Notes under the pieces: model-generated
What the model was told of the DNA's origin: nothing
The model's input: the letters and a program-made list of their open reading frames with translations, nothing else
Database searches by the model: none
From: a virus
Lineage: Duplodnaviria > Heunggongvirae > Uroviricota > Caudoviricetes
Length of the DNA stretch: 51,596 bases
Reading direction: 5' to 3' (one strand)
IMG/VR virus record: IMGVR_UViG_2718218098_000003
Shown: positions 1 through 51,596 of the stretch, one piece after another
Layout: each line of letters begins with the position of its first letter
Position numbering within the stretch: the stretch's first letter is position 1
Translations under genes and position numbers: made by a program

Positions 1-342
1 ATGATGAAAAAAAGTATTCTGACGTTTCTGTTACTCACCAGTTCTGCAGCGGCGCTGGCTGCACCGCAGGTGATTACCGTCAGTCGTTTTGAAGTGGGTA
101 AAGACAAATGGGCGTTTAATCGCGAAGAGGTGATGCTGACTTGCAGACCGGGTAATGCTTTGTATGTCATTAACCCAAGTACCCTCGTGCAGTATCCTTT
201 AAACGATATCGCACAAAAGGAAGTTGCCAGTGGGAAGACTAAAGCCCAACCCATTTCGGTGATTCAGATTGATGATCCTAACAATCCCGGCGAAAAAATG
301 AGTCTGGCACCGTTTATAGAACGAGCTGAAAAACTCTGTTAA
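1..342 (+). CDS. yebY: Host periplasmic DUF2511-family protein (YebY-like)
   Basis: 113-aa ORF with N-terminal signal peptide ([22 protein letters not shown]); lies outside the att repeat; name recalled from the K-12 pphA-sdsR-yebY neighbourhood. Confidence 0.6.
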
Positions 343-373
343 TTACCTAAAATAGCCTTTTGATTTCCAATAA

Positions 374-414
374 AAAAACCGCCTCAGTTCTTTCACCAGA
401 ACGGGCGGTTTTTA
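374..414. terminator. Bidirectional intrinsic terminator (hairpin accgcc...gggcggt flanked by A-run and T-run)
   Basis: aaaaaaaccgcctcagttctttcaccagaacgggcggttttt; T-tract on both strands; closes yebY (plus) and a minus-strand antisense sRNA. Confidence 0.6.
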
Positions 415-603
415 ACATTTCAGCTGATGACCACCACGCTTTTTATTGACCATTTTGCACGCAAACTGGAAAACCTGGCGTCGTCATCTATTCTTAAAGG
501 GCAAGGCAACTAAGCCTGCATTAATGCCAACTTTTAGCGCACGGCTCTCTCCCAAGAGCCATTTCCCTGGACCGAATACAGGAATCGTATTCGGTCTTTT
601 TTT
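375..603 (-). ncRNA. ryeA: RyeA (SraC) antisense sRNA, 3' portion; 5' end probably displaced by the prophage
   Basis: Minus-strand terminator at 374-414 and full complementarity to sdsR; extent inferred from recalled K-12 locus, not seen directly. Confidence 0.3.
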
Positions 604-604
604 A
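501..604 (+). ncRNA. sdsR: Small RNA SdsR (RyeB)
   Basis: Sequence gcaaggcaactaagcctgcattaatgccaacttttagcgcacggctctctcccaagagcc...accgaatacaggaatcgtattcggtcttttttt matches recalled SdsR; ends in an intrinsic terminator that coincides with the att core. Confidence 0.7.
578..603. repeat. attL core (direct repeat with 50504-50530)
   Basis: acaggaatcgtattcggtcttttttt versus acaggaatcgtgttcggtctcttttta at right end; adjacent to int. Confidence 0.6.
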
Positions 605-734
605 ATTGTATTTAAAATCAATTAGTTGCAAACGTCTCCCCGAAATTACTCGAAATTTACTCGAATTTCTGTATTCCGGTCTTTTTTGATTATATCACAA
701 CCAAAACACATTTAACAATCCATTTACGTTAAAA

Positions 735-1811
735 TCAGAGCAGTAAGTACGTTTTTTCTCTCTCATCAAGATACATTTTTGTTGTCTTCTCCGATGTGTG
801 GCCAAGTAGACGTTGAGCAAATTCTTCCCCACATGTTTCTTTGTACAATCGTCCAGCCAGGCTTCTGATCTCGTGAAAAGTTGGTGGGTTTTCACTGAAC
901 TGGATACCTGTTAATTTTCTGGCTGCGACAAATTTCTTTGTCAGGCCGTCCGGGTGAATGCTGCCGTCAGGGCTGTTTTTTCTAATCCCGGCACTGATTA
1001 GATAATCCCCCCTACTTACCATGCGGCACTGTTCAACTACTGTACCAAGTCGTAAACCAGCGACAGGAAGGCTGAGTGACAGGGGGATAGCAATCATCAT
1101 TCCTGTCTTAATTTGCCTGATGTGGAGACGATCATCATAAATCTCACTGAACCGCATATTTGTTATGTCTTCGCGACGTTGTCCTGTTACAAGGGCTAAG
1201 TCCATAGCTAATGGGAACCATGTCGGAAGTTGATCTGCTGCCTCCCTGATGCAGTTGTATGTCTTTAGTTTCAGCCGTTCTCTTGTAACTACTATTTTCG
1301 GTGCTCTTGTTGGCGTTACTGGATTTTGAGATATACGTCCTTCAACAATGGCCTCGCGGAACATATCAGATAACACAGAACGCATTGATCCTGCCATCGT
1401 GTTTTTCCCTCCTTCAATCCACAAATCAAGAAACTCGGCAATATGGCGAGTGGTTATTTCTGTCAGTAAAACTCCTCCTAATTTTTCTTTTATTGTCTCC
1501 AGTTGATTTACCCGAATTTTATAAGTATTTCTGGACACTTTTCTCCTTATAAGAATCGTTTTGTAACGTTCAATCCAGTCTGCCATAGTAAATGAGTCGA
1601 ACCCTTTTAGTTTTTCAATTAAGGCAGCAGGAGAGTAGTTTTTGTATATATAATGATTTGCTTCAATTGCCTGCGCTACTGCATCTCTTCTTGAAATTTT
1701 ACCTAGTGTAAATTCTTCTTTCGTCAGAGGGTTGCGCCAGTAATATGCTTTGTCCCTCCTTCGATATGTTAAGTTTTTAGGCAAATTGGGATCGTATTTT
1801 TTCCGCTGCAT
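735..1811 (-). CDS. int: Tyrosine site-specific integrase (lambda Int family)
   Basis: 358 aa; C-terminal catalytic region with R...HxxR...Y (LLGHTSEKTTKMYL); adjacent to att core and overlapping xis. Confidence 0.9.
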   Translation of the reverse strand: MQRKKYDPNLPKNLTYRRRDKAYYWRNPLTKEEFTLGKISRRDAVAQAIEANHYIYKNYSPAALIEKLKGFDSFTMADWIERYKTILIRRKVSRNTYKIRVNQLETIKEKLGGVLLTEITTRHIAEFLDLWIEGGKNTMAGSMRSVLSDMFREAIVEGRISQNPVTPTRAPKIVVTRERLKLKTYNCIREAADQLPTWFPLAMDLALVTGQRREDITNMRFSEIYDDRLHIRQIKTGMMIAIPLSLSLPVAGLRLGTVVEQCRMVSRGDYLISAGIRKNSPDGSIHPDGLTKKFVAARKLTGIQFSENPPTFHEIRSLAGRLYKETCGEEFAQRLLGHTSEKTTKMYLDEREKTYLLL

Positions 1812-2064
1812 GTTTTAACTTCTCCAGTAACGGACTGTCTCTCCCTTGTCGCCCATTAGGCTGATGGTGTGTTATATCGGTATCAACCTTATTTGGGTTG
1901 ATATAGAAAGCTTCCGGAACCACCCTGTAACTCCTCCCGTGTAGTTCAGGTGCAGGATAAATGTTTCCATTCCTTGCCCATCGTCTCAGCGTTGATATTG
2001 ATGGTGGGTTATCCGGATATCTGAGTTTTCCCCACGTTTTGAGTGTCACAAGATTCATTGCCAT
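1777..2064 (-). CDS. xis: Excisionase (Xis-like); start may be the second ATG at 2058
   Basis: Small basic protein LVTLKTWGKLRYPDNPPSISTLRRWARNGNIYPAPELHGRSYRV, overlaps int start as in lambda. Confidence 0.7.
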   Translation of the reverse strand: MAMNLVTLKTWGKLRYPDNPPSISTLRRWARNGNIYPAPELHGRSYRVVPEAFYINPNKVDTDITHHQPNGRQGRDSPLLEKLKHAAEKIRSQFA

Positions 2065-2164
2065 ACCTCTTACGATATGACCGCCAGTAAATATACAGAA
2101 TACTGGCGGGTGTGGTTGATTTTTAATAATCAGCTATGAAGTTCTAATTTGTATATAATGCAAC

Positions 2165-2425
2165 TCACGAGGACAGAAGTTTCTCGCAATTAAAATTTAT
2201 CAGCTTTACTTTCTGCTCTCTGGACACGCCTGCTTCTTTTTTCCCTGAGAGCATTTTTTCGCATTCTGATTTCGTTAATTTAGATTTTGAATATCTTGTC
2301 CAGTTAGTAGGAGTGCCACCTTCTTTTTCAATAGTGGCAGTTATTTTATACATGAACACCTCCATTATTATTTCCAGTAGTTCGTTTATTCCATCTTTCG
2401 AGTGCTTCTTTTTCACTTCCACCAT
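2165..2425 (-). CDS. Hypothetical protein (early-left operon)
   Basis: 86-aa ORF between xis and lar-like gene; no recognisable motif; start uncertain. Confidence 0.4.
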   Translation of the reverse strand: MVEVKKKHSKDGINELLEIIMEVFMYKITATIEKEGGTPTNWTRYSKSKLTKSECEKMLSGKKEAGVSREQKVKLINFNCEKLLSS

Positions 2426-2552
2426 AGCCAGTTCGGGATTCGCATCCGTTGCATTTTGCCCGGTAATATCCTGAAATTGCTTTCACCGTAACAGATGGAC
2501 AACCACAAAACGGACATGGTTTAACATCGTCATATCTCATAATTTTTGTCAT
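2346..2552 (-). CDS. Lar-family restriction alleviation protein
   Basis: MTKIMRYDDVKPCPFCGCPSVTV...CNGCESR...ERWNKR; Cys-pair zinc-ribbon pattern typical of Lar; start taken at internal ATG 2552. Confidence 0.6.
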   Translation of the reverse strand: MTKIMRYDDVKPCPFCGCPSVTVKAISGYYRAKCNGCESRTGYGGSEKEALERWNKRTTGNNNGGVHV

Positions 2553-2596
2553 AAAAACTGTCTCACGTTGGCGGTGCATTACACCGCCAGGCTGAA

Positions 2597-3406
2597 TTAT
2601 TCTTCTGAATTATCGATTACACTGTATTCCCCGGTTAATACAGAGGAGTCTGCCGGATCGATTGTCAGTGGTTCCTTTTCATCCATTGATACTGCACGCT
2701 GGATTTCAATTGAGACAGGCAGGTATTTAAACAGGCGACGAATAGCCGTTTTTTTTGCCATTTCTTCCCAGTGAGTTACCCATGGCCCGTTATTACCAGC
2801 CTTACTCTGGCTGCGCACCAGTTCAATCTGTTTGCGCGTCATAACTTCAAACTGAGTCCCTCCGTCTTTCAGTCTTGCGACAGCATAGACGTGGGTCACT
2901 GGTGCATCTTCGTTTTCTCCCGGGCGGTGTATTAACTTTTCATCAAGGCCAAATTCAAAACTAAACTCGTCACCTTCACGGACAACACGGGCTGACAGGC
3001 TGGCGATTTGACCAGAACGGCGAGCCAGATCAATCATGCCGCGATAACCAATGATTAGCTGAACGTTCTTTTTACCGCTCTTTTCGTTTTTATTACCAAA
3101 AGGCAGTAAATATGCGTGGCCGAGGGCGCTACCTGGCTCAAGGCCGAGCTGTGAACACTGAACGATCGCACTGACAAAACTCATGGTGTCACAGTTTCCT
3201 AGCGCCGGAACCTTACGAATTTCTGTGGTGGCGATACGTATCATTCGTTCAGCCGTCATATGGCGTGGGAGAGCTGCTGCCAGTTGCTCTTTCATTGATG
3301 GCTGATTAATAAAGCTGATCACGTCGTTATTTTTTACTGCTGCTGGTGCACGGTTTCCCTGGGTTTTTTGCAGATCGGCTTTTGCGATAGGTGGTTGCTT
3401 AGTCAT
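2597..3406 (-). CDS. recT: Recombinase RecT (single-strand annealing protein)
   Basis: 269-aa product from [28 protein letters not shown]... matches recalled Rac RecT; SD aaggag upstream; overlaps recE end. Confidence 0.92.
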
Positions 3407-6032
3407 TTGCATACTCCTTAGCCCAGCGGGGCAGTGATAACGTTTTAATAGCTGGCCATTCATCGGTATTCAGGCAGTCAGCCAGGGTCCTCAGATTGCG
3501 GTGATATTCCTGCTGGCCTGCCAGTTTTGCTTCTTCGCCCATCATGAAAATCTCAACCGGGTAACGTCCGCATTCAACAGTTGTGCTGGCAACCAGAAAA
3601 ACGAAAGTTGGCAGCACGCCAAACTGTGCTTCATAACCGTCACTGTAGAATGCATCCTGAACGTGATAGCGGTAGTCGTAATAAGCCGTTTTGAATCGTT
3701 GAATATCCGCTGTGGTTTTCACGTCCATGATCCAGTGAAATTCAGGAATAATTTTGTCCGGACGGCACCGACACAAAATTCCTGTTTCCGGATCTTCCCA
3801 GTAAATTGATGATTCAGCGTGTCCGGCGCTTTCAACAAGCCATTGCCCCAGCGGCAAAGCCATAACGCTTTGATACATGAGTTCAATTTTCCGGCCTTCT
3901 TCCGCAGTGATAACCGTTTTTCCTGTGCTTGCGCATTCCATCAGAAACGCTTTCTCTTCTTCTTTTCCGGCGTTTGTACGGCGGTTAAATTCAGGTGCTA
4001 CGATAAAGCGGTTACTGAATTCTTCCGGTTCAAGTACCCGGCAGTGGAAAGCGGTTCCTAAATCGAGCGTTTTTGTCTTTGTGGTGTCCACGGGGGCATT
4101 TTTACGCCACAAATACAGTGCCGGAGTATCAGCAATGTCATCGAGCTGAGACTTACTGACACCGGGACCCGCGTGGTAATTCTCATTCGAAATTCCGTAA
4201 TAAATACCTGGCTCTATGTCTTCTACGATTACGGGATCTGCGACTTCGCCAGTTTCATCACTGCAATCGCGATGCGGATCGCTGCCAGCATTCTCATTGT
4301 GCGGATGTTCAGCGCCTTCCATTTCCTCCGGATCTTTTTCCTTAGCTTCAACCTGATTCTCTTCACCGAATGTTTCCTGGTATGTTGCGTCGCCCATCAC
4401 CGCACCACAGTCAGGGCAGTTATCCCCGCCAGTCTGACCGCAGGCATTGCAGACTATTTCCGGTTCCTGTTGCACTACTGGCTCAGGTTGTTTCGCATCC
4501 GGGCTGATTTTTTCCGTTTCTGGCTGGTTCTGGTACACAGAATCGCGAGTCTGGATCCCCTTAACCCATTTCGGATCGTTCGGGTCGCTAATCCCTTCAA
4601 CAAATTCTCCGCGAGAGGCAGCCAGTAATTTGTCTGCATCGACAGGATTTTTGGGCGGAATGTTTTTCCGGGCTTCATGGAGTTCTGCCCGCAGTTTCTG
4701 ATATTTCGCATCAACAGAATTTACCTGTGACTGAGCATCCAGCGACTGCGTGTCCTGATGATGTTCAGTTGCATCCGGTTCCACTGTTTCAGCCGTTGCC
4801 TGTTCATCTGCCATTGCGCAAGATGGTTGCAGTTTTTCTTCATCATCCTGTTTTTCTTCTTCTGTTACACGCTGCGGCATCGGGGCAGAGGAACGACCGC
4901 AGGCAATATCCACGATTTCTGGATCAGGGTTGGCATGATCAGTTTCAGTCAGTACTTTGTTCAGATATTCAGTGACGTGTGCGGGGATAACCTCGATCCC
5001 AATTGGTGCTTCTTTTACGGACGCAACCACGATGGCGCGGGAATAATCCAGCCCACCAGGCATGGTGATGAATTTGTCGCGGAAAACAGAAAAGGGTGGT
5101 TTATTTTCAGCGATAATTTCCTCGACACGTTTAGCGTGTGCCGGATGAAGGTTATAAATGTCCACGTCCATTGAACGAGCCAGTACGCCAGTGGCTACGT
5201 CGCGCGCCAGTGACGTCAGATCGTGAACGAAACCTTCGCCGCGATCGGTGAGGTTCCCGCCGCCAGCATTAGCGCCGGAAGCCGTGCGCGTGATGCGTGA
5301 AACACGATTTCCTTTCATCCACTCTTTTGTCAGCAGACCGCGATCGGTGTAGTCTGCGTCCAGGTATGCTTCGAAAAAAGCAGTCATCAGCCCCAGGCTT
5401 GAATTGCCTGGATTAGGGAAAACTCTGTCAGTATCACGCACCAGTTTGTGGAGATCGCGAATTTCCAGCGGGTCGAGCAGGCTGGTTTTGTGGGAAACAG
5501 CCAGGGCAGTAACAGCTGGTAGTTCTTCAGCTCGTGCAATGTGTAATGCCTGTAGTTCGTCGCGTGAAACGTGCGTTACCGGTTTTTCGCTGCCGTGTTG
5601 AGCAAGCCAGCGAATGGGCAGCTCCTGACCGGAAATCGGGAGTAGCATATTCTCCTCAATCTCCGTCATGTCTTCGCCATTAACATTGGTATTGTCAGTG
5701 CTGGCTGGTTTGTCCTGCGCAGAGGATGAGGGCGCGATAAATACCATTGTGATGCCATCTTCCCCGCCTTTTTCGTAACGGTTGCAGAATTCCGTATCAA
5801 ATACGCCTTCTGGTGGAAGGTCATCAACAACGGGCAAATTGACGCGAACAGGTTTTTTAAAGTCATCTTCATCGTAGCCAGCATCGTCAATCGCAACAGC
5901 ACCACGGGAGATGGCAATGGATAATTTTTTCGCTTCAGCCCAGTAGAAACCGCCTTTAATACCGAGACGTTTTCTTACTTTGTCATTTTTTGCTTCGTAA
6001 TACAGTGGGTAAACTTGTTTATCGGTGCTCAT
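3399..6032 (-). CDS. recE: Exodeoxyribonuclease VIII (RecE)
   Basis: 877-aa [39 protein letters not shown]... matches recalled RecE; immediately upstream of recT. Confidence 0.9.
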
Positions 6033-6130
6033 TGTTTTTTAACCTCAACTCAGATTAAAATTAATGCGAGTGATGAATAAATGTCCCAGGTTCTTCACTC
6101 AGGCCTGCACAGTGTGCAGGCTTTCTTTTT

Positions 6131-6406
6131 TCAGATTTCACCTTTTAATTTCATTGCAATCAGAGTTGCCAGAAATTCGGCTTTTTTTTCTGCGGGCAGA
6201 TTCTTTCCTATGTGCACCAGACACATTTTTTTAACACCATCGTTAAGTGTTTTAACGTTGCCTGATGGACCGTCGATATCAACCACAGTGAATGGGGTTT
6301 CTTTATTTTCTGTCTTAATCACGTAGCCAATACGCTTTCCTTCCAGGGTAACTTCGTGAACAATGTCATCAGTAGTAACAACAGTGGCTTCATAACTGGT
6401 AATCAT
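6131..6406 (-). CDS. racC: RacC protein
   Basis: MITSYEATVVTTDDIVHEVTLEGKRIGYVIKTENKETPF... 91 aa; SD aaggag; start at internal ATG of the 107-aa track ORF. Confidence 0.8.
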   Translation of the reverse strand: MITSYEATVVTTDDIVHEVTLEGKRIGYVIKTENKETPFTVVDIDGPSGNVKTLNDGVKKMCLVHIGKNLPAEKKAEFLATLIAMKLKGEI

Positions 6407-6480
6407 GTTTTTCTCCTTAATTAAGGTTGAGCGAATCCCTGCCATTGCTGGCATAAATTCAGTTTCGGATAGTCAGTTAA

Positions 6481-6651
6481 TTAAAGTTCGTGTGCCATCT
6501 GGTCTTTTTCGGCACAGATTTCACTACAATATTTTTTCATTTCCGTCGTTGGTATAACTCCACGCATGAAATGAAGTGGTCTTGTAATGATTTTGCTTTC
6601 TTCAATTTCTTTATTGCAAAGGTGATAAGCACATTTTATTTTCTTAGTCAT
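6481..6651 (-). CDS. Small Cys-rich protein (YdaE-like)
   Basis: 56-aa [59 protein letters not shown], below the 60-aa track cut-off; hand-translated; 1-nt overlap with kilR stop. Confidence 0.55.
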   Translation of the reverse strand: MTKKIKCAYHLCNKEIEESKIITRPLHFMRGVIPTTEMKKYCSEICAEKDQMAHEL

Positions 6652-6872
6652 TACCATGACTCCGCCTTTACAGGTAAACCATCACGACCGAGGAAGACTC
6701 TAATCATGCAGTCAGAAATGCATGTTTTTGTAGCCAGGCTACGAATATAAAGTTTTCGCTTTTTAATATTGTTTGCCGAGGCGATATATGTCCGACCTTT
6801 ATGAAGAACATAATCGCCAGGAGTCACGCACTGACGTGGTATTTCATCAGTTCCGAAGTGATGAGCAATCAT
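6651..6872 (-). CDS. kilR: Killing protein KilR (FtsZ inhibitor of Rac-type phages)
   Basis: [49 protein letters not shown]...; SD ggaga upstream of ATG 6872. Confidence 0.7.
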
Positions 6873-7401
6873 AATTATCTCCATTTTTACAAATGAATTT
6901 TGTCGATGCGGTGCCTGGTGCCTCCAGGTGACGTTAACCAGTTAACAATTAACGCCGGAATACAGGGACCCGCCTGCAAGTACCTACCCATAAGTATTGA
7001 TACGGAGAACAAATGGCCTTTTAACTGTTCCGCGTGCGCTTAGCCGCATTCACCGCATCACAAAATTCACTTTAAAAAGGGCGGACATCAGCCAGCAATG
7101 AAACTGATGCCGCCAAAAGGTAATCAACATGGGTTGTTGCAGCGGGGTTGTCACTTAAGCGTATGGTCAGCCTGACAACCCGGTGTTATCTCGAGGAAAG
7201 GATAGCCTCGCCATACTTACCGCCGCGCCATTTCGCGGATTGCCACAACCGGAAGCGCACGGTCGAAGAAATTTAACGACAAGCCTTCTAAGGGAAAAAC
7301 ACCTCCTCCGTGCGCTTTCGTGTTGTGCGCCTGTCTTTTTTTACCACTTCAGGCTCGGTGGTATACTGGAGTTCTCACACAACCAGTAATAAGGTATTCC
7401 G

Positions 7402-7596
7402 ATGGATAATAAAGACAAAGCCTGGCTACTTGCTTTAGCTTTCAGCATCAGATCGCAGCGAGAAACAACTCATCAAGAATTTTTCTCGGAAATCGAGAAT
7501 GCTGAGAATGAGTTTTTGTCACTACTCAATGAACGTGATGCTAAAAAAAGCGCCGATTCACTTAAGGCTTGGGCGAAACTAGGCTCTTCAAAATAA
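7402..7596 (+). CDS. Hypothetical protein (position of a superinfection-exclusion gene; possibly truncated)
   Basis: 64-aa ORF MDNKDKAWLLALAFSIRSQRETTHQEF...; no motif recognised. Confidence 0.3.
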   Translation: MDNKDKAWLLALAFSIRSQRETTHQEFFSEIENAENEFLSLLNERDAKKSADSLKAWAKLGSSK

Positions 7597-7780
7597 TTGC
7601 TTCTGTAGCGGCATGAACAACTGTTTTTGCCGCCTCTTCAACTTCCTTGTCTGGACGACCAGCCTTTACTTTTTCTGCAATGACCTCCAGCACAGTTGGA
7701 AGAACCTTGCTAATAAGCATGGCTGCCACATCTTTGCTGCACAATTGACCGTTAATAACAACCAGATCTTCACCAACCAT
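7562..7780 (-). CDS. Hypothetical small protein
   Basis: 72 aa from MVGEDLVVINGQLCSKDVAAMLISKVL...; SD aagggg upstream of ATG 7780. Confidence 0.45.
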   Translation of the reverse strand: MVGEDLVVINGQLCSKDVAAMLISKVLPTVLEVIAEKVKAGRPDKEVEEAAKTVVHAATEAIILKSLVSPKP

Positions 7781-8014
7781 CTTTTTTCCCCTTAACGCCG
7801 GGTGGCGGAACGTTTTATCTACTGCGCTTTGTATCAATCAACAACTGCCGTCATGTTCGTATGCCTCAGGCTGGCTACTTAGCCCTGTTCAGTGGCTGGA
7901 TAACTCGAGGTATTGTCCTGCCGTTCTCTGGTGGGGCGTTGTTTGGATATGCTTATTAAACACAATGCGTTTTCTTATGTCAACACGAAATGTGTTTTGT
8001 GGTGGATGTCATAT

Positions 8015-8041
8015 GATGATGGTACAAAAAAGCCCGCTGAT
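8015..8041 (-). terminator. Intrinsic terminator downstream of repressor gene
   Basis: Plus strand aaaaaagcccgctgatagcgggct; on minus strand hairpin followed by T-run. Confidence 0.6.
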
Positions 8042-8079
8042 AGCGGGCTGATTGGCATATTACTGTGATGGCAAGATCA

Positions 8080-8499
8080 TTACTCCGGTGGGGGATTATC
8101 TTTAAGCCTGCCTCTCAAATATTTTTCTACATACTCATCGATTTCTTTTAGCCGGACTTCAAATAGCTCAATCATTCGTTGTTGTTCTGAGCCCGGTAGC
8201 TGGTTAAACAACTCAAGAAGTTTTCGTTGGGATTCATTTAACCACAATTCAGAAGATTCCTGTTCTCCAAATAGGAGCTCAGGAGGAGATATGCCAAGTG
8301 CCTTTCCCAATACGACAGCGTCATGCACTCCAACATTTCTGCTGCCCGCCTCATAGTTACCTATACGCGATTGCGTCCATCCGCAGATTTCAGCAAGTTT
8401 TCCTTGAGATAAACCAAGCTTCTGCCTGCGCTCTTTAAGACGCATTGCAATTTTGTCATTGAGCCTACTAGCGGCAATTTTTTCGTTTTCTTTTTCCAT
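8080..8499 (-). CDS. Prophage repressor, HTH XRE family (RacR-like)
   Basis: 139 aa with HTH LGLSQGKLAEICGWTQSRIGNYEAG; divergent to cro-like gene across an 8500-8595 operator region. Confidence 0.75.
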   Translation of the reverse strand: MEKENEKIAASRLNDKIAMRLKERRQKLGLSQGKLAEICGWTQSRIGNYEAGSRNVGVHDAVVLGKALGISPPELLFGEQESSELWLNESQRKLLELFNQLPGSEQQRMIELFEVRLKEIDEYVEKYLRGRLKDNPPPE

Positions 8500-8595
8500 T
8501 GCATCCTTGTATCACGAATCGTGATTTACATAAAACACAAAACAGCTTGACCATATAACACAAGTTGTGTTTAAAATTGTCATCGGAGGTTTTCA

Positions 8596-8838
8596 ATGAA
8601 CAAAATTTCAACATATCGAAAACAGCTTGGGCTGTCTCAAAGACAACTTGCTGTTCAGTTAGGGTGGATACAAAGCCGACTGGCAAATTACGAAGCAAAT
8701 TTTCGTACCCCTGGACTAGAGGAGTGCAGAAAAATTGTTTCTACCCTTAATCGGCTTGGCGCTCATTGTGGACTTGACGATGTATTCCCCCCAGACGGTA
8801 AGCATAGCGAAAACAGCATAGGAGCGGTTGATTCATGA
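8596..8838 (+). CDS. Cro-like HTH regulator (YdaS-like)
   Basis: 80 aa, HTH LGLSQRQLAVQLGWIQSRLANYEAN; SD ggagg; divergent from repressor. Confidence 0.7.
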   Translation: MNKISTYRKQLGLSQRQLAVQLGWIQSRLANYEANFRTPGLEECRKIVSTLNRLGAHCGLDDVFPPDGKHSENSIGAVDS

Positions 8839-9257
8839 AAATCAGGCATGAGCACATCGAATCAGTGTTGTTAGCCCTGGCAGCCGAAAAAGGGCAGGCG
8901 TGGGTCGCTAACGCAATTACTGAAGAATATCTGCGCCAGGGGGGCGGCGAATTGCCCCTTGTACCAGGCAAGGACTGGAACAATCAGCAGAATATCTATC
9001 ACCGTTGGTTGAAAGGTGAAACGAAAGCGCAAAGGGAAAAAATTCAGAAACTGATCCCTGCGGTTCTGGCAATTCTTCCGCGCGAGCTGCGTCACCGACT
9101 CTGCATCTTCGATACCCTGGAACGCCGTGCATTACTGGCGGCGCAGGAAGCGTTGAGTACGGCAATTGATGCGCATGATGATGCAGTCCAGGCCGTTTAC
9201 CGGAAAGCACATTTCAGCGGTGGCGGGTCGCCCGGCGATTCTGTCGTAGTGCATTGA
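8835..9257 (+). CDS. YdaT-family protein
   Basis: 140-aa ORF translationally coupled to the cro-like gene; family name from recalled Rac gene order, not sequence-verified. Confidence 0.55.
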   Translation: MKIRHEHIESVLLALAAEKGQAWVANAITEEYLRQGGGELPLVPGKDWNNQQNIYHRWLKGETKAQREKIQKLIPAVLAILPRELRHRLCIFDTLERRALLAAQEALSTAIDAHDDAVQAVYRKAHFSGGGSPGDSVVVH

Positions 9258-9334
9258 TTGAAATTAATCGTGCCGGATTGTTTTGTTCGGTATCAGTTAA
9301 ATGTAACGCTGCGAGCGTTACAAGGTGAAAACAA

Positions 9335-10465
9335 ATGGCTTCAAACTGGATAAAGCTCGAGGTTATTACGCCGGATAAGCCGGAAATATTCAGGCTTGCT
9401 GAGATTCTGAATATTGATCCAGATGCCGCATTAGGGAAGGTTATTCGCTTCTGGGCATGGGCGGATCAACAAATGATAGACGGTAATGCAGATTGTAACG
9501 CTCGCGGCGTTACAAAAAGTGCAATAGATCGCATTACTTTTATGGCTGGTTTTGCTGATGCGTTAATTCAGGTTGGATGGCTGGTCGAAAATGACGGTGG
9601 GCTTTCTCTACCTAACTTTGAACGTCATAACGGGAAAAGCTCTAAAAAACGGGCGGTTACAAACGAGCGAGTTACAAAAATACGCGAACTGAAACGAAAA
9701 GGTAACGCTGCCAGCGTTACACAAAGGGATCAAAAAGCGTTACCAGAGGAAGAGGAAGAGGAAGATATAAATACTGATCTAACCCATCCCAAACCCTTCC
9801 CTTCCGGAAGGGAGTTCCGGGATTTTGTGGCGGGAGTGCTTGAGGGGAGATTATCTGGCGGTACTGCAGCGGAATTTTGTAATTCTGCGGTGGTTGCGTT
9901 GCAGGCTGCTGGCCTGGATGTCTGTCGTGAGTATCCGGTGCCAGAGCGTGGTGACGGTTGCGGAGGGCGGATTGATATCGTCGTGACTGACAGGAACGGT
10001 GTCCGGTGTGGGATCGAGCTTGACCGAAATTCTCCGCGACAGAAATCACTGCTCAAAATCGGTGCTGTTGAAACCGGGATATGTGTCTTGCGGCGCAGTG
10101 ATATCGCAAGGCACACCGAGCAGGGAATTCTGGTTATCGGTGGGGCTGTTCGCCAGAAAAAATTTGACCCGTTGTCAGTTGATCTGCCCGACTGGTTGCC
10201 AGAAACACTCTGGCATGAGTGGGTCCAGTTCAGGCAGGCATTGCGAAAACCGATTCGAACGGAGCAGGGCGCTAACGGGGCGATACGGGAGCTGGAAAAA
10301 TTCCGCCAGCAGGGTTTTACACCTGAGCAGGTGATTCGACACAGTATCGCCAATGAATACCAGGGCCTGTTCGCGCCGAAAGGTGTTCGGCCTGAGACGT
10401 TGCTCCGACAGGTTAACACCGTCTCGTTGCCGGACAGTGCGATCCCGCCAGGCTTCAGGGGGTAA
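9335..10465 (+). CDS. Phage replication initiator / replisome organiser with an extra central domain
   Basis: N-terminus WIKLEVITPDKPEIFRLAEILNIDPDAALGKVIRFWAWADQQ resembles replisome-organiser N-domain; followed by DnaC-like loader; central ~100 aa RIDIVVTD...GIELD looks nuclease-like. Confidence 0.6.
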   Translation: MASNWIKLEVITPDKPEIFRLAEILNIDPDAALGKVIRFWAWADQQMIDGNADCNARGVTKSAIDRITFMAGFADALIQVGWLVENDGGLSLPNFERHNGKSSKKRAVTNERVTKIRELKRKGNAASVTQRDQKALPEEEEEEDINTDLTHPKPFPSGREFRDFVAGVLEGRLSGGTAAEFCNSAVVALQAAGLDVCREYPVPERGDGCGGRIDIVVTDRNGVRCGIELDRNSPRQKSLLKIGAVETGICVLRRSDIARHTEQGILVIGGAVRQKKFDPLSVDLPDWLPETLWHEWVQFRQALRKPIRTEQGANGAIRELEKFRQQGFTPEQVIRHSIANEYQGLFAPKGVRPETLLRQVNTVSLPDSAIPPGFRG

Positions 10466-10471
10466 CAGACC

Positions 10472-11218
10472 ATGAAAAATATTGCGACAGGCGGCGTTCT
10501 GGAGCGTATCCGCAGACTGACCCCACCACATGTAACCGCCCCATTCAGAACGGTTGCGGAGTGGCGTGAGTGGCAACTTGCTGAAGGCCAGAAACGTTGC
10601 GAGGAGATCAACCGCCTGAATCGTCAGTTGCGGGTGGAAAAAATTCTGAATCGCTCTGGCATCCAGCCGTTGCACCGTAAATGCTCGTTTGCGAATTACC
10701 AGGTGCTGAACGACGGCCAGCGATACGCGTTAAGCCAGGCGAAATCCATTGCCGATGAACTGATGACCGGGTGTACAAATTTTGCGTTCAGCGGAAAACC
10801 TGGTACCGGGAAGAATCACTTAGCGGCAGCTATCGGGAATCGCCTGCTGAAAGACGGTCAGACAGTGATTGTGGTTACCGTGGCTGATGTTATGAGCGCC
10901 CTGCACGCCAGCTATGACGACGGGCAGTCAGGCGAAAAATTTTTGCGGGAGCTGTGCGAAGTGGATCTGCTGGTTCTTGATGAAATTGGCATTCAGCGCG
11001 AGACGAAAAACGAGCAGGTGGTGCTGCACCAGATTGTTGATCGCCGGACAGCGTCGATGCGCAGCGTGGGGATGCTGACAAACCTGAACTATGAGGCCAT
11101 GAAAACATTGCTCGGCGAGCGGATTATGGATCGCATGACCATGAACGGCGGGCGATGGGTGAATTTTAACTGGGAGAGCTGGCGTTCGAATGTTGGTCAG
11201 CCAGGAATTGAGAAGTAA
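10472..11218 (+). CDS. DnaC-like helicase loader (IstB-like AAA+ ATPase)
   Basis: Walker [16 protein letters not shown], Walker [10 protein letters not shown]. Confidence 0.85.
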
Positions 11219-11240
11219 TTTTTACCGGGAGGAAATTTTA

Positions 11241-12002
11241 ATGGAGACTGTTTTTGACGCACTGAAAGCAATGGGAAAAGCCACATCCATAGAACTTGCT
11301 GCGCGACTTGATATCAGTCGTGAAGAAGTGCTGAACGAACTATGGGAACTGAAAAAGGCTGGTTTTGTTGATAAAAGCGTATACACCTGGCGTGTGGCCG
11401 ATAACAACGTTCAGCAGGAACATCCAGTGCCGGAAGAACAGCCGGAAGAAATCGCCACGGCAACAGTAGCGAAAATCTCAGAGTGCGATTTAACCGCGAC
11501 GATTGAACAACGCGGACCACAAACGGCGGATGAACTGGCTACGCTGTTCGGTACCACATCCCGCAAAGTGGCTTCAACGCTGGCAATGGCAATCAGCAAA
11601 GGTCGTCTGATTCGTGTTAATCAGAACGGTAAATTTCGTTACTGCATGCCGGGCGGTAATTTACCAGCAGAGCCGAAAGCGGCATCGGTAGCGGAAACTG
11701 ATGGTAAAGCCTTTCCTCAGCCTGCATGTGTTGCGTTACCAGTACAGGACGCGGCAACACAGGAAGAAATTAAAACAGAAACTGTGACGGACATTGTGCA
11801 GTCGTTGCCATCGTTTACTGAAACGCGAGCGGATGACCTGGTTTTACCATCGCTGCATATGGCAAACCGCGAACTGCGTCGGGCGAAAAATCATGTCCAG
11901 AAGTGGGAGCGAGTCTGCGCCGCGCTGCGGGAGCTGAACAAGCACCGGGATATTGTTCGACAGATTTTCGATTCCTCCAGTCGTATTGTGTCGGAAAAGT
12001 GA
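11241..12002 (+). CDS. Hypothetical protein, probable winged-helix domains
   Basis: 254 aa from [43 protein letters not shown]; SD ggagg. Confidence 0.5.
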
Positions 12003-12017
12003 TTGCCGGAGGCACCT

Positions 12018-12440
12018 ATGGCAAAAGTATTTACACCAGAAGAGCGGGAAAAAATTAAAGGGCAGGTTGTTGAACTTGTACGTCTGAGCGGTCGCGAGAC
12101 GTTACGGGCTCTGGAGGCTAAAACCGGTGCATCAAGGTATTACATAAGCACTCTCGCCAGAGAACTGGTCGCCAGTGGTGATGTTTACAATTCAGGCTAC
12201 GGATTATTCCCGTCTGAGCAGGCGCGTAAAGACTGGCAAAACGCCCGCAAAAAACTATCAAGGGCAAAGGTGAAGAAACCGGTTGTGGTTGATCCTGACC
12301 TTATCTGGTCATTACCAGACGGAGAAATACGTCGTTACAACAGACGACAGAACATAATCTGTCGCGAGTGCCGGAATAGTGAAGTTATGCAGCGTGTACT
12401 GGCTTTCTATCAGGGGAATTTTCAGGAGGCGGCGCAGTGA
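12018..12440 (+). CDS. Hypothetical protein
   Basis: 140 aa from MAKVFTPEEREKIK...; SD ggagg before ATG 12018. Confidence 0.45.
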   Translation: MAKVFTPEEREKIKGQVVELVRLSGRETLRALEAKTGASRYYISTLARELVASGDVYNSGYGLFPSEQARKDWQNARKKLSRAKVKKPVVVDPDLIWSLPDGEIRRYNRRQNIICRECRNSEVMQRVLAFYQGNFQEAAQ

Positions 12441-12637
12441 GCAGGATTGACTACCAGGAATTGGCTGCTGCTAACGCTTTCCTGGCGGATGTGCGGGCGG
12501 GGGCGTTTAACGACCTTTGCGCGGCGTTTGTCAGGCACGCAAAAGTTGCAGGGCTGGATGATGGCGATACCGTAACGCTTAAGGAAGCGACAGATACGCT
12601 GCTGCATTGTGCGGAACAGCTTCGTATATCTGAATAA
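12437..12637 (+). CDS. Hypothetical small protein
   Basis: 66 aa, GTG start overlapping preceding stop (GTGA). Confidence 0.4.
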   Translation: MSRIDYQELAAANAFLADVRAGAFNDLCAAFVRHAKVAGLDDGDTVTLKEATDTLLHCAEQLRISE

Positions 12638-12801
12638 TTAAATTTAGCACTGTAAATAAAATTTAATCCTTAACCGGAGGAATTTCTGCACCCTCAGAAC
12701 AGCAGGAGACCACCCGAAAGGGTGGTAATAAAAATGGCAGAACTAACTAAAGAATGGTTGCAACAAACAATTACTGATATTCAGATCAATTGAGGTGAGA
12801 A

Positions 12802-12972
12802 ATGCGGATGGAAAATTGTTTATTGCCGTATCTGGTGCGGTTTGGGGCGTCGTCATTAACAGTTATTCCACATGTCATGATGGCTGACAATATTATCCCG
12901 GCACCAAAGCGCCATACCGGTATTGCAGCGGCGCGACGTGCAGCAAAGAAACGCAGGAGAGCAAAACGATGA
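12802..12972 (+). CDS. Hypothetical small basic protein
   Basis: 56-aa ORF hand-translated (MRMENCLLPYLVRFGASSLTV...AAKKRRRAKR), SD gaggtgag; stop overlaps next start (ATGA). Confidence 0.25.
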   Translation: MRMENCLLPYLVRFGASSLTVIPHVMMADNIIPAPKRHTGIAAARRAAKKRRRAKR

Positions 12973-13157
12973 AAAACCGTAAAGCAAAGATTCTGTTAGC
13001 TCGCAGAAACGGTGTTGGGGTCTGGCGATGGTTGAGGATTAGTAACAGACGAGTGAGGTTGACGGGGTGTTGCGGGGTGATGGGTCACAGCTGTTGCAAA
13101 AAGCCCAGCGCGGCGCAAAACCGCTGGAAAAACCACTTGCGCACTAAAGGAGAGTGA
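12969..13157 (+). CDS. Hypothetical small Cys-rich basic protein
   Basis: 62 aa; translationally coupled on both sides. Confidence 0.25.
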   Translation: MKNRKAKILLARRNGVGVWRWLRISNRRVRLTGCCGVMGHSCCKKPSAAQNRWKNHLRTKGE

Positions 13158-13158
13158 T

Positions 13159-13416
13159 GTGCCTACATTATTCAGAAAAGAATACCCGCGAAGAAGCAGG
13201 ACAATAGAAATCATGTTTCTCATTCTGTTTATCGTGTTGATGATACCGATATCCCCGCTAATTTTTATCTGGGCAATCGGGAAAATAATTGAGCCAGTTA
13301 TTGAATTGTATAACGACGTGGTATGGGCGTCGTTCAACACACTGCACAATAAAATTAATCCGTATAAGGAGAATGAGATGAACGCATCCCCCAACATTAA
13401 ATCCGGAGCACAGTGA
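13159..13416 (+). CDS. Hypothetical small membrane protein
   Basis: 85 aa with one hydrophobic helix IMFLILFIVLMIPISPLIFIWAIG; SD aaggagag; 3' part may belong to the IS left end. Confidence 0.3.
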   Translation: MPTLFRKEYPRRSRTIEIMFLILFIVLMIPISPLIFIWAIGKIIEPVIELYNDVVWASFNTLHNKINPYKENEMNASPNIKSGAQ

Positions 13417-13520
13417 TGAATAAAGGGGGAAATCAGAGAGGTGTGGAGCCTCGCAGATTTCCGGCATCATTGTGCCCAATACGGGATGCATAAAGTTCCC
13501 TCAGACTGGAGACTCCACAA

Positions 13521-14541
13521 ATGAAATATACACCGGTTGGCGTTGATATCGCAAAACATCTGATTCAGGTTCACTTCATTGATGAGAACACAGGTGAAGT
13601 GGTGGATAAGCAACTTCGTGGCAGAGATTTTCTTGAATATTTCAGCAACCGGGAACCCTGCCTGATTGGTATGGAGGCCTGTGGAGGCTCTCAGCACTGG
13701 GCACGGGAGCTGACAAAGCTGGGGCATAACGTCCGCTTGTTACAGGCCCGCTTCGTTAAGGCATTCGTCATGGGAAACAAGAACGACGTGATGGATGCCC
13801 GGGCTATCTGGATGGCGGTTCAGCAGCCCGGTAAAGAAATTGCCGTCAAAACAGAAGAACAGCAGTCGGTACTGGTTCTGCACCGTACCCGCATGCAACT
13901 GGTGAAGTTCCGGACCGCACAAATTAACGCCCTACACGGGACGTTACTGGAGTTTGGTGAAACCATCCACAAAGGTCGGGCAGCAATGGAGCGGGAGTTC
14001 CCTGAAGCACTGGAACGAATGAAAGAGAGACTGCCACCGTATCTCATCACGGTACTGGAAAACCAGTATAAGCGGGTTGAATGAGCTGGACTCCCTGATA
14101 GAAGACATCGAAAAACAGCTTGCCAGCGTGGCGAAACAGAATGAGACCTGTAAGCGGTTGCTGGATATTCCTGGTGTTGGGCCACTTATTGCGACGGCAG
14201 CGGTGGCCACCATGGGGGAAGCATCAGCGTTTAAATCAGGGCGAGAGTTCGCGGCTTATGTTGGTCTGGTGCCCAAACAGACTGGCTCAGGAGGGAAAAT
14301 TCGCCTGCTGGGGATAAGCAAACGTGGTGATACATATCTGCGAACCCTGTTTATTCATGGCGCAAGGGCGGCAGCATTACTGACTAAAGAACCTGGTCCG
14401 TGGATAACCGAACTGAAAAAACGTCGTCCAGCCAGTGTGGCTATCGTCGCCATGGCAAACAAGCTGGCACGAACAGTATGGGCGATAGCTGCCCATGACC
14501 GTAAGTATGACAGGAACCATGTCAGTATCAGACCATATTAA
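13521..14541 (+). pseudogene. IS110-family recombinase/transposase, interrupted by a +1 frameshift near 14075-14080
   Basis: ORFs 13521-14084 and 14077-14541 together read as one ~340-aa protein (...LENQYKRV / NELDSLIEDIEK...); single extra base in cgggttgaatgag. Confidence 0.65.
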
Positions 14542-14788
14542 TCGCTGATACCGATAAATAATGAACTCTTAACAAAAGGGTGAATGCTGAAAGGTTGCTC
14601 TGGCGGCCCGAGTGATGACAACGACAGGTAAGACCGTGACCTGATAAACCTGAATAACAGCCGGGATATAAAGTCCGTAAGGAGAATAAGGCTCAGGTCA
14701 GCGAATCTCATAGTGGCCCGCAGCTCTGGCTGCAATAAGGCCGGATACAGAGCTGCAACTAATCGTCGATGTCAGAACAACGGATGCC
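14542..14788 (+). ncRNA. Candidate IS-associated structured non-coding RNA (possible bridge-type guide RNA); may instead lie in 13300-13520
   Basis: 247 bp non-coding directly after the recombinase with an 8-bp stem gcagctctg...cagagctgc (14720-14756) and other complementarity; inference only. Confidence 0.25.
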
Positions 14789-15340
14789 TTGCAAACGGGG
14801 ATGCGTTCATACAGAACTGTTATGACCACTATTACCAGAGAAAACGCGGAGATTAAATCATTCATCACTGGTTTCCTGAGCGACCCGGCGCACGATATTC
14901 AATCTTCAGACAGCTTGCTTGCCAATGTGTTTCGTATCGCACTGGCGTCACTGGAAGCAGAGCCAGTGGCGTGGAAGGCAACCTTCACGCAAATTGACAA
15001 TGAATATAATACGTTCACTGCTCTGTATTCTGACAAAGCAGAAGTCGAACGGTGGGTGCGATTGCATGAAATAGGTGACTTTCGGGCAGAAATAACACCG
15101 CTTTACGCAGCGCCGTCAGCGCCGGTCGCTCCAGATGGTTGGATAAGCTGTAGTGAGCGAATGCCAAAAGATGGTCAGCACGTAATTATTTTATGTGATG
15201 GCGCATTCGTTCTTTATGCGCAATATCGGGACGGTGAGTTTTTTGATGTCGTCCGCAATGGTGAGGAATTCTTCGAAACGCAGAGCCGCAATGTAACCCA
15301 CTGGATGCTGCTACCGGAGCCGCCGCAGGAGGTGAACTGA
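14789..15340 (+). CDS. DUF551-type phage protein
   Basis: 183 aa; C-terminal WISCSERMPKDGQHVIIL...THWMLLPEPP pattern; start uncertain. Confidence 0.5.
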   Translation: MQTGMRSYRTVMTTITRENAEIKSFITGFLSDPAHDIQSSDSLLANVFRIALASLEAEPVAWKATFTQIDNEYNTFTALYSDKAEVERWVRLHEIGDFRAEITPLYAAPSAPVAPDGWISCSERMPKDGQHVIILCDGAFVLYAQYRDGEFFDVVRNGEEFFETQSRNVTHWMLLPEPPQEVN

Positions 15341-15732
15341 TGAATGAAGGCGACAATGTTATCACCCTGGTACAGCCAAAATCAGAGGAGGAAGGACTCC
15401 TCAACGTTGTGATAACCGACAGAAAAAGCGGCGAGCAAAAATGCTGTCAGCATATCCGTACAACAATTTCAGAAGTGAATCGTACGATTACCTGTAACCG
15501 ATGCGGATTGGCTTTAGATCCGTTCGAGCTTGTTCTCGACCGTGCGAGAAACGGTGAAAACATCGTGACTGAGATTAAATCACTCTATGCAAAGCGGGAT
15601 GCTCTTCGTGAAGCTGTGGCAAAACTTGAACGTGAAGAGAAAAATGCCAAAGCCCGGTTACGAGCAGCCAGGACAGCAATACTGTATGCGGAAAATGACC
15701 TTAAAAATATTGAGCAGGAGGTGAATCGATGA
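15340..15732 (+). CDS. Hypothetical protein with Cys cluster and C-terminal coiled coil
   Basis: 130 aa; CCQH...CNRCG followed by a coiled-coil-like C-terminus. Confidence 0.45.
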   Translation: MNEGDNVITLVQPKSEEEGLLNVVITDRKSGEQKCCQHIRTTISEVNRTITCNRCGLALDPFELVLDRARNGENIVTEIKSLYAKRDALREAVAKLEREEKNAKARLRAARTAILYAENDLKNIEQEVNR

Positions 15733-15812
15733 CCTGGCCTGAAGCATTCACAACGGTAGGAATTGCGATGGCGGTGGCGCTGGTGGTGTATTCGATTTGC
15801 CGTTGGAGATAA
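15729..15812 (+). CDS. Possible 27-aa membrane peptide
   Basis: MTWPEAFTTVGIAMAVALVVYSICRWR hand-translated; ATGA overlap with preceding stop. Confidence 0.25.
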   Translation: MTWPEAFTTVGIAMAVALVVYSICRWR

Positions 15813-15899
15813 AAACGGTTTGCGGGAAAAGGAGAGTTAAGTAGAATTGCTGCGGGTGCTTGAGGCTATCTGCCTCAGGCATGAACACCAACGGCAGAT

Positions 15900-15990
15900 A
15901 GAGAAAAGCCCCAGTTAACATTACGCGTCTTGCAGGACGCTTAACATTAATCTGAGGCCCAATCTATGTCTCACAAATGTAGGTTAGCCT
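15900..15990 (-). ncRNA. Candidate Sok-type antisense RNA region (not delimited)
   Basis: Placement inferred from hok/sok architecture; no promoter or terminator resolved. Confidence 0.2.
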
Positions 15991-16022
15991 CTTACGTGCC
16001 GAAAGGCAAGGAGAAGCAGGCT

Positions 16023-16178
16023 ATGAAGCAGCAAAAGGCGATGTTAATCGCCCTGATCGTCATCTGTTTAACCGTCATAGTGACGGCACTGGTAACGAGG
16101 AAAGACCTCTGCGAGGTACGAATCCGAACCGGCCAGACGGAGGTCGCTGTCTTCACAGCTTACGAACCTGAGGAGTAA
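16023..16178 (+). CDS. hok: Hok/Gef-family type I toxin (HokD/RelF-like)
   Basis: 51-aa MKQQKAMLIALIVICLTVIVTALVTRKDLCEVRIRTGQTEVAVFTAYEPEE; SD aaggag; in-frame upstream extension from 15966 (mok-like). Confidence 0.85.
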   Translation: MKQQKAMLIALIVICLTVIVTALVTRKDLCEVRIRTGQTEVAVFTAYEPEE

Positions 16179-16248
16179 GAGACCGGGCGGGAGAGTAATC
16201 TCCCGCCACCTCTGATATGTCAGGCATCCTCAACGCACCCGCACTTAA

Positions 16249-16268
16249 CCCGCTTCGGCGGGTTTTTT
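16249..16268 (+). terminator. Intrinsic terminator after hok (cccgcttcggcggg + T6)
   Basis: aacccgcttcggcgggtttttt; same 22-nt sequence recurs at 17087-17108. Confidence 0.7.
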
Positions 16269-16386
16269 CACGTACTGTGGTTGTGAATACGATTGGTATT
16301 AGGCTATGCTAACAACATTAGCCTGACTAATTTTGTATTGACTTAATTTTTGTTAAAGAACAGGACGGAGAAGTAAGGGTACACCA

Positions 16387-16566
16387 ATGAGCTACGCACT
16401 AAAAAAACACCCGCGATTGACTATTCCCCCTCGCGATAAAAGCGTTGTGGCAGCTCCGCGCCCGGCTATCGATGAAAATTGCACTCATCGTGAGCAGGTG
16501 AAAAATGCTTTCGATTTCGGTTTTTCTCGTTACGAGAAGGCAATGGAAGATCTTTCAAAAGTGTAA
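16387..16566 (+). CDS. Putative antitoxin partner of Doc-family toxin
   Basis: 59-aa ORF hand-translated (MSYALKKHPRLTIPPRDK...), 18 nt upstream of the doc-like gene; no family motif recognised. Confidence 0.35.
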   Translation: MSYALKKHPRLTIPPRDKSVVAAPRPAIDENCTHREQVKNAFDFGFSRYEKAMEDLSKV

Positions 16567-16584
16567 TGATGGGTATTGTGCTCT

Positions 16585-17070
16585 ATGGCTGAGATTGTTG
16601 AAGGAGTGCACTACCTTTCGGTTGATGATCTTACTGAAATTAATCGCCTTTTAATTGAGCTTCAAACACCAGATGAACCTGTTGGTGTGCTGAGTGTTGA
16701 TAATTTAAGTTCTTCTCAGTCTCGTCCCAGTATGGTTCGATGGTATGAGCAAACCAACGACATGTTTGTACTGGCATCGGTATTGATTGAAAGTCTGATT
16801 CAGAATCATCCATTTGCCAATGCAAACAAGCGCACAGCAATGATGGCTGGTGCGGTTTTTTTATTGTTAAATGGATACGAATTAACCGCACCAGGCGATG
16901 AAGTTGTGGAGATGGCTGAGGGGCTGGCCTGTAAAATTTATACACGAGAAGAGCTTGAAAATTGGTTGTGTTATTGGTCTCGTGCGTATGACAGTCGGGA
17001 ATTATGTAAAACAGGCGCAACTATTGTTTTGTATGAAACTATCAAGCTTAAAATAGAACAGCAAAACTAA
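16585..17070 (+). CDS. Doc/Fic-family toxin (Doc-like kinase)
   Basis: Motif HPFANANKRTA fits the Doc variant HxFx(D/N)(A/G)NKR of the Fic signature; 161 aa. Confidence 0.7.
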   Translation: MAEIVEGVHYLSVDDLTEINRLLIELQTPDEPVGVLSVDNLSSSQSRPSMVRWYEQTNDMFVLASVLIESLIQNHPFANANKRTAMMAGAVFLLLNGYELTAPGDEVVEMAEGLACKIYTREELENWLCYWSRAYDSRELCKTGATIVLYETIKLKIEQQN

Positions 17071-17088
17071 AGATGCTTCTAATGAAAA

Positions 17089-17108
17089 CCCGCTTCGGCG
17101 GGTTTTTT
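17089..17108 (+). terminator. Intrinsic terminator after doc-like gene
   Basis: cccgcttcggcgggtttttt. Confidence 0.7.
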
Positions 17109-17293
17109 GTTGCGTGCTGAATACGCAGTGTGAAAAATAACCATATATTTGATTATATACACAACAAAAAATAAAAGTCATTGCACCTGCACATTAAATA
17201 ATCAAATATACGACGTGAAATAAATATTTTTCAGATTAATATTTTTGTCTCTATGTGGATATAACCGTTTGTACTTATAAACCTGGAGGCATC

Positions 17294-17506
17294 GTGGAAA
17301 AAATAAAGAAACTATTTAGTAGCAAATATGCAGTCATACGTCGTGATGACCTGTCAGTTATAGTCGAAATGGATTACTTCCCTGAAACCAAAAAATCAAT
17401 GATGTATCGTAATGGTCGAAAGGCAATTTTTTTACCGATGAGGGTAAGTGACATTATGGGAAATGATAAACTGCTGGATGAATTGCGAGTCAGAGCATCC
17501 TGTTAG
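17294..17506 (+). CDS. Hypothetical small protein
   Basis: GTG start after SD ggagg; 70 aa; weak. Confidence 0.3.
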   Translation: MEKIKKLFSSKYAVIRRDDLSVIVEMDYFPETKKSMMYRNGRKAIFLPMRVSDIMGNDKLLDELRVRASC

Positions 17507-17577
17507 TATTGGCATTAATTCTGGTATACTACATAACGGGCTGAACACCCATTCTACTGCGCCAGCGGAGAACTACG

Positions 17578-18177
17578 ATGGCGCATATACAACTGGTCAA
17601 ACAAACCTCTTCCGGATTACTTCTCCCGGCGACGCCGGAGAGTTGCGATTTTTTGCATCAAATAAAAATAGGCGAGTGGATACACGCAGACTTTAAGCGT
17701 GTGCGTAACTACGCATTCCACAAGCGTTTTTTCAAACTCCTGCAACTGGGATTCGATTACTGGACTCCGGTCGGTGGGGCGATCACGCCTCGCGAACGAA
17801 AACTGGTGTCCGGTTTCGTTGATTACCTGTGCGAATCAGTTGGTCGGGAACACACGCCAGCCCTGAGTGATGCCGCAGAGCAATACCTTAACACCGTTGC
17901 GACTCGTAGAACCCGGGATACGGCGTTGCTAAAGTCGTTTGAGGCTTTCCGCGAGTGGGTAACCATTCAGGCCGGATTTTACACCGAGCATATTTATCCG
18001 GACGGTAGCCGTGGGCGTCGGGCAAAATCCATCGCTTTTGCGAATATGGACGAAGTCGAGTTTCAGCAGGTTTATAAATCTGTACTGAATGTGCTGTGGA
18101 ACTGGATTCTGTTCCGTAAATTCTCCTCTCAGGAGGAAGTTGAAAATGTGGCCGCACAACTACTGGAGTTTGCGTAA
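17578..18177 (+). CDS. Nin-region phage protein (YbcN/DUF1367-like, tentative)
   Basis: 199 aa, SD ggagaa; position upstream of the YbcO-like gene as in DLP12-type nin regions. Confidence 0.45.
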   Translation: MAHIQLVKQTSSGLLLPATPESCDFLHQIKIGEWIHADFKRVRNYAFHKRFFKLLQLGFDYWTPVGGAITPRERKLVSGFVDYLCESVGREHTPALSDAAEQYLNTVATRRTRDTALLKSFEAFREWVTIQAGFYTEHIYPDGSRGRRAKSIAFANMDEVEFQQVYKSVLNVLWNWILFRKFSSQEEVENVAAQLLEFA

Positions 18178-18467
18178 TGGTGAATTTACGTAAAGCGGCT
18201 AAAGGCCAGATGTGCCAGATCAGAATCCCTGGCTACTGCAATCACAATCCCGAAACCTCTGTGCTGGCGCATTACAGGCTGGCGGGGACGTGCGGAACAG
18301 CGACAAAACCACACGATATGCAGGCGGCGATAGCCTGTAGCTCATGCCACGATCTAATCGACGGGCGGGTAAAAACCAGCGATTACACCAAAGAAGAATT
18401 GCGCCTGATGCATGCTGAAGGGGTTTTTCGCACACAAGAAATCTGGAGAAAGGAAGGTCATTTATGA
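18177..18467 (+). CDS. YbcO-like putative nuclease (DUF1364), Cys-rich
   Basis: 96 aa, CQIRIPGYCNHNPETSVLAHY...CSSCHDLIDG. Confidence 0.55.
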   Translation: MVNLRKAAKGQMCQIRIPGYCNHNPETSVLAHYRLAGTCGTATKPHDMQAAIACSSCHDLIDGRVKTSDYTKEELRLMHAEGVFRTQEIWRKEGHL

Positions 18468-19006
18468 TTTACCCAACGAATACAGGAAAAAGCGGAGAAC
18501 ACCTTCGCCTCACCACGCTGGAAAGTGTCTGGATTCAGGGAAAACTACGTATGTGGGGGCGCTGGTCGTATATTGGCGGTGGCAGGTCAGGGAATATGTT
18601 CAATCAGTTGTTGGCATCCAAAAAACTGACGAAAACAGCCATTAATGAAGCCTTGCGCAGAATGAAAAAAGCGGGAATAGAGAAAGCTGAGCTGGAAGCG
18701 TTTTTGCGAGAGATGATCAACGGCAAGCAAAAGAGCTGGCTGGCGCATTGTACTGATGCAGAGGCGTTATGTATTGATCGAGTCATAAGTGAGGTGCTGG
18801 CAGAGCATCCAGGATTGATTTGCATTCTCCGGCAATGCTATGAAGGGCGGGGGATGACTAAGCGCAAAATGGCTGAATTGCTAAATGATGCACACCCAGA
18901 GTGGTGTTTTAGCACATGCGAAAAGCGAATTGCTAATTGGTTGGCCGTTGCTGAGTATGCGCTATACATTCCTATGCGAGAATCATTCGCTCAAAAAACG
19001 GCTTGA
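18464..19006 (+). CDS. Late-gene antiterminator Q (phage 82/933W-type family)
   Basis: 180 aa with RMWGRWSYIGGG near the N-terminus (WGxW motif recalled from Q proteins); located immediately upstream of the tRNA cluster and lysis genes. Confidence 0.55.
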   Translation: MIYPTNTGKSGEHLRLTTLESVWIQGKLRMWGRWSYIGGGRSGNMFNQLLASKKLTKTAINEALRRMKKAGIEKAELEAFLREMINGKQKSWLAHCTDAEALCIDRVISEVLAEHPGLICILRQCYEGRGMTKRKMAELLNDAHPEWCFSTCEKRIANWLAVAEYALYIPMRESFAQKTA

Positions 19007-19090
19007 TTTTTTACGCATAAACTGCTTCAATTCCGGTACGCTTCGCAAAGCTGTATCGCGAGGCGAACCAAGCGCATGAACTTTACCAGA

Positions 19091-19113
19091 ACCCGCCATT
19101 GAGCGGGTTTTTG
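19091..19113 (+). terminator. Intrinsic terminator downstream of Q (candidate tR')
   Basis: acccgccattgagcgggttttt. Confidence 0.45.
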
Positions 19114-19194
19114 CGCCACTTATCTCGGATAAACACGGTGAATGCGCTGGTGGAGGAGGTAAGGGTAATTTTTTACCAGTGGATTTTTGAACGC

Positions 19195-19223
19195 TTGCAA
19201 CATTGATTTCGTAACGTTATTAT
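19195..19223 (+). promoter_or_regulatory. Sigma-70-like promoter upstream of the tRNA cluster
   Basis: -35 ttgcaa, 17-bp spacer, -10 tattat, ~10 bp before first tRNA. Confidence 0.5.
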
Positions 19224-19232
19224 CCTGCGCTC

Positions 19233-19307
19233 GGCCCTTTAGCTCAGTGGTGAGAGCGAGCGACTCATAATCGCCAGGTCGCTGGTTCAAATCCAGCAAG
19301 GGCCACC
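19233..19307 (+). tRNA. tRNA-Ile (anticodon CAU, lysidine-type; ileX/ileZ-like)
   Basis: Cloverleaf read by hand; anticodon loop ctCATaa; close to recalled E. coli ileX. Confidence 0.8.
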
Positions 19308-19309
19308 TG

Positions 19310-19386
19310 TCGTCACTAGCTCACCTGGAAAGAGCATCAACCTTCTAAGTTGAGCGTACGAGGTTCGAGTCCTCGGTGGCGGTCCA
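19310..19386 (+). tRNA. tRNA-Arg (anticodon UCU)
   Basis: Anticodon loop ctTCTaa, T-loop ttcgagt, CCA encoded. Confidence 0.65.
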
Positions 19387-19388
19387 GT

Positions 19389-19464
<76 letters not shown>

Positions 19465-19467
19465 TAT

Positions 19468-19542
<75 letters not shown>

Positions 19543-20313
19543 GCATTTGAAACAAGCCTTATTGTATTGCGGCACTGGCGCATTTTTTTATTACGTGGGA
19601 GCAGGTTGTTTTGAAAAAGCATTCTGTTCTCTGGCTATGATTTGAGGCCGGGTGTAGCCTCAGTGCTGATTTTTTACGGCAGCAGAATGGTGCATTATCG
19701 GTGGAGATTTTGTATTTCCTGGCAGGGGCGGTGATGCATCATTTTGGTGTTGTAAAAGCACCGCAGAGGCGTTCCTCAGGGCGAGGGTGGTTTAAATAGT
19801 CGGTTTAGCGGGAAACCACAGTATCCATACAGCACGGAATACTTCGGGAGATACCCGACGCCTCGGTTTACTATAATAAAGACGAAGCATCCTTTGTATT
19901 GACAAACCGCCTGCTTAGACGGTTCTTTTTTGGCTGGTTTATTGTATGCCAAATCATTATTGAAAGGACTGTATTAATAACAAAATCCGAAATAATATGC
20001 CTGCATATTGTTAGTTTTCTTATGCTTTTTGTATATTGCTGCACCGCAGCCCCCCCTGCAACGAAAGTTGTATGATGAATAATTTTTATTTTTTCCTTTT
20101 CCAGTCATCTGAGGATGCTGGCTTCTTTTAGCTCCGGCCCGACAATACGGGGATATCACGTCAGGGGATGAAGGAATTAATTGCGTTGCCGGGGAAGCAT
20201 CGTCAGCTTTTTTAAGATAACTCCTGTGTGTTATGTGCATAAATGCTACAAACTCCACATTTTATGTGGTTGGGAGTTGCCGGGCGCGCAGTGAGTTTGC
20301 TAAGAAAACTCCT

Positions 20314-20415
20314 GCATGGTGAATCCCCCTGTGCGGTGGGGTGATACCATTAACTTTTTTGTCGCCGACAGGTATCACGAACGTTTTGTTCACCGGGAGG
20401 CACCCGGCACCATGC
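20314..20415 (+). other. Structured repeat element copy A (conserved 5' and 3' boxes, variable internal helix)
   Basis: gcatggtgaatccccctgtgcggtgggg...gtgatacc/ggtatcac...caccgggaggcacccggcaccatgc. Confidence 0.6.
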
Positions 20416-20580
20416 ACTTCAATAGATTCTCTCCACATTATTGATATTCTTTCAGAATATCCCACACAGACTTTGTGTAAATGTTAACGAATGTGCGTTT
20501 TATTTGATCTAATCCGCTGTTTGAGCGTTCAAAACAACGGTATATGTAATCCTTTACTATATGACATATTGTGAGGAAAA

Positions 20581-21009
20581 ATGGGTTTTCGTAGCGCATC
20601 AACTCTTACGTTGATTGCTGGTGGGATTATTGTCGGATGCACTGATGCTGTGTCGACAAATTATTACGACCGGGCATCATATTACTCCGATAAATCAACA
20701 GAGACACAGTATGTGAGTTCATCTGAACGTACTACTGATGTTAGTGAAGATATCCGTCAGTATGCCCATCAAATCAAGAACGCCATCGAAAAACAGTTCG
20801 GGGATGCGAGTAAGTATTCAGGAAAAGAGTGTACGCTTAGCATGCATATGGCCCCGAATGGCCTTCTACTGGAGGTTAAAAGAGAAAGTGGAGACCTCGA
20901 TTTATGTCGTGAAGCGATGAATGCGATAAAGAATGCTGATATACCAGCGCCGCCGTCTCCGGAAGTATATAAAGTATTTCACAATGGAGTGCTGGATTTT
21001 AAACCGTGA
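20581..21009 (+). CDS. Lipoprotein with TolA C-terminal (domain III)-like domain
   Basis: 142 aa; lipobox IIVGC after MGFRSASTLTLIAGG; C-terminus YAHQIKNAIEKQFGDASKYSGKECTL...EVYKVFHNGVLDFKP resembles recalled TolA C-terminus; SD gagga. Confidence 0.65.
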   Translation: MGFRSASTLTLIAGGIIVGCTDAVSTNYYDRASYYSDKSTETQYVSSSERTTDVSEDIRQYAHQIKNAIEKQFGDASKYSGKECTLSMHMAPNGLLLEVKRESGDLDLCREAMNAIKNADIPAPPSPEVYKVFHNGVLDFKP

Positions 21010-21207
21010 TTCTACATCTTTGCAGTAAACAATAATCATAATTGCATGTTTTTTCTGTGGTGGGGTATTTGGCTTCTGTTGCCTGCGATGTATTGTGGAG
21101 CTGGTATCAGCCTGCAGAAAATGCACACAGGTGTGAAGTGTTAAATTCCACACAACTCAGAACGCAGAATGTTGTCCTGCTTGCGGGGAGTTTGTTAAAA
21201 GAGTACT

Positions 21208-21329
21208 GCATGGTGAATCCTCATGAGCGGAGGGGCATAATGACAGATGTTTGGTCGCGTTATCGTATAGGCAAGTTGCGGATTCTGTCTGGTCATTGCA
21301 GAATTCACCGGGAGGCACCCGGCACCATG
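21208..21329 (+). other. Structured repeat element copy B
   Basis: gcatggtgaatcctcatgagcggagggg...aatgac/gtcatt...caccgggaggcacccggcaccatg. Confidence 0.6.
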
Positions 21330-21460
21330 TATTTTCAATATTTTATTGATTATTCTCTTTTTCGGAATACTCTGGTTATGTTTTCCTGTAACTGATAATT
21401 AAATCACATTTTGTGTAAATGTATATTGTCTGAACGGGATAAGTTCAGTATCTTCTGAAT

Positions 21461-21584
21461 GTATGGCGAATCCCCCTGTGCGGCGGGGCGTACTGATTTA
21501 AGTAGTCATCCAAGAATGCAGCTGAATGAAAACGCGCTCCATATTAATCAGTGGTGGAGCACCGGGAGGCACCCGGCGCCATAC
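21461..21584 (+). other. Structured repeat element copy C (compensatory changes in closing helix)
   Basis: gtatggcgaatccccctgtgcggcgggg...actgatt/aatcagt...caccgggaggcacccggcgccatac. Confidence 0.6.
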
Positions 21585-21610
21585 CGATGATGAAAATAAA
21601 TGCGTCCATC

Positions 21611-21636
21611 AGCCCCTCTCCGGAGGGGCTTTTTTA
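21611..21636 (+). terminator. Intrinsic terminator
   Basis: agcccctctccggaggggcttttt. Confidence 0.65.
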
Positions 21637-21641
21637 TGGGC

Positions 21642-21672
21642 AAAAAAAGCCCGCTACGAATGGTAACGGGCT
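21642..21672 (-). terminator. Minus-strand intrinsic terminator (back-to-back with 21611-21636)
   Basis: Plus strand aaaaaaagcccgctacgaatggtaacgggct. Confidence 0.45.
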
Positions 21673-21817
21673 GCACAAAATAACAAAATGTGAAGTATTC
21701 TAATCAGCCGCTGAATAATACCCGACAGTAATTAATCTGTGCAACGGCGCTTTTTCCCGCCTTGCAGGCACCGACTCTCTCATTTGATTTAACGCATTAT
21801 CCCGTCCGGGAGGGTTC

Positions 21818-22399
21818 ATGACATTTAAATATTATGATGTGGTTTCGGCCAGAACAACTGATGAATTAAAGCGGAAACTGAACGAAAAAATCCGTGAAGG
21901 ATGGCAGCCTTATGAAACAATATCTGTTTCATCTGTGAGTGGTACTGAAGACATATATCATCAGCCAGTTGCTGCTGAGGGGGAGGTGAGTACGCCGGTG
22001 ATACGTCCTGATGCAGGTGATGATTCATCTGTGGCTGTCTCCGGATCGCCTGATTATTACTACGTGGTGGTACTGGCGGGGCAGTCAAATGGCATGACCT
22101 ATGGTGAAGGGCTTCCGTTACCGGATTCATTTGACCGCCCGGACCCACGGATTAAGCAACTGGCACGCCGCAGCACGGTCACGCCAGGCGGTACGACGTG
22201 TAAATACAATGACATCATTCCGGCAGACCACTGCCTGCATGATGTGCAGGACATGAGCGGGATAAACCACCCGAAAGCTGACCTGAACAAGGGGCAGTAT
22301 GGTTGTGTGAGTCAGGGGCTGCATATTGCCAAAAAACTGCTGCCTTATATCCCGCAGAATGCCGGGATACTTCTGGTGCCCTGTTGCCGTGGCGGCTGA
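21818..22399 (+). pseudogene. Truncated nanS-p-type sialate O-acetylesterase (N-terminal part only)
   Basis: 193 aa; VVVLAGQSNGMTYGEGLPLP is the start of an SGNH/SASA esterase domain; full-length relatives recalled as >600 aa; SD ggagg. Confidence 0.55.
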
Positions 22400-22475
22400 A
22401 AAAATCAGTGCCGGTCAGTCAGCAGAGCCAAAGTCCACGTCCCTCCCGTAATCACATCTCACAGCGAGAAAAACC

Positions 22476-22781
22476 ATGACAGAAATGAAAAAACTGGTCA
22501 CTGCTGATGCAGTGAGATCTGCGCTGCGCACTGAAGAAGTCCGCGGGACGCTGAAAGCATCTATCCGTAAAACGTTTGAGGCTCAGATTGATGCTGATGT
22601 GGAAGCGATTCTGGATGAGCTTACCGGACCTGCTGAGGGGGCATCTGCGCCACAGGCAGGGGATGGTGAGAATACGGCAGATTCTCCGGTGGAAAACAGC
22701 AGCGAACAACCTGAGGCACAACCCGGTGGTGAGGAACAAGCAAATGATGTTCTGCAGCCGGAACCAGCAACCATGTTGTGA
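22476..22781 (+). CDS. Hypothetical acidic protein upstream of holin
   Basis: 101-aa ORF, acidic Pro/Glu-rich C-terminus. Confidence 0.4.
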   Translation: MTEMKKLVTADAVRSALRTEEVRGTLKASIRKTFEAQIDADVEAILDELTGPAEGASAPQAGDGENTADSPVENSSEQPEAQPGGEEQANDVLQPEPATML

Positions 22782-22858
22782 TACATGACGCACAGGCCAC
22801 CAGCATATCGCGGTGGTCTTTTGTTATCGTGCACTTCCGGTGAACGGGAGGCGGAGAT

Positions 22859-23074
22859 ATGTACCAGATGGAAAAAATCACAACAGGTGTGTCATACACC
22901 ACGTCTGCGGTGGGGACGGGATACTGGTTTCTGCAGTTGCTGGACAGGGTATCCCCGTCTCAGTGGGCGGCAATAGGCGTGCTGGGGAGTCTGCTGTTTG
23001 GTCTGCTGACATACCTGACGAACCTGTATTTCAAAATTAAAGAAGACCGACGCAAGGCGGCGCGGGGAGAGTAG
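22859..23074 (+). CDS. S: Pinholin (phage 21 S-type holin), dual start at 22859 and 22868
   Basis: [71 protein letters not shown] resembles recalled S21. Confidence 0.8.
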
Positions 23075-23077
23075 GTG

Positions 23078-23629
23078 ATGAAAAAACAATACGAACTGGT
23101 TGTTAAAGGGATAAATAATTACGGGGATAAGGTTACTGTTACTGTGAAGCCGGAAGGTGACGGGCAAGCGTCGCTGTTGTCGCAATATGTGGTGATTGAT
23201 CTTGATCGTGTTGAAGGTGCCCCGCTGGAGTGTTACGAAGCTGAGGCGAAAAAGCAGGCGAAGCAGTTTTTCATGGATGTAGCTGCCGGGTTATGTGGAG
23301 GGGATGAGCAGTCGCCGGAAAAGCGCCCCATAATTTTAGAGGCGCAGAATGTGTGGATAACCTACAGAGGAAAACTACCGGGAAGAATTACTGGTTCTCT
23401 GAAGACGCCACCGACGGCATTGCGGTCAGAAAAAGATGATATTGAATCGCTCATTGAAAAACTGGAGGGCAGCGTCGCTGATCTGAATAAAAAATTGTCG
23501 GTGCTGATTCCTTCTGAAGATGAAAAAAAACGCCGCGATGAGCAGTTTGCGGCGTTTTACGATTATTGCATTGAAGTTACTCGCAGGAATTTTGTGAAGA
23601 TCTTTGAGGAGGGTAAATCTCTTCAGTAA
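23078..23629 (+). CDS. Hypothetical protein inserted between holin and endolysin
   Basis: 184 aa; start abuts holin stop; no motif recognised. Confidence 0.45.
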   Translation: MKKQYELVVKGINNYGDKVTVTVKPEGDGQASLLSQYVVIDLDRVEGAPLECYEAEAKKQAKQFFMDVAAGLCGGDEQSPEKRPIILEAQNVWITYRGKLPGRITGSLKTPPTALRSEKDDIESLIEKLEGSVADLNKKLSVLIPSEDEKKRRDEQFAAFYDYCIEVTRRNFVKIFEEGKSLQ

Positions 23630-23837
23630 GCTTAATGGCGGACGCTGCAATTAATTCAGGAAGGTCCGCAAGGCCATCTGTCAGTGGATATGATGAAAAA
23701 TCGGCGGCAGTTCTGTTAAGAAGCGCTTTAACTAATTCCTTTTCCTTTTCCGGCAACAAGTTGATTAGAGCTACGACTGCTTGCCTGAGTGCGATTAAAT
23801 CAGCAAAAGTTTGTTTTGGTAGATTTGTGTAATCCAT
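23577..23837 (-). CDS. Hypothetical small protein, convergent with and overlapping 23078-23629
   Basis: 86 aa from MDYTNLPKQTFADLIALRQ...; SD agaggtg upstream of ATG 23837. Confidence 0.4.
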   Translation of the reverse strand: MDYTNLPKQTFADLIALRQAVVALINLLPEKEKELVKALLNRTAADFSSYPLTDGLADLPELIAASAIKLTEEIYPPQRSSQNSCE

Positions 23838-23951
23838 AGTCACCTCTGTGTTTATCAGATTGACATCCTCCTCCCGCCAGTGCCCATCACTGGCGAGGTA
23901 AGATTTAACATATCCGGGGGATTTGAAGCCGATAAATCCTGATAAATATCC

Positions 23952-24485
23952 ATGAACGTAAAAATCAGATACAGCCTGTCAGCTGCCGTTCTGGCGCTGA
24001 TTGCCGCCAGTGCTCCTGCCCCCGACATTCTCGATCAGTTTCTGGATGAAAAAGAGGGGAATCACACCACTGCATACCGCGATGGCTCCGGCATATGGAC
24101 CATCTGTCGGGGAGCAACGATGGTGGACGGTAAACCTGTTATTCCGGGAATGAAACTGTCGAAGGAAAAATGCGCCCAGGTTAACGCCATTGAGCGTGAT
24201 AAGGCGCTGGCATGGGTGGAGCGCAATATTAAAGTGCCACTGACCGAACCACAGAAAGCGGGTATAGCGTCATTTTGTCCCTATAACATTGGCCCCGGTA
24301 AGTGTCTCCCGTCGACGTTTTATAAGCGGCTTAATGCCGGTGATCGTAAGGGGGCATGCGAGGCGATTCGCTGGTGGATAAAAGATGGTGGGCGCGATTG
24401 CCGCATACGTTCAAATAACTGCTATGGACAGGTTATTCGTCGTGACCAGGAAAGCGCATTAGCCTGTTGGGGGATAGATCAGTGA
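23952..24485 (+). CDS. R: SAR endolysin (T4-lysozyme-type, signal-anchor-release)
   Basis: 177 aa; N-terminal SAR helix [18 protein letters not shown]; lysozyme core resembles recalled R21. Confidence 0.8.
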
Positions 24486-24949
24486 GCAGAGTCGCCGCGA
24501 TTATTTATGCTCTGGTTATCTGCATCATCGTCTGTCTGTTATGGGTGGTTAATCATTACCGTGATAACGCCATCGCCTACAAAGAACAGCGTGATAAAAA
24601 AGTCAGTGAGCTGAAGCAGGCGACCGCCACCATTACTGACATGCAGCAACGCCAGCGTGCTGCTGATGTACTCGATGCTAAATACACGAAGGAGTTGGCT
24701 GATGCGAAAGCTGAAAATGATGCTCTTCGGCGCAAGCTTGATAATGGTGGTCGGGTGCTCGTCAAAGGAAAATGCTCTGTGCCATCCTCAGCCGAAACCT
24801 CCAGCGCCTCCGGCATGGGCAATGATGCCACCGTCGAACTCTCTCCAGTTGCTGGACGAAACGTTCTCGGTATCCGGGACGGAATCATCAGAGACCAGAC
24901 AGCACTGAGAACGCTTCAGGAATATATCAGGACGCAATGCCTTCGATGA
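24482..24949 (+). CDS. Rz: i-spanin Rz
   Basis: GTG start overlapping endolysin stop; N-terminal [21 protein letters not shown] then coiled coil. Confidence 0.75.
24702..24908 (+). CDS. Rz1: o-spanin Rz1 (lipoprotein, embedded in Rz in +1 frame)
   Basis: [22 protein letters not shown] lipobox; Pro-rich [11 protein letters not shown]; SD ggag. Confidence 0.75.
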
Positions 24950-25130
24950 TAGCGATAATTTTACTCATCATCCTTCACATCTGGCTCTGTAGACAGGGTG
25001 TTGATCACTTCTGGAGTGAATCCAGATTAAACATCTCATTGCTGATGCTTGAAGTTGAGCATCTGGCGCGCGGTAAGGGGCTGCGTTGAGATAAGAGCCA
25101 GTCATTACAAATACCAGGATTTAGCCTCGT

Positions 25131-25156
25131 ATTCGCGGGGCTTTTTATTGCCATTA
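25131..25156 (+). terminator. Candidate terminator after lysis cassette
   Basis: agccactccctacagagtggcttt; weak T-tract. Confidence 0.3.
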
Positions 25157-26320
25157 CAAAAGCCACTCCCTACAGAGTGGCTTTGATAATGGCTTATACC
25201 CTACACGGGATAACTTAACTGATATCCCTTTTAACGGATAAAGGTATTCAAGCCTGACACATCATGCGCTGTATCGTCGTCGTATTCCCGTATTAACAGA
25301 GACCGTAGCCCGACGGGGAACTCCTTCTGCGCGAGTGTGCGGTAATAATCAAAAACGATGCGCACCGGGTTTTAGTGTGCTGACGGACGCAGGTTTACCC
25401 TCATAGTCGCTTTTCCGGTGCGATGGTGGAAGAAACCGGAATAATGAATTGTGAATGCAAAATGTGGTTTCTTACTGAGTAATACTGGCAGTGTTTTCTG
25501 TTTACATCCAGAACATATTTAAAGATGCCTGCACGGGAAAGAGTAAAGTGGCTCCGGAAGAAGGGTATGTTTCCGGATAAATGTTTTTTTATAACCAGTT
25601 TTGTCCAGATATTATTTGACCTGTGGTTTATATAAGCAGATCTTTTTTGGGGCTGTACCGTGATCATACTTTGATTATGTGTGGTAAACCTTATATTCCC
25701 TGTTGACAGAAAGTAAAAACAATGCGAGATGCCATTTTTATTAAGGTAATCAGTAACGGAAATAATATCATTATCGTGTGATGAAATAAGCAACGATATA
25801 ACAGAGGTTAGCCGACTATTCTCTGTGGAAACACAATCTGGTGGTGATAAATCTGAATGAGTTATGTAAAAATTGAACATGTAAAAAGATGGTGTTTAAC
25901 TGAAGGTATAGTACTGCTGGAAAATAATAAACTGAAAAGTGAATGTCTATTAGTTATTTCCGCATGGTAAATCAGAGGTATTGTTTTCTTGCTAATTTAT
26001 TAAAGTGATAAGTCTTATCTTGATTTTAGATATAAACTTTTATCAGGCCTTATCAACTTACATCTTCAGTATTGGAGGCAGTGCCAGTTACGTAAGGACG
26101 CAATGCCTGGTATTTAAGCGAAGTGATCTACTGAATAAATAATATTCCTCGCGCTTCTTAATGTTGCCGTGTTCCTGTGCCAAAAAAGCCAGATGTGCAC
26201 TATGCCTCAATATTGAGCGTGTACGTCGTAATGCACGGGATGGCCGCTATAAGCTGATTGGTTGATGAATTTAGGCCCGCTCTGGCTGGCGGGTCCTTTC
26301 CGGCGATCCGGCAGGTTACG

Positions 26321-26332
26321 GGGCGGCGACCT
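26321..26332. other. cosN cohesive-end site (lambda-type)
   Basis: gggcggcgacctcgcgcgttttcgctatttatgaaaattttccgg matches recalled lambda left-end sequence. Confidence 0.8.
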
Positions 26333-26508
26333 CGCGCGTTTTCGCTATTTATGAAAATTTTCCGGGGAAAATCATGTCGGTACTTCTCGAACATAACTAT
26401 TTGTTTTTTCTAATATCGAATCCGTAAAAGGTCCGACATGAAAACGCCTGAAAAAGTCATTTTCGGGCACTCTCATGTCGGCCCCTGTATTTGCTATGAG
26501 ACTATTTC

Positions 26509-27057
26509 ATGAAGGTTAATAAAAAGAAGCTTGCCGAAATTTTCAACGTGGATCCGCGGACGATTGAACGCTGGCAGTCTCAGGGGCTTACTTGTGTCTC
26601 CGGAGGTGGTAAGGGCGTTGAATCTGTATTTGATACCGCCATGGCAATTCAGTGGTATGCGCAGAGGGAAGCTGATATCGAAAATGAAAAGCTCCGGAAA
26701 GAACTGGAAGATTTGCGGGCGGCTGCAGAATCAGACTTACAACCGGGCACCATTGACTATGAGCGCTACCGGCTCACAAAAGCGCAGGCAGATGCGCAGG
26801 AACTGAAAAATGCCCGTGAAGACGGAGTAGTGCTGGAAACTGAATTGTTTACCTTCATTCTGCAACGTGTGGCACAGGAAATTTCGGGGATACTTGTGCG
26901 TGTGCCGTTGACGTTACAGCGTAAATATCCGGACATTTCACCATCACACCTTGATGTGGTGAAAACTGAAATCGCGAAAGCCTCCAATGTTGCAGCTAAA
27001 GCCGGTAAAAACGTGGGCGGGTGGATCGATGATTTCAGACGCGCAGAAGGCAGCTAA
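26509..27057 (+). CDS. nu1: Terminase small subunit Nu1
   Basis: [26 protein letters not shown]... HTH; directly after cos. Confidence 0.9.
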
Positions 27058-28957
27058 TGCAGCCGGTGCGATAGCTACAGGGCTTTTATCTCTCAATATT
27101 CCGGTTCCACTGACAACAGTTCAGTGGGCTGATCAACATTATTATCTGCCGAAAGAATCTTCATATACACCCGGGAAATGGGAAACACTGCCGTTTCAGG
27201 TTGCCATTATGAACAGCATGGGAAATGACCGGATTCGCACCATTAATCTGATTAAATCGGCGCGCGTAGGTTATACCAAAATGCTGTTAGGGGTGGAGGC
27301 CTATTTTATTGAGCATAAATCCCGTAACAGTCTGCTTTTTCAGCCAACAGATTCTGCCGCAGAGGATTTCATGAAATCTCATGTCGAGCCAACGATAAGG
27401 GATGTTCCTGCATTGCTGGAGCTGGCTCCATGGTTCGGAAGAAAACACCGCGATAATACGCTCACCCTGAAGCGTTTTTCCTCCGGCGTGGGTTTCTGGT
27501 GTCTGGGTGGCGCGGCAGCAAAAAATTACCGTGAAAAATCCGTGGATGTGGTCTGTTATGACGAACTCTCCTCGTTTGAACCGGATGTGGAAAAAGAAGG
27601 TTCGCCAACACTGCTTGGCGATAAACGTATTGAAGGTTCGGTATGGCCTAAATCCATACGCGGCTCAACGCCAAAAATTAAAGGCTCCTGTCAGATTGAA
27701 AAAGCCGCGAATGAATCAGCGCATTTCATGCGGTTTTATGTTCCTTGTCCTCATTGTGGGGAGATCCAGTATCTGAAGTTTGGTGATGATGCGACGCCGT
27801 TTGGCCTGAAATGGGAGAAGGGTAAACCAGAAACGGTGTATTACCTGTGTGAGCATAATGGCTGTGTGATCCGTCAGTCGGAACTTTACCAGACTGACGG
27901 GCGCTGGATTTGTGACAATACAGGAATGTGGACACGTGACGGCCTGATATTTTACAGCGCGGGTGATGAGGAGATGCCGCCACCGCGCTCCATCACTTTC
28001 CACATCTGGACGGCCTATAGCCCGTTCACCACCTGGATGCAGATTGTCTACGACTGGCTGGATGCGCTGAAAGATCCCAACGGCCTGAAAACCTTTGTGA
28101 ACACCACGCTGGGCGAGACCTGGGAAGAGGCTGTGGGCGAAAAACTCGATCACCAGGTGCTGATGGATAAGGTTGTGCGTTACACGGCGGCGGTGCCTGC
28201 CCGGGTGGTTTATCTGACGGCGGGCATTGACTCGCAGCGAAACCGTTTTGAGATGTATGTCTGGGGATGGGCTTCGGGAGAAGAAGCCTTTCTGGTGGAT
28301 AAAATCATCATTATGGGGCGTCCGGATGAGGAAGAGACGCTGTTACGTGTGGATGCGGCGATCAACAAAAAATATCGCCATGATGACGGTACCGAAATGA
28401 CTATTTCCCGTGTCTGCTGGGACACCGGGGGGATCGATGGCGAAATCGTCTACCAGAGGTCAAAAAAACACGGTGTTTTCCGGGTGCTGCCGGTAAAAGG
28501 CGCATCTGTCTATGGCAAGCCGGTGATCACCATGCCAAAAACCCGCAATCAGCGGGGCGTGTATCTGTGTGAAGTGGGGACGGACACCGCAAAAGAAATT
28601 CTCTATGCCCGTATGAAAGCCGATCCCACGCCTGCGGATGAAGCCACGTCGTATGCCATCCGTTTTCCTGATGATCCGGAGATTTTTTCGCAGACAGAGG
28701 CGCAGCAACTGGTCGCGGAAGAGCTTGTGGAGAAGTGGGAAAAAGGAAAGATGCGCCTGCTGTGGGATAACAAAAAGCGGCGTAACGAAGCACTGGACTG
28801 CCTGGTTTATGCCTACGCAGCATTACGTGTGTCCGTGCAACGCTGGCAGCTTGATCTGGCTGTACTGGCAAAATCCCGGGAAGAAGAGACGACCCGGCCA
28901 ACCCTTGAAGAACTGGCAGCGAAGCTGTCCGGAGGAGTGAATGGTAACAGTCGCTGA
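27029..28957 (+). CDS. A: Terminase large subunit A
   Basis: 642 aa; lambda gpA-like throughout; start chosen at ATG 27029 overlapping nu1. Confidence 0.9.
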
Positions 28958-29144
28958 ACTGCAGGCGCTGCGTCAGGCGCGCCTTGATTTATTAACCGGT
29001 AAACGGGTGGTGTCGGTCCAGAAAGATGGTCGCAGAATTGAATATACGGCAGCCTCTCTGGATGCGCTTAATCGTGCTATCAATGATGCGGAGTCGGTAC
29101 TGGGGATAACCCGCCGCCGTCGTCCGCTGGGAGTGAGGTTATGA
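28941..29144 (+). CDS. W: Head-tail joining protein W
   Basis: 67 aa, KRVVSVQKDGRRIEYTAASLDAL. Confidence 0.8.
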   Translation: MVTVAELQALRQARLDLLTGKRVVSVQKDGRRIEYTAASLDALNRAINDAESVLGITRRRRPLGVRL

Positions 29145-30733
29145 AACGAACGCCAGTCCTGATTGATGTAAACGGCGTTCCGCTTCGTGAGAGTCTCAGC
29201 TACAACGGGGGCGGCGCAGGATTTGGCGGGCAAATGGCGGAGTGGTTGCCACCGGCGCAGGGTGCCGATGCGGCTCTGTTGCCTGCGTTGCGTCTGGGGA
29301 ATGCCCGCGCAGATGATCTGGTGCGCAATAACGGAATAGCGGCTAATGCGGTGGCCCTGCATAAGGATCACATTGTCGGGCATATGTTTCTGATCAGCTA
29401 CCGTCCGAACTGGCGCTGGCTGGGGATGCGGGAGACCGCAGCAAAAAGCTTTGTCGATGAGGTGGAGGCGGCCTGGTCGGAATACGCAGAAGGGATGTTT
29501 GGCGAGATCGATGTGGAAGGGAAACGCACATTTACGGAATTTATCCGTGAAGGTGTGGGCGTTCATGCGTTTAACGGTGAAATCTTTGTGCAGCCGGTCT
29601 GGGATACGGATACCACGCAGTTATTCCGTACACGTTTTAAAGCCGTGAGTCCTAAACGGGTGGACACGCCTGGACACGGTATGGGGAACCGTTTCCTGCG
29701 GGCCGGGGTGGAAGTCGATCGGCATGGACGGGCTGTTGCGTACCATATCTGTGAGGATGATTTTCCGTTCTATGGAAGTGGACGCTGGGAGCGGATCCCG
29801 CGTGAACTTCCCACCGGGCGTCCGGCCATGCTGCATATTTTCGAGCCGGTGGAGGACGGGCAGACCCGTGGAGCTAATCAGTTTTACAGCGTCATGGAAC
29901 GGCTGAAAATGCTCGATTCCCTGCAGACCACGCAGCTTCAGTCGGCCATAGTGAAGGCGATGTATGCAGCGACGATTGAAAGTGAACTCGATACCGAAAA
30001 GGCCTTTGAATATATCGCGGGTGCACCGCAGGGTCAGCAGGATAATCCGCTCATTAATATTCTGGAGAAGTTCACCCGCTGGTATGACACGAATAACGTG
30101 ACGCTGGGCGGTGTCAAAATTCCGCACCTTTTTCCCGGGGATGATCTGAAACTGCAGACTGCGCAGGATTCAGACAATGGATTTTCTGCGCTTGAACAGG
30201 CGCTGCTGCGGTATATCGCCGCCGGTCTTGGCGTTTCCTACGAACAGTTGTCCCGTGATTACTCGAAGGTCAGTTACTCAAGTGCCCGTGCTTCAGCCAA
30301 TGAGTCGTGGCGCTATTTTATGGGGCGACGAAAATTTATTGCGTCCCGGCTGGCCACGCAGATGTTTTCCTGCTGGCTGGAAGAGGCGCTTCTTCGGGGG
30401 ATTATTCGTCCGCCACGGGCGCGTTTTGATTTTTATCAGGCGCGTTCAGCCTGGTCACGGGCAGAGTGGATTGGCTCCGGAAGAATGGCCATTGACGGAC
30501 TCAAGGAGGTTCAGGAATCGGTGATGCGCATTGAGGCCGGACTGAGCACGTATGAGAAAGAGCTGGCACTGATGGGCGAGGATTATCAGGACATTTTCCG
30601 CCAGCAGGTCAGGGAATCTGCAGAGCGGCAAAAAGCCGGACTCTCACGCCCGGTGTGGATAGCGCAGGCGTATCAGCAGCAGATAGCGGAGAGTCGCAGA
30701 CCGGAAGAGGAGACAACACCACGTGAGACGTAA
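29141..30733 (+). CDS. B: Portal protein B
   Basis: 530 aa, lambda gpB-like; gene order. Confidence 0.85.
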   Translation: MKRTPVLIDVNGVPLRESLSYNGGGAGFGGQMAEWLPPAQGADAALLPALRLGNARADDLVRNNGIAANAVALHKDHIVGHMFLISYRPNWRWLGMRETAAKSFVDEVEAAWSEYAEGMFGEIDVEGKRTFTEFIREGVGVHAFNGEIFVQPVWDTDTTQLFRTRFKAVSPKRVDTPGHGMGNRFLRAGVEVDRHGRAVAYHICEDDFPFYGSGRWERIPRELPTGRPAMLHIFEPVEDGQTRGANQFYSVMERLKMLDSLQTTQLQSAIVKAMYAATIESELDTEKAFEYIAGAPQGQQDNPLINILEKFTRWYDTNNVTLGGVKIPHLFPGDDLKLQTAQDSDNGFSALEQALLRYIAAGLGVSYEQLSRDYSKVSYSSARASANESWRYFMGRRKFIASRLATQMFSCWLEEALLRGIIRPPRARFDFYQARSAWSRAEWIGSGRMAIDGLKEVQESVMRIEAGLSTYEKELALMGEDYQDIFRQQVRESAERQKAGLSRPVWIAQAYQQQIAESRRPEEETTPRET

Positions 30734-32228
30734 TCTTTCACACATTATTGCCGCAGCATTCAATGAACCGCTGCTTCTGGAGCCCGCCTATGCGCGGGTT
30801 TTCTTTTGCGCGCTCGGGCGCGAGATGGGGGCCGCAAGTCTTTCGGTACCGCAACAGCAGGTACAGCTTGATGCTCCCGGAATGCTGGCTGAAACGGACG
30901 AGTACATGGCCGGAGGTAAACGACCGGCCCGTGTTTACAGGGTGGTGAATGGTATTGCTGTACTGCCGGTGACAGGCACGCTGGTGCACCGGCTGGGGGG
31001 GATGCGGCCATTTTCCGGAATGACAGGTTATGACGGCATTGTCGCCTGTCTTCAGCAGGCAATGTCGGATACCCAGGTGCGGGGTGTACTGCTGGATATT
31101 GACAGTCCTGGTGGGCAGGCCGCCGGTGCGTTTGACTGCGCTGACATGATTTACCGCCTCCGGCAGCAGAAGCCTGTCTGGGCGCTGTGCAATGACACGG
31201 CCTGTTCTGCGGCAATGCTGCTGGCATCGGCCTGTTCCCGTCGGCTGATTACCCAGACATCCCGTATTGGCTCCATTGGCGTGATGATGAGCCATGTCAG
31301 CTATGCCGGTCATCTGGCGCAGGCCGGTGTGGATATCACGCTGATTTACTCAGGGGGGCACAAGGTGGATGGCAATCAGTTTGAATCCCTGCCGTCAGAG
31401 GTTCGTCAGGACATGCAGCAGCGCATTGATGCGGCGCGCCGGATGTTTGCTGAAAAAGTGGCGATGTATACCGGTTTATCTGTGGATACGGTTATGGGGA
31501 CAGAGGCCGCTGTTTTTGAAGGTCAGTCAGGTATTGAGGCCGGGCTGGCGGATGAATTAATCAATGCGTCGGATGCCATCAGCGTGATGGCCGCGACGCT
31601 GAACACACATGATACAGGAGGCACTATGCCGCAATTAACTGCAACGGAAGCCGTCGCGCAGGAGAACCAGCGAGTGATGGGGATCCTGACATGCCAGGAA
31701 GCGAAAGGACGTGAACAGCTTGCCTCGATGCTGGCAGGACAACAGGGCATGAGCGTTGAACAGGCCCGGGCGATTCTGGCCGCGGCGGCACCGCAGCAGC
31801 CGGTGGCATCCACGCAGAGTGAAGCCGATCGCATTATGGCGTGTGAAGAAGCGAACGGTCGTGAACAACTGGCGGCAACGCTGGCGACGATGCCGGAGAT
31901 GACGGTGGAAAAAGCCCGCCTGATCCTGGCTGCTTCACCGCAGGCGGATGCCGGACTATCACTCCGTGATCAAATCATGGCCCTGGATGAGGCGAAAGGG
32001 GCTGAGGCGCAGGCTGAAAAACTGGCGGCCTGCCCGGGGATGACCGTGGAGAATGCCCGGGCTGTACTGGCTGCTGCATCAGGTAAAGCTGAACCAGTCT
32101 CTGCCTCCACGATATCCATGTTTGAACGTTTCATGGCGAACCATTCACCGGCAGCGGTGCAGGGCGGCATGTCACAGACGTCAGCAGACGGTGATGCGGA
32201 CGTAAAAATGCTCATGGCCATGCCATAA
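30723..32228 (+). CDS. C: Head maturation protease C (S49 family) with nested scaffold (Nu3-like) C-terminal region
   Basis: 501 aa; S49 peptidase core; three ~45-aa repeats in C-terminal part. Confidence 0.8.
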   Translation: MRRNLSHIIAAAFNEPLLLEPAYARVFFCALGREMGAASLSVPQQQVQLDAPGMLAETDEYMAGGKRPARVYRVVNGIAVLPVTGTLVHRLGGMRPFSGMTGYDGIVACLQQAMSDTQVRGVLLDIDSPGGQAAGAFDCADMIYRLRQQKPVWALCNDTACSAAMLLASACSRRLITQTSRIGSIGVMMSHVSYAGHLAQAGVDITLIYSGGHKVDGNQFESLPSEVRQDMQQRIDAARRMFAEKVAMYTGLSVDTVMGTEAAVFEGQSGIEAGLADELINASDAISVMAATLNTHDTGGTMPQLTATEAVAQENQRVMGILTCQEAKGREQLASMLAGQQGMSVEQARAILAAAAPQQPVASTQSEADRIMACEEANGREQLAATLATMPEMTVEKARLILAASPQADAGLSLRDQIMALDEAKGAEAQAEKLAACPGMTVENARAVLAAASGKAEPVSASTISMFERFMANHSPAAVQGGMSQTSADGDADVKMLMAMP

Positions 32229-32264
32229 AGCCACTGCTGATCATCAATATGAGGTTTTAATAAT

Positions 32265-32612
32265 ATGGTAACGAAAACCATCACTGAACAGCGTGCGGAA
32301 GTACGTATTTTTGCCGGTAATGATCCGGCTCATACCGCCACAGGCAGCAGCGGGATTTCCTCGGCAACACAGGCACTGACCCCCCTGATGCTGGATGAGG
32401 CCACCGGGAAACTGGTGGTCTGGGACGGACAGAAAGCCGGTAGTGCGGTTGGCATACTGGTACTGCCGCTTGAAGGCACAGAGACGGCGCTGACGTATTA
32501 CAAGTCGGGGACCTTTGCGACGGAGGCAATTCACTGGCCTGAGAGTGTGGATGAACACAAAAAGGCCAACGCCTTTGCCGGCAGTGCCCTGAGTCACGCG
32601 GCGCTGCCGTAA
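32265..32612 (+). CDS. D: Head decoration protein D
   Basis: 115 aa, lambda gpD-like (GNDPAHTATG...TPLMLDEATGKLVVWDG). Confidence 0.85.
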   Translation: MVTKTITEQRAEVRIFAGNDPAHTATGSSGISSATQALTPLMLDEATGKLVVWDGQKAGSAVGILVLPLEGTETALTYYKSGTFATEAIHWPESVDEHKKANAFAGSALSHAALP

Positions 32613-32669
32613 CACGTTATCAGGCCACCGCGGTGGCCTGACTGATTTCTGAATGAAAGGAACTGATTT

Positions 32670-33698
32670 ATGGGATTGTTTACGACCCGCCAGTTACTCG
32701 GTTATACCGAACAAAAAGTTAAATTTCGTGCGCTGTTTCTGGAGCTGTTTTTCCGCCGTACGGTGAATTTCCATACCGAAGAGGTGATGCTGGACAAAAT
32801 TACCGGAAAAACGCCGGTGGCGGCCTATGTCTCCCCGGTTGTTGAAGGAAAAGTGCTGCGTCATCGTGGTGGTGAAACCCGCGTGTTACGTCCGGGCTAC
32901 GTCAAGCCGAAACACGAATTTAATTACCAGCAGGCGGTTGAACGTCTTCCCGGTGAAGATCCGGCTCAGTTGAACGACCCGGCCTACCGTCGTCTGCGTA
33001 TCATCACTGATAACCTCAAACAGGAAGAGCATGCCATTGTCCAGGTGGAAGAAATGCAGGCGGTAAATGCTGTGTTGTATGGCAAATACACCATGGAAGG
33101 AGACCAGTTCGAGAAAATTGAGGTCGATTTTGGCAGGTCGACGAAGAATAACATCACACAGGGTAGCGGTAAGGAATGGTCAAAACAGGATCGTGACACG
33201 TTCGATCCTACACATGATATTGACCTCTACTGCGACCAGGCCAGCGGCCTTGTGAATATTGCCATCATGGACGGTACCGTCTGGCGTCTGCTGAATGGTT
33301 TTAAGCTGTTTCGCGAAAAACTGGATACCCGTCGCGGTTCAAATTCACAACTCGAAACGGCAGTTAAAGATCTGGGCACAGTGGTGTCCTTCAAGGGGTA
33401 TTACGGCGATCTGGCCATTGTGGTGGCGAAAACCTCTTATGTGGCAGAGGACGGTACCGAAAAACGTTATCTGCCGGAGGGCACGCTGGTGCTGGGGAAT
33501 ACTGCTGCAGATGGGATCCGTTGTTACGGTGCCATTCAGGATGCGCAGGCGTTGTCGGAAGGTGTGGTGGCTTCTTCCCGTTACCCGAAACACTGGATGA
33601 CAGTGGGTGATCCCGCTCGTGAATTCACCATGACGCAGTCCGCGCCGCTGATGGTACTCCCTGATCCAGATGAGTTCGTGGTGGTACAGGTGAAATAA
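32670..33698 (+). CDS. E: Major capsid protein E
   Basis: 342 aa, lambda gpE-like. Confidence 0.9.
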   Translation: MGLFTTRQLLGYTEQKVKFRALFLELFFRRTVNFHTEEVMLDKITGKTPVAAYVSPVVEGKVLRHRGGETRVLRPGYVKPKHEFNYQQAVERLPGEDPAQLNDPAYRRLRIITDNLKQEEHAIVQVEEMQAVNAVLYGKYTMEGDQFEKIEVDFGRSTKNNITQGSGKEWSKQDRDTFDPTHDIDLYCDQASGLVNIAIMDGTVWRLLNGFKLFREKLDTRRGSNSQLETAVKDLGTVVSFKGYYGDLAIVVAKTSYVAEDGTEKRYLPEGTLVLGNTAADGIRCYGAIQDAQALSEGVVASSRYPKHWMTVGDPAREFTMTQSAPLMVLPDPDEFVVVQVK

Positions 33699-33750
33699 CA
33701 TATAACCGGGGGGGCGATATACCCCCTTTTTTATTCAACCGGAAACAGAT

Positions 33751-34131
33751 ATGGCAAAGAAAGACGAGAATCTGAAACGCCTGAAAGAACTATCAGAGTT
33801 GCTGGGACGTGAACCTGATATGTCAGGAAGTGCGGCAGATATTGCACAGCGTGTGGCAGAGCTGGAAGAGGAGCTTGGTGATGTGGATGGTACTGACAGC
33901 CAGGCAAGTGCGCTTACCGGGCAGGAAAATAACGAGGTGTCAGCGCAGCCGGATACCGTGACTGATACGGCTGATCTGGTCACGGTTGTGGCACTGGTGA
34001 CGCTGCATACTGATGCACTTCACGCCACGCGGGATGAGGCTGTGGCATTTGTGCTGCCGGGAACGGCGTTCCGTGTCTCTGCCGGTGTGGCAGCTGAAAT
34101 GACAGAGCGCGGCCTGGCCAGAATGCAATAA
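33751..34131 (+). CDS. FI: DNA packaging protein FI
   Basis: 126 aa, position and acidic character. Confidence 0.65.
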   Translation: MAKKDENLKRLKELSELLGREPDMSGSAADIAQRVAELEEELGDVDGTDSQASALTGQENNEVSAQPDTVTDTADLVTVVALVTLHTDALHATRDEAVAFVLPGTAFRVSAGVAAEMTERGLARMQ

Positions 34132-34142
34132 CGGGAGGCGCT

Positions 34143-34496
34143 GTGGCTGATTTCGATAACCTGTTCGATGCTGCCATTGCCCGCGCCGATGAAACGATAC
34201 GCGGGTACATGGGAACGTCAGCCACCATGACATCCGGTGAGCAGTCCGGCGCAGTAATACGTGGTGTTTTTGATGACCCTGAAAATATCAGCTATGCCGG
34301 ACAGGGCGTGCGCGTTGAAGGCTCCAGCCCGTCCCTGTTTGTCCGGACTGATGATGTGCGGCAACTGCGGCGTGGAGACACGCTGACCGTCGGCGAGGAA
34401 AATTTCTGGGTGGACCGGATTTCGCCTGATGACGGGGGCAGTTGTTATCTCTGGCTCAACCGGGGGCAACCACCTGCCGTTAACCGTCGCCGCTGA
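34143..34496 (+). CDS. FII: Head-tail joining protein FII
   Basis: 117 aa, MADFDNLFDAAIARADETIRGYMG lambda FII-like. Confidence 0.85.
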   Translation: MADFDNLFDAAIARADETIRGYMGTSATMTSGEQSGAVIRGVFDDPENISYAGQGVRVEGSSPSLFVRTDDVRQLRRGDTLTVGEENFWVDRISPDDGGSCYLWLNRGQPPAVNRRR

Positions 34497-34507
34497 CAGG
34501 GGGATGT

Positions 34508-35083
34508 ATGACCATAAAAGGCCTTGAGCAGGCCGCTGAAAACCTCAGTCGTATCAGTAAAACGGCGGTGCCAGCTGCTTCAGCAATGGCCATTAACCGC
34601 GTGGCCACAACGGCGATTAATCAGTCTTCGTCTCAGGTCGCCCGTGAAACCAGGGTGCCGAGAAAACTGGTTAAAGAGAGATCCAGACTGAAACGGGCGA
34701 CGGTCAGAAATCCGAATGCCAAAATTATCGTTAACCGCGGTGATTTGCCTGTTATTAAGCTGGGGATCAGGATGCTTGGTCATCGCCCGAACAGCATACT
34801 CAAAGCCGGTCAGCATCGTTATCAGCGGGCATTCATCCAGCGACTGAATAATGGGCGCTGGCATGTTATGCAACGTCTGCCAGAAGCCAGGTATGCGAAG
34901 GGCAATGACGATAAGGGAAGGAAAAAGCGTAATCGTCTTCCCATTCAGGTGGTGAAAATTCCGATGGCGGCTCCACTGAAACAGGCTTTTGATGAGAACG
35001 TTAACCGTATCCGACGCGAACGTCTGCCAAAAGAACTGAGCTATGCGCTGAAACAACAACTGAGGATTGTGATAAAGCGATGA
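34508..35083 (+). CDS. Z: Tail completion protein Z
   Basis: 191 aa, lambda gpZ-like. Confidence 0.8.
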   Translation: MTIKGLEQAAENLSRISKTAVPAASAMAINRVATTAINQSSSQVARETRVPRKLVKERSRLKRATVRNPNAKIIVNRGDLPVIKLGIRMLGHRPNSILKAGQHRYQRAFIQRLNNGRWHVMQRLPEARYAKGNDDKGRKKRNRLPIQVVKIPMAAPLKQAFDENVNRIRRERLPKELSYALKQQLRIVIKR

Positions 35084-35475
35084 AACATACTGATATCCGT
35101 GCTGCAGTGCTGGATGCACTCGAGCAGCATGAACACGGGGCGACGCTGTTTGATGGTCGCCCCGTTGTTTTTGACGAAGAGGATTTTCCTGCGATCGCGG
35201 TTTATCTGACGGATGCAGAGTATACCGGTGAAGAGCTGGATGCAGATACCTGGCGGGCCACACTGCATATTGAGGTGTTTTTACCGGCACAGGTACCGGA
35301 TTCAGAGCTGGATTCGTGGATGGAAAGCCGGATTTATCCGGTGATGAGCGATATCCCGGCACTGTCAGATTTGATCACCAGTATGGTGGCCAGCGGCTAT
35401 GACTACCGGCGCGACGATGATGCGGGCCTGTGGAGTTCAGCCGATCTGACTTATGTCATTACCTATGAAATGTGA
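35080..35475 (+). CDS. U: Tail terminator protein U
   Basis: 131 aa, lambda gpU-like. Confidence 0.85.
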
Positions 35476-35482
35476 GGACGCT

Positions 35483-36223
35483 ATGCCTGTACCAAATCCT
35501 GTAATGCCGGTGAAAGGTGCCGGGACCACCCTGTGGGTTTATAAGGGGAGCGGTGACCCTTATGCGAATCCGCTTTCAGACGTTGACTGGTCGCGTCTGG
35601 CAAAAGTTAAAGACCTGGCGCCCGGCGAACTGACCGCTGAGTCCTATGACGACAGTTATCTCGATGATGAAGATGCGGACTGGACCGCGACCGGGCAGGG
35701 GCAGAAATCCGCCGGAGATACCAGCTTCACGCTGGCGTGGATGCCCGGAGAGCAGGGTCAGCAGGCGCTGCTGGCATGGTTTAATGAAGGTGATACCCGT
35801 GCCTATAAAATCCGCTTCCCGAACGGCACGGTCGATGTGTTCCGTGGCTGGGTCAGCAGTATCGGTAAGGCGGTGACGGCGAAGGAAGTGATCACCCGCA
35901 CAGTGAAGGTCACCAATGTGGGCCGTCCGTCGATGGCTGAAGATCGCAGCACGGTAACAGCGGCAACCGGCATGACCGTGACGCCTGCCAGCACCTCGGT
36001 GGTGAAAGGGAAGAGCATCACGCTGACCGTGGCATTCCAGCCGGAGGGCGCAACCGACAAGAGCTTCCGTGCGGTGTCAGCGGATAAAACAAAAGCCACC
36101 GTGTCGGTCAGTGGTATGACCATTACCGTGAACGGCGTTGCTGCAGGTAAGGTCAACATTCCGGTCGTATCCGGTAATGGTGAACTTGCTGCGGTTGCAG
36201 AAATCACCGTCACCGACAGTTAA
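35483..36223 (+). CDS. V: Major tail protein V
   Basis: 246 aa from [22 protein letters not shown]; C-terminal Ig-like domain. Confidence 0.9.
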
Positions 36224-36238
36224 TCCGGAGAGTCAGCG

Positions 36239-36661
36239 ATGTTCCTGAAAACTGAATCATTTGAATATAACGGCGTAAGCGTCACGCTTTCTGAACTGTC
36301 AGCCCTGCAGCGTATTGAGCATCTCGCCCTGCTGAAACGACAGGCAGAACGGGCGGGAGGTGGCGATAACCTGCTGGTGAGCGTGGAAGATCTCGTCAGA
36401 ACCGGCGCTTTTCTGGTAGCGATGTCCCTGTGGCATAACCATCCGCAGAAGACAAAGATGCCGTCCATGGATGAAGCCGTTAAACAGATTGAGCAGGAAG
36501 TGCTTACCACCTGGCCCACAGAGGCAATTGCTCAGGCTGAAAATGTGGTAATGCGTCTGTCCGGTATGTCTGAGTTTGTTGTGAATAATGCTCCTGAGCA
36601 GACAGAAGACGCCGGGCCTGCAGAGCCTGTTTCTGCGGGAAAGTGTTCGACGGTGAGCTGA
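36239..36661 (+). CDS. G: Tail assembly chaperone G
   Basis: 140 aa, lambda gpG-like. Confidence 0.85.
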   Translation: MFLKTESFEYNGVSVTLSELSALQRIEHLALLKRQAERAGGGDNLLVSVEDLVRTGAFLVAMSLWHNHPQKTKMPSMDEAVKQIEQEVLTTWPTEAIAQAENVVMRLSGMSEFVVNNAPEQTEDAGPAEPVSAGKCSTVS

Positions 36662-37077
36662 GTTTTGCCCTGAAACTGGCGCGCGAGATGGGGCGACCCG
36701 ACTGGCGCGCCATGCTTGCCGGGATGTCATCCACGGAGTATGCCGACTGGCACCGCTTTTACAGCACCCATTATTTTCATGATGTTCTGCTGGATATGCA
36801 CTTTTCCGGGCTGACGTACACCGTGCTCAGCCTGTTTTTCAGCGATCCGGATCTGCATCCGCTGGATTTCAGTCTGCTGAACCGGCGTGAGGTTGATGAA
36901 GCGTCTGAAGATGATGTGCTGATGCAGAAAGCGGCAGGGCTTGCCGGAGGCGTCCGCTTTGATCCGGACGGGAATGAAATTATCCCCGCGACCCCGGATG
37001 TGGCGGATATGACGGAGGATGACGTAATGCTGATGACAGTATCAGAAGGGATCGCAGGAGGAGTCCGGTATGGCTGA
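36239..37077 (+). CDS. Tail assembly chaperone G-T fusion made by -1 programmed frameshift
   Basis: Slippery heptamer gggaaag at 36637-36643 near the end of G; T frame continues to 37077. Confidence 0.7.
36637..36643 (+). promoter_or_regulatory. -1 ribosomal frameshift slippery site (G GGA AAG)
   Basis: Heptamer seen in sequence at the G/T junction. Confidence 0.7.
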
Positions 37078-39649
37078 ACCGGTAGGCGATCTGGTCGTTG
37101 ATTTAAGTCTGGATGCGGCCAGATTTGACGAGCAGATGGCCAGAGTCAGGCGTCATTTTTCCGGTACGGAAAGTGATGCGAAAAAAACAGCGGCAGTCGT
37201 TGAACAGTCGATGAACCGACAGGCACTGGCTGCACAGAAAGCGGGGATTTCCGTCGGGCAGTATAAAGCCGCCATGCGTATGCTGCCTGCGCAGTTCACC
37301 GACGTGGCCACGCAGCTTGCAGGCGGGCAGAGTCCGTGGCTGATCCTGCTGCAACAGGGTGGTCAGGTGAAGGACTCCTTCGGCGGGATGATCCCCATGT
37401 TCCGGGGGCTTGCCGGTGCGATCACCCTGCCGATGGTCGGGGCCACCTCGCTGGCGGTGGCGACCGGTGCGCTGGCGTATGCCTGGTATCAGGGCAACTC
37501 AACCCTGTCCAGTTTCAATAAAACGCTGGTCCTTTCCGGTAATCAGGCAGGACTGACGGCAGAGCGTATGCTGGTCCTGTCAAGAGCCGGGCAGGCGGCA
37601 GGGCTGACGTTTAACCAGACCAGCGAGTCACTGACGGCGCTGGTTAATGCCGGTGTGCGTGGTGGTGAGCAGTTTGAGGCAATCAGCCAGAGTGTGGCGC
37701 GTTTCTCCTCTGCATCCGGCGTGGAAGTGGACAAGGTCGCTGAAGCCTTCGGGAAGCTGACCACAGACCCGACGTCAGGGCTGACAGCGATGGCACGTCA
37801 GTTCCATAACGTGACGGCGGAGCAGATTGCGTATGTTGCTCAGTTGCAGCGTTCCGGCGATGAAGCCGGGGCATTGCAGGCGGCGAACGAGGCCGCAACG
37901 AAAGGGTTTGATGACCAGACCCGCCGCCTGAAAGAGAACATGGGCACGCTGGAGACCTGGGCAGACAGGACAGCGCGGGCATTCAAATCCATGTGGGATT
38001 CGGTGCTGGATATTGGTCGTCCGGACACAGCCCAGGAAATGCTGGAGAAAGCAGAAAAGGCTTTTGATGAGGCGGACAAAAAATGGCAGTGGTATCAGAG
38101 CCGGAGCCACCGGCGCGGTAAAACCTCAGCATTTCTTGCCAATCTCCGGGGAGCATGGGAGGACAGAGCGAATGCGCAACTTGGGCTTTCAGCTGCCACG
38201 TTGCAGGCCGATCTTGAAAAGGCCAGAGAGATGGCAGCAAAGGACTGGGCCGACTCTGAGGCTTCACGGCTGAAATATACCGAAGAGGCGCAGAAGGCTT
38301 ACGAACGTCTGCAGACGCCGCTGGAGAAATATACCGCCCGTCAGGAAGAACTGAATAAGGCACTGAAAGACGGGAAAATCCTGCAGGCAGATTACAACAC
38401 GCTGATGGCGGCGGCGAAAAAGGACTATGAAGCGACGCTGAAAAAGCCGAAACAGTCCGGCGTGAAGGTGTCTGCGGGCGATCGTCAGGAAGACAGTGCT
38501 CATGCCGCCCTGCTGACGCTTCAGGCTGAACTCCGGACGCTGGAGAAGCATGCCGGAGCGAATGAGAAAATCAGCCAGCAGCGCCGGGATTTGTGGAAGG
38601 CGGAAAGTCAGTATGCGGTCCTGAAGGAGGCTGCACAACGTCGCCAGCTGTCTGCACAGGAGAAATCCCTGCTGGCGCATAAAGATGAGACGCTGGAGTA
38701 CAAACGCCAGCTGGCTGCACTTGGCGACAAGGTTACGTATCAGGAGCGCCTGAACGCGCTGGCGCAGCAGGCGGATAAATTTGCACAGCAGCAACGGGCA
38801 AAACGGGCCGCCATTGATGCGAAAAGCCGGGGGCTGACTGACCGGCAGGCAGAACGGGAAGCCACGGAACAGCGCCTGAAGGAACAGTATGGCGATAATC
38901 CGCTGGCGCTGAATAACGTCATGTCAGAGCAGAAAAAGACCTGGGCGGCTGAAGACCAGCTTCGCGGGAGCTGGATGGCAGGCCTGAAGTCCGGCTGGAG
39001 TGAGTGGGAAGAGAGCGCCACGGACAGTATGTCGCAGGTAAAAAGTGCAGCCACGCAGACCTTTGATGGTATTGCACAGAATATGGCGGCGATGCTGACC
39101 GGCAGTGAGCAGAACTGGCGCAGCTTCACCCGTTCCGTGCTGTCCATGATGACAGAAATTCTGCTTAAGCAGGCAATGGTGGGGATTGTCGGGAGTATCG
39201 GCAGCGCCATTGGCGGGGCTGTTGGTGGCGGCGCATCCGCGTCAGGCGGTACAGCCATTCAGGCCGCTGCGGCGAAATTCCATTTTGCAACCGGAGGATT
39301 TACGGGAACCGGCGGCAAATATGAGCCAGCGGGGATTGTTCACCGTGGTGAGTTTGTCTTCACGAAGGAGGCAACCAGCCGGATTGGTGTCGGCAACCTG
39401 TACCGCCTGATGCGGGGCTATGCGGAAGGTGGTTATGTGGGCGGTGCCGGAAGTCCGGCGCAGATGCGGCGGGCTGAAGGCATTAATTTTAATCAGAACA
39501 ATCACGTGGTGATTCAGAACGACGGTACGAATGGTCTGCCAGGTCCACAGATGATGAAGGCAGTGTATGACATGGCCCGCAAGGGTGCCCGTGATGAAAT
39601 CCAGGCACAGATGCGCGATGGTGGCCTGTTCTCCGGAGGTGGACGATGA
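37070..39649 (+). CDS. H: Tail tape measure protein H
   Basis: 859 aa, lambda gpH-like. Confidence 0.9.
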   Translation: MAEPVGDLVVDLSLDAARFDEQMARVRRHFSGTESDAKKTAAVVEQSMNRQALAAQKAGISVGQYKAAMRMLPAQFTDVATQLAGGQSPWLILLQQGGQVKDSFGGMIPMFRGLAGAITLPMVGATSLAVATGALAYAWYQGNSTLSSFNKTLVLSGNQAGLTAERMLVLSRAGQAAGLTFNQTSESLTALVNAGVRGGEQFEAISQSVARFSSASGVEVDKVAEAFGKLTTDPTSGLTAMARQFHNVTAEQIAYVAQLQRSGDEAGALQAANEAATKGFDDQTRRLKENMGTLETWADRTARAFKSMWDSVLDIGRPDTAQEMLEKAEKAFDEADKKWQWYQSRSHRRGKTSAFLANLRGAWEDRANAQLGLSAATLQADLEKAREMAAKDWADSEASRLKYTEEAQKAYERLQTPLEKYTARQEELNKALKDGKILQADYNTLMAAAKKDYEATLKKPKQSGVKVSAGDRQEDSAHAALLTLQAELRTLEKHAGANEKISQQRRDLWKAESQYAVLKEAAQRRQLSAQEKSLLAHKDETLEYKRQLAALGDKVTYQERLNALAQQADKFAQQQRAKRAAIDAKSRGLTDRQAEREATEQRLKEQYGDNPLALNNVMSEQKKTWAAEDQLRGSWMAGLKSGWSEWEESATDSMSQVKSAATQTFDGIAQNMAAMLTGSEQNWRSFTRSVLSMMTEILLKQAMVGIVGSIGSAIGGAVGGGASASGGTAIQAAAAKFHFATGGFTGTGGKYEPAGIVHRGEFVFTKEATSRIGVGNLYRLMRGYAEGGYVGGAGSPAQMRRAEGINFNQNNHVVIQNDGTNGLPGPQMMKAVYDMARKGARDEIQAQMRDGGLFSGGGR

Positions 39650-39975
39650 AAACCTTCCGCTGGAAAGTGAAACCCGGGATGGATGTGACATCGGCTCCTT
39701 CCGTCAGGGAGGTGCGCTTTGGTGATGGCTATTCCCAGCGAGCGCCTGCCGGGCTGAATGCCAACCTGAAAACGTACAGCGTGACGCTGTCTGTCTCCCG
39801 TGAGGAGGCCACGGCGCTGGAGTCGTTTCTGGCTGAGCACGGGGGCTGGAAGGCCTTTCTGTGGACGCCGCCTTATGGTTACAGGCAGATAAAGGTGACC
39901 TGCGCAAAATGGTCGTCGCGGGTCAGTATGCTGCGTGTTGAGTTCAGCGCAGAGTTTGAACAGGTGGTGAACTGA
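39646..39975 (+). CDS. M: Tail tip protein M
   Basis: 109 aa, lambda gpM-like. Confidence 0.85.
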   Translation: MKTFRWKVKPGMDVTSAPSVREVRFGDGYSQRAPAGLNANLKTYSVTLSVSREEATALESFLAEHGGWKAFLWTPPYGYRQIKVTCAKWSSRVSMLRVEFSAEFEQVVN

Positions 39976-40673
39976 TGCAGGATATCCGGCAGGAAACATT
40001 GAATGAATGCACCCGTGCGGAGCAGTCGGCCAGCGTGGTGCTCTGGGAAATCGACCTGACCGAGGTAGGCGGGGAACGCTACTTTTTCTGTAATGAGCAG
40101 AACGAAAAAGGTGAGCCGGTCACCTGGCAGGGGCGACAGTATCAGCCGTATCCCATTCAGGGGAGTGGTTTTGAACTGAATGGCAAAGGCACCAGTACGC
40201 GCCCCACACTGACGGTTTCTAACCTGTACGGTATGGTCACCGGGATGGCGGAAGATCTGCAGAGTCTGGTCGGCGGAACGGTGGTCCGGCGTAAGGTTTA
40301 CGCCCGTTTTCTGGATGCGGTGAACTTCGTCAACGGAAACAGTGACGCCGATCCGGAGCAGGAGGTGATCAGCCGCTGGCGCATCGAGCAGTGCAGCGAA
40401 CTGAGCGCGGTCAGTGCCTCCTTTGTGTTGTCCACGCCGACGGAAACGGATGGTGCTGTTTTTCCGGGGCGCATCATGCTGGCCAACACCTGCACCTGGA
40501 CCTATCGCGGTGATGAGTGCGGTTATAGCGGTCCGGCGGTCGCGGATGAATATGACCAGCCGACGTCCGATATCACGAAGGATAAATGCAGCAAATGCCT
40601 GAGCGGTTGTAAGTTCCGCAATAACGTCGGCAACTTTGGCGGCTTCCTTTCCATTAACAAACTTTCGCAGTAA
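39975..40673 (+). CDS. L: Tail tip protein L
   Basis: 232 aa, lambda gpL-like. Confidence 0.85.
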   Translation: MQDIRQETLNECTRAEQSASVVLWEIDLTEVGGERYFFCNEQNEKGEPVTWQGRQYQPYPIQGSGFELNGKGTSTRPTLTVSNLYGMVTGMAEDLQSLVGGTVVRRKVYARFLDAVNFVNGNSDADPEQEVISRWRIEQCSELSAVSASFVLSTPTETDGAVFPGRIMLANTCTWTYRGDECGYSGPAVADEYDQPTSDITKDKCSKCLSGCKFRNNVGNFGGFLSINKLSQ

Positions 40674-40678
40674 ATCCC

Positions 40679-41422
40679 ATGACACAGACAGAATCAGCGA
40701 TTCTGGCGCACGCCCGGCGATGTGCGCCAGCGGAGTCGTGCGGCTTCGTGGTAAGCACGCCGGAGGGGGAAAGATATTTCCCCTGCGTGAATATCTCCGG
40801 TGAGCCGGAGGCGTATTTCCGTATGTCGCCGGAAGACTGGCTGCAGGCAGAAATGCAGGGTGAGATTGTGGCGCTGGTCCACAGCCACCCCGGTGGTCTG
40901 CCCTGGCTGAGTGAGGCCGACCGGCGGCTGCAGGTACAGAGTGATTTGCCGTGGTGGCTGGTCTGCCGGGGGGCGATTCATAAATTCCGCTGTGTGCCGC
41001 ATCTCACCGGGCGGCGCTTTGAGCACGGGGTGACGGACTGTTACACGCTGTTCCGGGACGCTTACCATCTGGCGGGAATTGAGATGCCGGATTTTCATCG
41101 CGGGGATGACTGGTGGCGTCACGGCCAGAATCTCTATCTGGATAATCTGGAGGCCACAGGGCTGTATCAGGTGCCGTTGTCATCAGCACAACCGGGCGAT
41201 GTGCTGCTGTGCTGTTTTGGTTCATCGGTGCCGAATCATGCCGCCATTTACTGTGGTGACGGCGGGCTGCTGCACCATATTCCTGAACAACTGAGCAAAC
41301 GAGAGAGGTATACCGACAAATGGCAGCGACGCACACACTCCCTCTGGCGTCACCGGGCATGGCGCGCATCTGCCTTTACGGGGATTTACAACGATTTGGC
41401 CGCCGCATCGACCTTCGTGTGA
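40679..41422 (+). CDS. K: Tail tip assembly protein K (MPN/JAB + NlpC/P60-like)
   Basis: 247 aa; HSHPGG JAB-type motif; lambda gpK-like. Confidence 0.85.
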   Translation: MTQTESAILAHARRCAPAESCGFVVSTPEGERYFPCVNISGEPEAYFRMSPEDWLQAEMQGEIVALVHSHPGGLPWLSEADRRLQVQSDLPWWLVCRGAIHKFRCVPHLTGRRFEHGVTDCYTLFRDAYHLAGIEMPDFHRGDDWWRHGQNLYLDNLEATGLYQVPLSSAQPGDVLLCCFGSSVPNHAAIYCGDGGLLHHIPEQLSKRERYTDKWQRRTHSLWRHRAWRASAFTGIYNDLAAASTFV

Positions 41423-41992
41423 AAACGGGGGCTGAAGCTATCCGCGCACTGGCCACACAGCTCCCGGCGTTTCGTCAGAAACTGAGCAACGGCTGGTATC
41501 AGGTACGGATTGCCGGGCGGGACGTCAGCACGTCCGGGTTAACGGCGCAGTTACATGAGACTCTGCCTGATGGCGCTGTGATTCATATTGTTCCCAGAGT
41601 CGCCGGGGCCAAGTCAGGTGGCGTATTCCAGATTGTCCTGGGGGCTGCCGCCATTGCCGGATCATTCTTTACCGCCGGAGCCACCCTTGCAGCATGGGGG
41701 GGCAGCCATTGGGGCCGGTGGTATGACCGGCATCCTGTTTTCTCTCGGTGCCAGTATGGTGCTCGGTGGTGTGGCGCAGATGCTGGCACCGAAAGCCAGA
41801 ACTCCCCGTACACAGACAACGGATAACGGTAAGCAGAACACCTATTTCTCCTCACTGGATAACATGGTTGCCCAGGGCAATGTTCTGCCTGTTCTGTACG
41901 GGGAAATGCGCGTGGGGTCACGCGTGGTTTCTCAGGAGATCAGCACGGCAGACGAAGGGGACGGTGGTCAGGTTGTGGTGATTGGTCGCTGA
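41320..41992 (+). pseudogene. I: Tail assembly protein I, disrupted by +1 frameshift in a G7 tract (41696-41702)
   Basis: ORFs 41320-41826 and 41588-41992 join into one gpI-like protein if one G is removed. Confidence 0.6.
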
Positions 41993-42012
41993 TGCAAAAT
42001 GTTTTATGTGAA

Positions 42013-42035
42013 ACCGCCTGCGGGCGGTTTTGTCA
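42013..42035 (+). terminator. Weak hairpin between I and J
   Basis: aaaccgcctgcgggcggttttgtcattt. Confidence 0.3.
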
Positions 42036-42052
42036 TTTATGGAGCGTGAGGA

Positions 42053-45000
42053 ATGGGTAAAGGAAGCAGTAAGGGGCATACCCCGCGCGAAGCGAAGGAC
42101 AACCTGAAGTCCACGCAGTTGCTGAGTGTGATCGATGCCATCAGCGAAGGGCCGGTTGAAGGTCCGGTGGATGGATTAAAAAGCGTGCTGCTGAACAGTA
42201 CGCCGGTGCTGGACACTGAGGGGAATACCAACATCTCCGGTGTCACGGTGGTGTTCCGTGCCGGTGAGCAGGAGCAGACACCGCCGGAGGGGTTTGAATC
42301 CTCCGGCTCCGAGACGGTGCTGGGTACGGAAGTGAAATATGACACGCCGATCACCCGCACCATCACGTCGGCAAACATCGACCGACTGCGCCTGACCTTT
42401 GGTGTGCAGGCACTGGTGGAAACCACCTCAAAGGGGGACCGGAATCCGTCGGAAGTCCGCCTGCTGGTTCAGATACAACGTAACGGTGGCTGGGTGACGG
42501 AAAAAGACATCACCATTAAGGGCAAAACCACCTCACAGTATCTGGCCTCGGTGGTGGTGGGTAACCTGCCGCCGCGCCCGTTTAATATCCGGATGCGCAG
42601 GCTGACGCCGGACAGCACCACAGACCAGCTGCAGAACAAAACGCTCTGGTCGTCATACACCGAAATCATCGATGTGAAACAGTGCCACCCGAACACGGCA
42701 CTGGTCGGCGTACAGGTGGATTCGGAGCAGTTCGGCAGCCAGCAGGTGAGCCGCACTTACCATTTCCGTGGGCGTATTCTGCAGGTGCCGTCGAACTATA
42801 ACCCGCAGACACGGCAATACAGCGGTATCTGGGACGGCACCCTCAAACCGGCATACAGCGACAACCCGGCCTGGTGTCTGTGGGATATGCTGACCCACCC
42901 GCGCTACGGCATGGGGAAACGTCTTGGTGCGGCAGATGTGGATAAATGGGCGCTGTATGTCATCGGCCAGTATAGTGACCAGTCAGTGCCGGACGGCTTT
43001 GGTGGCACGGAGCCGCGCATCACCTGTAATGCGTGGCTGACCACACAGCGCAAGGCGTGGGATGTTCTCAGTGATTTCTGCTCGGCGATGCGCTGTATGC
43101 CGGTATGGAACGGGCAGACGCTGACGTTCGTGCAGGACCGGCCGTCGGATAAGGTGTGGACCTATAACCGCAGTAATGTGGTGATGCCGGAGGATGGCGC
43201 GCCGTTCCGCTACAGCTTCAGCGCCCTGAAGGACCGCCATAATGCCGTTGAGGTGAACTGGATTGACCCGGATAACGGCTGGCAGACGGCGACAGAGCTT
43301 GTGGAGGACACGCAGGCCATTGCCCGTTACGGTCGTAACGTCACGAAGATGGATGCCTTTGGCTGTACCAGCCGGGGGCAGGCGCACCGCGCCGGGCTGT
43401 GGCTGATTAAAACGGAGCTGCTGGAAACGCAGACCGTGGACTTCAGCGTGGGTGCCGAAGGGCTTCGCCATGTACCGGGCGATGTCATTGAAATCTGCGA
43501 TGATGACTATGCCGGTATCAGCACCGGTGGTCGCGTGCTGGCGGTGAACAGCCAGACCCGGACGCTGACGCTCGACCGTGAAATCACGCTGCCATCCTCC
43601 GGCACCACGCTGATAAGCCTGGTTGACGGAAATGGCAATCCGGTCAGCGTGGAGGTTCAGTCCGTCACCGACGGCGTGAAGGTGAAAGTGAGCCGGGTTC
43701 CTGACGGCGTTGCTGAATACAGCGTGTGGGGGCTGAAGCTGCCGACGCTGCGCCAGCGCCTGTTCCGCTGCGTGAGTATCCGTGAGAACGACGACGGCAC
43801 GTATGCCATCACCGCCGTGCAGCATGTACCGGAAAAAGAGGCCATCGTGGATAACGGGGCGCACTTTGACGGCGACCAGAGCGGCACGGTGAATGGTGTC
43901 ACGCCGCCAGCGGTGCAGCACCTGACTGCCGAAGTCACCGCAGACAGCGGGGAATATCAGGTGCTGGCCCGCTGGGACACGCCGAAGGTGGTGAAGGGCG
44001 TGAGCTTCCTGCTTCGCCTGACCGTGGCAGCGGATGACGGCAGTGAGCGGCTGGTCAGCACGGCCCGGACGACGGAAACCACATACCGCTTCAGGCAGCT
44101 GGCGCTGGGGCGTTACATGCTGACGGTCCGGGCGGTAAATGCGTGGGGGCTGCAGGGCGATCCGGCATCGGTATCGTTCCGGATTGCCGCACCGGCAGTG
44201 CCGTCGCGGATTGAGCTGACGCCGGGCTATTTTCAGATAACCGCCACGCCGCATCTTGCCGTTTATGACCCGACGGTACAGTTTGAGTTCTGGTTCTCGG
44301 AAACGCGGATTACCGATATCAGGCAGGTAGAAACCACAGCCCGCTATCTTGGTACGGCGCTATACTGGATAGCCGCCAGTATCAATATCAAACCGGGCCA
44401 TGATTATTACTTTTATATCCGCAGTGTGAACACCGTTGGCAAATCGGCATTCGTGGAGGCCGTCGGTCGGGCGAGCGATGATGCGGAAGGTTACCTGGAT
44501 TTTTTCAAAGGCAAGATAACCGAATCCCATCTCGCCAAGGAGCTGCTGGAAAAAGTTGATCTGACGGAGGATAACGCCAGCAGACTGGAGCAGTTTTCGA
44601 AAGCGTGGAAGGACGCTAACGATAAATGGAATGCGATGTGGGGCGTCAAAATTGAGCAGACCAAAGACGGCAAACATTATGTCGCGGGTATTGGCCTCAG
44701 CATGGAGGACACGGAGGAAGGCAAGCTGAGCCAGTTTCTGGTTGCCGCTAACCGTATCGCGTTTATTGACCCGGCAAACGGGAATGAAACGCCGATGTTT
44801 GTGGCGCAGGGCAACCAGATATTCATGAACGACGTGTTCCTGAAGCGCCTGACAGCCCCCGCCATTACCAGCGGTGGCAGTCCTCCGGTATTTTCCCTGA
44901 CATCAGACGGAAAGCTGACCGCTAAAAATGCGGATATCAGTGGTAGTGTGAATGCGAACTCAGGAACGCTCAACAATGTCACGATTAACCAGAACTGTAC

Positions 45001-45466
45001 GATTAAGGGCATGCTGGAGGCGACCCAGGTCAGAGGGGATTTCGTTAAAGCTGTATCAAAAGCCTTCCCGAAAAAAGTCGGTACGTGGGGTAACACGGAA
45101 ACACCAGACGGTACGGTTACAGTCACCATCAGCGATGATCATAACTTTGACCGCCAGATTATTATTCCGCCCATTATTTTTAACGGTATAGCGTATGACG
45201 ATCCGGGGAGCGGAAATAACCCGGGAGGCACGCGATACACGGGTTATGGTTTTGAAGTTCGCAAAAACGGCGTATTAATCGCATCCAGAGAAACTAAAGG
45301 GGCCATTCCCGGTAGTTACAGTGCAGTTATTGATATGCCTAGTGGTGGTGGTAGCGTCACTCTGGAGTTTAAGATTTTCCAGAAAGGCAATCAGGGGGCA
45401 GGCAATATCACCGACTGTACGGTGATTGTGACCAAAAAAGCGGCTTCCGGCATCAGTATTCGTTGA
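42053..45466 (+). CDS. J: Host specificity / central tail fibre protein J
   Basis: 1137 aa, lambda gpJ-like over full length. Confidence 0.9.
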
Positions 45467-45488
45467 AATATTTATAACCCCAATAAAT

Positions 45489-45512
45489 GGCGTCAGGAAT
45501 GACGCCTTTTTT
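45489..45512 (+). terminator. Intrinsic terminator after J
   Basis: ggcgtcaggaatgacgcc + tttttt. Confidence 0.6.
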
Positions 45513-45536
45513 ATTGCAGAAAAGCGAGAGGTAATT

Positions 45537-46136
45537 ATGCGTAAAGTTTGTGCCGCCATTTTGTCCGCAGCCATTTGTCTGGCCGTATCCGGTGCGCCTG
45601 CATGGGCGTCTGAACATCAGTCCACGCTGAGCGCGGGGTATCTTCATGCCCGGACCAACGTTCCCGGCAGTGATGATCTGAACGGGATTAACGTGAAATA
45701 CCGTTATGAGTTTACGGATACGCTGGGGCTGGTGACGTCATTCAGCTATGCAGGAGACAAGAATCGCCAGCTGACCCATTACAGCGATACCCGCTGGCAT
45801 GAAGATTCCGTTCGTAACCGCTGGTTCAGCGTAATGGCGGGGCCGTCTGTGCGCGTGAATGAATGGTTCAGCGCGTATGCGATGGCGGGTGTGGCTTACA
45901 GCCGTGTGTCGACTTTCTCCGGGGATTATCTCCGCGTAACTGACAACAAGGGGAAAACGCACGACGTGCTGACCGGAAGTGATGACGGTCGCCACAGCAA
46001 CACGTCTCTGGCGTGGGGAGCTGGCGTGCAGTTTAACCCGACCGAATCCGTGGCCATTGATATTGCTTATGAAGGCTCCGGCAGTGGCGACTGGCGCACT
46101 GACGGTTTCATCGTGGGTGTCGGTTATAAGTTCTGA
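45537..46136 (+). CDS. lom: Outer-membrane protein Lom (Ail/Lom family)
   Basis: 199 aa, signal peptide, C-terminal AYEGSGSGDWRTDGFIVGVGYKF. Confidence 0.85.
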   Translation: MRKVCAAILSAAICLAVSGAPAWASEHQSTLSAGYLHARTNVPGSDDLNGINVKYRYEFTDTLGLVTSFSYAGDKNRQLTHYSDTRWHEDSVRNRWFSVMAGPSVRVNEWFSAYAMAGVAYSRVSTFSGDYLRVTDNKGKTHDVLTGSDDGRHSNTSLAWGAGVQFNPTESVAIDIAYEGSGSGDWRTDGFIVGVGYKF

Positions 46137-46162
46137 TTAGCCAGGTAACACAGTGTTATGAC

Positions 46163-46189
46163 AGCCCGCCGGTTCAGGCGGGCTTTTTT
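46163..46189 (+). terminator. Intrinsic terminator after lom
   Basis: agcccgccggttcaggcgggctttttt. Confidence 0.65.
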
Positions 46190-46200
46190 GTGGGGTGAAT

Positions 46201-47370
46201 ATGGCAGTAAAGATTTCAGGTGTACTGAAAGACGGTACAGGAAAAGCGGTGCCGGGATGTGTCATCCGGCTGAAGGCAAAACGGACCAGTGCCACAGTGA
46301 TAGTGCATACCGTGGCCTCCTGTGAACCCGGTGATGCCGGTCGCTACAGTATGTCAGTGGAGCCGGGGAATTACAGCGTCATTCTGCAGACAGAAGGGTA
46401 TCCGCCGGTGTATGCCGGAGAGATAACCGTCAGTGAAAAATCCCGTGCAGGGACGCTGAATGAGTTTTTGCTGAATGAAGAAACGGCGGCGGAATATCCC
46501 AGAGCACTGGCAGAGCTGGAGGCCGTTGCTGCAGAAATCCTTGAACGGGCACGCGGGAGTGAATCCCGTGCGGAAGAAGCAGCCCGACGGGCAGAAAATG
46601 CACGGGGGCCGAAGGGGGACAAAGGGAATACGGGACCGCAGGGGCAGCCAGGACCGAAAGGTGACCGGGGTGAGACCGGCCCCAGAGGGGAGCGGGGCAT
46701 GACAGGTGCACAGGGTGTACCGGGACCCAGGGGTGAGCGGGGCGAAAAAGGGGAAAAAGGTGACCCCGGCGGCCCGCAGGGTCCCCGGGGGGACACCGGT
46801 CCGGCGGGGCCACAGGGACCCAGAGGTGATACCGGAGAGCGGGGAGTACCAGGACCTCAGGGGCCGAAAGGCGACGCAGGGCCAAAGGGTGAGCCTGGTC
46901 CGAAAGGCGACACAGGTCCGAAGGGTGAACGGGGACCAAAAGGCGACACAGGTCCGAAGGGTGAACAGGGGCTGAAAGGCGACACCGGTCCGGCAGGGCC
47001 ACGTGGTCCCAGAGGTGATACGGGACCCGCGGGTCCACGTGGGCCAGCTGGCAGTGATAATGCTTACAGCAGGGCAGAGTCGGATGCCCGCTACCGTAAT
47101 ACCGGCGAGGGAGGGATTAATGGCTGGGAGCGGGATACGGCTACAGGGATTATGAGACAGTGGGGTGTGTTTGCCGTTGCAGGTCGTTACGGTAACCAGT
47201 GTCGTTTTCCTGTTCCGTTTCCTCAGGGACCGTGGAATATCCAGCTGACAGTAAAGGACGATTTATCAGCAACCGTGCCGTGCGTGATGAGTATGACAGA
47301 CAGCGGGTTTACCGTTGGCACCATAAATGAATGGTTTGGTGAGGTTTACTGGTATGCAACAGGATGTTAA
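46201..47370 (+). CDS. stf: Side tail fibre protein with collagen-like Gly-X-Y repeats
   Basis: N-terminus [20 protein letters not shown] (stf-type); ~160 aa of GxY triplets ([26 protein letters not shown]...). Confidence 0.8.
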
Positions 47371-47380
47371 AGGAGAGAAC

Positions 47381-47920
47381 ATGGGTAAATATATTTACTC
47401 ACCATCACGTAACCTGTTTTATCCGGTTGCACTGAAGGCGGTTTATGAACACGCCGGTCGCTGGCCGGAGGATGGCAGGGTGGTGGCTGATGAGGTGTAC
47501 CGTGAACAGACGGATGTGGTGACAGGAGAAAATGAAACAGCGGAGATTGCCCGTGAACGCAAGCTGGCAGAAATCAGCCGCTGGCGTGATGAACAGGAGA
47601 ATGCGGGGGTGATATTTGAGTGGCATGGGCACCGCTGGGATGGTGGTAAGGCTGCCCGCAGCCGTCTGTCTCCGGTTACAGCCGTGGCACAGTCGGGAGC
47701 ACTTCCTGAAGGTTTTTTCTGGACGGATGTGGATAACCGGGATGTGAGACTGACGGCGGAAGAACTGGTACAACTGGATGGCGCAATGCTGCAGGCAATG
47801 GTGATGCGGGGTTTTAAAATTCATGAGCGTCAGCGGCAGATGAAAGAGGCTGTTGAGCGTCTGACGGTGACAGAGGAAATTAACCGGTTTGTTGTCGGAT
47901 GGGAGGGAGATGATGAGTAA
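47381..47920 (+). CDS. tfa: Tail fibre assembly protein
   Basis: 179 aa, SD aggag; position after stf. Confidence 0.65.
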   Translation: MGKYIYSPSRNLFYPVALKAVYEHAGRWPEDGRVVADEVYREQTDVVTGENETAEIARERKLAEISRWRDEQENAGVIFEWHGHRWDGGKAARSRLSPVTAVAQSGALPEGFFWTDVDNRDVRLTAEELVQLDGAMLQAMVMRGFKIHERQRQMKEAVERLTVTEEINRFVVGWEGDDE

Positions 47921-48296
47921 ATTTACCACGCCCGCAGTACTGGAGATGCTCGGTGATTACCGCTGGCGGCTGGTTGAACCTTTTGAGTTCTGGCAGACAG
48001 AGCGTCCGGATGATGTGATATATGTACCGGAGGGGTACGTGACAGACCTTGCGAGCGTACCACGTATTCTGTGGTCCGTATTTCCGCCACACGGGCGTTA
48101 TGCCAAAGCGGCGATAATACATGACTGGCTGTACGACAATGCGCTCCGGACAAAGCGCGAAGCGGACAAGATATTTCTCGACGCGATGTGTGTTCTGGGT
48201 GTTCCCCGCTGGCGCAGGGTGCTGATGTATGCTGCCGTCAGGCTGTTTGGTCGGGGTAATTACGGAGAGGTACGGTATAAGCCACTGGAGAAATGA
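47910..48296 (+). CDS. DUF1353-type phage protein
   Basis: 128 aa; family name from memory of similar tail-fibre-adjacent proteins, not verified. Confidence 0.45.
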   Translation: MMSKFTTPAVLEMLGDYRWRLVEPFEFWQTERPDDVIYVPEGYVTDLASVPRILWSVFPPHGRYAKAAIIHDWLYDNALRTKREADKIFLDAMCVLGVPRWRRVLMYAAVRLFGRGNYGEVRYKPLEK

Positions 48297-48298
48297 AT

Positions 48299-48327
48299 AA
48301 AAAAAGCCCCCGCACGATGAACGGGGG
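48299..48327 (-). terminator. Minus-strand intrinsic terminator H1
   Basis: Plus strand aaaaaaagcccccgcacgatgaacggggg. Confidence 0.5.
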
Positions 48328-48417
48328 ATCGCAAAAACACGCCTTTAGGTGATTTATGAGTATACACTCCGGAAAGGGATACTACTGATTCCAAATAAAT
48401 AAAGCAATTAACGGAAT

Positions 48418-48544
48418 GTGAATTATTTAACTGAAACCGAGAAAAGGTTTTTATTTTAAATGTATATTATGATGAGCTAAAAATTAGCATGGTAATTAAA
48501 AGTTTGTAATATTTATAAATGCAATGAAAAGGAGTTGGTTTCGG
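48418..48544. repeat. AT-rich ~130-bp repeat, copy 1
   Basis: gtgaattatttaactgaaaccgagaaaagg...agcatggtaatta...aaaaggagttggtttcgg; ~80% identical to copy 3. Confidence 0.6.
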
Positions 48545-48578
48545 GGAACATCCGCCACGCTGGTATTATACCAGGGCA

Positions 48579-48764
48579 GCGATAATACATGACTGGCTGT
48601 ATGACAATGCGCTGAGGACAAAAGCGGAGGCAGACCGGATATTTCGAGACGCAATGAAGGTCCCGGGTATTCCCCGCTGGCGCAGGATATTGATGTATGC
48701 TGCCATCAGGCTGTTCGGTCGGGGTAATTATGGAGAGGTACGGTATAAGCCACTGGTGAATTGA
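48579..48764 (+). pseudogene. 3' fragment of a second DUF1353-type gene (no start codon)
   Basis: Translates AIIHDWLYDNALRTKAEADRIFRDAMKVPGIPRWRRILMYAAIRLFGRGNYGEVRYKPLVN, about 85% identical to the C-terminus of 47910-48296. Confidence 0.6.
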
Positions 48765-48765
48765 A

Positions 48766-48798
48766 TAAAAAAAGCCCCTGCACGGTGGTGAACAGGGG
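48766..48798 (-). terminator. Minus-strand intrinsic terminator H2
   Basis: Plus strand aaaaaaagcccctgcacggtggtgaacagggg. Confidence 0.5.
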
Positions 48799-48886
48799 TG
48801 CTAATAAAATTACTCTGTAATAACTGCATCTTATAAGGTAAACATCGTTATAGTATAAGGTATGTATAAAAAAAGCAATCGGCATA

Positions 48887-49015
48887 GTGTGAGTTATTTA
48901 AATGAAAATGAGAGATGACTTTAATTTGAATTGAATAATATAGCCGACTAAGAATTAGTCTTTCAATTAAAATGTTGCAATGTTTTTTAATGCAAAAAAG
49001 AACTGGTTTCGGTAA
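48887..49015. repeat. AT-rich ~130-bp repeat, copy 2 (more diverged)
   Basis: gtgtgagttatttaaatgaaaatgag...aactggtttcgg. Confidence 0.5.
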
Positions 49016-49033
49016 GCATCAGGAGAAAAAGGT

Positions 49034-49066
49034 AAAAAAAAGCCCCGCACAGAAAAAAAGAGGGGC
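49034..49066 (-). terminator. Minus-strand intrinsic terminator H3
   Basis: Plus strand aaaaaaaagccccgcacagaaaaaaagaggggc. Confidence 0.45.
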
Positions 49067-49146
49067 TGAGTCAAAATTATTCTGAAATTAATAAGGATAG
49101 TTCGCAAATTATATTACTGAATCTGAGTGAGCAGAGCAATTGTATG

Positions 49147-49277
49147 AGTGTGAATTATTTAACTGGAATCGAGAAAGGATTTTAATTTTAATTACATATT
49201 ATGACGAGCTACCAATTAGCATGGTAATTAATGATGCATGGCATTTTTAAATGCAATAAAAAGGAGTTGGCTCTATG
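49147..49277. repeat. AT-rich ~130-bp repeat, copy 3
   Basis: gtgtgaattatttaactggaatcgagaaagg...agcatggtaatta...aaaaggagttggctctatgg. Confidence 0.6.
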
Positions 49278-49294
49278 GAATGTCAGGAGAAAAA

Positions 49295-49326
49295 TAAAAA
49301 AAGCCCCGTGCAGACTGCACGGGGGG
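49295..49326 (-). terminator. Minus-strand intrinsic terminator H4
   Basis: Plus strand aaaaaaagccccgtgcagactgcacgggggg. Confidence 0.5.
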
Positions 49327-49706
49327 TCAAAAGAAGGCTTGCCCTATGCTATAGGAAGATTGTTGTAGTTTGTCCATGAAGATACAGGGGCAATATTACT
49401 AAAGGTCATGTTAAGAGGCAATCCAAAGAATGAAATTTTATGCCAGGTATGCTCCATGATAATTTAAGTTAAATTAATAAGGTAATTAATATGTTGATAA
49501 TCAATTTAAGACAAAAAAACCATGCAGCAAACGTACTGCATGGGATATCAAATGTAAGAGAGTAGTAATGTAGCGAAAAGATAATACAGGTATTTACAGA
49601 AAAATAAAACAAAGTGAATGCAACGTAGATTAATTAAATGATTTTTTCATCTTTTAACAATAAGAAGGGTGGCGACAGGCTACTGTGAAGTTGAGTGTGT
49701 CCGGAT

Positions 49707-49735
49707 AAAAAAATCCCCGTCAGCCTGCACGGGGA
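49707..49735 (-). terminator. Minus-strand intrinsic terminator H5
   Basis: Plus strand aaaaaaatccccgtcagcctgcacgggga. Confidence 0.45.
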
Positions 49736-49936
49736 TGAAAGTATCAGAAGTTACACCATTTTTTATTATTTATGGAGGTTACCACAAAGCATGTTACTTA
49801 ATGTTTTTTGAGAAGGCAATCACCTGTTCGAAAAAAATAACCTGAGCGCAGGAAATACATGCGAGAGTTATAAATGTCTGACTTCTTTATTTTAATTGAA
49901 ATAATTTGAAGTGAATTTATTAGGTAAATGTCAGCT

Positions 49937-49975
49937 AAAAAAAAAGCCCCATACAGATATGCTCAGTGTATGGGG
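49937..49975 (-). terminator. Minus-strand intrinsic terminator H6
   Basis: Plus strand aaaaaaaaagccccatacagatatgctcagtgtatgggg. Confidence 0.45.
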
Positions 49976-50503
49976 AAATCGGATTATAGAATCAAAAAAG
50001 AGGTTGTGATTTTGACGTATGAATAATACTGAAATTTTTTCACGGAAGAAAGCAAAATCTTCGTAGCGTGGAATGCAAGAAATATTATAAGTGCACAGCA
50101 GTATTCAGGATTAATAAGAATCTCTCGCGTTGGGGCACTTGCCATGCCTGAATTCAGATTGCTAATAATTCACCAGTACTGCCATAAATCGTAAAAAGAA
50201 CCGCAGACACGTCGCATACAGGAACGTGCCACGGCTGGCTGATGGACGTTCGATAGCGCGAGTTTGAATGAAAATCAGCCGGAGGTGATTTTACATAATT
50301 GTTGCGGAATCATTCAATATAGGGATTGCTTATTTCTGCCTGGATTGGTCTGAAATAGTCCCGAAATTTTCTCTAAAAAACTCGAAAAAAATGGTAACTA
50401 ATTGAATGCATTAATATGCAATGGTACGTGTTTGGGATTAAAAGATGAGCGTAATTTTGCTTAACACATTAATTTAAAAAGGGTTTCTTGTTTGTTGACG
50501 AAA

Positions 50504-50530
50504 ACAGGAATCGTGTTCGGTCTCTTTTTA
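50504..50530. repeat. attR core (direct repeat with 578-603)
   Basis: acaggaatcgtgttcggtctcttttta. Confidence 0.6.
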
Positions 50531-50663
50531 TCTGTTAAAAGCCAGAAGCATTTCCTTCGCTGACTTTATAGTCAACCATAACACACACTCTACTGTCTGA
50601 GTCCAGCGTTTTTTAACATTCTTGTTAAGATTATGTGATCTTTAGCGCGGGAGGAAAATATTG

Positions 50664-51320
50664 ATGAAACAGCCTGCGCCCGTTTATCAGAGAATTGCGG
50701 GTCATCAATGGCGACATATCTGGCTTTCTGGCGATATACACGGTTGTCTTGAGCAGTTGCGCCGCAAATTATGGCATTGTCGTTTTGATCCGTGGCGAGA
50801 TTTACTTATCTCAGTAGGAGACGTTATCGATCGTGGGCCGCAAAGTTTACGTTGTCTGCAGTTACTGGAACAACATTGGGTTTGTGCGGTAAGAGGCAAT
50901 CATGAACAGATGGCGATGGATGCGCTGGCATCCCAGCAGATGTCTTTGTGGTTGATGAATGGCGGCGACTGGTTTATTGCGCTGGCAGATAATCAACAGA
51001 AACAAGCGAAAACGGCGCTGGAAAAATGTCAGCATTTGCCCTTTATTCTTGAAGTACACAGTCGTACCGGCAAACATGTTATTGCTCATGCCGATTATCC
51101 AGATGATGTTTATGAATGGCAAAAGGACGTTGATTTGCATCAGGTCTTGTGGAGCCGCTCGCGATTAGGTGAACGCCAAAAAGGGCAGGGAATTACAGGT
51201 GCTGATCATTTCTGGTTTGGTCATACACCGTTGCGACATCGCGTGGATATTGGCAACCTGCATTATATTGATACCGGTGCTGTCTTTGGGGGCGAACTGA
51301 CTCTTGTGCAATTGCAATAA
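50664..51320 (+). CDS. pphA: Serine/threonine protein phosphatase 1 (host)
   Basis: Metallophosphatase motifs GDIHG, GDVIDRG, GNHE; 218 aa; matches recalled PphA; SD gggagg. Confidence 0.8.
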   Translation: MKQPAPVYQRIAGHQWRHIWLSGDIHGCLEQLRRKLWHCRFDPWRDLLISVGDVIDRGPQSLRCLQLLEQHWVCAVRGNHEQMAMDALASQQMSLWLMNGGDWFIALADNQQKQAKTALEKCQHLPFILEVHSRTGKHVIAHADYPDDVYEWQKDVDLHQVLWSRSRLGERQKGQGITGADHFWFGHTPLRHRVDIGNLHYIDTGAVFGGELTLVQLQ

Positions 51321-51596
51321 TTAAAAATCACCATACTCCTGTGCTGGTCGCCAGAAACCATCTATAAAATCCTCAATCGGAAAACAACCGCCATGGCGGA
51401 TCCGTTGATCGCTCATAGAATAAAGACACTGCTGTTCCGTGTTGTAGACATCCACAACAATATCTTCACAACCGCCATCCAGGTAGCAAACAAAAAGTAC
51501 CAGCGCGAACATTTCATCCCCGAAGTGTGGTGCCGTACCGTTAAGTTTAGGAGAGATTTTACAACGGGGGAATAACCAGGACAAATAACCCGCCAT
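51321..51596 (-). CDS. Host hypothetical protein, convergent with pphA; start at or beyond window edge
   Basis: 91-aa ORF running to the last base of the window. Confidence 0.4.
   Translation of the reverse strand: MAGYLSWLFPRCKISPKLNGTAPHFGDEMFALVLFVCYLDGGCEDIVVDVYNTEQQCLYSMSDQRIRHGGCFPIEDFIDGFWRPAQEYGDF

What the first reader, a model, noticed from the sequence alone, without database searches (positions are those of the whole stretch)
20581..21009. Prophage lipoprotein carrying a TolA domain-III-like C-terminus at the toxin-cargo position
The 142-aa product has a lipoprotein signal (lipobox IIVGC, Thr at +2, suggesting outer-membrane sorting). Its last ~80 residues resemble the C-terminal domain of TolA as I recall it (TolA ends ...YAGQIKSAIESKFYDASSYAGKTCTL...QAVYEVFKNAPLDFKP; here YAHQIKNAIEKQFGDASKYSGKECTL...PEVYKVFHNGVLDFKP). 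TolA domain III is the contact point for TolB/Pal and for the import of group A colicins and filamentous-phage g3p. A membrane-tethered decoy copy could block Tol-dependent import (superinfection exclusion or colicin immunity) or perturb the host Tol-Pal system. It sits downstream of Q and the tRNAs, the standard cargo site.
Basis: partly seen in the sequence, partly recalled or inferred. Interest (0 to 1): 0.75.

Follow-up and report, generated by a model that had tools for sequence, protein, structure and literature searches.

The report
Prophage lipoprotein mimicking TolA's docking domain
A prophage gene encodes a membrane-tethered copy of only the tip of the host protein TolA, the tip that colicin toxins and filamentous phages grab to enter the cell, so it most likely acts as a decoy; it is common in E. 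coli, is mislabelled as "TolA", and has not been studied.

Summary
Window 20581-21009 (+) encodes a 142-aa protein with three parts. Residues 1-20 are a lipoprotein signal (IVGC lipobox, Thr at +2). Residues 21-54 are a disordered Ser/Thr/Tyr-rich linker. Residues 55-142 are a complete TolA C-terminal domain: Pfam E=7e-24, 57% identical to E. coli TolA 334-421, and the model superposes at 0.6 Å.

It is not TolA. It lacks the membrane anchor, domain II and the tol-pal context. The database name comes from a C-terminal-only profile hit.

The strand that binds TolB, g3p and colicin N (LDFKP) is identical to TolA's. Both disulfide cysteines are kept, and the domain is under purifying selection (dN/dS about 0.1-0.3). 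The gene lies between the Q-like gene plus tRNAs and the holin, bracketed by STnc100 copies.

About 16% of complete E. coli genomes carry it, usually with a second, divergent paralogue. Related lipoproteins occur on more than 1,300 plasmids, and in Klebsiella they are paired with a secreted TonB C-terminal domain.

Best reading (about 0.5): an energy-uncoupled decoy that gives tolerance to Tol-dependent colicins and filamentous phages. The main rival is deliberate weakening of Tol-Pal at lysis. Function is inferred, not shown. I found no literature on it.

The parts
20581..21009 (+). CDS, 142 aa: outer-membrane-type lipoprotein carrying a stand-alone TolA C-terminal domain (type 1, MGFR allele)
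   Evidence: ORF list. Pfam PF06519 E=6.9e-24. PHROG 5772, unknown function, E=6e-59. PDB TolA-III E about 1e-26.
20581..20640 (+). Signal peptide with lipobox (aa 1-20, ...IIVGC); Cys20 is the predicted lipidated residue, +2 Thr, +3 Asp
   Evidence: Read from the sequence. Cys20 is kept in all full-length homologues. None of the 106 lipobox-bearing short TolA-III proteins collected has Asp at +2.
20641..20742 (+). Linker, aa 21-54, Ser/Thr/Tyr/Asp-rich, predicted disordered
   Evidence: pLDDT below 50 for residues 19-50. Composition. dN/dS is higher than in the domain.
20743..21006 (+). TolA domain III (aa 55-142, equivalent to E. coli TolA 334-421): disulfide Cys84/Cys109, colicin A box LLEVKR (aa 96-101), beta3 strand LDFKP (aa 138-142)
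   Evidence: Gap-free alignment to the PDB chains. Residue map. Model and superposition. dN/dS 0.09-0.30.
20521..20550 (+). Promoter-like site TTGAGC-18 nt-TGTAAT, ending 30 nt before the ATG; in the common allele the second hexamer is TATAAT
   Evidence: The scanner finds TTGAGC-18-TATAAT (10 of 12) at the homologous place in L006. It is present in 37 of 38 MGFR-type viral loci, and in the window with G at position 2. This is a consensus match only, and the loci are near-identical copies.
20573..20576 (+). Shine-Dalgarno GAGG, 4 nt before the ATG
   Evidence: Sequence.
20284..20457 (+). STnc100 sRNA-like element, upstream boundary of the cassette (shortened copy, weak terminator)
   Evidence: Rfam RF02076, 80.5 bits against a gathering score of 47. 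Alignment of the three copies. The same element lies at the same distance upstream in L001, L002, L006 and L008 and in 35 of 38 viral loci.
21179..21383 (+). STnc100 copy, downstream boundary of the cassette
   Evidence: Rfam, 104.2 bits.
21434..21641 (+). Third STnc100 copy, ending in a strong intrinsic terminator (21611-21636)
   Evidence: Rfam, 102.6 bits. Terminator scan.
18464..19006 (+). Context: Q-like late-gene regulator (DUF1133, weak Phage_antitermQ match)
   Evidence: Pfam. In other prophages the same slot holds annotated antitermination proteins (Q or another type).
19233..19542 (+). Context: four tRNA genes (Met, Arg-UCU, Thr-UGU, Gly-UCC)
   Evidence: ARAGORN. Rfam.
22859..24949 (+). 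Context: lysis cassette (P21-type holin, DUF1327/YdfR, lysozyme, Rz)
   Evidence: Pfam.

Best explanation
The gene is a prophage cargo gene (moron). [quoted passage not shown] A roughly 34-residue flexible tether then holds a complete TolA domain III in the outer periplasm.

The protein lacks TolA's transmembrane helix, which couples to the TolQ-TolR motor, and lacks the long helical domain II. It can therefore bind whatever binds TolA-III but cannot transmit force. It would act as a competitive sink. The translocation domains of Tol-dependent (group A) colicins and the g3p N1 domain of filamentous phages emerge into the periplasm at the outer membrane. There they would be captured by the decoy instead of by the real, energised TolA, and import would stall. 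The lysogen would become tolerant to these toxins and phages.

Colicin and g3p complexes with TolA-III are micromolar. The physiological TolA-TolB complex is 40-250 micromolar. A moderate dose of decoy should therefore trap invaders preferentially while sparing most Tol-Pal function.

Shown here: domain identity, fold, a retained binding strand and disulfide, a lipoprotein signal, purifying selection, genomic position and distribution.
Inferred: outer-membrane location, expression in the lysogen, ligand binding and the protective phenotype.
For: (1) The domain is complete and 57% identical to E. coli TolA-III, with the same fold.

(2) Ligand-binding elements are kept. The beta3 strand L417-D418-F419-K420-P421, through which g3p N1, colicin N and the TolB N-terminus bind by strand augmentation (PMC4339652; PMC7391070), is identical. 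Y340, I344, I348 and F412 are kept. Two of the three colicin A cation-pi lysines (K379, K396) and the LL..K core of the colicin A box (PMC3365938) are kept. F140 (equivalent to F419) is invariant across 48 diverse stand-alone homologues.

(3) The TolQR-coupling anchor and domain II are absent. The whole protein is 142 aa.

(4) The lipobox is conserved across two different signal peptides. Asp at +2 is never seen in 106 relatives.

(5) The domain's dN/dS is 0.09-0.30, lower than in the linker for the closer allele pair (0.09 against 0.49); against the MYCR allele the two regions are similar (0.30 against 0.25).

(6) The gene has a moron-like setting. GC is 42-44% against about 50% in the flanks. 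In the common allele a promoter-like site lies upstream and a terminator follows the two-gene unit. The same cassette appears in different prophage backbones.

(7) Relatives occur on non-lytic elements. 1,306 plasmid records carry one, including pO157. On 10-12 kb Klebsiella plasmids the TolA-III lipoprotein overlaps a Sec-secreted TonB C-terminal domain. What these two domains share is being the docking points for imported bacteriocins and phages.

(8) Affinity gap: TolA-TolB Kd is 40-250 uM, against about 1-3 uM for colicin N.

(9) Precedent, from my own knowledge and from reference lists only: periplasmic TolAIII makes E. coli colicin- and phage-tolerant and leaky (Levengood-Freyermuth 1993; Wan and Baneyx 1998, cited and used in PMC6195910).
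Against: There are no expression, localisation or binding data. The promoter is only a consensus match, its -10 hexamer in this window is the weaker TGTAAT, and the 38 supporting loci are near-identical copies rather than independent observations.

The gene lies inside the Q-dependent late operon, so its main expression may come at lysis.

The laboratory precedent also produced outer-membrane leakiness, which is a cost. Because TolB binds the same strand, the decoy could harm the host.

The colicin A box is altered (D377E, I378V, P380R, K368H).

A single colicin molecule can kill a cell, so a decoy must be very efficient.

Frameshifted 157-aa alleles exist, showing the gene is dispensable.

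Only 1 of 50,697 deposited phage genomes carries it.

Some distant relatives in Serratia are ordinary chromosomal genes with no mobile-element context.
Confidence: 0.5

Rival explanations
1. Late-gene saboteur of Tol-Pal. The protein is made in bulk from the Q-antiterminated late transcript. The outer-membrane-tethered TolA-III titrates the N-terminus of TolB next to Pal. This uncouples Tol-Pal, loosens the outer membrane and promotes vesiculation, which would help the final step of lysis or release of progeny and cargo.
For: The gene lies between the Q-like gene and the holin in every prophage examined. TolB binds the conserved beta3 site. Periplasmic TolAIII is used in the laboratory precisely to make E. 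coli leak periplasmic proteins. The Tol-Pal review notes that modulating TolB interactions could regulate vesicle production.
Against: Homologues with the same architecture sit on plasmids and chromosomes that have no lysis programme. The phage already has a holin, endolysin and Rz-type spanin. The TolA-TolB affinity is weak. A promoter-like site and low GC suggest an independent moron rather than a core lysis gene. Many lambdoid phages lack the gene.
Confidence: 0.2
2. Envelope-physiology modulator in the lysogen. Mild interference with, or buffering of, TolA-TolB cycling changes outer-membrane permeability, vesicle output or Rcs signalling. This would alter nutrient uptake, stress tolerance or general phage adsorption rather than blocking specific Tol-dependent invaders.
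For: The KingRac prophage spread to an invading K-12 strain in the mouse gut and gave a fitness or metabolic benefit that could not be assigned to any gene. It carries a 96.8%-identical copy. The authors speculated about altered outer-membrane properties. The exact window allele is found in mouse-gut E. coli.
Against: This is correlation only, since KingRac carries dozens of other genes. It offers no specific reason for keeping the colicin- and g3p-binding elements, or for the pairing with a TonB C-terminal domain on plasmids.
Confidence: 0.12
3. Non-functional passenger. This is a captured 3' fragment of a tolA gene that happens to be carried along in the recombination-prone Q-S region and is merely mis-annotated.
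For: The region is a mosaic bounded by repeated STnc100 elements. Frameshifted alleles and truncated copies exist.
Against: A fragment would not acquire a lipoprotein signal, twice and with different sequences. The domain's dN/dS is 0.09-0.30. The reading frame is intact in 788 genomes. A Shine-Dalgarno sequence is present. The same architecture recurs in distant lineages.
Confidence: 0.05
4. It is a genuine TolA (cell envelope integrity protein), as RefSeq annotates it.
For: NCBIfam TIGR02794 scores 77.9 bits, above its 59.45 cut-off. PGAP names it tolA in every genome.
Against: Only profile positions 259-362 of 362 match. The protein falls below the PRK09510 cut-off (107 against 213 bits). 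It is 142 aa, with no TolQR-coupled transmembrane helix and no domain II. It has a lipoprotein signal instead, and it lies in a prophage rather than the tol-pal operon.
Confidence: 0.01

Closest known systems
E. coli TolA domain III (residues 334-421; PDB 1S62, 3QDP, 1TOL, 2X9A)
   Same: Same fold (rmsd 0.6 Å) and 57% identity. The disulfide, the beta3 strand LDFKP and the Pfam family PF06519 are the same.
   Different: The domain stands alone. There is no inner-membrane anchor, no domain II and no coupling to TolQ-TolR. It is tethered by a lipid to the other membrane, encoded by a prophage, and has several surface substitutions, including in the colicin A box.
Engineered periplasmic TolAIII (Levengood-Freyermuth, Click and Webster 1993; Wan and Baneyx 1998)
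   Same: An uncoupled TolA-III in the periplasm. It is reported to give colicin and Ff-phage tolerance and outer-membrane leakiness (my knowledge; reference list and use in PMC6195910). This is the mechanistic model for the decoy reading.
   Different: That was a laboratory construct: soluble, overexpressed and carrying the E. coli sequence. Here the protein is natural, lipid-anchored, diverged, and probably expressed at a different level.
Phage and prophage exclusion lipoproteins Cor (phi80, N15, HK022-type) and Llp (T5)
   Same: They are small outer-membrane lipoproteins encoded by phages that block entry of other phages and colicins by acting on the host uptake machinery (my knowledge; Llp in bioRxiv 10.64898/2026.03.26.714494, listed).
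   Different: Cor and Llp bind and plug the receptor FhuA. This protein would instead imitate a periplasmic translocation hub and titrate the invader. No similarity to them was seen: the PHROG family is of unknown function and there is no PADLOC hit.
Filamentous-phage g3p expressed in the host (Tol-minus phenocopy, superinfection resistance)
   Same: It targets the same interaction, g3p N1 with TolA-III beta3, and gives tolerance to colicins and Ff phages (my knowledge; the interaction is described).
   Different: The logic is the inverse. g3p occupies the host's TolA, whereas this protein would occupy the invader's TolA-binding domain.
Lambdoid morons Bor, Lom and Stx
   Same: They are accessory genes inserted in the late region of lambdoid prophages, with a composition unlike their neighbours. 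Here the gene sits in the slot where stx lies, with STnc100 next to it as in Stx2 phages. Lom is present in this prophage.
   Different: The proteins and functions are unrelated.
Periplasmic TonB C-terminal fragments and mobile-element TonB_C proteins
   Same: The concept runs in parallel. On Klebsiella ColRNAI plasmids a Sec-secreted TonB_C protein is translationally overlapped with a TolA-III lipoprotein. Small TonB_C genes also occur in temperate phages. Periplasmic TonB fragments are dominant-negative in the laboratory (my knowledge, Howard et al. 2001).
   Different: This is a different domain family (PF03544), and no such gene is present in this window.

Membership tests
TolA C-terminal domain (Pfam PF06519) | Significant match over the whole domain profile | tested here: met
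   84.3 bits against a cut-off of 25, E=6.9e-24, profile positions 4-96 of 96.
TolA C-terminal domain (Pfam PF06519) | The TolA-III fold (helices packed on a three-stranded sheet) with the conserved disulfide | tested here: met
   AF2 model with pLDDT above 90 over the domain. Foldseek to 2X9A_B gives rmsd 0.6 Å and TM 0.96. Cys84 and Cys109 correspond to TolA C363 and C388 and are invariant.
Full-length TolA (cell envelope integrity protein; TIGR02794 / PRK09510) | N-terminal transmembrane helix that couples to TolQ-TolR | tested here: not met
   The N-terminus is a cleavable lipoprotein signal. The profile matches start at positions 259 and 292.
Full-length TolA (cell envelope integrity protein; TIGR02794 / PRK09510) | Long Ala/Lys/Glu-rich helical domain II spanning the periplasm | tested here: not met
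   Only a 34-residue Ser/Thr/Tyr-rich disordered linker precedes the domain.
Full-length TolA (cell envelope integrity protein; TIGR02794 / PRK09510) | Located in the ybgC-tolQRA-tolB-pal-cpoB cluster | tested here: not met
   The neighbours are a Q-like gene, tRNAs, STnc100 copies and a lysis cassette inside a prophage.
Full-length TolA (cell envelope integrity protein; TIGR02794 / PRK09510) | Score above the curated equivalog cut-off | tested here: inconclusive
   The score is above the cut-off for TIGR02794 (77.9 against 59.45) and below it for PRK09510 (107 against 213). Both hits are C-terminal only. This explains the RefSeq misnomer.
Bacterial lipoproteins (outer-membrane sorted) | Signal peptide ending in a lipobox [LVI][ASTVI][GAS]C | tested here: met
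   The sequence is ...IIVGC with Cys20, an Arg4 n-region and a hydrophobic core. It is conserved in homologues. No dedicated predictor was available.
Bacterial lipoproteins (outer-membrane sorted) | No Asp at +2 (the Lol-avoidance signal) | tested here: met
   +2 is Thr. No relative among 106 has Asp at +2. Actual localisation was not tested.
Bacterial lipoproteins (outer-membrane sorted) | Lipidation and processing by Lgt and LspA | not testable with these tools
   This needs globomycin sensitivity, palmitate labelling and membrane fractionation.
Phage moron | Non-essential insert between conserved phage genes, present in some relatives and absent in others | tested here: met
   The same cassette occurs in different backbones. 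It is absent from nearly all deposited lambdoid phages. It sits in the stx slot flanked by STnc100.
Phage moron | Own promoter and terminator; expressed in the lysogen | tested here: inconclusive
   A promoter-like site scores 9-10 of 12, and a terminator follows the two-gene unit in the common allele. In the window the next strong terminator is 600 nt downstream. There are no transcript data.
Phage moron | Composition unlike its neighbours | tested here: met
   GC is 0.42-0.44 across 19700-21700, against 0.47-0.53 in the flanks.
Superinfection-exclusion / anti-phage defence proteins | Homology to a catalogued defence or exclusion protein | tested here: not met
   PADLOC gives no hit. PHROG 5772 is of unknown function.
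Superinfection-exclusion / anti-phage defence proteins | Confers resistance to a phage or bacteriocin | not testable with these tools
   This needs plating and killing assays.

The most novel reading that the evidence does not exclude
Mobile elements of Enterobacterales (prophages, small mobilisable plasmids, virulence plasmids) widely carry secreted stand-alone copies of the C-terminal domains of TolA and TonB, the two envelope energy transducers. These would work as 'translocon mimics': energy-uncoupled decoys that trap incoming bacteriocins and phage entry proteins in the periplasm. That would be a broad, receptor-independent immunity layer that has gone unnoticed because annotation pipelines call the genes 'TolA' or 'TonB family protein'.
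Probability: 0.4. Interest if true: 0.85.

Novelty: new variant of a known kind. Interest (0 to 1): 0.68.

Why it matters
If the decoy reading is right, a sixth to a quarter of E. coli genomes, and more than a thousand sequenced plasmids, carry an unrecognised determinant of tolerance to Tol-dependent colicins, klebicins and filamentous phages. Many of those plasmids are in clinical Klebsiella.

This bears on three areas:
- Strain competition in the gut. One carrier, the KingRac prophage, spreads and confers an unexplained benefit in mice.
- The design of colicin- or bacteriocin-based antimicrobials and of phage-display or phage-therapy vectors.
- How Tol-Pal tolerates competitors for TolB.

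It would also be a natural dominant-negative probe of the TolA-TolB interaction. Independently of function, the RefSeq name 'cell envelope integrity protein TolA' for these 120-160-aa lipoproteins is wrong and inflates tolA counts.

Tried and rejected
(1) The first AlphaFold2 run, on a shallow 15-sequence alignment, gave pLDDT 54. I replaced it with a 48-sequence alignment.

(2) The search for related loci with the diverse alignment failed because no conserved stretch was available. I repeated it with the close family.

(3) I looked for a remnant of the second (type 2) TolA-III gene downstream of the window gene. There is no homology beyond the stop codon. The apparent lipobox-like ORF at 21042-21395 overlaps the STnc100 copy at 21179-21383 and has no support.

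(4) I looked for an intrinsic terminator directly after the gene and found none. The nearest strong one belongs to the third STnc100 copy.

(5) All ten allowed literature searches turned up no paper describing a prophage- or plasmid-borne TolA-III lipoprotein. Hits for 'tolA' in O157 expression and proteome papers concerned the chromosomal gene or appeared only in reference lists. The key 1993 paper (PMC196117) is not held, so it is cited from memory and from reference lists.

(6) PADLOC gave no hit.

(7) I asked whether the wider family is always on mobile elements. It is not: the Serratia members are ordinary chromosomal genes.

(8) I considered and rejected three readings: a real TolA, a decaying gene fragment, and an inner-membrane lipoprotein. 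The reasons are given under the rival explanations and the membership tests.

Full report
**What is there**

Window 20581-21009 (+) is an intact ORF of 142 codons with GAGG 4 nt upstream of the ATG. The product has three parts.

- Residues 1-20 (MGFRSASTLTLIAGGIIVGC) have the form of a lipoprotein signal: a basic n-region, a hydrophobic core and the lipobox I-V-G-C. The +2 residue is Thr and +3 is Asp.
- Residues 21-54 are rich in Ser, Thr, Tyr and Asp and are predicted disordered, with pLDDT below 50.
- Residues 55-142 are a complete TolA C-terminal domain. Pfam PF06519 matches at E=6.9e-24 over 93 of 96 profile positions. The PDB chains of E. coli TolA-III match at E about 1e-26, with a gap-free alignment to TolA 334-421 and 50/88 identities.

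A first model from a shallow alignment was poor. A second, from 48 sequences, has pLDDT above 90 for 88 residues. It superposes on TolA-III in the If1 g3p complex (2X9A_B) with rmsd 0.6 Å, followed by the other E. coli, Vibrio and Pseudomonas TolA-III structures and then by TonB C-terminal domains.

**It is not TolA**

RefSeq calls this gene 'tolA: cell envelope integrity protein TolA' in all genomes. The reason is visible. The TIGR02794 equivalog model is passed (77.9 against 59.45 bits) by a match to its last 104 positions only. The PRK09510 model is not passed.

The protein has no TolQR-coupled transmembrane helix and no domain II, and it is not in the tol-pal cluster. It lies in a lambdoid, Rac-like prophage. 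That prophage has an integrase, a RecE-type exonuclease, a repressor, lambda-like tail genes and Lom. It is inserted between sdsR/ryeA and a pphA-like gene. PHROGs files the protein in family 5772, of unknown function. PADLOC has no match.

**Setting**

Upstream lie DUF1367, YbcO and a DUF1133 protein with a sub-threshold Phage_antitermQ match, which is the Q position. Four tRNA genes follow.

Downstream lie a truncated DUF1737 (esterase-type) gene, DUF826, a P21-type holin, DUF1327, lysozyme and Rz.

The gene is bracketed by three copies of the prophage sRNA element STnc100. The same element lies just downstream of stx2 in Stx2 phages (PMC12370729). So this is indeed the slot where Shiga toxin genes sit.

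GC falls to 0.42-0.44 across 19700-21700, against about 0.50 on either side.

A sigma-70-like site, TTGAGC-18-TGTAAT, ends 30 nt before the ATG. In the common allele it reads TATAAT (10 of 12 matches) and was picked up by the scanner. These are consensus matches, not evidence of transcription.

**Distribution and relatives**

The gene is in 888 of 5,426 complete E. coli genomes, mostly as a 93.5%-identical allele. The exact window allele is in mouse-gut isolates.

It occurs in at least three prophage backbones, always between the antiterminator and the lysis genes. It also occurs in one sequenced phage genome, mEp460_ev081.

Two allele groups exist, with unrelated signal peptides (MGFR... and MYCR...). 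Both have Cys20 in a lipobox.

Of the 38 IMG/VR loci with the MGFR allele, 36 extend past the stop, and all 36 carry a second, much more divergent TolA-III lipoprotein starting 151 nt after it. Where the sequence reaches that far, the holin follows. The MYCR loci and the window lack this partner. The window's flanks show it to be a recombinant of the two arrangements.

The second paralogue (Pfam TolA E=1e-14) is in 1,268 of the 5,426 genomes, including 525 plasmid copies of the pO157 type.

An exhaustive HMMER search found many 110-170-aa proteins consisting of a signal plus TolA-III, at 33-50% identity. Of 135 such short proteins collected, 106 have a lipobox and none has Asp at +2. Others have ordinary Sec signals.

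On plasmids, 1,306 records carry a TolA-III gene. On 10-12 kb mobilisable Klebsiella plasmids the TolA-III lipoprotein overlaps a Sec-secreted TonB C-terminal domain protein, and 422 plasmid records hold the latter. Small TonB_C genes also occur in temperate phages, for example between Rz and terminase in phage JLK-2012.

Some Serratia members are plain chromosomal genes. A rough tree places the prophage type 1 proteins in their own clade, apart from E. coli TolA and from the plasmid forms.

**Is it functional?**

Between the window and the common allele, the domain has 10 synonymous and 4 non-synonymous differences (dN/dS 0.09). Against the MYCR allele the ratio is 0.30. Between the window and the common allele, the linker and signal evolve faster. 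The counts are small, but the direction is consistent. With the independent retention of a lipobox, this argues against a decaying fragment. Some frameshifted 157-aa alleles do exist.

**Mechanism**

The published interfaces are as follows.
- g3p N1 contacts the first helix and adds a strand to beta3.
- Colicin N and the TolB N-terminus use the same beta3 site.
- D418P and K420P abolish g3p and colicin N binding and give a tol phenotype.
- Colicin A adds a strand to 375-LLDIKP-380 on the other side, with cation-pi contacts to K368, K379 and K396 (PMC4339652; PMC3365938; PMC7391070; PMC7066135).

In the prophage protein the last five residues, LDFKP, are identical to TolA 417-421. F412, F419, Y340, I344 and I348 are kept, as are K379 and K396. 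The colicin A box reads LLEVKR, and K368 is His. The F419 equivalent is invariant in 48 diverse stand-alone homologues.

The protein therefore keeps what is needed to bind TolA's ligands, but it lacks everything needed to transmit force. TolA-TolB binding is weak (40-250 uM), while colicin N binds at about 1-3 uM. An outer-membrane-tethered, uncoupled copy would be expected to trap invaders preferentially.

There is a laboratory precedent, cited from my own knowledge and from reference lists. Periplasmic TolAIII makes cells tolerant to colicins and Ff phage, and also leaky (Levengood-Freyermuth 1993). It is used as a leakiness tool (Wan and Baneyx 1998; PMC6195910).

The pairing with a secreted TonB C-terminal domain on plasmids that have no lysis programme is the strongest circumstantial argument for a protective decoy. 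It speaks against a purely lysis-related function.

I put the decoy reading at about 0.5, a late-expressed Tol-Pal saboteur at 0.2, a general envelope-physiology modulator at 0.12, and a functionless passenger at 0.05. The binding, location, expression and phenotype steps are all inferred.

**An experimental handle**

The KingRac prophage moved from a resident to an invading K-12 strain in the mouse gut. It gave a benefit that the authors could not assign to any gene (PMC6731689). It carries a 96.8%-identical copy in the same position. That system, or phage mEp460_ev081, would allow clean deletion tests.

**Novelty**

Ten full-text searches found no description of prophage- or plasmid-borne TolA-III lipoproteins. 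The library lacks most subscription journals, so an older report cannot be excluded.

The sequences are in databases, but under a wrong name. Exclusion by small phage lipoproteins (Cor, Llp) and the dominant-negative TolAIII effect are both known. A natural, mobile, lipid-anchored mimic of a translocation hub would be a new variant of that theme.

Noticed in passing
window 20284-20457, 21179-21383, 21434-21641 (+): Three STnc100 (RF02076) copies bracket the gene, and only the third ends in a strong terminator. In MGFR-allele prophages the element lies about 110-125 nt upstream of the ATG. In MYCR-allele prophages it lies after the stop. The window combines both arrangements, which suggests STnc100 copies act as recombination points for swapping cargo in the Q-S region.
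   Followed up: partly
L006 5601-5975; L002 6580-6975; L005 5863-6294: There is a second, highly divergent TolA-III lipoprotein (type 2, C-terminus ...GFDMRG). It lies 151 nt downstream of the type 1 gene in most E. coli prophages, and as a single gene on pO157-like plasmids. It is in 1,268 of 5,426 complete genomes and is absent from this window.
   Followed up: partly
L003 1080-1451 and 1448-1813 (Klebsiella ColRNAI plasmid pKP18-8-4): Two overlapping genes encode a TolA-III lipoprotein and a Sec-secreted TonB C-terminal domain. Apart from a RelE/CopG pair they are the only evident cargo of 10-12 kb mobilisable plasmids. 422 plasmid records hold the TonB_C gene.
   Followed up: partly
L083 3429-3755 (phage JLK-2012 gp70); Stx1a phages; Klebsiella phages: Small stand-alone TonB_C proteins are also encoded by temperate phages. 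In JLK-2012 the gene lies between Rz and the terminase.
   Followed up: no
L019 20181-20609 (E. coli IGC_EcoliInv_1.1, prophage at ttcA): The KingRac prophage of the mouse-gut evolution experiments carries a 96.8%-identical copy. Its reported fitness benefit has no assigned gene.
   Followed up: partly
window 19233-19542 (+): A cluster of four tRNA genes (Met-CAU, Arg-UCU, Thr-UGU, Gly-UCC) lies directly after a promoter-like site at 19195-19223, downstream of the Q-like gene.
   Followed up: no
window 21818-22399 (+): A 193-aa ORF has only the DUF1737 N-terminus of the phage esterase (nanS-p/YjhS type). RefSeq marks the homologous gene as a truncated pseudogene.
   Followed up: no
window 16576-17070 (+); 2169-2347 (+); 15854-16028 (+): Other accessory elements of the prophage are a Fic/DOC-family protein, the RalA antitoxin sRNA and a sok antitoxin RNA (hok/sok).
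   Followed up: no
window 463-607 and 50661-51320: SdsR/RyeA sRNA genes lie at the left end and a calcineurin-like phosphoesterase (pphA-like) at the right end. This indicates the prophage is inserted between sdsR and pphA. The same cassette occurs in prophages at other sites, for example ttcA.
   Followed up: no
window 19974-20258 (-): A 94-aa ORF with no Pfam match lies in the low-GC stretch between the tRNAs and the first STnc100 copy. In strain M8 the equivalent place holds IS200 tnpA and iraM.
   Followed up: no
L004 5406-5954: On an IncR Klebsiella plasmid the TolA-III lipoprotein gene is immediately preceded by a secreted thioredoxin-fold (Dsb-like) gene. This may relate to the domain's disulfide.
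   Followed up: no

Follow-up and report, generated by a model that had tools for sequence, protein, structure and literature searches.

What became of the sialate O-acetylesterase gene among the late genes of this prophage, and does the short reading frame that is left still serve the phage? The window, by which we mean the whole stretch of 51,596 nucleotides that was analysed, contains a Rac-like lambdoid prophage adjoining yebY. It runs from integrase, recET, ralR and kil through a replication region and hokD/sok to a DUF1133 gene (antiterminator Q family), four tRNAs and a gene with a TolA C-terminal domain that is flanked by STnc100 elements. A truncated nanS-p gene comes next, followed by DUF826, holin, lysozyme, Rz and lambda-like head and tail genes. 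By gene order and Rfam, the truncated gene sits where a nanS-p gene belongs, between the antiterminator/tRNA/STnc100 region and the lysis cassette. The same slot is used by the nanS-p genes of Stx and other lambdoid prophages, which lie 3′ of the late antiterminator (Q-family/DUF1133), the tRNAs and STnc100, and 5′ of DUF1378, DUF826 and holin. We consider it very probable that the reading frame is a non-functional nanS-p remnant, generated in the late region of a Rac-like lambdoid prophage by one deletion of about 1.63 kb across a short repeat.

The truncated frame (21818..22399, +) has an ATG start and 193 codons followed by TGA, and is the remnant of a DUF1737-SASA-DUF6645 sialate O-acetylesterase of about 647 aa. 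Read directly from the sequence, a Shine-Dalgarno-like GGGAGGG (21808..21814, +) lies 3 nt 5′ of the ATG, and it is conserved with the intact allele of M3, in a stretch (window 21600-22395) that is 98.6% identical between the two. The N-terminal DUF1737 domain (residues 3-52; 21824..21973, +) is the only Pfam domain detected in the 193-aa product, and its score is marginal: PF08410 reaches 24.2 bits at a cut-off of 24, with an envelope of residues 3-39, whereas the intact allele of M3 scores 29.3 bits over residues 3-52. A linker joins it to a partial NanS-type SGNH/SASA esterase domain (residues 77-193; 22046..22396, +), of whose approximately 318 residues the first 117 remain, and which phmmer aligned to chain positions 17-133 of the 337 positions of 3PT5 with E = 3.5e-50. 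A Pfam SASA match was not obtained in the fragment at E <= 0.01. Against the 634-position PHROG profile phrog_143, the whole protein spans positions 1-185.

The initial annotation had read this frame as a nanS-p-type esterase that is truncated soon after the start of its catalytic domain, and had given homologues from Stx-phage late regions more than 600 aa. Both statements are borne out, the first by DUF1737 and the 3PT5 match of residues 77-193, and the second by intact relatives of 644-648 aa that share one architecture (647 aa in M3, 644 aa in M18, 648 aa in the Stx2d phage). In line with these lengths, Stx2a phage NanS-p proteins have been listed at 645 and 643 aa (PMC10462455). The M3 protein (WP_073535060.1, 647 aa, annotated as 'DUF6645 domain-containing protein') is encoded at the same genomic position. 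In it, Pfam finds DUF1737 at residues 3-52 and DUF6645 at residues 496-613, while residues 77-394 align to NanS 3PT5 as the esterase domain and residues 430-646 align to 6YP6, the structure of the NanS-p C-terminal domain. That the short form is a pseudogene is already known from RefSeq/PGAP: on identical sequence in M19, PGAP labels it as a sialate O-acetylesterase pseudogene, incomplete, with the C-terminus missing.

What has been kept of the active site is its beginning. The motif LAGQSNGM occupies residues 86-93 of the 193-aa product. In the alignment to 3PT5, Ser90 in GQSN (codon TCA, 22085..22087, +) is equivalent to the NanS nucleophile Ser19 and Gln89 to the oxyanion-hole Gln18, such that both residues are retained. 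NanS uses Ser19 and His301 as catalytic residues, with Gln18 in the oxyanion hole (PMC9063846). In the M3 protein, the equivalent of His301 is His375 within a SHFSS motif that starts at residue 374 and thus lies beyond the truncation. The complete SGNH/SASA domain expected of a NanS-p is therefore absent from the window product, where Ser90 is present and the catalytic histidine is deleted. The comparison with the chromosomal NanS (YjhS) of E. coli makes the same point: the GQSN nucleophile motif is shared with it, but chromosomal NanS is a complete single-domain esterase with Ser19/His301 (PMC9063846), whereas the fragment stops 182 residues short of the histidine. Because the catalytic histidine and most of the fold are missing, no esterase activity is predicted for the fragment, and we infer from its sequence that it cannot be an esterase.

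The losses extend beyond the active site. Like the NanS-p proteins of Stx and lambdoid prophages (933W NanS-p, phi24B gp84, and the Stx2-phage 'yjhS'), the product starts with DUF1737 and SASA; however, it keeps only 193 of their approximately 645 residues and has lost the histidine, two thirds of the SGNH esterase fold and the lectin-like domain (6YP6/DUF6645) to the deletion. DNA identity to the Stx2d phage gene is about 80% over 22049-22392. The missing part has not merely been displaced: tblastn with the intact 647-aa protein matched residues 1-193 only, with no remnant of residues 194-647 elsewhere in the window, and the C-terminal lectin-like DUF6645 domain was found by Pfam and tblastn neither in the reading frame nor anywhere else in the window.

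How the end was lost can be read from a comparison with the M3 locus, which shares the upstream tolA-like gene and STnc100 copies with the window and whose nanS-p product is identical to the fragment at 189 of 193 residues. On the left flank, window 21600-22395 corresponds to M3 locus (L002) 5001-5796, with 11 of 796 bases differing. On the right flank, window 22382-22900 corresponds to L002 7413-7932 with 95.0% identity (96.2% to M18) and lands inside DUF1378. The offset between the flanks amounts to 1,630 bp in M3 and 1,649 bp in M18. The 1,630 bp that M3 retains and the window lacks comprise nanS-p codons 194-647, a 143-nt spacer and the 5′ part of DUF1378, i.e., about the first 40 of its 58 codons including the hydrophobic N-terminus.

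The two flanks overlap at the deletion junction (22382..22395), where 14 nt fit both parental sites at 12 of 14 bases; nanS-p (codons 189-193) reads TGTTGCCGTGGCGG here, and DUF1378 (codons 37-41) reads TGATGCCATGGCGG. An exact shared repeat, TGGCGG, lies at 22390-22395, and since the window has the nanS-p variant at both mismatches, the crossover is placed within this repeat. By our own calculation, an exact repeat of at least 6 bp would be found at a random junction with a probability of about 0.0013 (about 0.13%). The TGA stop (22397..22399, +) is DUF1378 coding sequence (GCG GCT GAA) read in the nanS-p frame; it is because DUF1378 supplies this codon that the product ends at residue 193 without a foreign tail. 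To the right of the junction, a start-less 3′ remnant of DUF1378, a small membrane-protein gene (phrog_494), is left at 22396..22451 (+), which keeps some 18-20 of the 58 codons at the end of the gene together with its stop; tblastn placed DUF1378 residues 38-58 at 22386-22448, and DUF1378 is intact in both M3 and M18. Rightwards from the deletion, DUF826 (22476..22781, +) is the first gene that is intact, and the holin gene (22859-23074) comes after it.

These features would be explained by a single deletion of about 1.63 kb between the two similar short sequences in nanS-p and DUF1378, which would have taken out nanS-p residues 194-647, the intergenic spacer and some 40 5′ codons of DUF1378, and would have led the nanS-p frame directly into the DUF1378-derived TGA. 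Replication slippage or another illegitimate recombination at short repeats is the likely mechanism, to judge from the junction. An intermolecular illegitimate recombination between two phages and an intramolecular deletion appear indistinguishable here; the best intact relative has 11 mismatches to the window in 796 bases on the left and diverges by about 4-5% on the right.

Could the short frame instead have arisen in sequencing or assembly, through a collapsed repeat or a mis-join that hides a gene of full length? nanS-p occurs in multiple copies and often breaks assemblies, and many of its database homologues are contig-end partials. However, the same junction was found in 10 complete E. 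coli genomes from several laboratories as well as in independent NCBI, ENA, JGI and Logan assemblies. This recurrence argues that the truncation is real, and we regard the chance of an artefact as negligible. Window 21600-22900 is 100% identical in the mouse E. coli isolates M19, M15, M11, M9 and M6, and 99.9% identical in five further mouse isolates.

The truncated allele is also widespread beyond these close relatives. The exact window protein is present on 37 contigs and a variant with Gly33 on 180, such that the allele as a whole is found on more than 200 contigs, and at least 10 193-aa variants that lie 1-5 residues apart are on record. At least four prophage backbones carry it. In the K-12-derived E. 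coli IGC_EcoliInv_1.1, it lies in a prophage that occupies the Rac (intR) site (L006). Draft genomes have it in KingRac-like prophages (L010, L011), L008 is a variant whose Rz is of the DUF2514 type, and L007 is a different phage, which has an antiterminator of the PF03589 type and itself breaks off after the DUF1327 gene. All eight loci compared (the window, L006 and L007-L012) have the identical junction, and since these loci lie in different backbones, this points to one origin of the truncated allele. The allele in L006 and in other mouse, human and Shigella-labelled assemblies has the same junction as the window and differs from it by 0-4 nt over the reading frame, those copies carrying Gly33; PGAP also marks the L006 copy as incomplete. 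Since its origin, the allele has moved together with the tolA-like gene, the STnc100 elements, DUF826 and the holin block into several mosaic prophages, and this carriage indicates that the loss is tolerated. A megablast search of E. coli genomes with the intact M3 gene yielded coverage fractions that reflect mosaic divergence and thus gave no frequency of truncation.

One of these backbones gives the truncation a relative age. Frazão et al. reported that a mouse G2 invader strain swapped its defective Rac prophage at ttcA for the 46.8-kb KingRac, which they found to produce particles on induction and to lysogenise repeatedly in the mouse gut (PMC6731689). From strain name, host and location, we infer that L006 is KingRac. 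As compared to the window, the early region of this KingRac-like prophage is different and its tail gene I is intact. The truncation is thus older than the lesions that are specific to the window prophage, because the identical allele is found in the inferred KingRac, where gene I is intact and the phage is reported to be active.

The initial annotation had offered a different cause, namely that the late-region cargo was decaying or was remodelled by neighbouring structured repeats. Decay is a reasonable description of the prophage as a whole, in which PGAP marks several other lesions. For the repeats, the case is different. There are indeed three similar elements 180-1,500 nt 5′ of the reading frame, which Rfam identifies as STnc100 (RF02076) at 20284-20457, 21179-21383 and 21434-21641 (all +) and which coincide with the direct repeats. 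However, all three are full-length (model positions 1-206 of 206), scoring 80-104 bits where the gathering score is 47, and STnc100 also precedes intact nanS-p genes, with one copy in the Stx2d phage (L001), two in M3 (L002) and four in M18 (L003). The presence of one to four copies before intact nanS-p elsewhere makes a variable-copy array a regular feature of this slot, and according to a 2026 preprint, prophage genes for sialic-acid esterases regularly have STnc100 and PasD-type sRNAs next to them. Furthermore, copies B and C lie within window 20708-22395, a stretch that is colinear with the intact locus of M3. Alignment to full-length homologues, the check that had been proposed, places the breakpoint at 22390-22396, about 750 nt 3′ of copy C (21434-21641); neither deletion endpoint lies in or beside a repeat copy, and the short repeat at the endpoints is unrelated to STnc100. 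We therefore reject recombination among these repeats, or remodelling by them, as the source of the truncation, and give it hardly any probability. This clears the STnc100 elements as its cause, which is relevant to how the repeat array is read.

As observations in their own right, the STnc100 elements bracket the TolA-C-terminal-domain gene, and a strong terminator stands at their end (21611-21630). The bracketed gene (20581-21009, +) encodes a 142-aa protein with the TolA C-terminal domain (Pfam E = 7e-24) and lies between the tRNAs and nanS-p; since it sits where the Stx2d phage L001 carries stx, its position suggests that it is a cargo gene.

Small RNAs were also considered at the junction itself. 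In a 2026 preprint, PasA/PasC are placed between the esterase and holin genes of EPEC and EHEC prophages. We used the 85-nt PasA and its intergenic region, taken from E2348/69 by published coordinates, as BLAST queries. PasA had no homologue in the window, nor in the intact loci of M3, M18 and the Stx2d phage; the match was confined to the holin start, and PasD2 weakly matched STnc100 copy B. The idea that the deletion removed a PasA/PasC sRNA was rejected, since the intact relatives are also without a PasA homologue. On the minus strand, terminator-like hairpins with T-runs are present at 22424-22409 and 22515-22498, in the DUF1378 remnant and the 5′ end of DUF826, and one of them abuts the junction. 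An antisense RNA at this site was dropped as a candidate: the hairpin region (22396-22530, -) folds no better than shuffled sequence (z = -0.26), and both hairpins are conserved in the intact M3 locus.

A short product could also be a gene form in its own right. Among the listed homologues, many have lengths of 150-340 aa, but these are mostly contig-end partials or products of frameshift or fusion whose ends are scattered, and as the protein search listed no full-length relatives, it does not provide a fair distribution of lengths. Within this list, the C-terminal end ...VPCCRGG occurs only in the same deletion allele. A conserved short form of this length, which had been named as the finding that would overturn the truncation, is thus rejected, the 193-aa homologues all representing one deletion allele. 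Other degraded nanS-p genes of E. coli prophages likewise keep DUF1737 and part of SASA, and their ends are unrelated: some run into frameshift tails (P0091, P0111, P0115, P0099), P0063 ends prematurely, and deletions have fused P0072 to Rz and P0075 to tail protein L. These unrelated ends mark independent events, and nanS-p therefore appears to decay repeatedly and independently.

A subtler alternative is that the enzyme was lost but the N-terminal domain was not. Here, the retained DUF1737 would work alone as a capsid-decorating or virion-associated module, the 193-aa frame being a tolerated or even selected short version. The phi24B NanS-p homologue gp84 provides the precedent, since its DUF1737 is reported to stay on the capsid hexons after processing near residues 54-57 (10.64898/2026.04.10.717836), and according to the same preprint, most DUF1737 proteins in Pfam/InterPro have this domain only (10.64898/2026.04.10.717836). 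Two short PHROGs families, phrog_2036 (67 positions) and phrog_9498 (113 positions), match the N-terminus, and in the window the ribosome-binding site is good and both the reading frame and its DUF1737 domain are intact. The presence of the allele on more than 200 contigs and in the inferred KingRac, for which particles and in vivo lysogeny were reported, is also compatible with a product of some use. If this were true, the allele would have spread in mouse-gut prophage backbones by keeping a structural role and dropping the enzyme.

Several points speak against it. The stand-alone DUF1737 capsid-decorating proteins differ from this product, to which 117 residues of an incomplete alpha/beta fold are attached that are unlikely to fold; the broken esterase residues and the adjoining DUF1378 remnant mark it as a deletion product rather than a native short gene. 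Moreover, phi24B is a T=9 podovirus, whereas the window prophage has lambda-like head and tail genes. The persistence of the allele is equally explained by hitch-hiking with an essential lysis cassette.

The substitutions point in the same direction. In the window copy, codon 33 is GAA for glutamate (21914..21916, +) in place of the glycine of KingRac and M3, owing to an A at 21915 (G33E), although all 101 listed homologues with the GWQP[YFW] motif have Gly33. By this comparison, G33E appears as a lineage-specific change at an invariant glycine, later than the truncation, and it may contribute to the DUF1737 score that barely exceeds the cut-off. Among the truncated alleles there are four nonsynonymous changes (G33E, V61L, A53T, G159E) and two synonymous ones, as compared to the three nonsynonymous and five synonymous changes that separate the truncated consensus from the intact M3 allele. 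These counts lean towards relaxed constraint, six changes since the deletion being too few for a selection test. Taken together, we find it improbable that the DUF1737 part is kept as a working module, and just as improbable that a product made from the late operon associates with KingRac-type capsids and has spread as a 'domain-only' derivative of NanS-p.

With the non-functional remnant as the preferred reading, the locus carries little weight alone, being yet another degraded accessory gene of a lambdoid prophage, and one that public annotation already lists as incomplete. What it adds is a clean, base-precise deletion at a short repeat that destroyed two late-region cargo genes together, nanS-p and DUF1378. 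If L006 is KingRac, lacking the esterase and lectin domains of NanS-p, and DUF1378 as well, is compatible with a functional phage; as this lesion sits in a prophage for which activity and transfer in the mouse gut have been reported, these domains and DUF1378 are indicated to be dispensable for the phage life cycle.

The window prophage itself has further damage, and in identical sequence PGAP marks a split ydaU-like gene, an IS110 insertion, a partial YdfR-family gene and a frameshifted tail gene I. At 9336-10466 and 13522-14541, the ydaU-like replication gene lies in two partial pieces and an IS110-family transposase is inserted in the early region; the split gene and the insertion suggest that this prophage copy is degraded. 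In gene I (41419-41992, +), the frameshift is caused by an extra G at 41690-41696, with G7 as compared to G6 in the intact KingRac-type gene, and this homopolymer change could be either a real mutation or a sequencing error.

The lysis cassette harbors a second structural lesion or replacement, which affects the DUF1327/YdfR-family gene after the holin (23075-23629, +). It encodes 184 aa, as compared to 333 aa in L010, L011 and L008, and a 351-bp segment (23570-23920) that bears an 88-aa reverse-strand reading frame (23577-23843) replaces 521 bp of the longer allele and alters the 3′ part of the gene. The annotation of the inferred KingRac has the same partial YdfR-family gene.

Finally, the tRNA content of this region differs between relatives. 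The window has four tandem tRNAs (Ile, Arg, Thr, Gly; 19233-19542, +) 3′ of the DUF1133/Q-family antiterminator gene, while the sets elsewhere are Ile-Arg-Gly in M3, Ile-Lys in M18 and Met-Arg-Arg in the Stx2d phage. Rfam also places SraC/RyeA with SdsR/RyeB at 463-607, at the left prophage border by yebY, the RalA antitoxin sRNA beside ralR at 2169-2347, and sok beside hokD at 15854-16028.

What the first reader, a model, noticed from the sequence alone, without database searches (positions are those of the whole stretch)
23078..23895. Two-gene convergent insert splitting the holin-endolysin pair
In phage-21-type lysis cassettes the pinholin is normally followed directly by the SAR endolysin. 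Here a 184-aa ORF (23078-23629) starts right at the holin stop, and an 86-aa ORF on the opposite strand (23577-23837, good SD) overlaps its 3' end by ~50 nt. A perfect 8-5-8 palindrome cgccagtgcccatcactggcg lies at 23875-23895 just upstream of the minus-strand gene. Neither protein has a motif I recognise. A compact convergent pair with a palindromic operator, embedded in a lysis operon, could be a toxin-antitoxin or anti-phage/abortive module, or a lysis regulator.
Basis: seen in the sequence. Interest (0 to 1): 0.6.

Follow-up and report, generated by a model that had tools for sequence, protein, structure and literature searches.

The report
Antisense moron beside ydfR in lysis operon
The "two-gene insert" between the holin and endolysin genes is a common prophage gene (ydfR family) plus a small, self-contained backwards-facing accessory gene of unknown function, so it looks like an ordinary phage "moron" rather than a toxin-antitoxin pair.

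Summary

- **ORF A (23078-23629, +)** is not an unknown. Its first 112 residues are the DUF1327/YdfR domain. That gene sat between the class II holin and the lysozyme in nearly all 96 phage-21-type cassettes I surveyed, and it does so in K-12 Qin.
- **ORF B (23577-23837, -)** is a real but narrowly distributed protein family (PHROG 2572). It occurs only in E. coli and Salmonella prophages, as a predicted acidic three-helix protein with no known domain or fold match.
- **B carries its own signals.** It has a Shine-Dalgarno site and an intrinsic terminator (23523-23558) embedded in ORF A's codons. A conserved upstream block may be a weak promoter.
- **B travels without A.** In Salmonella, B plus its terminator and upstream block sits after the Rz-like gene of an unrelated lysis cassette, with no YdfR.
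- **The holin-endolysin gap is a variable slot.** At least six unrelated antisense small genes occupy it in different prophages. Four have a recognisable intrinsic terminator just after the stop; one hairpin lacks a clear U-tract and two were not examined.
- **No link to known systems.** I found no similarity to toxin-antitoxin, defence or lysis-regulator families.

Best reading: B is an antisense moron, probably expressed in the lysogen. Its biochemical function is unknown.

The parts
22859..23074 (+). Class II (phage 21 S-type) pinholin gene; left neighbour, not part of the insert.
   Evidence: PF04971 Phage_holin_2_1, 7.2e-33. PGAP calls it a class II holin. Omega 0-0.18.
23078..23629 (+). 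ORF A, a long-form YdfR-family late gene of 183 aa (alternative GTG start at 23075). Residues 1-112 are the DUF1327 domain. Residues about 114-183 are a predicted helical hairpin extension that reads through B's terminator and into B's 3' end.
   Evidence: PF07041, 1.4e-33, residues 1-112. phrog_2091 over the full length, 1.5e-102. 279 homologues, all with PF07041 and lengths of 114-305 aa. AF2 model pLDDT 53: N-domain beta-beta-beta-alpha, C-terminal helices 120-143 and 147-182. PGAP in strain M8 marks it as a C-terminally incomplete YdfR pseudogene. Omega 0.42-0.96 for the N-domain.
23523..23558 (-). Intrinsic (bidirectional-type) terminator for gene B. The stem is AAAACGCCGC / GCGGCGUUUU with a 12-nt loop, and the U8 run on the minus strand is partly inside the stem. 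It is embedded in ORF A codons 'EKKRRDEQFAAFY'.
   Evidence: Fold; a 10-nt perfect inverted repeat. The hairpin is separated from the B stop by 18 nt. It is conserved downstream of the B homologues in Salmonella L093 and in L088/L144, with a compensatory G-C to A-U change (AACGCCACC/GGTGGCGTT). It is the only segment shared between ORF A and the Salmonella 73-aa ORF.
23577..23837 (-). ORF B, 86 aa: a small acidic (pI 4.7) protein predicted as three helices, in family PHROG 2572. It is the cargo gene of the antisense moron.
   Evidence: phrog_2572, 1.7e-52, with no Pfam, NCBIfam or PADLOC hit. RefSeq WP_073519624.1, hypothetical protein. Homologues only in E. coli and Salmonella prophages plus one metagenome contig. 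Frame test. AF2 pLDDT 72.7, helices 8-26, 30-48 and 59-74. No PDB fold match with E below 6.
23841..23846 (-). Shine-Dalgarno sequence GAGGTG of B, ending 3 nt before the ATG.
   Evidence: Read from the sequence. An equivalent AAGGA is conserved upstream of the Salmonella and L088 homologues.
23875..23895 (.). The 8-5-8 GC-rich palindrome at the right-hand edge of the cargo. If B's promoter is as proposed, it forms a stem-loop a few nt from the 5' end of B's mRNA.
   Evidence: Kept, with 1-2 arm changes, in E. coli gaps carrying B, the 87-aa, 98-aa, 104/118-aa and 233-aa antisense genes. Absent or degenerate in short-form gaps, in the 90-aa class, and in L088 and Salmonella. The arm substitutions do not consistently favour either RNA strand.
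23907..23935 (-). Candidate weak sigma-70 promoter for B: -35 TTATCG (23935-23930), 17-nt spacer, -10 TATGTT (23912-23907), inferred start near 23900. It lies in the leader of the endolysin gene.
   Evidence: The block ATATTTATCAGG..TTATC..GGATATGTTA is conserved upstream of B in E. coli, L088 and Salmonella, where no R gene is adjacent. It is also conserved upstream of the other antisense cargo genes. It matches only 7 of 12 consensus positions and was not called by the promoter scan, so this part is inferred.
23952..24485 (+). SAR-type lysozyme (rrrQ-like) gene; right neighbour.
   Evidence: PF00959, 2.6e-24. PGAP names it rrrQ. Omega 0.03-0.14.

Best explanation
The region combines a resident late gene with an inserted, self-contained antisense gene (a moron).

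ORF A is a YdfR/DUF1327-family gene. It belongs to the Q-dependent late lysis operon and is probably translationally coupled to the holin. Its N-domain is the part that, in K-12 YdfR, binds the catalytic half of RNase E.

ORF B is an independent unit. It comprises a weak promoter in the endolysin leader, a 5' stem-loop (the palindrome), an SD, an 86-aa ORF and an intrinsic terminator buried in ORF A's codons.

Inferred mode of action:
- In the lysogen the late operon is silent, and B is transcribed leftward to make a small acidic three-helix cytoplasmic protein. This protein probably acts by binding another protein. A host-modulating or superinfection-related role is my guess.
- After induction, terminator-resistant late transcription runs through the unit in the opposite direction. 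It expresses A and R, and it should silence B by polymerase collision and by pairing across the 53-nt overlap.

Shown: gene identities, B's coding status, the terminator, and B's portability and independence from A. Also shown is that the S-R gap carries alternative antisense cargo genes.

Inferred: the promoter, expression in lysogens, silencing on induction, and the protein's function.
For: 1. A is YdfR-family and ydfR is the normal occupant of the S-R gap.
2. The DNA from about 23400 to 23900 is absent from short-form cassettes. These share only 23900-23951 plus the ydfR N-terminal part.
3. GC is 0.44 over 23400-23999 against 0.52-0.55 in the flanks, and GC skew changes sign over B.
4. The terminator hairpin begins 18 nt after B's stop and is followed by a U-run on B's strand. 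It is conserved with a compensatory pair change in two lineages where B is about 40-50% identical.
5. The B family keeps its ORF, start and SD across that divergence, and B is the only one of six frames without stops.
6. B moves without A. In Salmonella the order is Q, two holins, an endolysin with a weak Glyco_hydro_19 hit, DUF2514, a 73-aa ORF, then B in antisense, then the terminase. The same upstream block is retained.
7. At least six unrelated antisense small genes fill the same slot (PHROGs 2572, 2411, 18136, 25324, 1853 and a 233-aa ORF). For the 90-, 87- and 98-aa genes and the E. coli B form, a hairpin plus U-tract follows the stop. The L144 hairpin lacks a clear U-tract, and the 104/118- and 233-aa genes were not examined.
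8. The same prophage has a second antisense gene (DUF1398, 25401-25880) after Rz, the position that bor occupies in lambda.
9. K-12 YdfR binds the RNase E N-terminal half through residues 1-72 and co-purifies RNA (PMC13232886).
Against: - No expression data were available. The proposed promoter matches only 7 of 12 consensus positions, was missed by the consensus scan, and lies in a block also conserved in cassettes with no antisense gene.
- Purifying selection on B is modest: omega 0.24-0.74 within E. coli on few substitutions, and pN/pS 0.41-0.58 across genera. The wobble-coincident antisense frame scores nearly as well.
- The terminator's U-tract is weak in L088/L144 and only moderate in Salmonella.
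- B is found only next to lysis genes, so a lysis-linked role is not excluded.
- The same hairpin also occurs in cargo types where the antisense gene ends about 500 nt away (L007). There it is not that gene's terminator.
- B's function is entirely unknown.
Confidence: 0.62

Rival explanations
1. One reading: A and B form a toxin-antitoxin or abortive-infection pair, autoregulated through the palindrome as an operator.
For: The arrangement is compact. The 3' ends overlap by 53-59 nt in three lineages. B is small and acidic like many antitoxins. A palindrome lies upstream of B. A's family is fast-evolving, with omega up to 0.96.
Against: - The genes converge and are not co-transcribed.
- Neither has a Pfam, NCBIfam or PADLOC match to any toxin, antitoxin or defence family.
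- The partners are not co-conserved. B pairs with an unrelated 73-aa ORF in Salmonella and with different YdfR C-termini elsewhere. YdfR occurs without B in most cassettes.
- Overproducing K-12 YdfR changed only a few transcripts (PMC13232886).
- The palindrome is absent from L088 and Salmonella.
- The window already holds bona fide type I TA loci elsewhere: RalA and sok.
Confidence: 0.06
2. B, and perhaps A, regulates lysis. For example B might be a cytoplasmic factor that holds lysis proteins in check in the lysogen or tunes lysis timing, functionally like T4 RIII or other antiholin-type regulators.
For: Every B-family locus found lies inside or at the end of a lysis cassette, in E. coli, L088 and Salmonella. 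SAR endolysins are dangerous if expressed leakily (established knowledge). B's first helix is strongly hydrophobic, with a maximum 19-residue Kyte-Doolittle score of 1.6-1.7. A screen cited in PMC13232886 linked ydfR to envelope integrity.
Against: - The neighbouring lysis genes are unrelated between E. coli (S21 pinholin with a SAR lysozyme) and Salmonella (Phage_holin_8 and Phage_holin_3_7 holins with a weak Glyco_hydro_19 endolysin hit). A specific protein target is therefore unlikely.
- B faces against the late operon, so it should be shut off when lysis genes are expressed.
- It has no transmembrane segment or signal peptide.
- The slot holds at least six unrelated proteins, which suits interchangeable cargo better than a dedicated regulator.
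Confidence: 0.12
3. The protein is incidental and what matters is leftward transcription. On this view an antisense promoter and bidirectional terminator between ydfR and R insulate the endolysin gene from leaky rightward transcription in the lysogen, or the transcript acts as an antisense RNA.
For: The upstream block, palindrome and terminator are conserved while the ORFs between them are interchangeable. Constraint on B's protein sequence is weak. The hairpin can also fold on the plus strand, where UUUU follows it.
Against: B's ORF, start codon and SD persist across about 50% protein divergence with conservative substitutions and in-frame indels. Each alternative cargo is itself a conserved PHROG family. 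Short-form cassettes manage without any cargo.
Confidence: 0.12

Closest known systems
essQ-ydfR-rrrQ of the E. coli K-12 Qin prophage, and 'YdfR family protein' genes of Stx and other lambdoid phages (Pfam DUF1327)
   Same: The gene order is the same: class II holin, DUF1327 gene starting at the holin stop, then lysozyme. The N-domain is shared (PF07041, 115 bits). The E. coli B version of Qin (ATCC 11303) carries exactly this long ydfR plus B arrangement.
   Different: K-12 YdfR is 103 aa and the common phage form is 114 aa. Here the protein is 183 aa, with a helical C-terminal extension, and is followed by an antisense gene. PGAP treats the long form in strain M8 as a truncated pseudogene.
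Morons of lambdoid phages (Juhala/Hendrix concept), such as lambda bor, which lies after Rz on the strand opposite the late genes and is expressed in lysogens (own knowledge)
   Same: It is a single small ORF with its own terminator and a probable promoter. It is inserted between genes that are adjacent in relatives, has lower GC than its flanks, faces against the late operon, and sits in or beside the lysis cassette. In Salmonella B occupies the bor-like position after the Rz-like gene.
   Different: B is unrelated in sequence to Bor, which is a lipoprotein; B has no signal peptide. Its expression in lysogens is untested. The terminator is embedded in the coding sequence of the convergent late gene.
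Type II toxin-antitoxin modules
   Same: Two small adjacent genes on a mobile element, one encoding a small acidic helical protein, with a palindrome nearby.
   Different: The genes converge rather than forming an operon. Neither is homologous to a known family, the partners are not co-inherited, and no toxic domain is present.

Membership tests
YdfR / DUF1327 (PF07041) | Match to the Pfam model above its gathering score | tested here: met
   115.4 bits against a cut-off of 25, residues 1-112. All 120 listed homologues carry PF07041.
YdfR / DUF1327 (PF07041) | Position between the class II holin and the lysozyme of a lambdoid prophage | tested here: met
   The survey of 96 gaps is.
YdfR / DUF1327 (PF07041) | Binding to the N-terminal catalytic half of RNase E (shown for K-12 YdfR residues 1-72, PMC13232886) | not testable with these tools
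   Literature only. The window protein is diverged from the K-12 form.
Moron (autonomous accessory gene in a phage operon) | Absent from close relatives in which the flanking genes are adjacent | tested here: met
   Short-form cassettes lack about 23420-23900.
Moron (autonomous accessory gene in a phage operon) | Own factor-independent terminator | tested here: met
   Hairpin 23527-23558 plus a U-run, 18 nt after B's stop, conserved with a compensatory change. This is sequence evidence only.
Moron (autonomous accessory gene in a phage operon) | Own promoter | tested here: inconclusive
   The conserved block contains TTATCG-N17-TATGTT (7 of 12 consensus positions). The consensus scan did not call it.
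Moron (autonomous accessory gene in a phage operon) | Base composition differing from the flanks | tested here: met
   GC 0.435-0.45 against 0.52-0.55, with a change of sign in GC skew.
Moron (autonomous accessory gene in a phage operon) | Expressed from the repressed prophage | not testable with these tools
   No transcript or proteome data were available.
Type II toxin-antitoxin | Co-transcribed bicistronic operon | tested here: not met
   The genes converge with overlapping 3' ends.
Type II toxin-antitoxin | Homology of either partner to a known toxin or antitoxin family | tested here: not met
   No such hits in Pfam, NCBIfam or PADLOC, and no PDB sequence or fold hits.
Type II toxin-antitoxin | Partners inherited together | tested here: not met
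   B occurs with unrelated plus-strand ORFs, and YdfR mostly occurs without B.
Type I toxin-antitoxin (antisense RNA) | Small hydrophobic membrane toxin with an overlapping antisense RNA | tested here: not met
   Neither protein has a transmembrane segment. No Rfam antitoxin hit falls in 21500-26000. RalA and sok are elsewhere in the window.
Known anti-phage defence systems (PADLOC-DB 2.0) | Match to any defence protein model | tested here: not met
   No hit for A or B with E up to 1. The only hit among the alternative cargo proteins was a chance-level Cas6b match, E = 0.016.
Holin/antiholin-type lysis regulators | Transmembrane domain, or demonstrated binding to the holin or endolysin | tested here: not met
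   No transmembrane segment or signal peptide. Binding is not testable here.

The most novel reading that the evidence does not exclude
The interval between ydfR and the endolysin gene of phage-21-type lysis cassettes could be a dedicated, hypervariable 'antisense cargo slot'. A shared leader block (candidate promoter) and, in most cargo types, the GC-rich 5' stem-loop would drive interchangeable small genes in the lysogen. At least six unrelated families occupy the slot; those measured (five, pI 4.5-6.2) are acidic to mildly acidic, and most are about 85-120 aa. These genes might be undescribed prophage-encoded defence, counter-defence or host-control effectors. The unit might also be functionally tied to the neighbouring YdfR protein, an RNase E binder, through mRNA stability.
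Probability: 0.2. Interest if true: 0.6.

Novelty: new member of a known kind. Interest (0 to 1): 0.3.

Why it matters
As a single locus it matters little. Both ORFs are already annotated (a YdfR family protein and a hypothetical protein) and both sit in PHROG families of unknown function.

The broader pattern may be more useful. The holin-endolysin gap of very common E. coli prophages, including Stx phages and the Qin prophage of E. coli B, carries alternative antisense small genes of unknown function, most of those examined with a terminator of their own. That makes a compact, easily cloned set of candidates for lysogeny-expressed effectors.

It also shows that the most conserved peptide motif in long YdfR proteins (KKRRDEQFAAFY) is dictated by a terminator hairpin for the opposite strand. 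That is a caution for anyone analysing this family by protein sequence alone.

Tried and rejected
- **Family searches on A and B.** Pfam, NCBIfam, PADLOC and PHROGs gave only DUF1327 for A and unknown-function PHROGs for both.
- **Solved structures.** PDB sequence profile searches gave nothing.
- **Remote homologues of B.** An exhaustive phmmer search and a profile search reached only E. coli and Salmonella relatives without domains.
- **Relatedness of the alternative cargo proteins to B.** hhalign gave probabilities of 0.7% or less, so this was rejected.
- **The Salmonella 73-aa ORF as a homologue of A's coiled coil.** Only the 13 hairpin-encoded residues match, so this was rejected.
- **Which RNA strand the palindrome works on.** The arm substitutions are mixed, so this is undecided.
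- **Within-E. coli dN/dS for B.** There are too few substitutions, and the antisense frame shares its wobble positions with B, so it cannot discriminate.
- **Other.** The GTDB genome scans were nearly empty. Rfam found nothing in the locus. Literature searches found no paper on B or on antisense genes in the S-R gap.
Full report
**Observation.**
- A phage-21-type class II holin lies at 22859-23074 (PF04971, 7e-33).
- It is followed 3 nt later by ORF A (23078-23629, 183 aa; 184 aa from the GTG at 23075).
- ORF B lies on the opposite strand (23577-23837, 86 aa; SD GAGGTG at 23841-23846) and overlaps A's 3' end by 53 nt.
- The perfect 8-5-8 palindrome CGCCAGTG-CCCAT-CACTGGCG is at 23875-23895.
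- A lysozyme with an N-terminal hydrophobic segment follows at 23952-24485 (PF00959), then an Rz-type spanin (PF03245).

The window is a complete lambdoid prophage that is 100% identical to one in mouse E. coli strains M8, M19 and others.

**What ORF A is.** A is not an unknown protein.
- Residues 1-112 match Pfam DUF1327 (1.4e-33). The full length matches phrog_2091.
- RefSeq calls it 'YdfR family protein'.
- This family normally sits between the holin and the lysozyme in E. coli lambdoid prophages. Phage YYZ-2008 and many Stx phages have a 114-aa form in a gap of about 400 nt. K-12 Qin has essQ-ydfR-rrrQ.
- In 96 S-R gaps retrieved from IMG/VR with a 26-nt anchor at the R start, nearly all contain the DUF1327 N-domain.

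So the premise that the pinholin is normally followed directly by the endolysin does not hold for this phage group.

The family is modular. It has a conserved N-domain, one of two alternative linkers, a helical segment (SEKDDIES.IEKLE...KKRRDEQFAAFYDYC) and alternative C-termini, giving lengths from 114 to 305 aa. It evolves fast: omega is 0.42-0.96 for the N-domain, against 0-0.18 for S and R.

The only functional data I found concern K-12 YdfR. It binds the catalytic N-terminal half of RNase E in two-hybrid and co-purification assays, residues 1-72 suffice, and it co-purifies RNA. Its overproduction changes few transcripts (PMC13232886).

**What ORF B is.** B matches phrog_2572 over its full length and nothing in Pfam, NCBIfam or PADLOC. 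RefSeq lists it as hypothetical protein WP_073519624.1.

An exhaustive phmmer search of 1.84 billion representatives and a profile search found relatives only in:
- E. coli, at 84% identity or more;
- Salmonella enterica (93 aa, about 49-54% identity, seen on more than 1000 contigs);
- a few metagenome contigs, at 38-41% identity.

Across this divergence the ORF, its start and an SD are retained. Substitutions are conservative and indels are in frame. B's frame is the only one of six without stops. It has the lowest pN/pS in two of the three cross-lineage comparisons (0.41-0.58) and the most conservative mismatches.

Within E. coli there are too few substitutions to decide. The antisense frame that shares B's wobble positions is also largely open. 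I therefore take B to be a real but weakly constrained gene.

It is predicted as three helices (8-26, 30-48, 59-74; pLDDT 72.7). It is acidic (pI 4.7), has no transmembrane segment, and has no PDB fold match.

**B has its own terminator, inside ORF A.** Eighteen nt separate B's stop from a 10-bp stem on the minus strand, AAAACGCCGC-N12-GCGGCGUUUU. The stem is followed by further U residues, making a U8 run in total (23523-23558).
- In ORF A's frame this hairpin encodes EKKRRDEQFAAFY. The K/F and R/A symmetry of that peptide reflects the inverted repeat.
- The hairpin recurs at the same place after the B homologues in Salmonella (AACGCCGC...GCGGCGUU) and in the L088/L144 lineage. There it reads AACGCCACC...GGUGGCGUU, a compensatory G-C to A-U change plus one extra pair.
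- BLASTP between ORF A and the 73-aa ORF that converges on B in Salmonella aligns only these 13 residues.

What is conserved, then, is B and its signals, not a protein partner.

**B's upstream region.** A block reading ATATTTATCAGG(A/C)(T/C)TTATC...GG(A/C)TAT(G/T)(T/G)TA is conserved upstream of B in E. coli, in L088 and in Salmonella, where no endolysin gene is adjacent.
- It contains TTATCG-N17-TATGTT (23935-23907), a weak sigma-70-like promoter matching 7 of 12 consensus positions. The consensus scan did not report it.
- If this promoter is used, transcription would start near 23900. The palindrome would then form a stem-loop close to the 5' end of B's mRNA.
- The palindrome is kept, with one or two arm changes, in E. 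coli gaps carrying several different antisense genes. It is absent or degenerate in short-form gaps, the 90-aa class, L088 and Salmonella.
- The arm substitutions give G-U pairs on the plus strand in some lineages and on the minus strand in others. Neither the strand nor the function is settled.
- On its own the palindrome is not statistically unusual: there are 188 comparable inverted repeats in the window.

**B is portable and independent of A and of the lysis proteins.** In Salmonella prophages the order is:
1. Q antiterminator;
2. Phage_holin_8;
3. Phage_holin_3_7;
4. an endolysin with a weak Glyco_hydro_19 hit;
5. DUF2514 (Rz-like);
6. a 73-aa ORF;
7. B, in antisense;
8. small terminase.

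This is the position bor occupies in lambda (own knowledge). In other E. coli-type loci B pairs with a 243-aa YdfR variant that has a different C-terminus (L144, L088). It also pairs with a stand-alone 67-aa helical ORF that lacks any DUF1327 domain (L142).

The DNA from about 23400 to 23999 has GC 0.44, against 0.52-0.55 in S and R, and GC skew changes sign over B. About 294 of 5426 complete E. coli genomes carry at least 80% of this insert. They include E. coli B ATCC 11303, in its Qin-like prophage.

**The S-R gap is a slot for alternative antisense genes.** The 96 surveyed gaps break down as follows:

| Content of the gap | Loci |
|---|---|
| Short form, no antisense gene | 22 |
| 114-aa YdfR plus an unrelated antisense 90-aa gene (phrog_2411) | 31 |
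| B | 19 |
| Antisense 104/118-aa gene (phrog_1853) | 7 |
| The 130-aa plus-strand domain, with no anti104 match detected | 7 |
| YdfR with helical segment and no matched cargo (the example examined carries an antisense 87-aa gene, phrog_18136) | 5 |
| Antisense 233-aa ORF | 3 |
| Antisense 98-aa gene (phrog_25324) | 1 |
| No holin detected | 1 |

- None of these proteins matches Pfam or PADLOC meaningfully.
- hhalign finds no relation between B and the three I compared.
- Of the five forms folded, the 90-, 87- and 98-aa genes and the E. coli B form have a hairpin plus U-tract just after the stop. The L144 B homologue has the hairpin but no clear U-tract. All five share the leader block upstream. 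The 104/118-aa and 233-aa genes were not examined.
- The same prophage has a second antisense gene (DUF1398, 25401-25880) after Rz.

**Interpretation.** The best-supported reading is that ORF A is the resident YdfR-family late gene. B is a classic moron: a self-contained accessory gene inserted against the direction of the late operon.

A's C-terminal extension runs through the moron's terminator and into B's 3' end. The helical segment is probably genuine protein in E. coli lineages, because it tolerates in-frame indels and occurs as a stand-alone ORF. Its most conserved motif, however, is imposed by the hairpin.

By analogy with other antisense morons, I infer that B is made in the lysogen and silenced when Q-modified transcription sweeps through in the opposite direction. 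What the protein does is unknown. A small acidic helical protein most plausibly acts by binding another protein.

**Rivals.**
- The toxin-antitoxin or abortive-infection reading fails three of its defining tests: operon structure, homology and co-inheritance.
- A lysis-regulator role is not excluded, because every B locus lies in or beside a lysis cassette. It is weakened by the unrelated lysis genes in Salmonella and by B's orientation.
- A transcription-only role, as an insulator or antisense RNA, is possible. It does not explain the conserved ORFs.

**Novelty and interest.** Both genes are already annotated and sit in families of unknown function, and the arrangement is widespread. As a locus this is a new member of a known kind (a moron next to ydfR), and interest is low to moderate.

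I found no description of the variable antisense slot, or of the terminator-encoded YdfR motif, in the searchable literature. Both may be worth a short follow-up.

Noticed in passing
window 25401-25880 (-): A second gene faces against the late operon, just after Rz/Rz1: a DUF1398 family protein (159 aa). It sits in the position bor occupies in lambda, which shows that this prophage carries more than one antisense accessory gene in its lysis region.
   Followed up: partly
window 2169-2347 (+) and 15854-16028 (+): Rfam gathering-level hits to RalA (the antitoxin sRNA of RalR/RalA) and to sok (hok/sok). These are genuine type I toxin-antitoxin loci elsewhere in the window.
   Followed up: no
window 20284-20457, 21179-21383, 21434-21641 (+): Three copies of the sRNA family STnc100 lie in the region between Q and the holin, upstream of the lysis genes.
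   Followed up: no
window 19233-19542 (+): A cluster of four tRNA genes (Met-CAT, Arg-TCT, Thr-TGT, Gly-TCC) lies downstream of the Q antiterminator gene. Per the M8 annotation, an IS200/IS605 transposase gene, iraM and a tolA-like gene lie between Q and the holin.
   Followed up: no
window 463-607: SraC/RyeA and SdsR/RyeB sRNA genes sit at the left end of the window, beyond the prophage's integrase-gene end.
   Followed up: no
L096, L113, L143, L006/L007, L005 (S-R gaps of other prophages): Five further, mutually unrelated antisense genes occupy the same slot between ydfR and R (90, 87, 98, 104/118 and 233 aa; phrog_2411, 18136, 25324, 1853, and none). The 90-, 87- and 98-aa genes each have a terminator just after the stop and share the upstream leader block. 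All are of unknown function.
   Followed up: partly
L006/L007/L120 (plus strand, downstream of the helical segment): Some YdfR-family or stand-alone coil proteins carry an additional conserved C-terminal domain of about 130 aa (...PSFVVSGDAGKITISENGK...LTYLKGRI). It has no Pfam match and is usually paired with the 104/118-aa antisense gene. That could be a genuine co-varying pair, unlike A and B.
   Followed up: no
window 23078-23419, as annotated in NZ_CP019953.1: In strain M8, PGAP annotates the 183-aa ORF A as a pseudogene ('YdfR family protein, missing C-terminus'). Identical-length ORFs in other genomes are annotated as intact YdfR family proteins, so the RefSeq treatment of long forms is inconsistent.
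   Followed up: partly
window 25150-25193: A 19-nt inverted repeat, 89% complementary with a 6-nt spacer, lies downstream of the spanin genes. It may be a terminator.
   Followed up: no

Follow-up and report, generated by a model that had tools for sequence, protein, structure and literature searches.

The scaffold of bacteriophage λ, Nu3, is needed for incorporation of the portal, and it interacts with the protease C, with E and with itself (PMC3224144). Nu3 is thought to be degraded by C (PMC3224144), and C and Nu3 are both essential (PMC10695390). Packaging of the scaffold into proheads, followed by its degradation by the protease, is known for λ only (PMC3224144).

In phage 21, the corresponding genes are gene 5 (1506 nt) and, nested within it, gene 6 (603 nt). 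The GenBank record M81255.1, which dates from the 1990s, marks three repeat_region features in gene 6, named 'Tri1 box' (5542-5645), 'Tri box' (5682-5792) and 'Tri3 box' (5823-5936), with the remark 'function unknown; putative'. The source paper of this record is reportedly that of Smith and Feiss (1993, Gene 126:1-7), and we found no discussion of the Tri boxes in the open-access literature. Product names in the record (L001) are inconsistent, the portal gene 4 being labelled 'head-tail preconnector gp5' and shp being described as 'also known as gp6'; such labels could mislead automated annotation transfer.

We analysed a stretch of 51,596 nucleotides of viral DNA (Caudoviricetes; IMG/VR record IMGVR_UViG_2718218098_000003), referred to below as the window. 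A first-pass annotation, made from the letters and a list of open reading frames (ORFs), had noticed three repeats of about 45 residues within positions 31650-32080, in what appeared to be the scaffold-like part of a protease resembling λ gpC.

The protease gene and its neighbours

The repeats lie in a gene that begins with GTG and runs from 30723 to 32228 on the plus strand, encoding a protein of 501 amino acids (aa). This is the counterpart of λ C and phage 21 gene 5, a fusion of head maturation protease and scaffold. Over its entire length (aa 1-501) the protein matches phrog_53, 'head maturation protease', in a PHROG search (E = 4e-224), and it aligns without gaps with the equally long product of phage 21 gene 5. 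The ORF length had been read correctly in the first pass, as had the fact that it exceeds that of λ gpC, which has 439 aa. The gene order is portal, C, decoration protein, major capsid protein: the portal ORF (29141-30733, 530 aa) lies upstream of the protease gene, and ORFs for the decoration protein (32265-32612, 115 aa) and a λ-E-type major capsid protein (32670-33698, 342 aa) lie downstream, each product being 98% identical to its phage 21 counterpart. The GTG start overlaps the 3' end of the portal gene by 11 nt (30723-30733), likewise in phage 21, which is consistent with translational coupling inside the head operon.

DNA identical (100%) to the gene at 30723-32228 is present in the chromosomes of the mouse E. 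coli strains M6-M19, and 1,866 of 5,426 complete E. coli genomes carry the gene at a query coverage of at least 80%, mostly with 90-95% identity. The window shares with phage 21 (M81255.1, OL657228.1) its gene lengths, internal ribosome-binding site and start, three units, offsets and neighbours, with 93-95% aa identity; the head module overall is 95-98% identical in aa sequence, and the protease domain 95%. The differences are point changes only, with identity distributed as a mosaic, and the window copy is a prophage integrated in an E. coli chromosome. From the exact DNA match to E. coli chromosomes and the identity with phage 21, we conclude that the window is an E. coli prophage carrying a phage-21-type head module.

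A Peptidase S49 (SppA-like) domain spans 31158-31598 on the plus strand (aa 146-292; Pfam PF01343, E = 5e-34, scoring 118 bits where the cut-off is 24.9). A sequence search of the PDB with the window protein returned SppA only, covering the protease domain; the match to solved SppA chains (3rst and 4kwb, E = 1e-15) extends over aa 77-290 and is wider than the Pfam S49 span. Ser162 and Lys214 are invariant in an alignment of five phages. In the match to SppA, Ser162 falls on the serine of the 'AASGG' segment and Lys214 on the site of the general base; these are the catalytic residues of SppA, so that Ser162 and Lys214 would be the positions of a putative Ser/Lys dyad.

Three units within a nested scaffold gene

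A second, in-frame gene is nested within the protease gene on the plus strand (31626-32228). It starts with ATG at Met302 of the 501-aa protein, and its predicted product of 200 aa (pI 4.65, 22% alanine) equals the protease C-terminus. A Shine-Dalgarno sequence, AGGAGG, lies at 31616-31621 on the same strand, at a site annotated as a ribosome-binding site in phage 21. GGAGG and a following ATG are conserved in 63 of 63 unique orthologous genes, and a Shine-Dalgarno sequence with ATG is found at the homologous site in λ (gpC Met309), N15 gene 6, Gifsy-1 and phage 21 gene 6. The coordinates of the nested gene relative to gene 5 match those of phage 21 gene 6 (603 nt), and phage 21 gp6 and the 200-aa product are 93% identical in aa sequence (tblastn against phage genomes). 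The family phrog_8399, 'head scaffolding protein', matches three times in the window protein. All three repeat units fall wholly within the nested ORF, the counterpart of λ Nu3 and phage 21 gene 6, and downstream of the S49 domain, in agreement with the earlier placement of the repeats in the C-terminal scaffold part of a gpC-type protease.

The RefSeq record of λ (NC_001416.1) gives nu3 as 5132..5737 (201 aa; L003 2333-2938), starting at Met239, inside the S49 domain and without an upstream Shine-Dalgarno sequence. The λ Shine-Dalgarno and ATG that are homologous to those of phage 21 gene 6, N15 gene 6 and the window (31616-31628) belong to Met309, giving a product of 131 aa that corresponds to residues 309-439 of C. 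Thus, the RefSeq start of nu3 looks outdated.

The three repeats of about 45 residues are present as described. The strings quoted in the first-pass annotation map to aa 332-355, 382-405 and 433-453 (nt 31716-31787, 31866-31937 and 32019-32081), and the full units, all on the plus strand, extend over 31656-31799 (unit 1, aa 312-359), 31815-31949 (unit 2, aa 365-409) and 31956-32090 (unit 3, aa 412-456), with start-to-start spacings of 50 aa and about 47 aa. They are 47-51% identical to each other and share the consensus ..ER.R...I..C.EAKGRE.LA..LA....MTV..AKA.LAAAP; the first helix is longest in unit 1, which is also the copy closest to the canonical single unit. A C-terminal tail follows (32091-32225, plus strand; aa 457-501), with a predicted helix (FERFMANHSP). 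In an alignment, the sequence after unit 3, FERFMANHSPAAVQGG..., is homologous to the λ Nu3 tail (LDRLMQGAP...), LDRLMQGAPAPLAAG.... When the Tri boxes of phage 21 are projected through the gapless alignment, each sits within one of the independently delimited units: Tri1 at 31693-31796 in unit 1, 'Tri' at 31833-31943 in unit 2 and Tri3 at 31974-32087 in unit 3. We conclude from these positions that the triple repeat is already known, as the Tri-box triplication of phage 21 gp5/gp6, annotated since the early 1990s.

Pairwise local alignments of the units (BLOSUM62) scored 100, 89 and 94, against 24-26 ± 5 in 1000 composition-preserving shuffles (z of 12-16). None of the 1000 shuffles reached the observed scores; hence, the Ala-rich composition does not account for the similarity. 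In the DNA, a seed-based finder detected the repeat only as a 49-nt segment of 73% identity with a 150-nt period, and Tandem Repeats Finder reported nothing for the repeat region. Compared codon by codon, the units agree at 58-71% of first and second positions but at only 31-40% of third positions, and about half of the residues that are identical between units are encoded by different codons. Because codon position 3 has diverged while positions 1 and 2 have been kept, we conclude that the duplication is old and has been preserved as protein sequence. Explanations in terms of a DNA repeat were dropped, since the repeat exists at the protein level and DNA repeat finders see almost nothing of it.

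A Pfam search of aa 302-501 gave no match above noise, and an NCBIfam search of the unit gave no match. DUF7178, HHH_5 and Asparaginase_C were rejected as identities of the unit, all three being noise far under the cut-offs. The only families that cover the unit are the PHROG whole-protein families 53, 8399, 1999, 8940 and 17040.

Nucleotide identity between the window gene (30723-32228) and phage 21 (L001 1598-3103) is 100% at the 5' end, 88-89% around 31423-31622 and 84% around 32023-32122. Units 1 and 2 are 97-99% identical to phage 21 DNA, and unit 3 with its flanks 84-94%; synonymous divergence from orthologues is 0.04 in units 1 and 2 versus 0.36 in unit 3. This mosaic identity along the gene suggests recombination breakpoints within it, of the kind that make up ordinary lambdoid mosaicism. 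The 2022 annotation of phage 21 (OL657228.1; L002) places two CII sites in gene 6, at 2506-2519 and 2740-2753 on the minus strand. Both are matches to the pattern ttgynnnnnnttgy, they correspond to about 31631-31644 and 31865-31878 in the window, and they look like chance pattern matches in a coding region.

For pN/pS, the window gene was compared with 63 unique orthologous genes, of which 62 are not identical to it. The protease domain gave 0.13, the units together 0.21 and the tail 0.22. Unit 2 alone gave 0.81, from very few substitutions, and values for single units are noisy because of the unequal identity of units 1-2 and of unit 3 with its flanks to phage 21 DNA. The signature residues (I, EAxG.E, LA..LA, MT, A..L) are found in every unit of phage 21, Gifsy-1 and a four-unit variant described below. 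We conclude that the triplication is kept by selection on the protein.

AlphaFold modelled unit 1 alone (alignment of 68 sequences) as a three-helix bundle (pLDDT 91.2, pTM 0.73), with helices at residues 2-17, 25-32 and 39-48 and with EAKGRE in the short segment between the first two. In an AF2 model of the whole 200-aa product (alignment of 21 sequences), the units appeared as three helical modules resembling one another, with pLDDT values of 75-83, the linkers had values below 63, and a C-terminal helix was placed at residues 160-173. With a pTM of 0.28, this model does not fix how the modules are placed relative to one another. In the predicted picture, the units fold on their own and are joined like beads on a string by flexible Pro/Gln/Ala linkers.

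Copy number of the unit in related proteins

Alignment with gpC/Nu3 homologues, another check named in the first-pass annotation, identified one unit each, followed by a homologous C-terminal tail, in λ gpC (439 aa), N15 gp5 and protein C of the Aeromonas phage phiARM81ld, and three units each in phage 21 and Gifsy-1. λ gpC/Nu3 resembles the window protein in its S49 domain (60% identical), the homologous internal Shine-Dalgarno and ATG, the unit itself (about 50-57% identical), the homologous tail and the gene order; however, λ has a single unit, and its proteins are shorter (Nu3, 131 aa versus 200 aa; C, 439 aa versus 501 aa). MAFFT paired the λ unit with unit 3, because of the shared tail. 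In place of units 1 and 2, a long segment rich in Ser, Thr, Ala and Gln is found in λ, N15 and phiARM81ld; in λ, a low-complexity linker of about 45 aa stands where the window has units 1 and 2, the linker being about 35 aa longer than here. The difference between 501 and 439 aa therefore amounts to two extra units minus the longer λ linker. Thus, the earlier suggestion that the repeats extend the protein holds in so far as there are three units against one in λ, but the net gain is only 62 aa. No homologue of the same length lacking the repeats was found; phage 21 gp5 and the genes of about 1,866 complete E. coli genomes (at least 80% coverage) carry three units.

We searched 1.84 billion representative proteins with a 45-position profile of the unit, derived from alignment A3. 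The profile matched 1,606 protein clusters at E ≤ 1e-3, of which 170 reached E ≤ 1e-10. Although ranking by score favours multi-copy proteins, 135 of the best 150 matches have a single unit; two units occur in 8 of them and three in 3. A single unit was found in 52 of 54 full-length matches. Across the family, the unit ends at a median of 51 aa from the C-terminus, and a Pfam S49 domain is present in 54 of the 55 full-length sequences (the window protein and the 54 matches). We conclude from this distribution that a large family of S49-linked scaffolds has the unit as its core, with a single copy as the rule. Variants with two, three and four units were revealed by a first homologue search, which returned mostly gene fragments; a scan of viral contigs with a full-length alignment returned almost only near-identical relatives.

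The units of Gifsy-1 are 73% (unit 1), 77% (unit 2) and 65% (unit 3) identical to the window units at the same position. Since same-position identity (65-77%) exceeds that between neighbouring units (47-51%), we conclude that the triplication predates the split between phage 21 and Gifsy-1. In the metagenomic protein P0169, the two units share 63% identity with one another but only about 30-50% with every other unit in the comparison, which indicates that they arose by a separate duplication.

Copy number also varies among closer relatives. One IMG/VR relative (L075, 3001-4353; 451 aa, with a protease domain 94% identical to that of the window) has two units, with exactly 50 aa missing; the deletion junction lies in the EAKGREQLA segment that is common to units 1 and 2 and fuses them, as expected from recombination between units. 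A second relative (L069, 3001-4446) has a 19-aa in-frame deletion inside unit 2. A third (L073) has an apparent frameshift, its match of 1,502 nt being no multiple of three. When complete E. coli genomes were searched for the two-unit junction, no single-piece exact match ranked at the top, in a search that joins the two halves across an extra unit; the two-unit allele is at most rare in these genomes. At the other extreme, a 538-aa S49 peptidase of E. coli (WP_096934546.1; NZ_CP076274.1; L088 1628-3244, and L087) has four units. It shares the architecture of the window protein and belongs to a related head module, with a capsid protein 83% and a protease domain 73% identical to those of the window. 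Of 5,426 complete E. coli genomes, about 104 match the four-unit gene in one piece and about 1,866 carry the three-unit gene. The last three of the four units share 79-87% identity, indicating recent amplification or homogenisation of these units. In draft assemblies, the four-unit gene is almost always called 'partial', likely because contigs break in the near-identical units. Thus, natural E. coli prophage variants carry two, three or four units, and the family range is one to four.

Possible roles of the repeated unit

Very probably, the repeats are three tandem copies of a conserved core module of Nu3-type scaffolds, about 45 aa long, encoded both in the 3' part of a phage-21-type protease gene and in the nested scaffold gene, and acting as a contact module. 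We consider repeated protein-contact modules of an assembly scaffold to be the most likely role of the units. By analogy with λ Nu3 and gpC, the units would be protein-protein contact elements of the internal scaffold, mediating self-association and/or binding of the major capsid protein and the portal, and the 200-aa scaffold would gain three binding modules per chain instead of one. The units also make up the C-terminal part of the 501-aa protein and would for this reason bring a small number of protease copies into the prohead; the protease would next degrade the units before DNA packaging. Scaffolds with three units and scaffolds with four serve major capsid proteins that are 83-85% identical, and in a close relative only two units are present. 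Valency may therefore not be critical.

We reasoned that the units might instead set distance. Under such a spacer or ruler model, only unit 3, beside the tail, would do the ancestral job, and units 1 and 2 would fill the space of the λ linker, setting the reach from the protease domain or the scaffold N-terminus to the capsid-binding end. The Ser/Thr/Ala/Gln-rich segment that λ, N15 and phiARM81ld have in place of units 1 and 2 fits this model, as do the coexistence of two- and four-unit variants with nearly the same capsid protein and the occurrence of a 19-aa deletion inside unit 2 in L069. However, a pure spacer would have no need of the signature residues kept in every unit, the units are predicted to be folded rather than disordered, and pN/pS over the units is 0.21; hence, we regard the model as unlikely, if worth keeping in view. 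The conserved charged turn (EAKGRE) could alternatively be a docking or cleavage site for the S49 protease, with extra units supplying extra cut sites for clearing of the scaffold. Degradation of Nu3 by C has been reported (PMC3224144), the unit is found almost only together with S49 (54/55), and the most conserved stretch is precisely the charged turn between the first and second modelled helices. This would leave the conservation of the entire 45-aa fold unexplained, however, and no EAKGRE-like motif occurs at the N-terminus of the window portal, where the λ portal is annotated as processed, so that we find this explanation rather improbable.

Neither DNA-level features nor chance offers a better account. 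Regulatory or recombination sites, such as the opposite-strand CII patterns of OL657228, or genes on the minus strand could in principle underlie the repeat, given that two CII-pattern matches are annotated within phage 21 gene 6 and that minus-strand ORFs of 77-104 aa overlap the region. Against this, conservation between units is confined to codon positions 1 and 2, position 3 being near random (31-40%), Tandem Repeats Finder finds no DNA repeat, and none of the minus-strand ORFs in the region has a PHROG match; we consider such features very improbable indeed. That the similarity arose by chance or from composition, as the 22% alanine of the product might suggest for a low-complexity tail rich in Ala, is refuted by the shuffles, which never reach the observed scores (z of 12-16), and by recovery of the unit in 1,606 independent protein clusters; the likelihood of this explanation is close to nil.

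With contact modules of the scaffold as the preferred role, a broader proposal may be made, tentatively and with rather more doubt than confidence. The unit could be an autonomous three-helix-bundle domain, lacking a Pfam or NCBIfam model, that forms the universal core of S49-linked prohead scaffolds; its copy number, from one to four and variable among E. coli prophages with closely related capsids, would stem from at least two independent lineages of duplication and would tune the valency or the reach of the scaffold. If so, natural variation supplies a series of deletions and expansions with which the engagement of shell and portal by a scaffold could be tested. Prophages with one, two, three and four units and closely related capsids are material for testing unit binding, valency in prohead assembly and entry of the protease. 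The consequences for genome annotation are small, since the head module is of the phage 21 type and the triple repeat has been on record for three decades. Our analysis adds the placement of the unit as the single-copy core of an S49-linked family, the prediction of three helices, the lack of a curated model and the range of copy numbers from one to four. The unit is the most conserved part of λ-type scaffolds, yet it has no curated domain model.

The first-pass annotation had offered 'an expanded scaffolding or delta-like domain' as an interpretation of the repeats. The scaffold part is indeed expanded, and 'delta-like' is apt as a functional analogy only. The delta domain of HK97 is the N-terminus of the capsid protein and no part of the protease; the repeats described here lie in the protease/scaffold gene, and the capsid protein is a separate λ-E-type protein of 342 aa (PF03864 on a related locus), so that an HK97-type delta domain is contradicted. 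In a wider sense, the herpesvirus UL26/UL26.5 proteins, the HK97 delta domain and the C-terminal helix-turn-helix of the P22 scaffold are comparable systems of protease and scaffold or of scaffold contact. They follow a common logic: the protease is directed into the procapsid by scaffold sequence that it shares or is fused to, and the contacts are made by small helical elements. In the size and topology of their predicted fold, and in their beads-on-a-string repetition, the units would resemble the domains of staphylococcal protein A, GA modules and the Ebh/Embp repeats.

What the first reader, a model, noticed from the sequence alone, without database searches (positions are those of the whole stretch)
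41694..41704. Frameshift in tail assembly gene I at a G7 homopolymer
Two overlapping ORFs (41320-41826, 41588-41992) form a single gpI-like protein only if one G is removed from the run at 41696-41702 (...AAWG then GAAIGAGGMTGILF... in the next frame). It is either a sequencing error at a homopolymer, an inactivating mutation making the prophage tail-defective, or a slippage-prone tract.
Basis: seen in the sequence. Interest (0 to 1): 0.35.

Follow-up and report, generated by a model that had tools for sequence, protein, structure and literature searches.

The report
Frameshifted prophage tail gene I
A lambda-like prophage in a mouse-gut E. coli clone has one extra G in a run of six in tail-tip gene I, which cuts off the part of the protein that sits in the tail tip; this is an ordinary prophage pseudogene that the public annotation already flags.

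Summary
Window 41696-41702 is G7, and removing one G joins ORFs 41320-41826 and 41588-41992 into a 223-aa protein that is 221/223 identical to phage lambda gpI. The window is E. coli strain M6 (mouse faeces). It holds a Rac/lambda hybrid prophage between yebY and pphA. RefSeq already annotates this gene as "tail assembly protein, frameshifted". G7 occurs in all five sister assemblies (M6, M9, M11, M15, M19) and in none of the other roughly 2,780 complete E. coli genomes that carry the same 81-nt segment. It is also absent from every phage record and from IMG/VR. Three other genomes that appear to come from the same submission batch show G6 in identical flanks, and the five assemblies differ from one another elsewhere. 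A real, clonally inherited +1 slippage mutation is therefore more likely (about 0.8) than an assembly error (about 0.12), though only reads can settle this. The truncated product keeps the ubiquitin-like N-domain. It loses residues 128-223, which cryo-EM places in the tail-tip lumen as hydrophobic helices, plug and gpJ-binding strands. On its own the prophage should make defective tails. Nothing supports a programmed or phase-variable frameshift. Interest is low.

The parts
41320..41826 (+). 5' reading frame of gene I. It encodes 127 native gpI residues (M1-G127, including the ubiquitin-like PF06805 domain at 14-97 and the GG at 100-101), followed by 41 out-of-frame residues and a TAA stop.
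   Evidence: ORF list; Pfam PF06805 E=6.3e-29 at residues 14-97; codon listing
41696..41702 (+). G7 homopolymer, one G longer than the G6 (TGG GGG GCA = W126 G127 A128) of lambda and of every other copy surveyed. This is the frameshift site.
41702..41992 (+). 3' part of gene I in the +1 frame: A128-R223 plus stop. It encodes the rest of hydrophobic helix H1, helix H2, the plug (159-175) and the beta strands that bind gpJ. It is no longer translated from the I start codon.
   Evidence: ORF 41588..41992; alignment to 8iyk_I; domain description in PMC11101478 and PMC10721106
41723..41992 (+). Internal ATG ORF (M135-R223, 89 aa). Gene callers report it as a separate 'tail assembly protein, partial' when I is broken. 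It has no convincing ribosome-binding site (GGTGGT abuts the ATG), and the ATG lies in a 6-bp hairpin.
   Evidence: exact sequence present in 223 contigs; loci; hairpin 41714-41731
40679..41422 (+). Gene K (247 aa, Prok-JAB + NlpC/P60), intact. It overlaps the start of I by 103 nt, as in lambda.
42053..45466 (+). Gene J (1137 aa, central tail fibre / tip attachment protein), intact. It is the structural partner of the lost gpI C-terminal part.
   Evidence: PMC10721106

Best explanation
A single G was inserted into the G6 tract of gene I (TGG GGG GCA), presumably by replication slippage, in the ancestor of the mouse-gut E. coli clone M6/M9/M11/M15/M19, and has been inherited since. Translation from the I start now yields 127 native residues plus 41 nonsense residues. 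The ubiquitin-like N-domain is kept. Residues 128-223, the part built into the tail-tip lumen, are lost. Those residues form the helices H1 and H2, a plug that closes the tube under the tape-measure protein, and beta strands that augment gpJ sheets. Gene I is therefore a pseudogene. The otherwise complete Rac/lambda hybrid prophage should be unable to build functional tail tips on its own. Shown here: the indel, its restriction to one clone, the intact ancestral allele, and which residues are lost. Inferred: that the call reflects the DNA rather than the assembler, that slippage was the cause, and that tails are defective.
For: The G7 tract and the frames are established. The window is 100% identical to strain M6. 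PGAP marks the gene 'frameshifted' in all five M strains.

All five assemblies carry G7 while differing elsewhere. M6 and M9 differ by 1 indel and 29 substitutions in 50 kb, and M6 and M19 by 42 substitutions and no indel in 30 kb. The assemblies also differ in size and orientation.

Of 2,786 complete E. coli genomes carrying the 81-nt segment, only these five have G7. IMG/VR has 0 G7 against at least 120 G6. All phage records are 672 nt. GTDB species representatives have 0.

Strains H15, D3 and H8, which have neighbouring accession numbers and locus-tag prefixes, show G6 in identical 36+38-nt flanks. Other G6/C6 and G7 runs in the window lie in intact ORFs. A 50-kb sample of M6 outside the prophage has frameshifts only in an IS66 transposase and a gene remnant.

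The repaired 223-aa protein exists exactly in other E. coli (P0136), so the allele differs from an intact one by this base alone. The closest related prophages, from mouse strains RSHH22 and IGC_EcoliInv_1.1, have G6 and an intact I. The IGC prophage sits at about the Rac position of K-12 and is probably KingRac, which was shown to form particles and lysogenise (PMC6731689).

Cryo-EM papers place gpI residues 101-223 or 135-223 in the virion tip as plug and gpJ-binding strands.
Against: No reads are available. All five assemblies come from one submitter, the sequencing platform could not be established, and a recurrent consensus error at this site cannot be formally excluded. M6 carries at least one other single-base insertion (IS110 transposase, 14073-14075) that its sister assemblies lack, so the assembly may not be error-free.

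Tail defectiveness is inferred from lambda genetics and structure, not tested. The M genomes contain a second I-like sequence (2 places per record) that I could not characterise and that might complement in trans.
Confidence: 0.8

Rival explanations
1. Assembly or consensus error. The DNA is G6 and the gene intact, and the extra G is a homopolymer miscall repeated in the five assemblies of this clone.
For: Homopolymer indels are the typical residual error of long-read assemblies (general knowledge). Databases hold many broken gpI genes from visibly noisy assemblies, such as P0004, P0016, P0023, P0025 and loci L008, L014, L015. G5 calls occur in 13 unrelated complete genomes. M6 alone has an extra G in an IS110 transposase. 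The neighbouring gene K shows how one missing G in the 1982 lambda reference persisted as a '199 aa' annotation.
Against: The same +1 appears in five assemblies that differ from each other elsewhere. Three other genomes of what appears to be the same batch call G6 in identical flanks. Six G6/C6 runs (1007, 28427, 31353, 32380, 40968, 46787) and the G7 run at 30995 lie inside ORFs that read through intact. Only one indel discrepancy occurs per 50 kb between sister assemblies. Residual homopolymer errors are more often deletions than insertions (general knowledge, in line with G5 being commoner than G7).
Confidence: 0.12
2. A functional slippery or switchable tract. G7 is read through by +1 ribosomal slippage (tRNA-Gly re-pairing from GGG 41698-41700 to GGG 41699-41701) or by transcriptional slippage, or G6/G7 toggles as a phase-variable switch of prophage infectivity. 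The prophage would then be leaky or reversibly off.
For: A +1 slip on G GGG GGG allows perfect re-pairing and would restore the exact wild-type protein. gpI is needed at only three copies per virion (PMC11101478), so a low level might suffice. Both tract lengths, G5 and G7, occur in nature.
Against: G7 is confined to one clone, and non-G6 lengths are about 0.5% of some 3,550 copies. The other major gpI allele (215 aa) has no run longer than G5 anywhere, so the tract is not a conserved feature of the family. The 0-frame codon after the slip site is the common GGC, so there is no stop or hungry codon. The downstream RNA fold is not significant (z = -1.8, with 10 of 200 shuffles as good). There is no Rfam hit. 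Known bacterial transcriptional slippage uses runs of about 9 or more A/T (general knowledge). The genuinely programmed site of this operon, GGGAAAG in G/GT, is present and separate.
Confidence: 0.05
3. A split but still working gene. The ubiquitin-like N-domain and the C-terminal 89 residues (M135-R223, from the internal ATG at 41723) are made as two polypeptides that together replace gpI.
For: One cryo-EM model of the virion starts at residue 135 (PMC10721106), and chains in 9E7M cover 133-222. Iyer et al. predicted that the JAB domain of K cleaves the Ub-like domain off gpI (PMC1779556), so the two parts may separate naturally.
Against: There is no usable ribosome-binding site at proper spacing. 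The ATG lies inside a hairpin. Ribosomes in the other frame run 34 codons past it, so stop-start coupling is not available; it would be in the G5 variant. The other cryo-EM model resolves residues from 101, so helix H1 (about 101-130) would be missing or scrambled.
Confidence: 0.03

Closest known systems
Phage lambda gene I / gpI (tail tip assembly protein I; Pfam PF06805; PDB 8IYK, 8IYL, 8K35, 8XCG, 9E7M)
   Same: DNA is 99.0% identical over the whole gene. The repaired protein is 221/223 identical. The position is the same, between K and J, with the same ~103-nt overlap with K.
   Different: One extra G after codon 127 puts residues 128-223 out of frame. Lambda and all other phage records have G6.
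The stf frameshift of laboratory lambda (PaPa), which removes the side tail fibres
   Same: A single-base frameshift in a tail gene of a lambdoid phage splits one gene into two ORFs and persists in a lineage (cited in PMC10721106).
   Different: stf is dispensable for plaque formation. By classical lambda genetics (own knowledge) I is required for tail assembly, and it is a structural tip component. The consequence here should be loss of infectivity, not altered adsorption.
Programmed -1 frameshift G/GT of lambdoid tail chaperones
   Same: It lies in the same late operon and also yields two reading frames from overlapping ORFs.
   Different: G/GT uses a conserved heptamer (GGGAAAG, present here at 36637-36643) found across the family. 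The I-gene G7 is private to one clone, needs a +1 shift and has no stimulatory element.
KingRac prophage of mouse commensal E. coli (Frazao et al. 2019, PMC6731689)
   Same: It has a Rac-like early region plus a lambda-like tail module, comes from a mouse-gut E. coli host, and is 96% identical over the 12-kb tail region with the same gene order.
   Different: That relative has G6 and an intact I, and was shown to produce particles and lysogenise. The M-strain prophage sits at yebY-pphA rather than the Rac site and carries the frameshift. Equating locus L007 with KingRac is my inference from its map position.

Membership tests
Lambda tail tip assembly protein I (gpI, PF06805 family) | N-terminal ubiquitin-like beta-grasp domain (Pfam Lambda_tail_I) ending in conserved Gly | tested here: met
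   PF06805 E=6.3e-29, residues 14-97 of the 168-aa ORF...AGAKSGG follows
Lambda tail tip assembly protein I (gpI, PF06805 family) | C-terminal domain (Gly-rich hydrophobic helices, plug, gpJ-binding strands) in the same reading frame | tested here: not met
   Residues 128-223 are encoded only in the +1 frame (41702-41992). The frames rejoin only if one G is removed. The locus is therefore a pseudogene of the family rather than an intact member.
Lambda tail tip assembly protein I (gpI, PF06805 family) | Gene lies between K (JAB + NlpC/P60) and J | tested here: met
   K at 40679-41422 has Prok-JAB and NLPC_P60; J is at 42053-45466
Programmed ribosomal frameshift site | Shift site conserved among homologues | tested here: not met
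   G7 occurs in 5 of 2,786 genomes, all one clone, in 0 of at least 120 IMG/VR copies and in 0 phage records. The 215-aa allele lacks the run.
Programmed ribosomal frameshift site | Stimulator: a stop or rare codon in the A site, an upstream SD-like element at fixed spacing, or a downstream structure | tested here: not met
   The next 0-frame codon is GGC. The fold of 41690-41790 gives z = -1.79. There is no Rfam match above chance.
Phase-variable homopolymer (contingency) locus | Tract length polymorphic at appreciable frequency between and within strains | tested here: not met
   Between strains: G7 in 5 records and G5 in 13 records, against about 2,800 with G6. All five M assemblies are G7. 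Within-culture heterogeneity is not testable without reads.
Assembly artefact at a homopolymer | Not reproducible between separate assemblies, or recurrent in the same context elsewhere in the same batch | tested here: not met
   Reproduced in five assemblies. The same context is called G6 in H15, D3 and H8. That these belong to the same batch is inferred from neighbouring accession numbers and locus-tag prefixes.
Assembly artefact at a homopolymer | Reads contradict the consensus | not testable with these tools
   No read data are accessible.

The most novel reading that the evidence does not exclude
The G tract of gene I acts as a reversible or leaky switch. The G7 prophage stays silent for infectious particle production but can regain it, either by G7-to-G6 slippage or by low-level +1 decoding that supplies the three gpI copies a virion needs. 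That would give this mouse-gut clone a prophage held in reserve.
Probability: 0.04. Interest if true: 0.4.

Novelty: already known. Interest (0 to 1): 0.08.

Why it matters
It matters little beyond correct annotation. The finding marks one lambdoid prophage of a mouse commensal E. coli clone as probably tail-defective. That is relevant to anyone using strains M6-M19 for prophage induction or phage-mediated gene-transfer experiments in the mouse gut, where a close relative with an intact gene I is demonstrably active. It is also a small worked example of telling a real homopolymer frameshift from an assembly error by comparing sister assemblies and same-batch controls.

Tried and rejected
1. 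I looked for the exact 168-aa, 155-aa, 135-aa and 134-aa frameshift products in the 15-billion-protein collection, hoping for independent (for example Illumina) assemblies of the allele. None is present. The homology search returned only other kinds of broken gpI.

2. I fetched genomes that encode the stand-alone 89-aa C-terminal ORF. Among the ten loci, one has G5 at the tract, eight have G6 and one did not match the pattern; several of them are broken elsewhere in I. None has G7.

3. Pattern scans of the metagenome and GTDB collections found one human-gut contig with G7. It has coverage 0.37 and 5 gaps in 1.1 kb, so it is uninformative.

4. A literature search for the accession numbers, aimed at learning the sequencing platform, found only a paper stating that the strains come from mouse faeces.

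5. I tried to locate the second I-like copy in the M genomes, to test trans-complementation, by querying with the other major I allele. The tool lists one place per record and M6 was not among the rows shown, so this was abandoned.

6. I checked the other frames and the opposite strand. There were no Pfam hits for ORFs 41583-41921(-), 41662-41841(-) or 41748-41981(+) and no RNA family, so they were rejected as coding or RNA features.

7. A short 45-nt seed trick to pull out G7 alleles only was considered and dropped, because by my own hand calculation of the DUST score BLAST's low-complexity filter would probably mask a 7-base run at seeding (not tested). Identity bands on 81- and 79-nt queries were used instead.

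Full report
**Observation.** In the first frame the codons run GCA GCA TGG GGG GGC AGC CAT TGG (A A W G G S H W). In the second they run GGG GGG GCA GCC ATT GGG GCC GGT GGT ATG (G G A A I G A G G M), and this second frame is +1 relative to the first. A model with one G removed aligns with no other difference.

**Identity of the gene.** The 673-nt stretch matches 206 phage records. The best matches, including lambda itself (J02459/NC_001416, 14773-15444, gene I), are 99.0-99.3% identical, and each spans 672 nt in the record against 673 in the window. Pfam places Lambda_tail_I (PF06805, E=6e-29) at residues 14-97 of the first ORF. It finds nothing in the second ORF, and it finds Prok-JAB plus NlpC/P60 in the upstream 247-aa gene K. 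The repaired 223-aa protein matches PDB chain 8iyk_I (lambda tail tip assembly protein I) end to end at E=1.3e-140, with two substitutions, D56N and I164T. The gene order is L, K, I, J, lom, as in lambda.

**Where the window comes from.** A 12-kb query (35400-47400) is 100.0% identical to E. coli strain M6 (NZ_CP010186.1, host mouse) and 99.7-99.8% identical to strains M9, M11, M15 and M19. The RefSeq annotation of M6 shows a complete-looking prophage between yebY and pphA:
- early region: integrase, excisionase, recET, ralR, kil, repressors, ydaT/U/V-like replication genes, and a tRNA cluster;
- lysis genes;
- late region: a full lambda-like head and tail module.

In all five strains PGAP marks gene I as "tail assembly protein, frameshifted". 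It is the only frameshifted gene of the late operon. The finding is therefore already recorded in the public annotation.

**How common the G7 allele is.**
- An 81-nt query centred on the run finds the segment in 2,786 of 5,426 complete E. coli genomes (3,545 places). Only five records are 100% identical, the five M strains. The listed rows below them are 98.8% identical with an 80-nt span, which means G6.
- The corresponding G5 query finds 13 exact records from unrelated strains.
- GTDB species representatives have none.
- The metagenome collection has one: a 1.1-kb human-gut contig with coverage 0.37 and five gaps relative to the window, which is too noisy to count.
- The other major gpI allele (215 aa, cluster P0106 with 6,374 members) has no G run longer than five anywhere, so the tract is not a conserved feature of the family.

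**Real mutation or assembly error.** No reads are available, so this is a weighing of indirect evidence.

For a real mutation:
- All five assemblies carry G7 while differing elsewhere. M6 and M9 differ by one indel and 29 substitutions over 50 kb, and M6 and M19 by 42 substitutions and no indel over 30 kb. Their chromosomes also differ in size and orientation. They are therefore separate assemblies, with at most about one indel discrepancy per 50 kb.
- Strains H15, D3 and H8 have neighbouring accession numbers and locus-tag prefixes, so I infer they come from the same batch. They have exactly the same 36+38-nt flanks and G6. This argues against a context-specific overcall.
- Six other G6/C6 runs and one other G7 run in the window sit inside ORFs that read through intact.
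- A 50-kb sample elsewhere in M6 shows frameshift flags only on an IS66 transposase and a gene remnant, while a 9.7-kb cdiA and all the chromosomal housekeeping genes in the sample are intact.
- The repaired protein, including its unusual N56, exists exactly in other E. coli (P0136: 10 contigs, four listed accessions). The allele is therefore one base away from a known intact one.

For an error:
- One submitter produced all five genomes, and I could not establish the platform.
- M6 has an extra G in an IS110 transposase (GG to GGG at 14073-14075) that M9 and M19 lack at the same locus.
- Databases contain many broken gpI genes from noisy assemblies.

I put a real, clonally inherited insertion at about 0.8 and an artefact at about 0.12.

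**Consequence.** Two cryo-EM studies show gpI as a trimer inside the lambda tail-tip cone. In one, residues 135-223 form a tripod under the C-terminal coiled coil of the tape-measure protein and bind gpJ by three beta-sheet augmentations (PMC10721106). In the other, residues from 101 on are resolved as two hydrophobic helices H1/H2, a plug (159-175) and beta strands threading between the gpJ hub domains. The N-terminal domain is not seen (PMC11101478).

The G7 allele keeps M1-G127, which is the ubiquitin-like domain, the GG at 100-101 and about 26 residues of helix H1, and then adds 41 unrelated residues. Everything that is built into the tip after residue 127 is lost. By classical lambda genetics (my own knowledge) gene I is required for tail assembly. 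The inference is that this prophage cannot make functional tails by itself.

Three routes could soften this: a second I-like sequence in the M genomes (two places per record, not characterised), reversion to G6, or rare +1 decoding.

The closest relatives are prophages of the mouse strains RSHH22 and IGC_RcoliRes/IGC_EcoliInv. They are 96% identical over the 12-kb tail region, with the same gene order; RSHH22 and IGC_EcoliInv, whose sequences I fetched, have G6 and an intact I. The IGC invader's copy lies at about the Rac position of K-12, so it is probably the KingRac prophage, which was shown to form particles and to lysogenise in the mouse gut (PMC6731689). That identification is my inference. 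The module is thus active when I is intact.

**Programmed or switchable frameshift.** A +1 slip of tRNA-Gly from GGG (41698-41700) to GGG (41699-41701) would re-pair perfectly and restore the exact wild-type protein, so some background read-through is conceivable. Nothing marks it as programmed:
- the allele is private to one clone;
- the following 0-frame codon is the common GGC;
- the fold of 41690-41790 is not unusual (z = -1.79, with 10 of 200 shuffles as stable);
- Rfam gives only a chance-level hit (E=0.97, 20.5 bits against a gathering score of 60);
- a short hairpin at 41714-41731 is also present in every wild-type copy.

The operon's real programmed site, GGGAAAG at the end of G, is present at 36637-36643. 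Tract-length variants total about 0.5% of copies. That fits a mutational or sequencing hot spot, not a contingency locus. The other frames and the opposite strand hold nothing recognisable.

**Split-gene idea.** The internal ATG at 41723 opens an 89-aa ORF (M135-R223) that coincides with the part modelled in one virion structure, and gene callers report this ORF in 223 contigs. Iyer et al. predicted that the JAB domain of K cleaves the ubiquitin-like domain off gpI (PMC1779556). In the G7 allele, however, there is no properly spaced ribosome-binding site, the ATG is inside the hairpin, and the upstream frame runs 34 codons past it, so coupling is not available. I give this 0.03.

**Verdict.** Of the three alternatives offered, the inactivating mutation is best supported and the sequencing error is second. 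The slippage-prone reading holds only as the cause of the mutation. This is an ordinary prophage pseudogene that RefSeq already flags. Interest is low (0.08) and novelty is "already known".

Noticed in passing
window 14073-14075 (IS110-family transposase, ORFs 13521-14084 and 14077-14541): A second single-base frameshift (AGCGGGTTG against AGCGGTTG) splits an IS110 transposase inside the prophage. It is present in M6 only: M9 and M19 have the intact 1300-nt form at the same locus. M6 has the 1301-nt form at another genomic site too (158724-160024). This is either an M6 polishing artefact in a repeated element or a real mutation that has spread among IS copies.
   Followed up: partly
window 42859-44118 (gene J), also 46635-47494 (stf region): The five sister strains differ from one another almost only by dense clusters of substitutions inside gene J. 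M9, M11 and M15 differ from M6 at 26 sites in 43273-43909. M19 differs at other patches, 42859-43314 and 43927-44118. There are no indels. This looks like gene conversion between paralogous J genes of co-resident lambdoid prophages, or chimeric polishing of repeats.
   Followed up: partly
window 40813 (gene K, 40679-41422); lambda NC_001416 14266/14267: The classic lambda reference (J02459/NC_001416) lacks one G present here (CCGGAGGC-TATTTCCG). That puts the first 45 codons of the 247-aa K, including what I take to be the JAMM-motif Glu (my reading of 'PAESCGF'), in another frame, and explains the '199 aa' K annotation. Re-sequenced lambda records (KT232076, LC730321 at 48,503 nt, PV340536, the OM4186xx series) and DE3 match the window exactly. 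The 199-aa K therefore appears to be a legacy error in the 1982 sequence.
   Followed up: yes
other genomes (hits H151-H163; locus L008 1469-1487): The G5 (-1) version of the same tract occurs in 13 unrelated complete E. coli genomes. In that version the N-terminal ORF ends ...AAWGQPLGPVV-TGA, with the stop overlapping the ATG of Met135 (ATGA). That stop-start arrangement could couple translation of the 89-aa C-terminal part, which is exactly the piece modelled in the virion. Whether these are real alleles, long-read deletion errors or functional split genes was not examined.
   Followed up: no
window 19233-19542: The prophage carries a tRNA cluster. ARAGORN gives CAT (which PGAP calls tRNA-Ile, i.e. 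Ile2), Arg(UCU), Thr(UGU) and Gly(UCC). The Gly(UCC) tRNA reads GGA/GGG. No link to the G tract was found.
   Followed up: no
window 9335-10465: A single 376-aa ORF is annotated by PGAP as two 'incomplete' pseudogene fragments: a hypothetical N-terminal part and a YdaU-family C-terminal part. It is either a mosaic replication-initiator gene or a rearranged one. If defective, it would be a second lesion in the prophage.
   Followed up: no
window 41419 against 41320: PGAP starts the I pseudogene at the GTG at 41419, which overlaps the K stop by four bases, giving a 190-aa protein in relatives. The lambda annotation and the PDB entries use the ATG at 41320 (223 aa, 103-nt overlap with K). The Pfam domain begins at residue 14 of the long form, which supports the upstream start.
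   Followed up: partly

Follow-up and report, generated by a model that had tools for sequence, protein, structure and literature searches.

The window, that is, the whole 51.6-kb stretch of DNA that we analyzed (51,596 nucleotides), holds a prophage inserted between ryeA/sdsR (463 to 607) and pphA (50661), with a RyeA/SdsR remnant detected by Rfam at 50430 to 50533 and the core chromosome resuming at about 50499. The lambdoid late region is complete, running from terminase, portal, capsid, tail tube, and tape measure through L, K, I, and J (1,137 aa) to Lom. Directly 3′ of J and lom is a plus-strand open reading frame (46195/46201 to 47370) whose product we number from the ATG at 46201, which is also the start chosen by PGAP in the RefSeq record of the same sequence and which lies 11 nt past a terminator-like hairpin (Table 1). 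The product is identical to RefSeq WP_077897941.1, labelled "prophage tail fiber N-terminal domain-containing protein." Its Pfam matches follow one another in the order PF08400 (phage_tail_N; aa 1 to 134, E = 2.3e-40), PF01391 (Collagen), and PF21882 (Gp53-like_C). Rfam searches of the whole window at the gathering threshold and of 48200 to 50700 in E-value mode gave no other significant match, either in the AT-rich tail or in the fibre gene and its surroundings.

Table 1. Positions of the fibre gene, its parts, and neighbouring features in the window
Feature	Position	Strand	Basis
Hairpin resembling a terminator, located between lom and the fibre gene; AGCCCGCCGGTTCAGGCGGGCT, then a T-run	46163..46190	+	8-bp stem with 7 GC pairs
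Gene for the collagen-stalked side tail fibre, 389 aa and stop codon	46201..47370	+	ORF list, Pfam, RefSeq
Collar domain, aa 1-90; homologue of residues 1-90 of lambda Stf	46201..46470	+	9e7m_Ta, E = 1.2e-32
Short segment rich in Ala, Glu, and Arg, aa 92-135, where the PF08400 match ends	46474..46605	+	Pfam
Collagen segment 1, 18 Gly-X-Y triplets, aa 136-189	46606..46767	+	Triplet count
Register interruption G-D-P-G-G-P-Q-G, aa 187-194	46759..46782	+	Sequence; homologue alignment
Collagen segment 2, 31 Gly-X-Y triplets, aa 191-283	46771..47049	+	Triplet count
Tandem array within collagen segment 2, 36-nt (12-aa) unit, 3.8 copies	46858..46992	+	Tandem Repeats Finder
Non-collagen C-terminal region, aa 284-389; foot, aa ~306-389	47050..47367	+	Pfam, sequence match, AF2 model
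Two overlapping antisense ORFs, 141 aa and 202 aa	46371..46796, 46430..47038	-	ORF list; considered non-genes
DUF4376 (PF14301) gene, 179 aa	47381..47920	+	Pfam, PHROGs, cassette comparison
DUF1353 (PF07087) gene, 127 aa, third cassette member	47913..48296	+	Pfam; PHROG "tail assembly chaperone"

The collar domain and the gene neighbourhood

Residues 1 to 90 of the fibre align with chain Ta of the lambda Stf collar structure 9e7m. In Ur-lambda, 12 Stf N-terminal domains make up the collar at the gpV/gpM junction, and four trimeric side fibres project from it (PMC12617516). The alignment and the PF08400 match confirm the stf-type N terminus assigned in a preliminary description of this DNA, and the position of the gene, after J and lom, is that of lambda stf. 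Based on the domains, the collar match, and the gene position, which together support the earlier reading of the gene as one for a side tail fibre with a collagen-like tract, we conclude that this is the side tail fibre gene of a lambda-like Escherichia coli prophage, of an already described kind but with a rare tip. The segment that follows the collar domain (aa 92 to 135) is presumed to be an alpha-helical trimeric neck, its helicity being suggested by analogy with the final ~30 aa of PfN, for which a coiled coil is predicted (Ghosh et al. 2012, PMC3368898).

Downstream of the fibre gene, Pfam detects no Tfa-type chaperone (Caudo_TAP, PF02413); the DUF4376 and DUF1353 genes are there instead, and the Tfa family phrog_188 gives only a weak N-terminal match (aa 1 to 45, E = 8.6e-9) among these downstream genes. 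The PHROGs families to which the DUF4376 and DUF1353 proteins belong are annotated as tail fibre, assembly, or chaperone. Three loci carry the genes for the fibre, DUF4376, and DUF1353 in this order. At locus L002, the tip, the DUF4376 protein, and the DUF1353 protein are 100%, 98.9%, and 99.2% identical to those of the window, while at locus L003 the corresponding values are 68%, 70%, and 88%. Since the order is conserved and the divergence of the two proteins tracks that of the tip, these sequence comparisons indicate that they are probably cognate assembly or accessory factors of the fibre.

Anatomy and length variation of the collagen-like tract

Gly-X-Y triplets are in frame from nt 46606 to 47049 (aa 136 to 283), or to 47058 if a borderline G-S-D triplet is included. 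The Pfam Collagen profile matches the fibre with E = 5.4e-24 (84.2 bits, compared with a cut-off of 27.2), and in all six frames of the window the fibre tract is the only Gly-X-Y run of at least five triplets, so that the tract cannot be due to chance. The coordinates given in the preliminary description, 46600 to 47050, are correct to a few bases. Its estimate of about 160 uninterrupted residues has to be revised: the Gly-X-Y tract is real, but it is 148 residues long, consisting of 49 triplets and one additional Gly (aa 190, nt 46768 to 46770) that shifts the register by one residue after 18 triplets. The position of this break is kept in relatives (GETGGPPG in both P0074 and P0002), and the sequence around it in the window matches the interruption motif that is conserved in the collagen-like proteins of E. 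coli prophages, the EPclPs (PMC3368898). The break is likely to be a local flexible point or kink.

The tract contains 50 Gly, 28 Pro, 12 Lys, 12 Arg, 10 Asp, 9 Thr, and 9 Glu residues (18.9% Pro and 29% charged residues), so that Arg joins the Pro, Lys, and Asp in which it had been described as rich. The X position is Pro in 47% and Asp/Glu in 39% of cases, and the Y position is Lys/Arg in 49%, Thr in 18%, Gln in 12%, Ala in 10%, and Pro in 10%. These preferences are close to those of the EPclPs, in which X is 48% Pro and 36% Asp/Glu and Y is 31% Lys/Arg, 20% Thr, 14.5% Gln, 21% Ala, and 7.4% Pro (see Table 4 of Ghosh et al., PMC3368898). In addition to the array listed in Table 1, Tandem Repeats Finder detects a 36-nt repeat pair at 46766 to 46835.

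Repeat number had been expected to vary between strains, and a comparison of copy number among homologous prophages had been proposed. In the homologues, the expectation holds at the level of the family. The tracts of fibres with the same tip measure 151 aa (window lineage, with the G-S-D triplet counted), 133 aa (P0074), 109 aa (P0002), and 72 aa (P0077), and every length difference among these fibres falls inside the tract. In the large family of PfC-type fibres, the second tract has anywhere from 84 to 180 aa, in lengths that differ by multiples of 3 residues, and no other part of the protein varies; across about 120 homologues, tract length changes only by 3-residue (9-nt) steps. Within the closest lineage, in contrast, variation is rare. 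In each of the 11 complete E. coli genomes with the gene, its length is 1,170 nt, at 98.9 to 100% identity. In the 90% protein cluster of the fibre, one protein from a draft genome, the 401-aa P0203 (EKR5647583.1), has exactly one more 12-aa unit than its nearest 389-aa relative, P0196; the added unit is 36 nt, the period found by Tandem Repeats Finder. It is reasonable to suppose that tract length modulates the length of the fibre. Gly-X-Y DNA also breaks draft assemblies, which explains the many entries labelled "collagen-like protein, partial."

The C-terminal foot and its relatives

The Gp53-like_C profile matches aa 314 to 388 with 32.1 bits, compared with a curated cut-off of 24.9. In searches with the last 109 residues, the R2 and R1 pyocin fibres 6ct8 and 6cxb are matched with E = 2e-5 and E = 8.5e-4, respectively, and AP22 gp53 (4mtm) with E = 0.11 only; these relatives are the ones that Salazar et al. 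listed for the pyocin foot (PMC6363177). An AlphaFold2 model of the C terminus, built as a monomer from a shallow alignment of 11 sequences including 10 homologues, has a mean pLDDT of 70.5, with values of about 80 across aa 306 to 389 and below 50 for the first 25 residues, which are the collagen linker. The foot is predicted in this model to be a discoidin-like beta jellyroll, which is the fold of Gp53-like_C and of the R-pyocin foot. Both the profile match and the modelled jellyroll at aa ~306 to 389 confirm the short globular C-terminal domain of the preliminary description, which had named structure prediction as a means of checking it.

We presume that aa ~306 to 389 are the trimerizing, receptor-binding tip of the fibre. 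The pyocin foot is described as a trimer with a discoidin-like jellyroll fold, and the LPS core is the ligand proposed for its variable distal loops (Salazar et al., PMC6363177). Judging from the sequence matches, the R-type pyocin feet (6cl6, 6ct8, and 6cxb) and AP22 gp53 probably share with the fibre a trimeric discoidin-like jellyroll in the same distal position. However, they are carried on beta-helical or knob-type shafts of contractile-tail particles, whereas the foot described here terminates a siphophage fibre with a collagen stalk.

Lambda Stf, which is 774 aa long and is assisted by Tfa, occupies the same locus and has a homologous collar domain. Its four trimeric fibres per virion provide fast initial adsorption, and the role of the fibre described here is presumed to be the same. 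The two proteins differ in shaft and tip: in lambda Stf the shafts are long coiled coils and the tip, which is gp37-like, binds OmpC, so that its receptor is a protein and not a sugar (PMC12617516), while the present fibre has a collagen shaft and a lectin-like foot.

The closest known architectures are those of EPclA to EPclD, which were defined in E. coli prophages as proteins that start with PfN (PF08400), usually continue with an Ala/Ser-rich coiled coil called PCoil, and then have a single collagen domain or two before a C-terminal domain (Ghosh et al. 2012, PLoS One 7:e37872, PMC3368898). In EPclA and EPclB the C-terminal domain is PfC (PF06820), while the rare EPclC and EPclD have unrelated domains, and the PCoil is often missing in EPclC (PMC3368898). 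The present fibre shares with these proteins the PfN N terminus, a collagen domain, length steps of 3 residues, and a globular C-terminal domain. However, it lacks the PCoil of 88 to 116 aa found in EPclA and EPclB, as its collagen tract begins at aa 136 and the PF08400 match ends at aa 134, and a Pfam scan at E ≤ 0.01 finds PF21882 rather than PF06820. With neither PCoil nor PfC, the fibre is not an EPclA or EPclB; in the homologue alignment, the relatives that end in YPYCVGLFQRIS are a separate group. Going by its description, the minor EPclC type (no PCoil and a non-PfC C terminus) is closest in architecture, although the listed EPclC proteins have two Col domains and 479 to 520 aa (PMC3368898), compared with one 148-aa tract and 389 aa here. 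The present fibre also differs from the EPclPs in its source, a commensal mouse isolate rather than an EHEC strain.

Collagen motifs in phage fibres are said to have been described by Smith et al. in Science in 1998. Outside phages, Streptococcus Scl1/2 and Bacillus BclA offer an analogy, as they likewise have an unhydroxylated Gly-X-Y triple helix with charge pairs and an adjacent nucleating trimerization domain, features that the fibre may share. Their other flanking domains are different, however, and they make up filaments of the cell surface or exosporium and not the fibre of a virion. The BclA structure 1wck matches the fibre weakly.

The tip itself is rare. An exhaustive HMMER search was used for the 109-aa C terminus, since an earlier word-indexed search gave one match and was too insensitive. 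Among 1.84 billion cluster representatives, HMMER found 71 matches with E ≤ 1e-3 and 2 with E ≤ 1e-10. The 71 are mostly non-collagen fibres with other N-terminal types, and beyond the lineage of the query only three of them (P0002, P0026, and the fragment P0056) have a collagen tract. The 90% protein cluster of the fibre also lists unrelated "terminase small subunit" sequences, which we treated as a clustering artefact and left out. When the tip was compared by tblastn with 50,697 phage genomes on deposit, no close relative appeared and the only three matches were weak (≤39% identity), so that no sequenced phage can serve as a guide to receptor specificity. The fibre gene is present in 11 of 5,426 complete E. 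coli genomes, and 10 of the 11 are mouse isolates.

Cassette sharing, alternative readings, and a model of the fibre

The same tip and accessory genes occur at locus L002 behind a different fibre. In the L002 protein, P0077, the N-terminal domain is divergent, and a segment that is not collagen takes the place of collagen segment 1. Its gene is 3′ of genes for a baseplate wedge, a 517-aa tail fibre, and a Tfa chaperone, neighbours that indicate a phage with a different tail type. DNA homology between L002 and the window begins at 46861, at the start of the 36-nt array and within the tract, and continues through DUF4376 and DUF1353 to 48552. This starting point suggests that the collagen repeat marks one edge of a mobile module of stalk, tip, and accessory genes. 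We propose tentatively, as a possibility that falls somewhat short of an even chance, that the repeat serves as the joint for recombination of a receptor-binding cassette (distal stalk, gp53-like foot, DUF4376, and DUF1353) that is mobile between unrelated tail types. Mosaic exchange of tail fibres in general is well known, and the exchange of this cassette is therefore only modestly novel. A duplicated 3′ fragment of DUF1353 at 48552 to 48764 led us to consider invertible or alternative-tip switching. We rejected it, since the two copies have the same orientation, a search of 48250 to 50700 gave no inverted repeats, and PGAP annotates no invertase; the fragment is more likely to be a scar of an earlier cassette exchange.

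Part of the repetitive region is also open on the opposite strand, where the two ORFs of 141 and 202 codons overlap and the longest stop-free stretch reaches 302 codons, long enough to raise the question of a real overlapping gene. The tract has 69% G+C, compared with 50% in the whole window, and its plus strand has only 7.3% T. The antisense strand is correspondingly poor in A, and because every stop codon needs an A, long antisense ORFs result. Among the three antisense frames of the tract there is a single stop codon (0, 1, and 0 per frame), and two off-frame ORFs are open on the plus strand, but the six-frame total of 13 stops equals the expectation from base composition (13.3 ± 3.2 in composition-matched shuffles). 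The longest open antisense stretch is also inconsistent across homologues (214 codons in L003 and 136 in L002), while the homologues keep Gly at each third sense codon and have indels in multiples of 9 nt, which indicates that selection acts on the sense frame. PGAP annotates no minus-strand gene at this site. We reject both ORFs as genes on composition and inconsistent length, giving the contrary reading next to no credence, and agree with the preliminary description that they are spurious by-products of the repetitive DNA. For annotation, this means that DNA coding for Gly-X-Y yields long false antisense ORFs. A collagen-like protein encoded next to lom, a known moron, could also work in lysogenic conversion, acting on the animal host as a collagen mimic or adhesin (e.g., through RGD/KGD) and not as part of the virion; the tract contains 3 RGD and 7 KGD motifs, and the complete genomes with the gene are nearly all from mice. 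However, such motifs arise automatically from GPR-GDT and GPK-GDT triplets, and the mouse bias may reflect clonal lab-mouse lineages. The N terminus is a virion collar domain that matches a solved lambda structure (E = 1e-32) from residue 1 on, with no export signal evident in the sequence, and the C terminus is a phage and tailocin fibre foot. We therefore regard a conversion factor as very improbable.

A fibre gene that is intact may nevertheless be an idle relic, with the prophage defective in the strain of the window and the fibre never assembled on a virion. The upstream gpI-like tail assembly gene (about 41320 to 41992) is split in two frames and is called "frameshifted" in NZ_CP010206; it has 761 nt in the window, compared with 760 in most relatives. 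If the extra base is genuine, the prophage in the window may be unable to assemble tails. The base is common only to the strain of the window and four sister strains (M6, M9, M11, M15, and M19), five genomes of one strain-name series with adjacent accessions, and could be a homopolymer sequencing error. Moreover, the ORF of the fibre is intact, as are the two genes downstream of it, and the fibre is preserved at equal length and near-identity in the 11 complete genomes. An idle relic is thus unlikely, though less so than a conversion factor, and it would concern activity in one strain and not the identity of the protein.

In our judgment, the gene very probably encodes a homotrimeric, collagen-stalked side tail fibre of a lambda-like prophage of mouse-associated E. 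coli that works with a receptor-binding foot and accessory genes. By homology with Ur-lambda Stf, the N-terminal domain would dock the fibre in the collar around the distal tail tube, and the short neck would unite three chains. The 148-residue tract would then form a collagen triple helix, giving a thin, stiff stalk of ~42 nm (148 × 0.286 nm) that the conserved register break would probably kink or make flexible at one point. Recombinant EPclA was shown to be trimeric and to form a true collagen helix (Tm, 42°C); it has the shape of a dumbbell with a hinged stalk, and its C-terminal domain trimerizes and re-nucleates the helix (PMC3368898). We extrapolate trimerization and triple-helix formation of the present fibre from EPclA, which itself has PF06820 and a long PCoil. 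The C-terminal ~85 residues would be a trimeric, lectin-like jellyroll foot of the AP22 gp53/R-pyocin type that nucleates the triple helix and, by analogy with the pyocin foot, would bind a surface saccharide, most likely LPS. Through this contact, the first, reversible stage of adsorption would be faster, ahead of the binding of J to its receptor. The DUF4376 and DUF1353 proteins would serve in assembly of the fibre or as its accessory factors. At the level of DNA, the repeats would permit gain and loss of 9-nt and 36-nt units and may be the joint at which distal stalk, tip, and accessory genes recombine to travel between phages.

For phage engineering, a collagen stalk with a small foot and two accessory genes would be a portable receptor-binding module with its joint in the repeat, and the length of its stalk would be tunable by steps of about 0.86 nm. 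The wider import is small, but the catalogue of collagen-like fibres of E. coli prophages gains a compact PfN-collagen-foot architecture with a rare tip. This tip variant is so far almost confined to mouse-derived E. coli, and its target might be a glycan typical of murine strains.

Right end of the prophage and its probable integration site

The prophage's right end, downstream of the fibre cassette, comprises an AT-rich stretch of ~2.2 kb (29-44% GC) at window positions 48297-50498. No reading frame of this stretch contains an ORF as long as 60 aa, a search of it against Rfam gave no significant match, and its sole annotated feature is a pseudogene fragment of the DUF1353 3' end. It does contain repeated elements, namely terminator-like hairpins and a 121-nt unit (see the table), and it is present in only 11 genomes, which are the same ones that carry the fibre gene. 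The stretch looks like a row of decayed modules or of small-RNA-like units in tandem.

The 3' end of DUF1353, together with its terminator, occurs a second time in truncated form. Positions 48250-48319 and 48718-48787, which hold the two copies of this 3' end and terminator, are 93% identical over 70 nt. The truncated copy is probably a scar that was left when the fibre cassette was exchanged in the past. The RyeA/SdsR matches at the two ends of the window are consistent with integration of the prophage into ryeA/sdsR with duplication of the attachment site. Other RNA genes found in the prophage are four tRNAs, three members of the STnc100 sRNA family, and the RalA and sok antitoxin RNAs.

Repeats, flanking sequences and RNA genes in the window
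Feature	Position	Remarks
RyeA/SdsR sRNA pair, full	463-607	left end of window
RyeA/SdsR match, weak and partial	50430-50533	just ahead of core chromosome, which resumes at ~50499
DUF1353 3' end, truncated second copy with terminator	48552-48764	468 nt downstream of intact DUF1353 gene
Terminator-like hairpin, AAAAAAAGCCCC...GGGG	within 48297-50498	5 or 6 copies; T-run on minus strand; spacing ~260-470 nt
121-nt unit	within 48297-50498	3 degenerate copies
tRNA, STnc100, RalA and sok RNA genes, together	19233-19539, 20284-21641, 2169-2347, 15854-16028	

Collagen tract and protein cluster of the fibre

The collagen tract of the fibre protein contains three RGD tripeptides (aa 196, 208 and 271) and seven KGD tripeptides. 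GPR-GDT and GPK-GDT triplets yield these automatically, and nothing points to an integrin-related function. The 90%-identity protein cluster of database entry P0073, which includes the window fibre, contains many fragments labelled "collagen-like protein, partial," and the repeat therefore often splits draft assemblies. The same cluster also contains unrelated "terminase small subunit" proteins of 139-146 aa, which look like a clustering artefact.

Tail assembly frameshift and host distribution

The gpI-like tail assembly gene upstream of the fibre gene (41320-41992) is split into two overlapping frames of 168 and 134 aa, and is labelled "frameshifted" in RefSeq. The window has 761 nt here against 760 nt in most relatives, and the extra base is confined to mouse strains M6, M9, M11, M15 and M19. 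Either the gene has truly been inactivated by this base, or these genomes share a sequencing error.

The fibre gene (46201-47370) is present in 11 of 5,426 complete E. coli genomes, 10 from mouse isolates and one from fresh water. This skew toward mice may come from clonal lineages of laboratory mice and not from adaptation.
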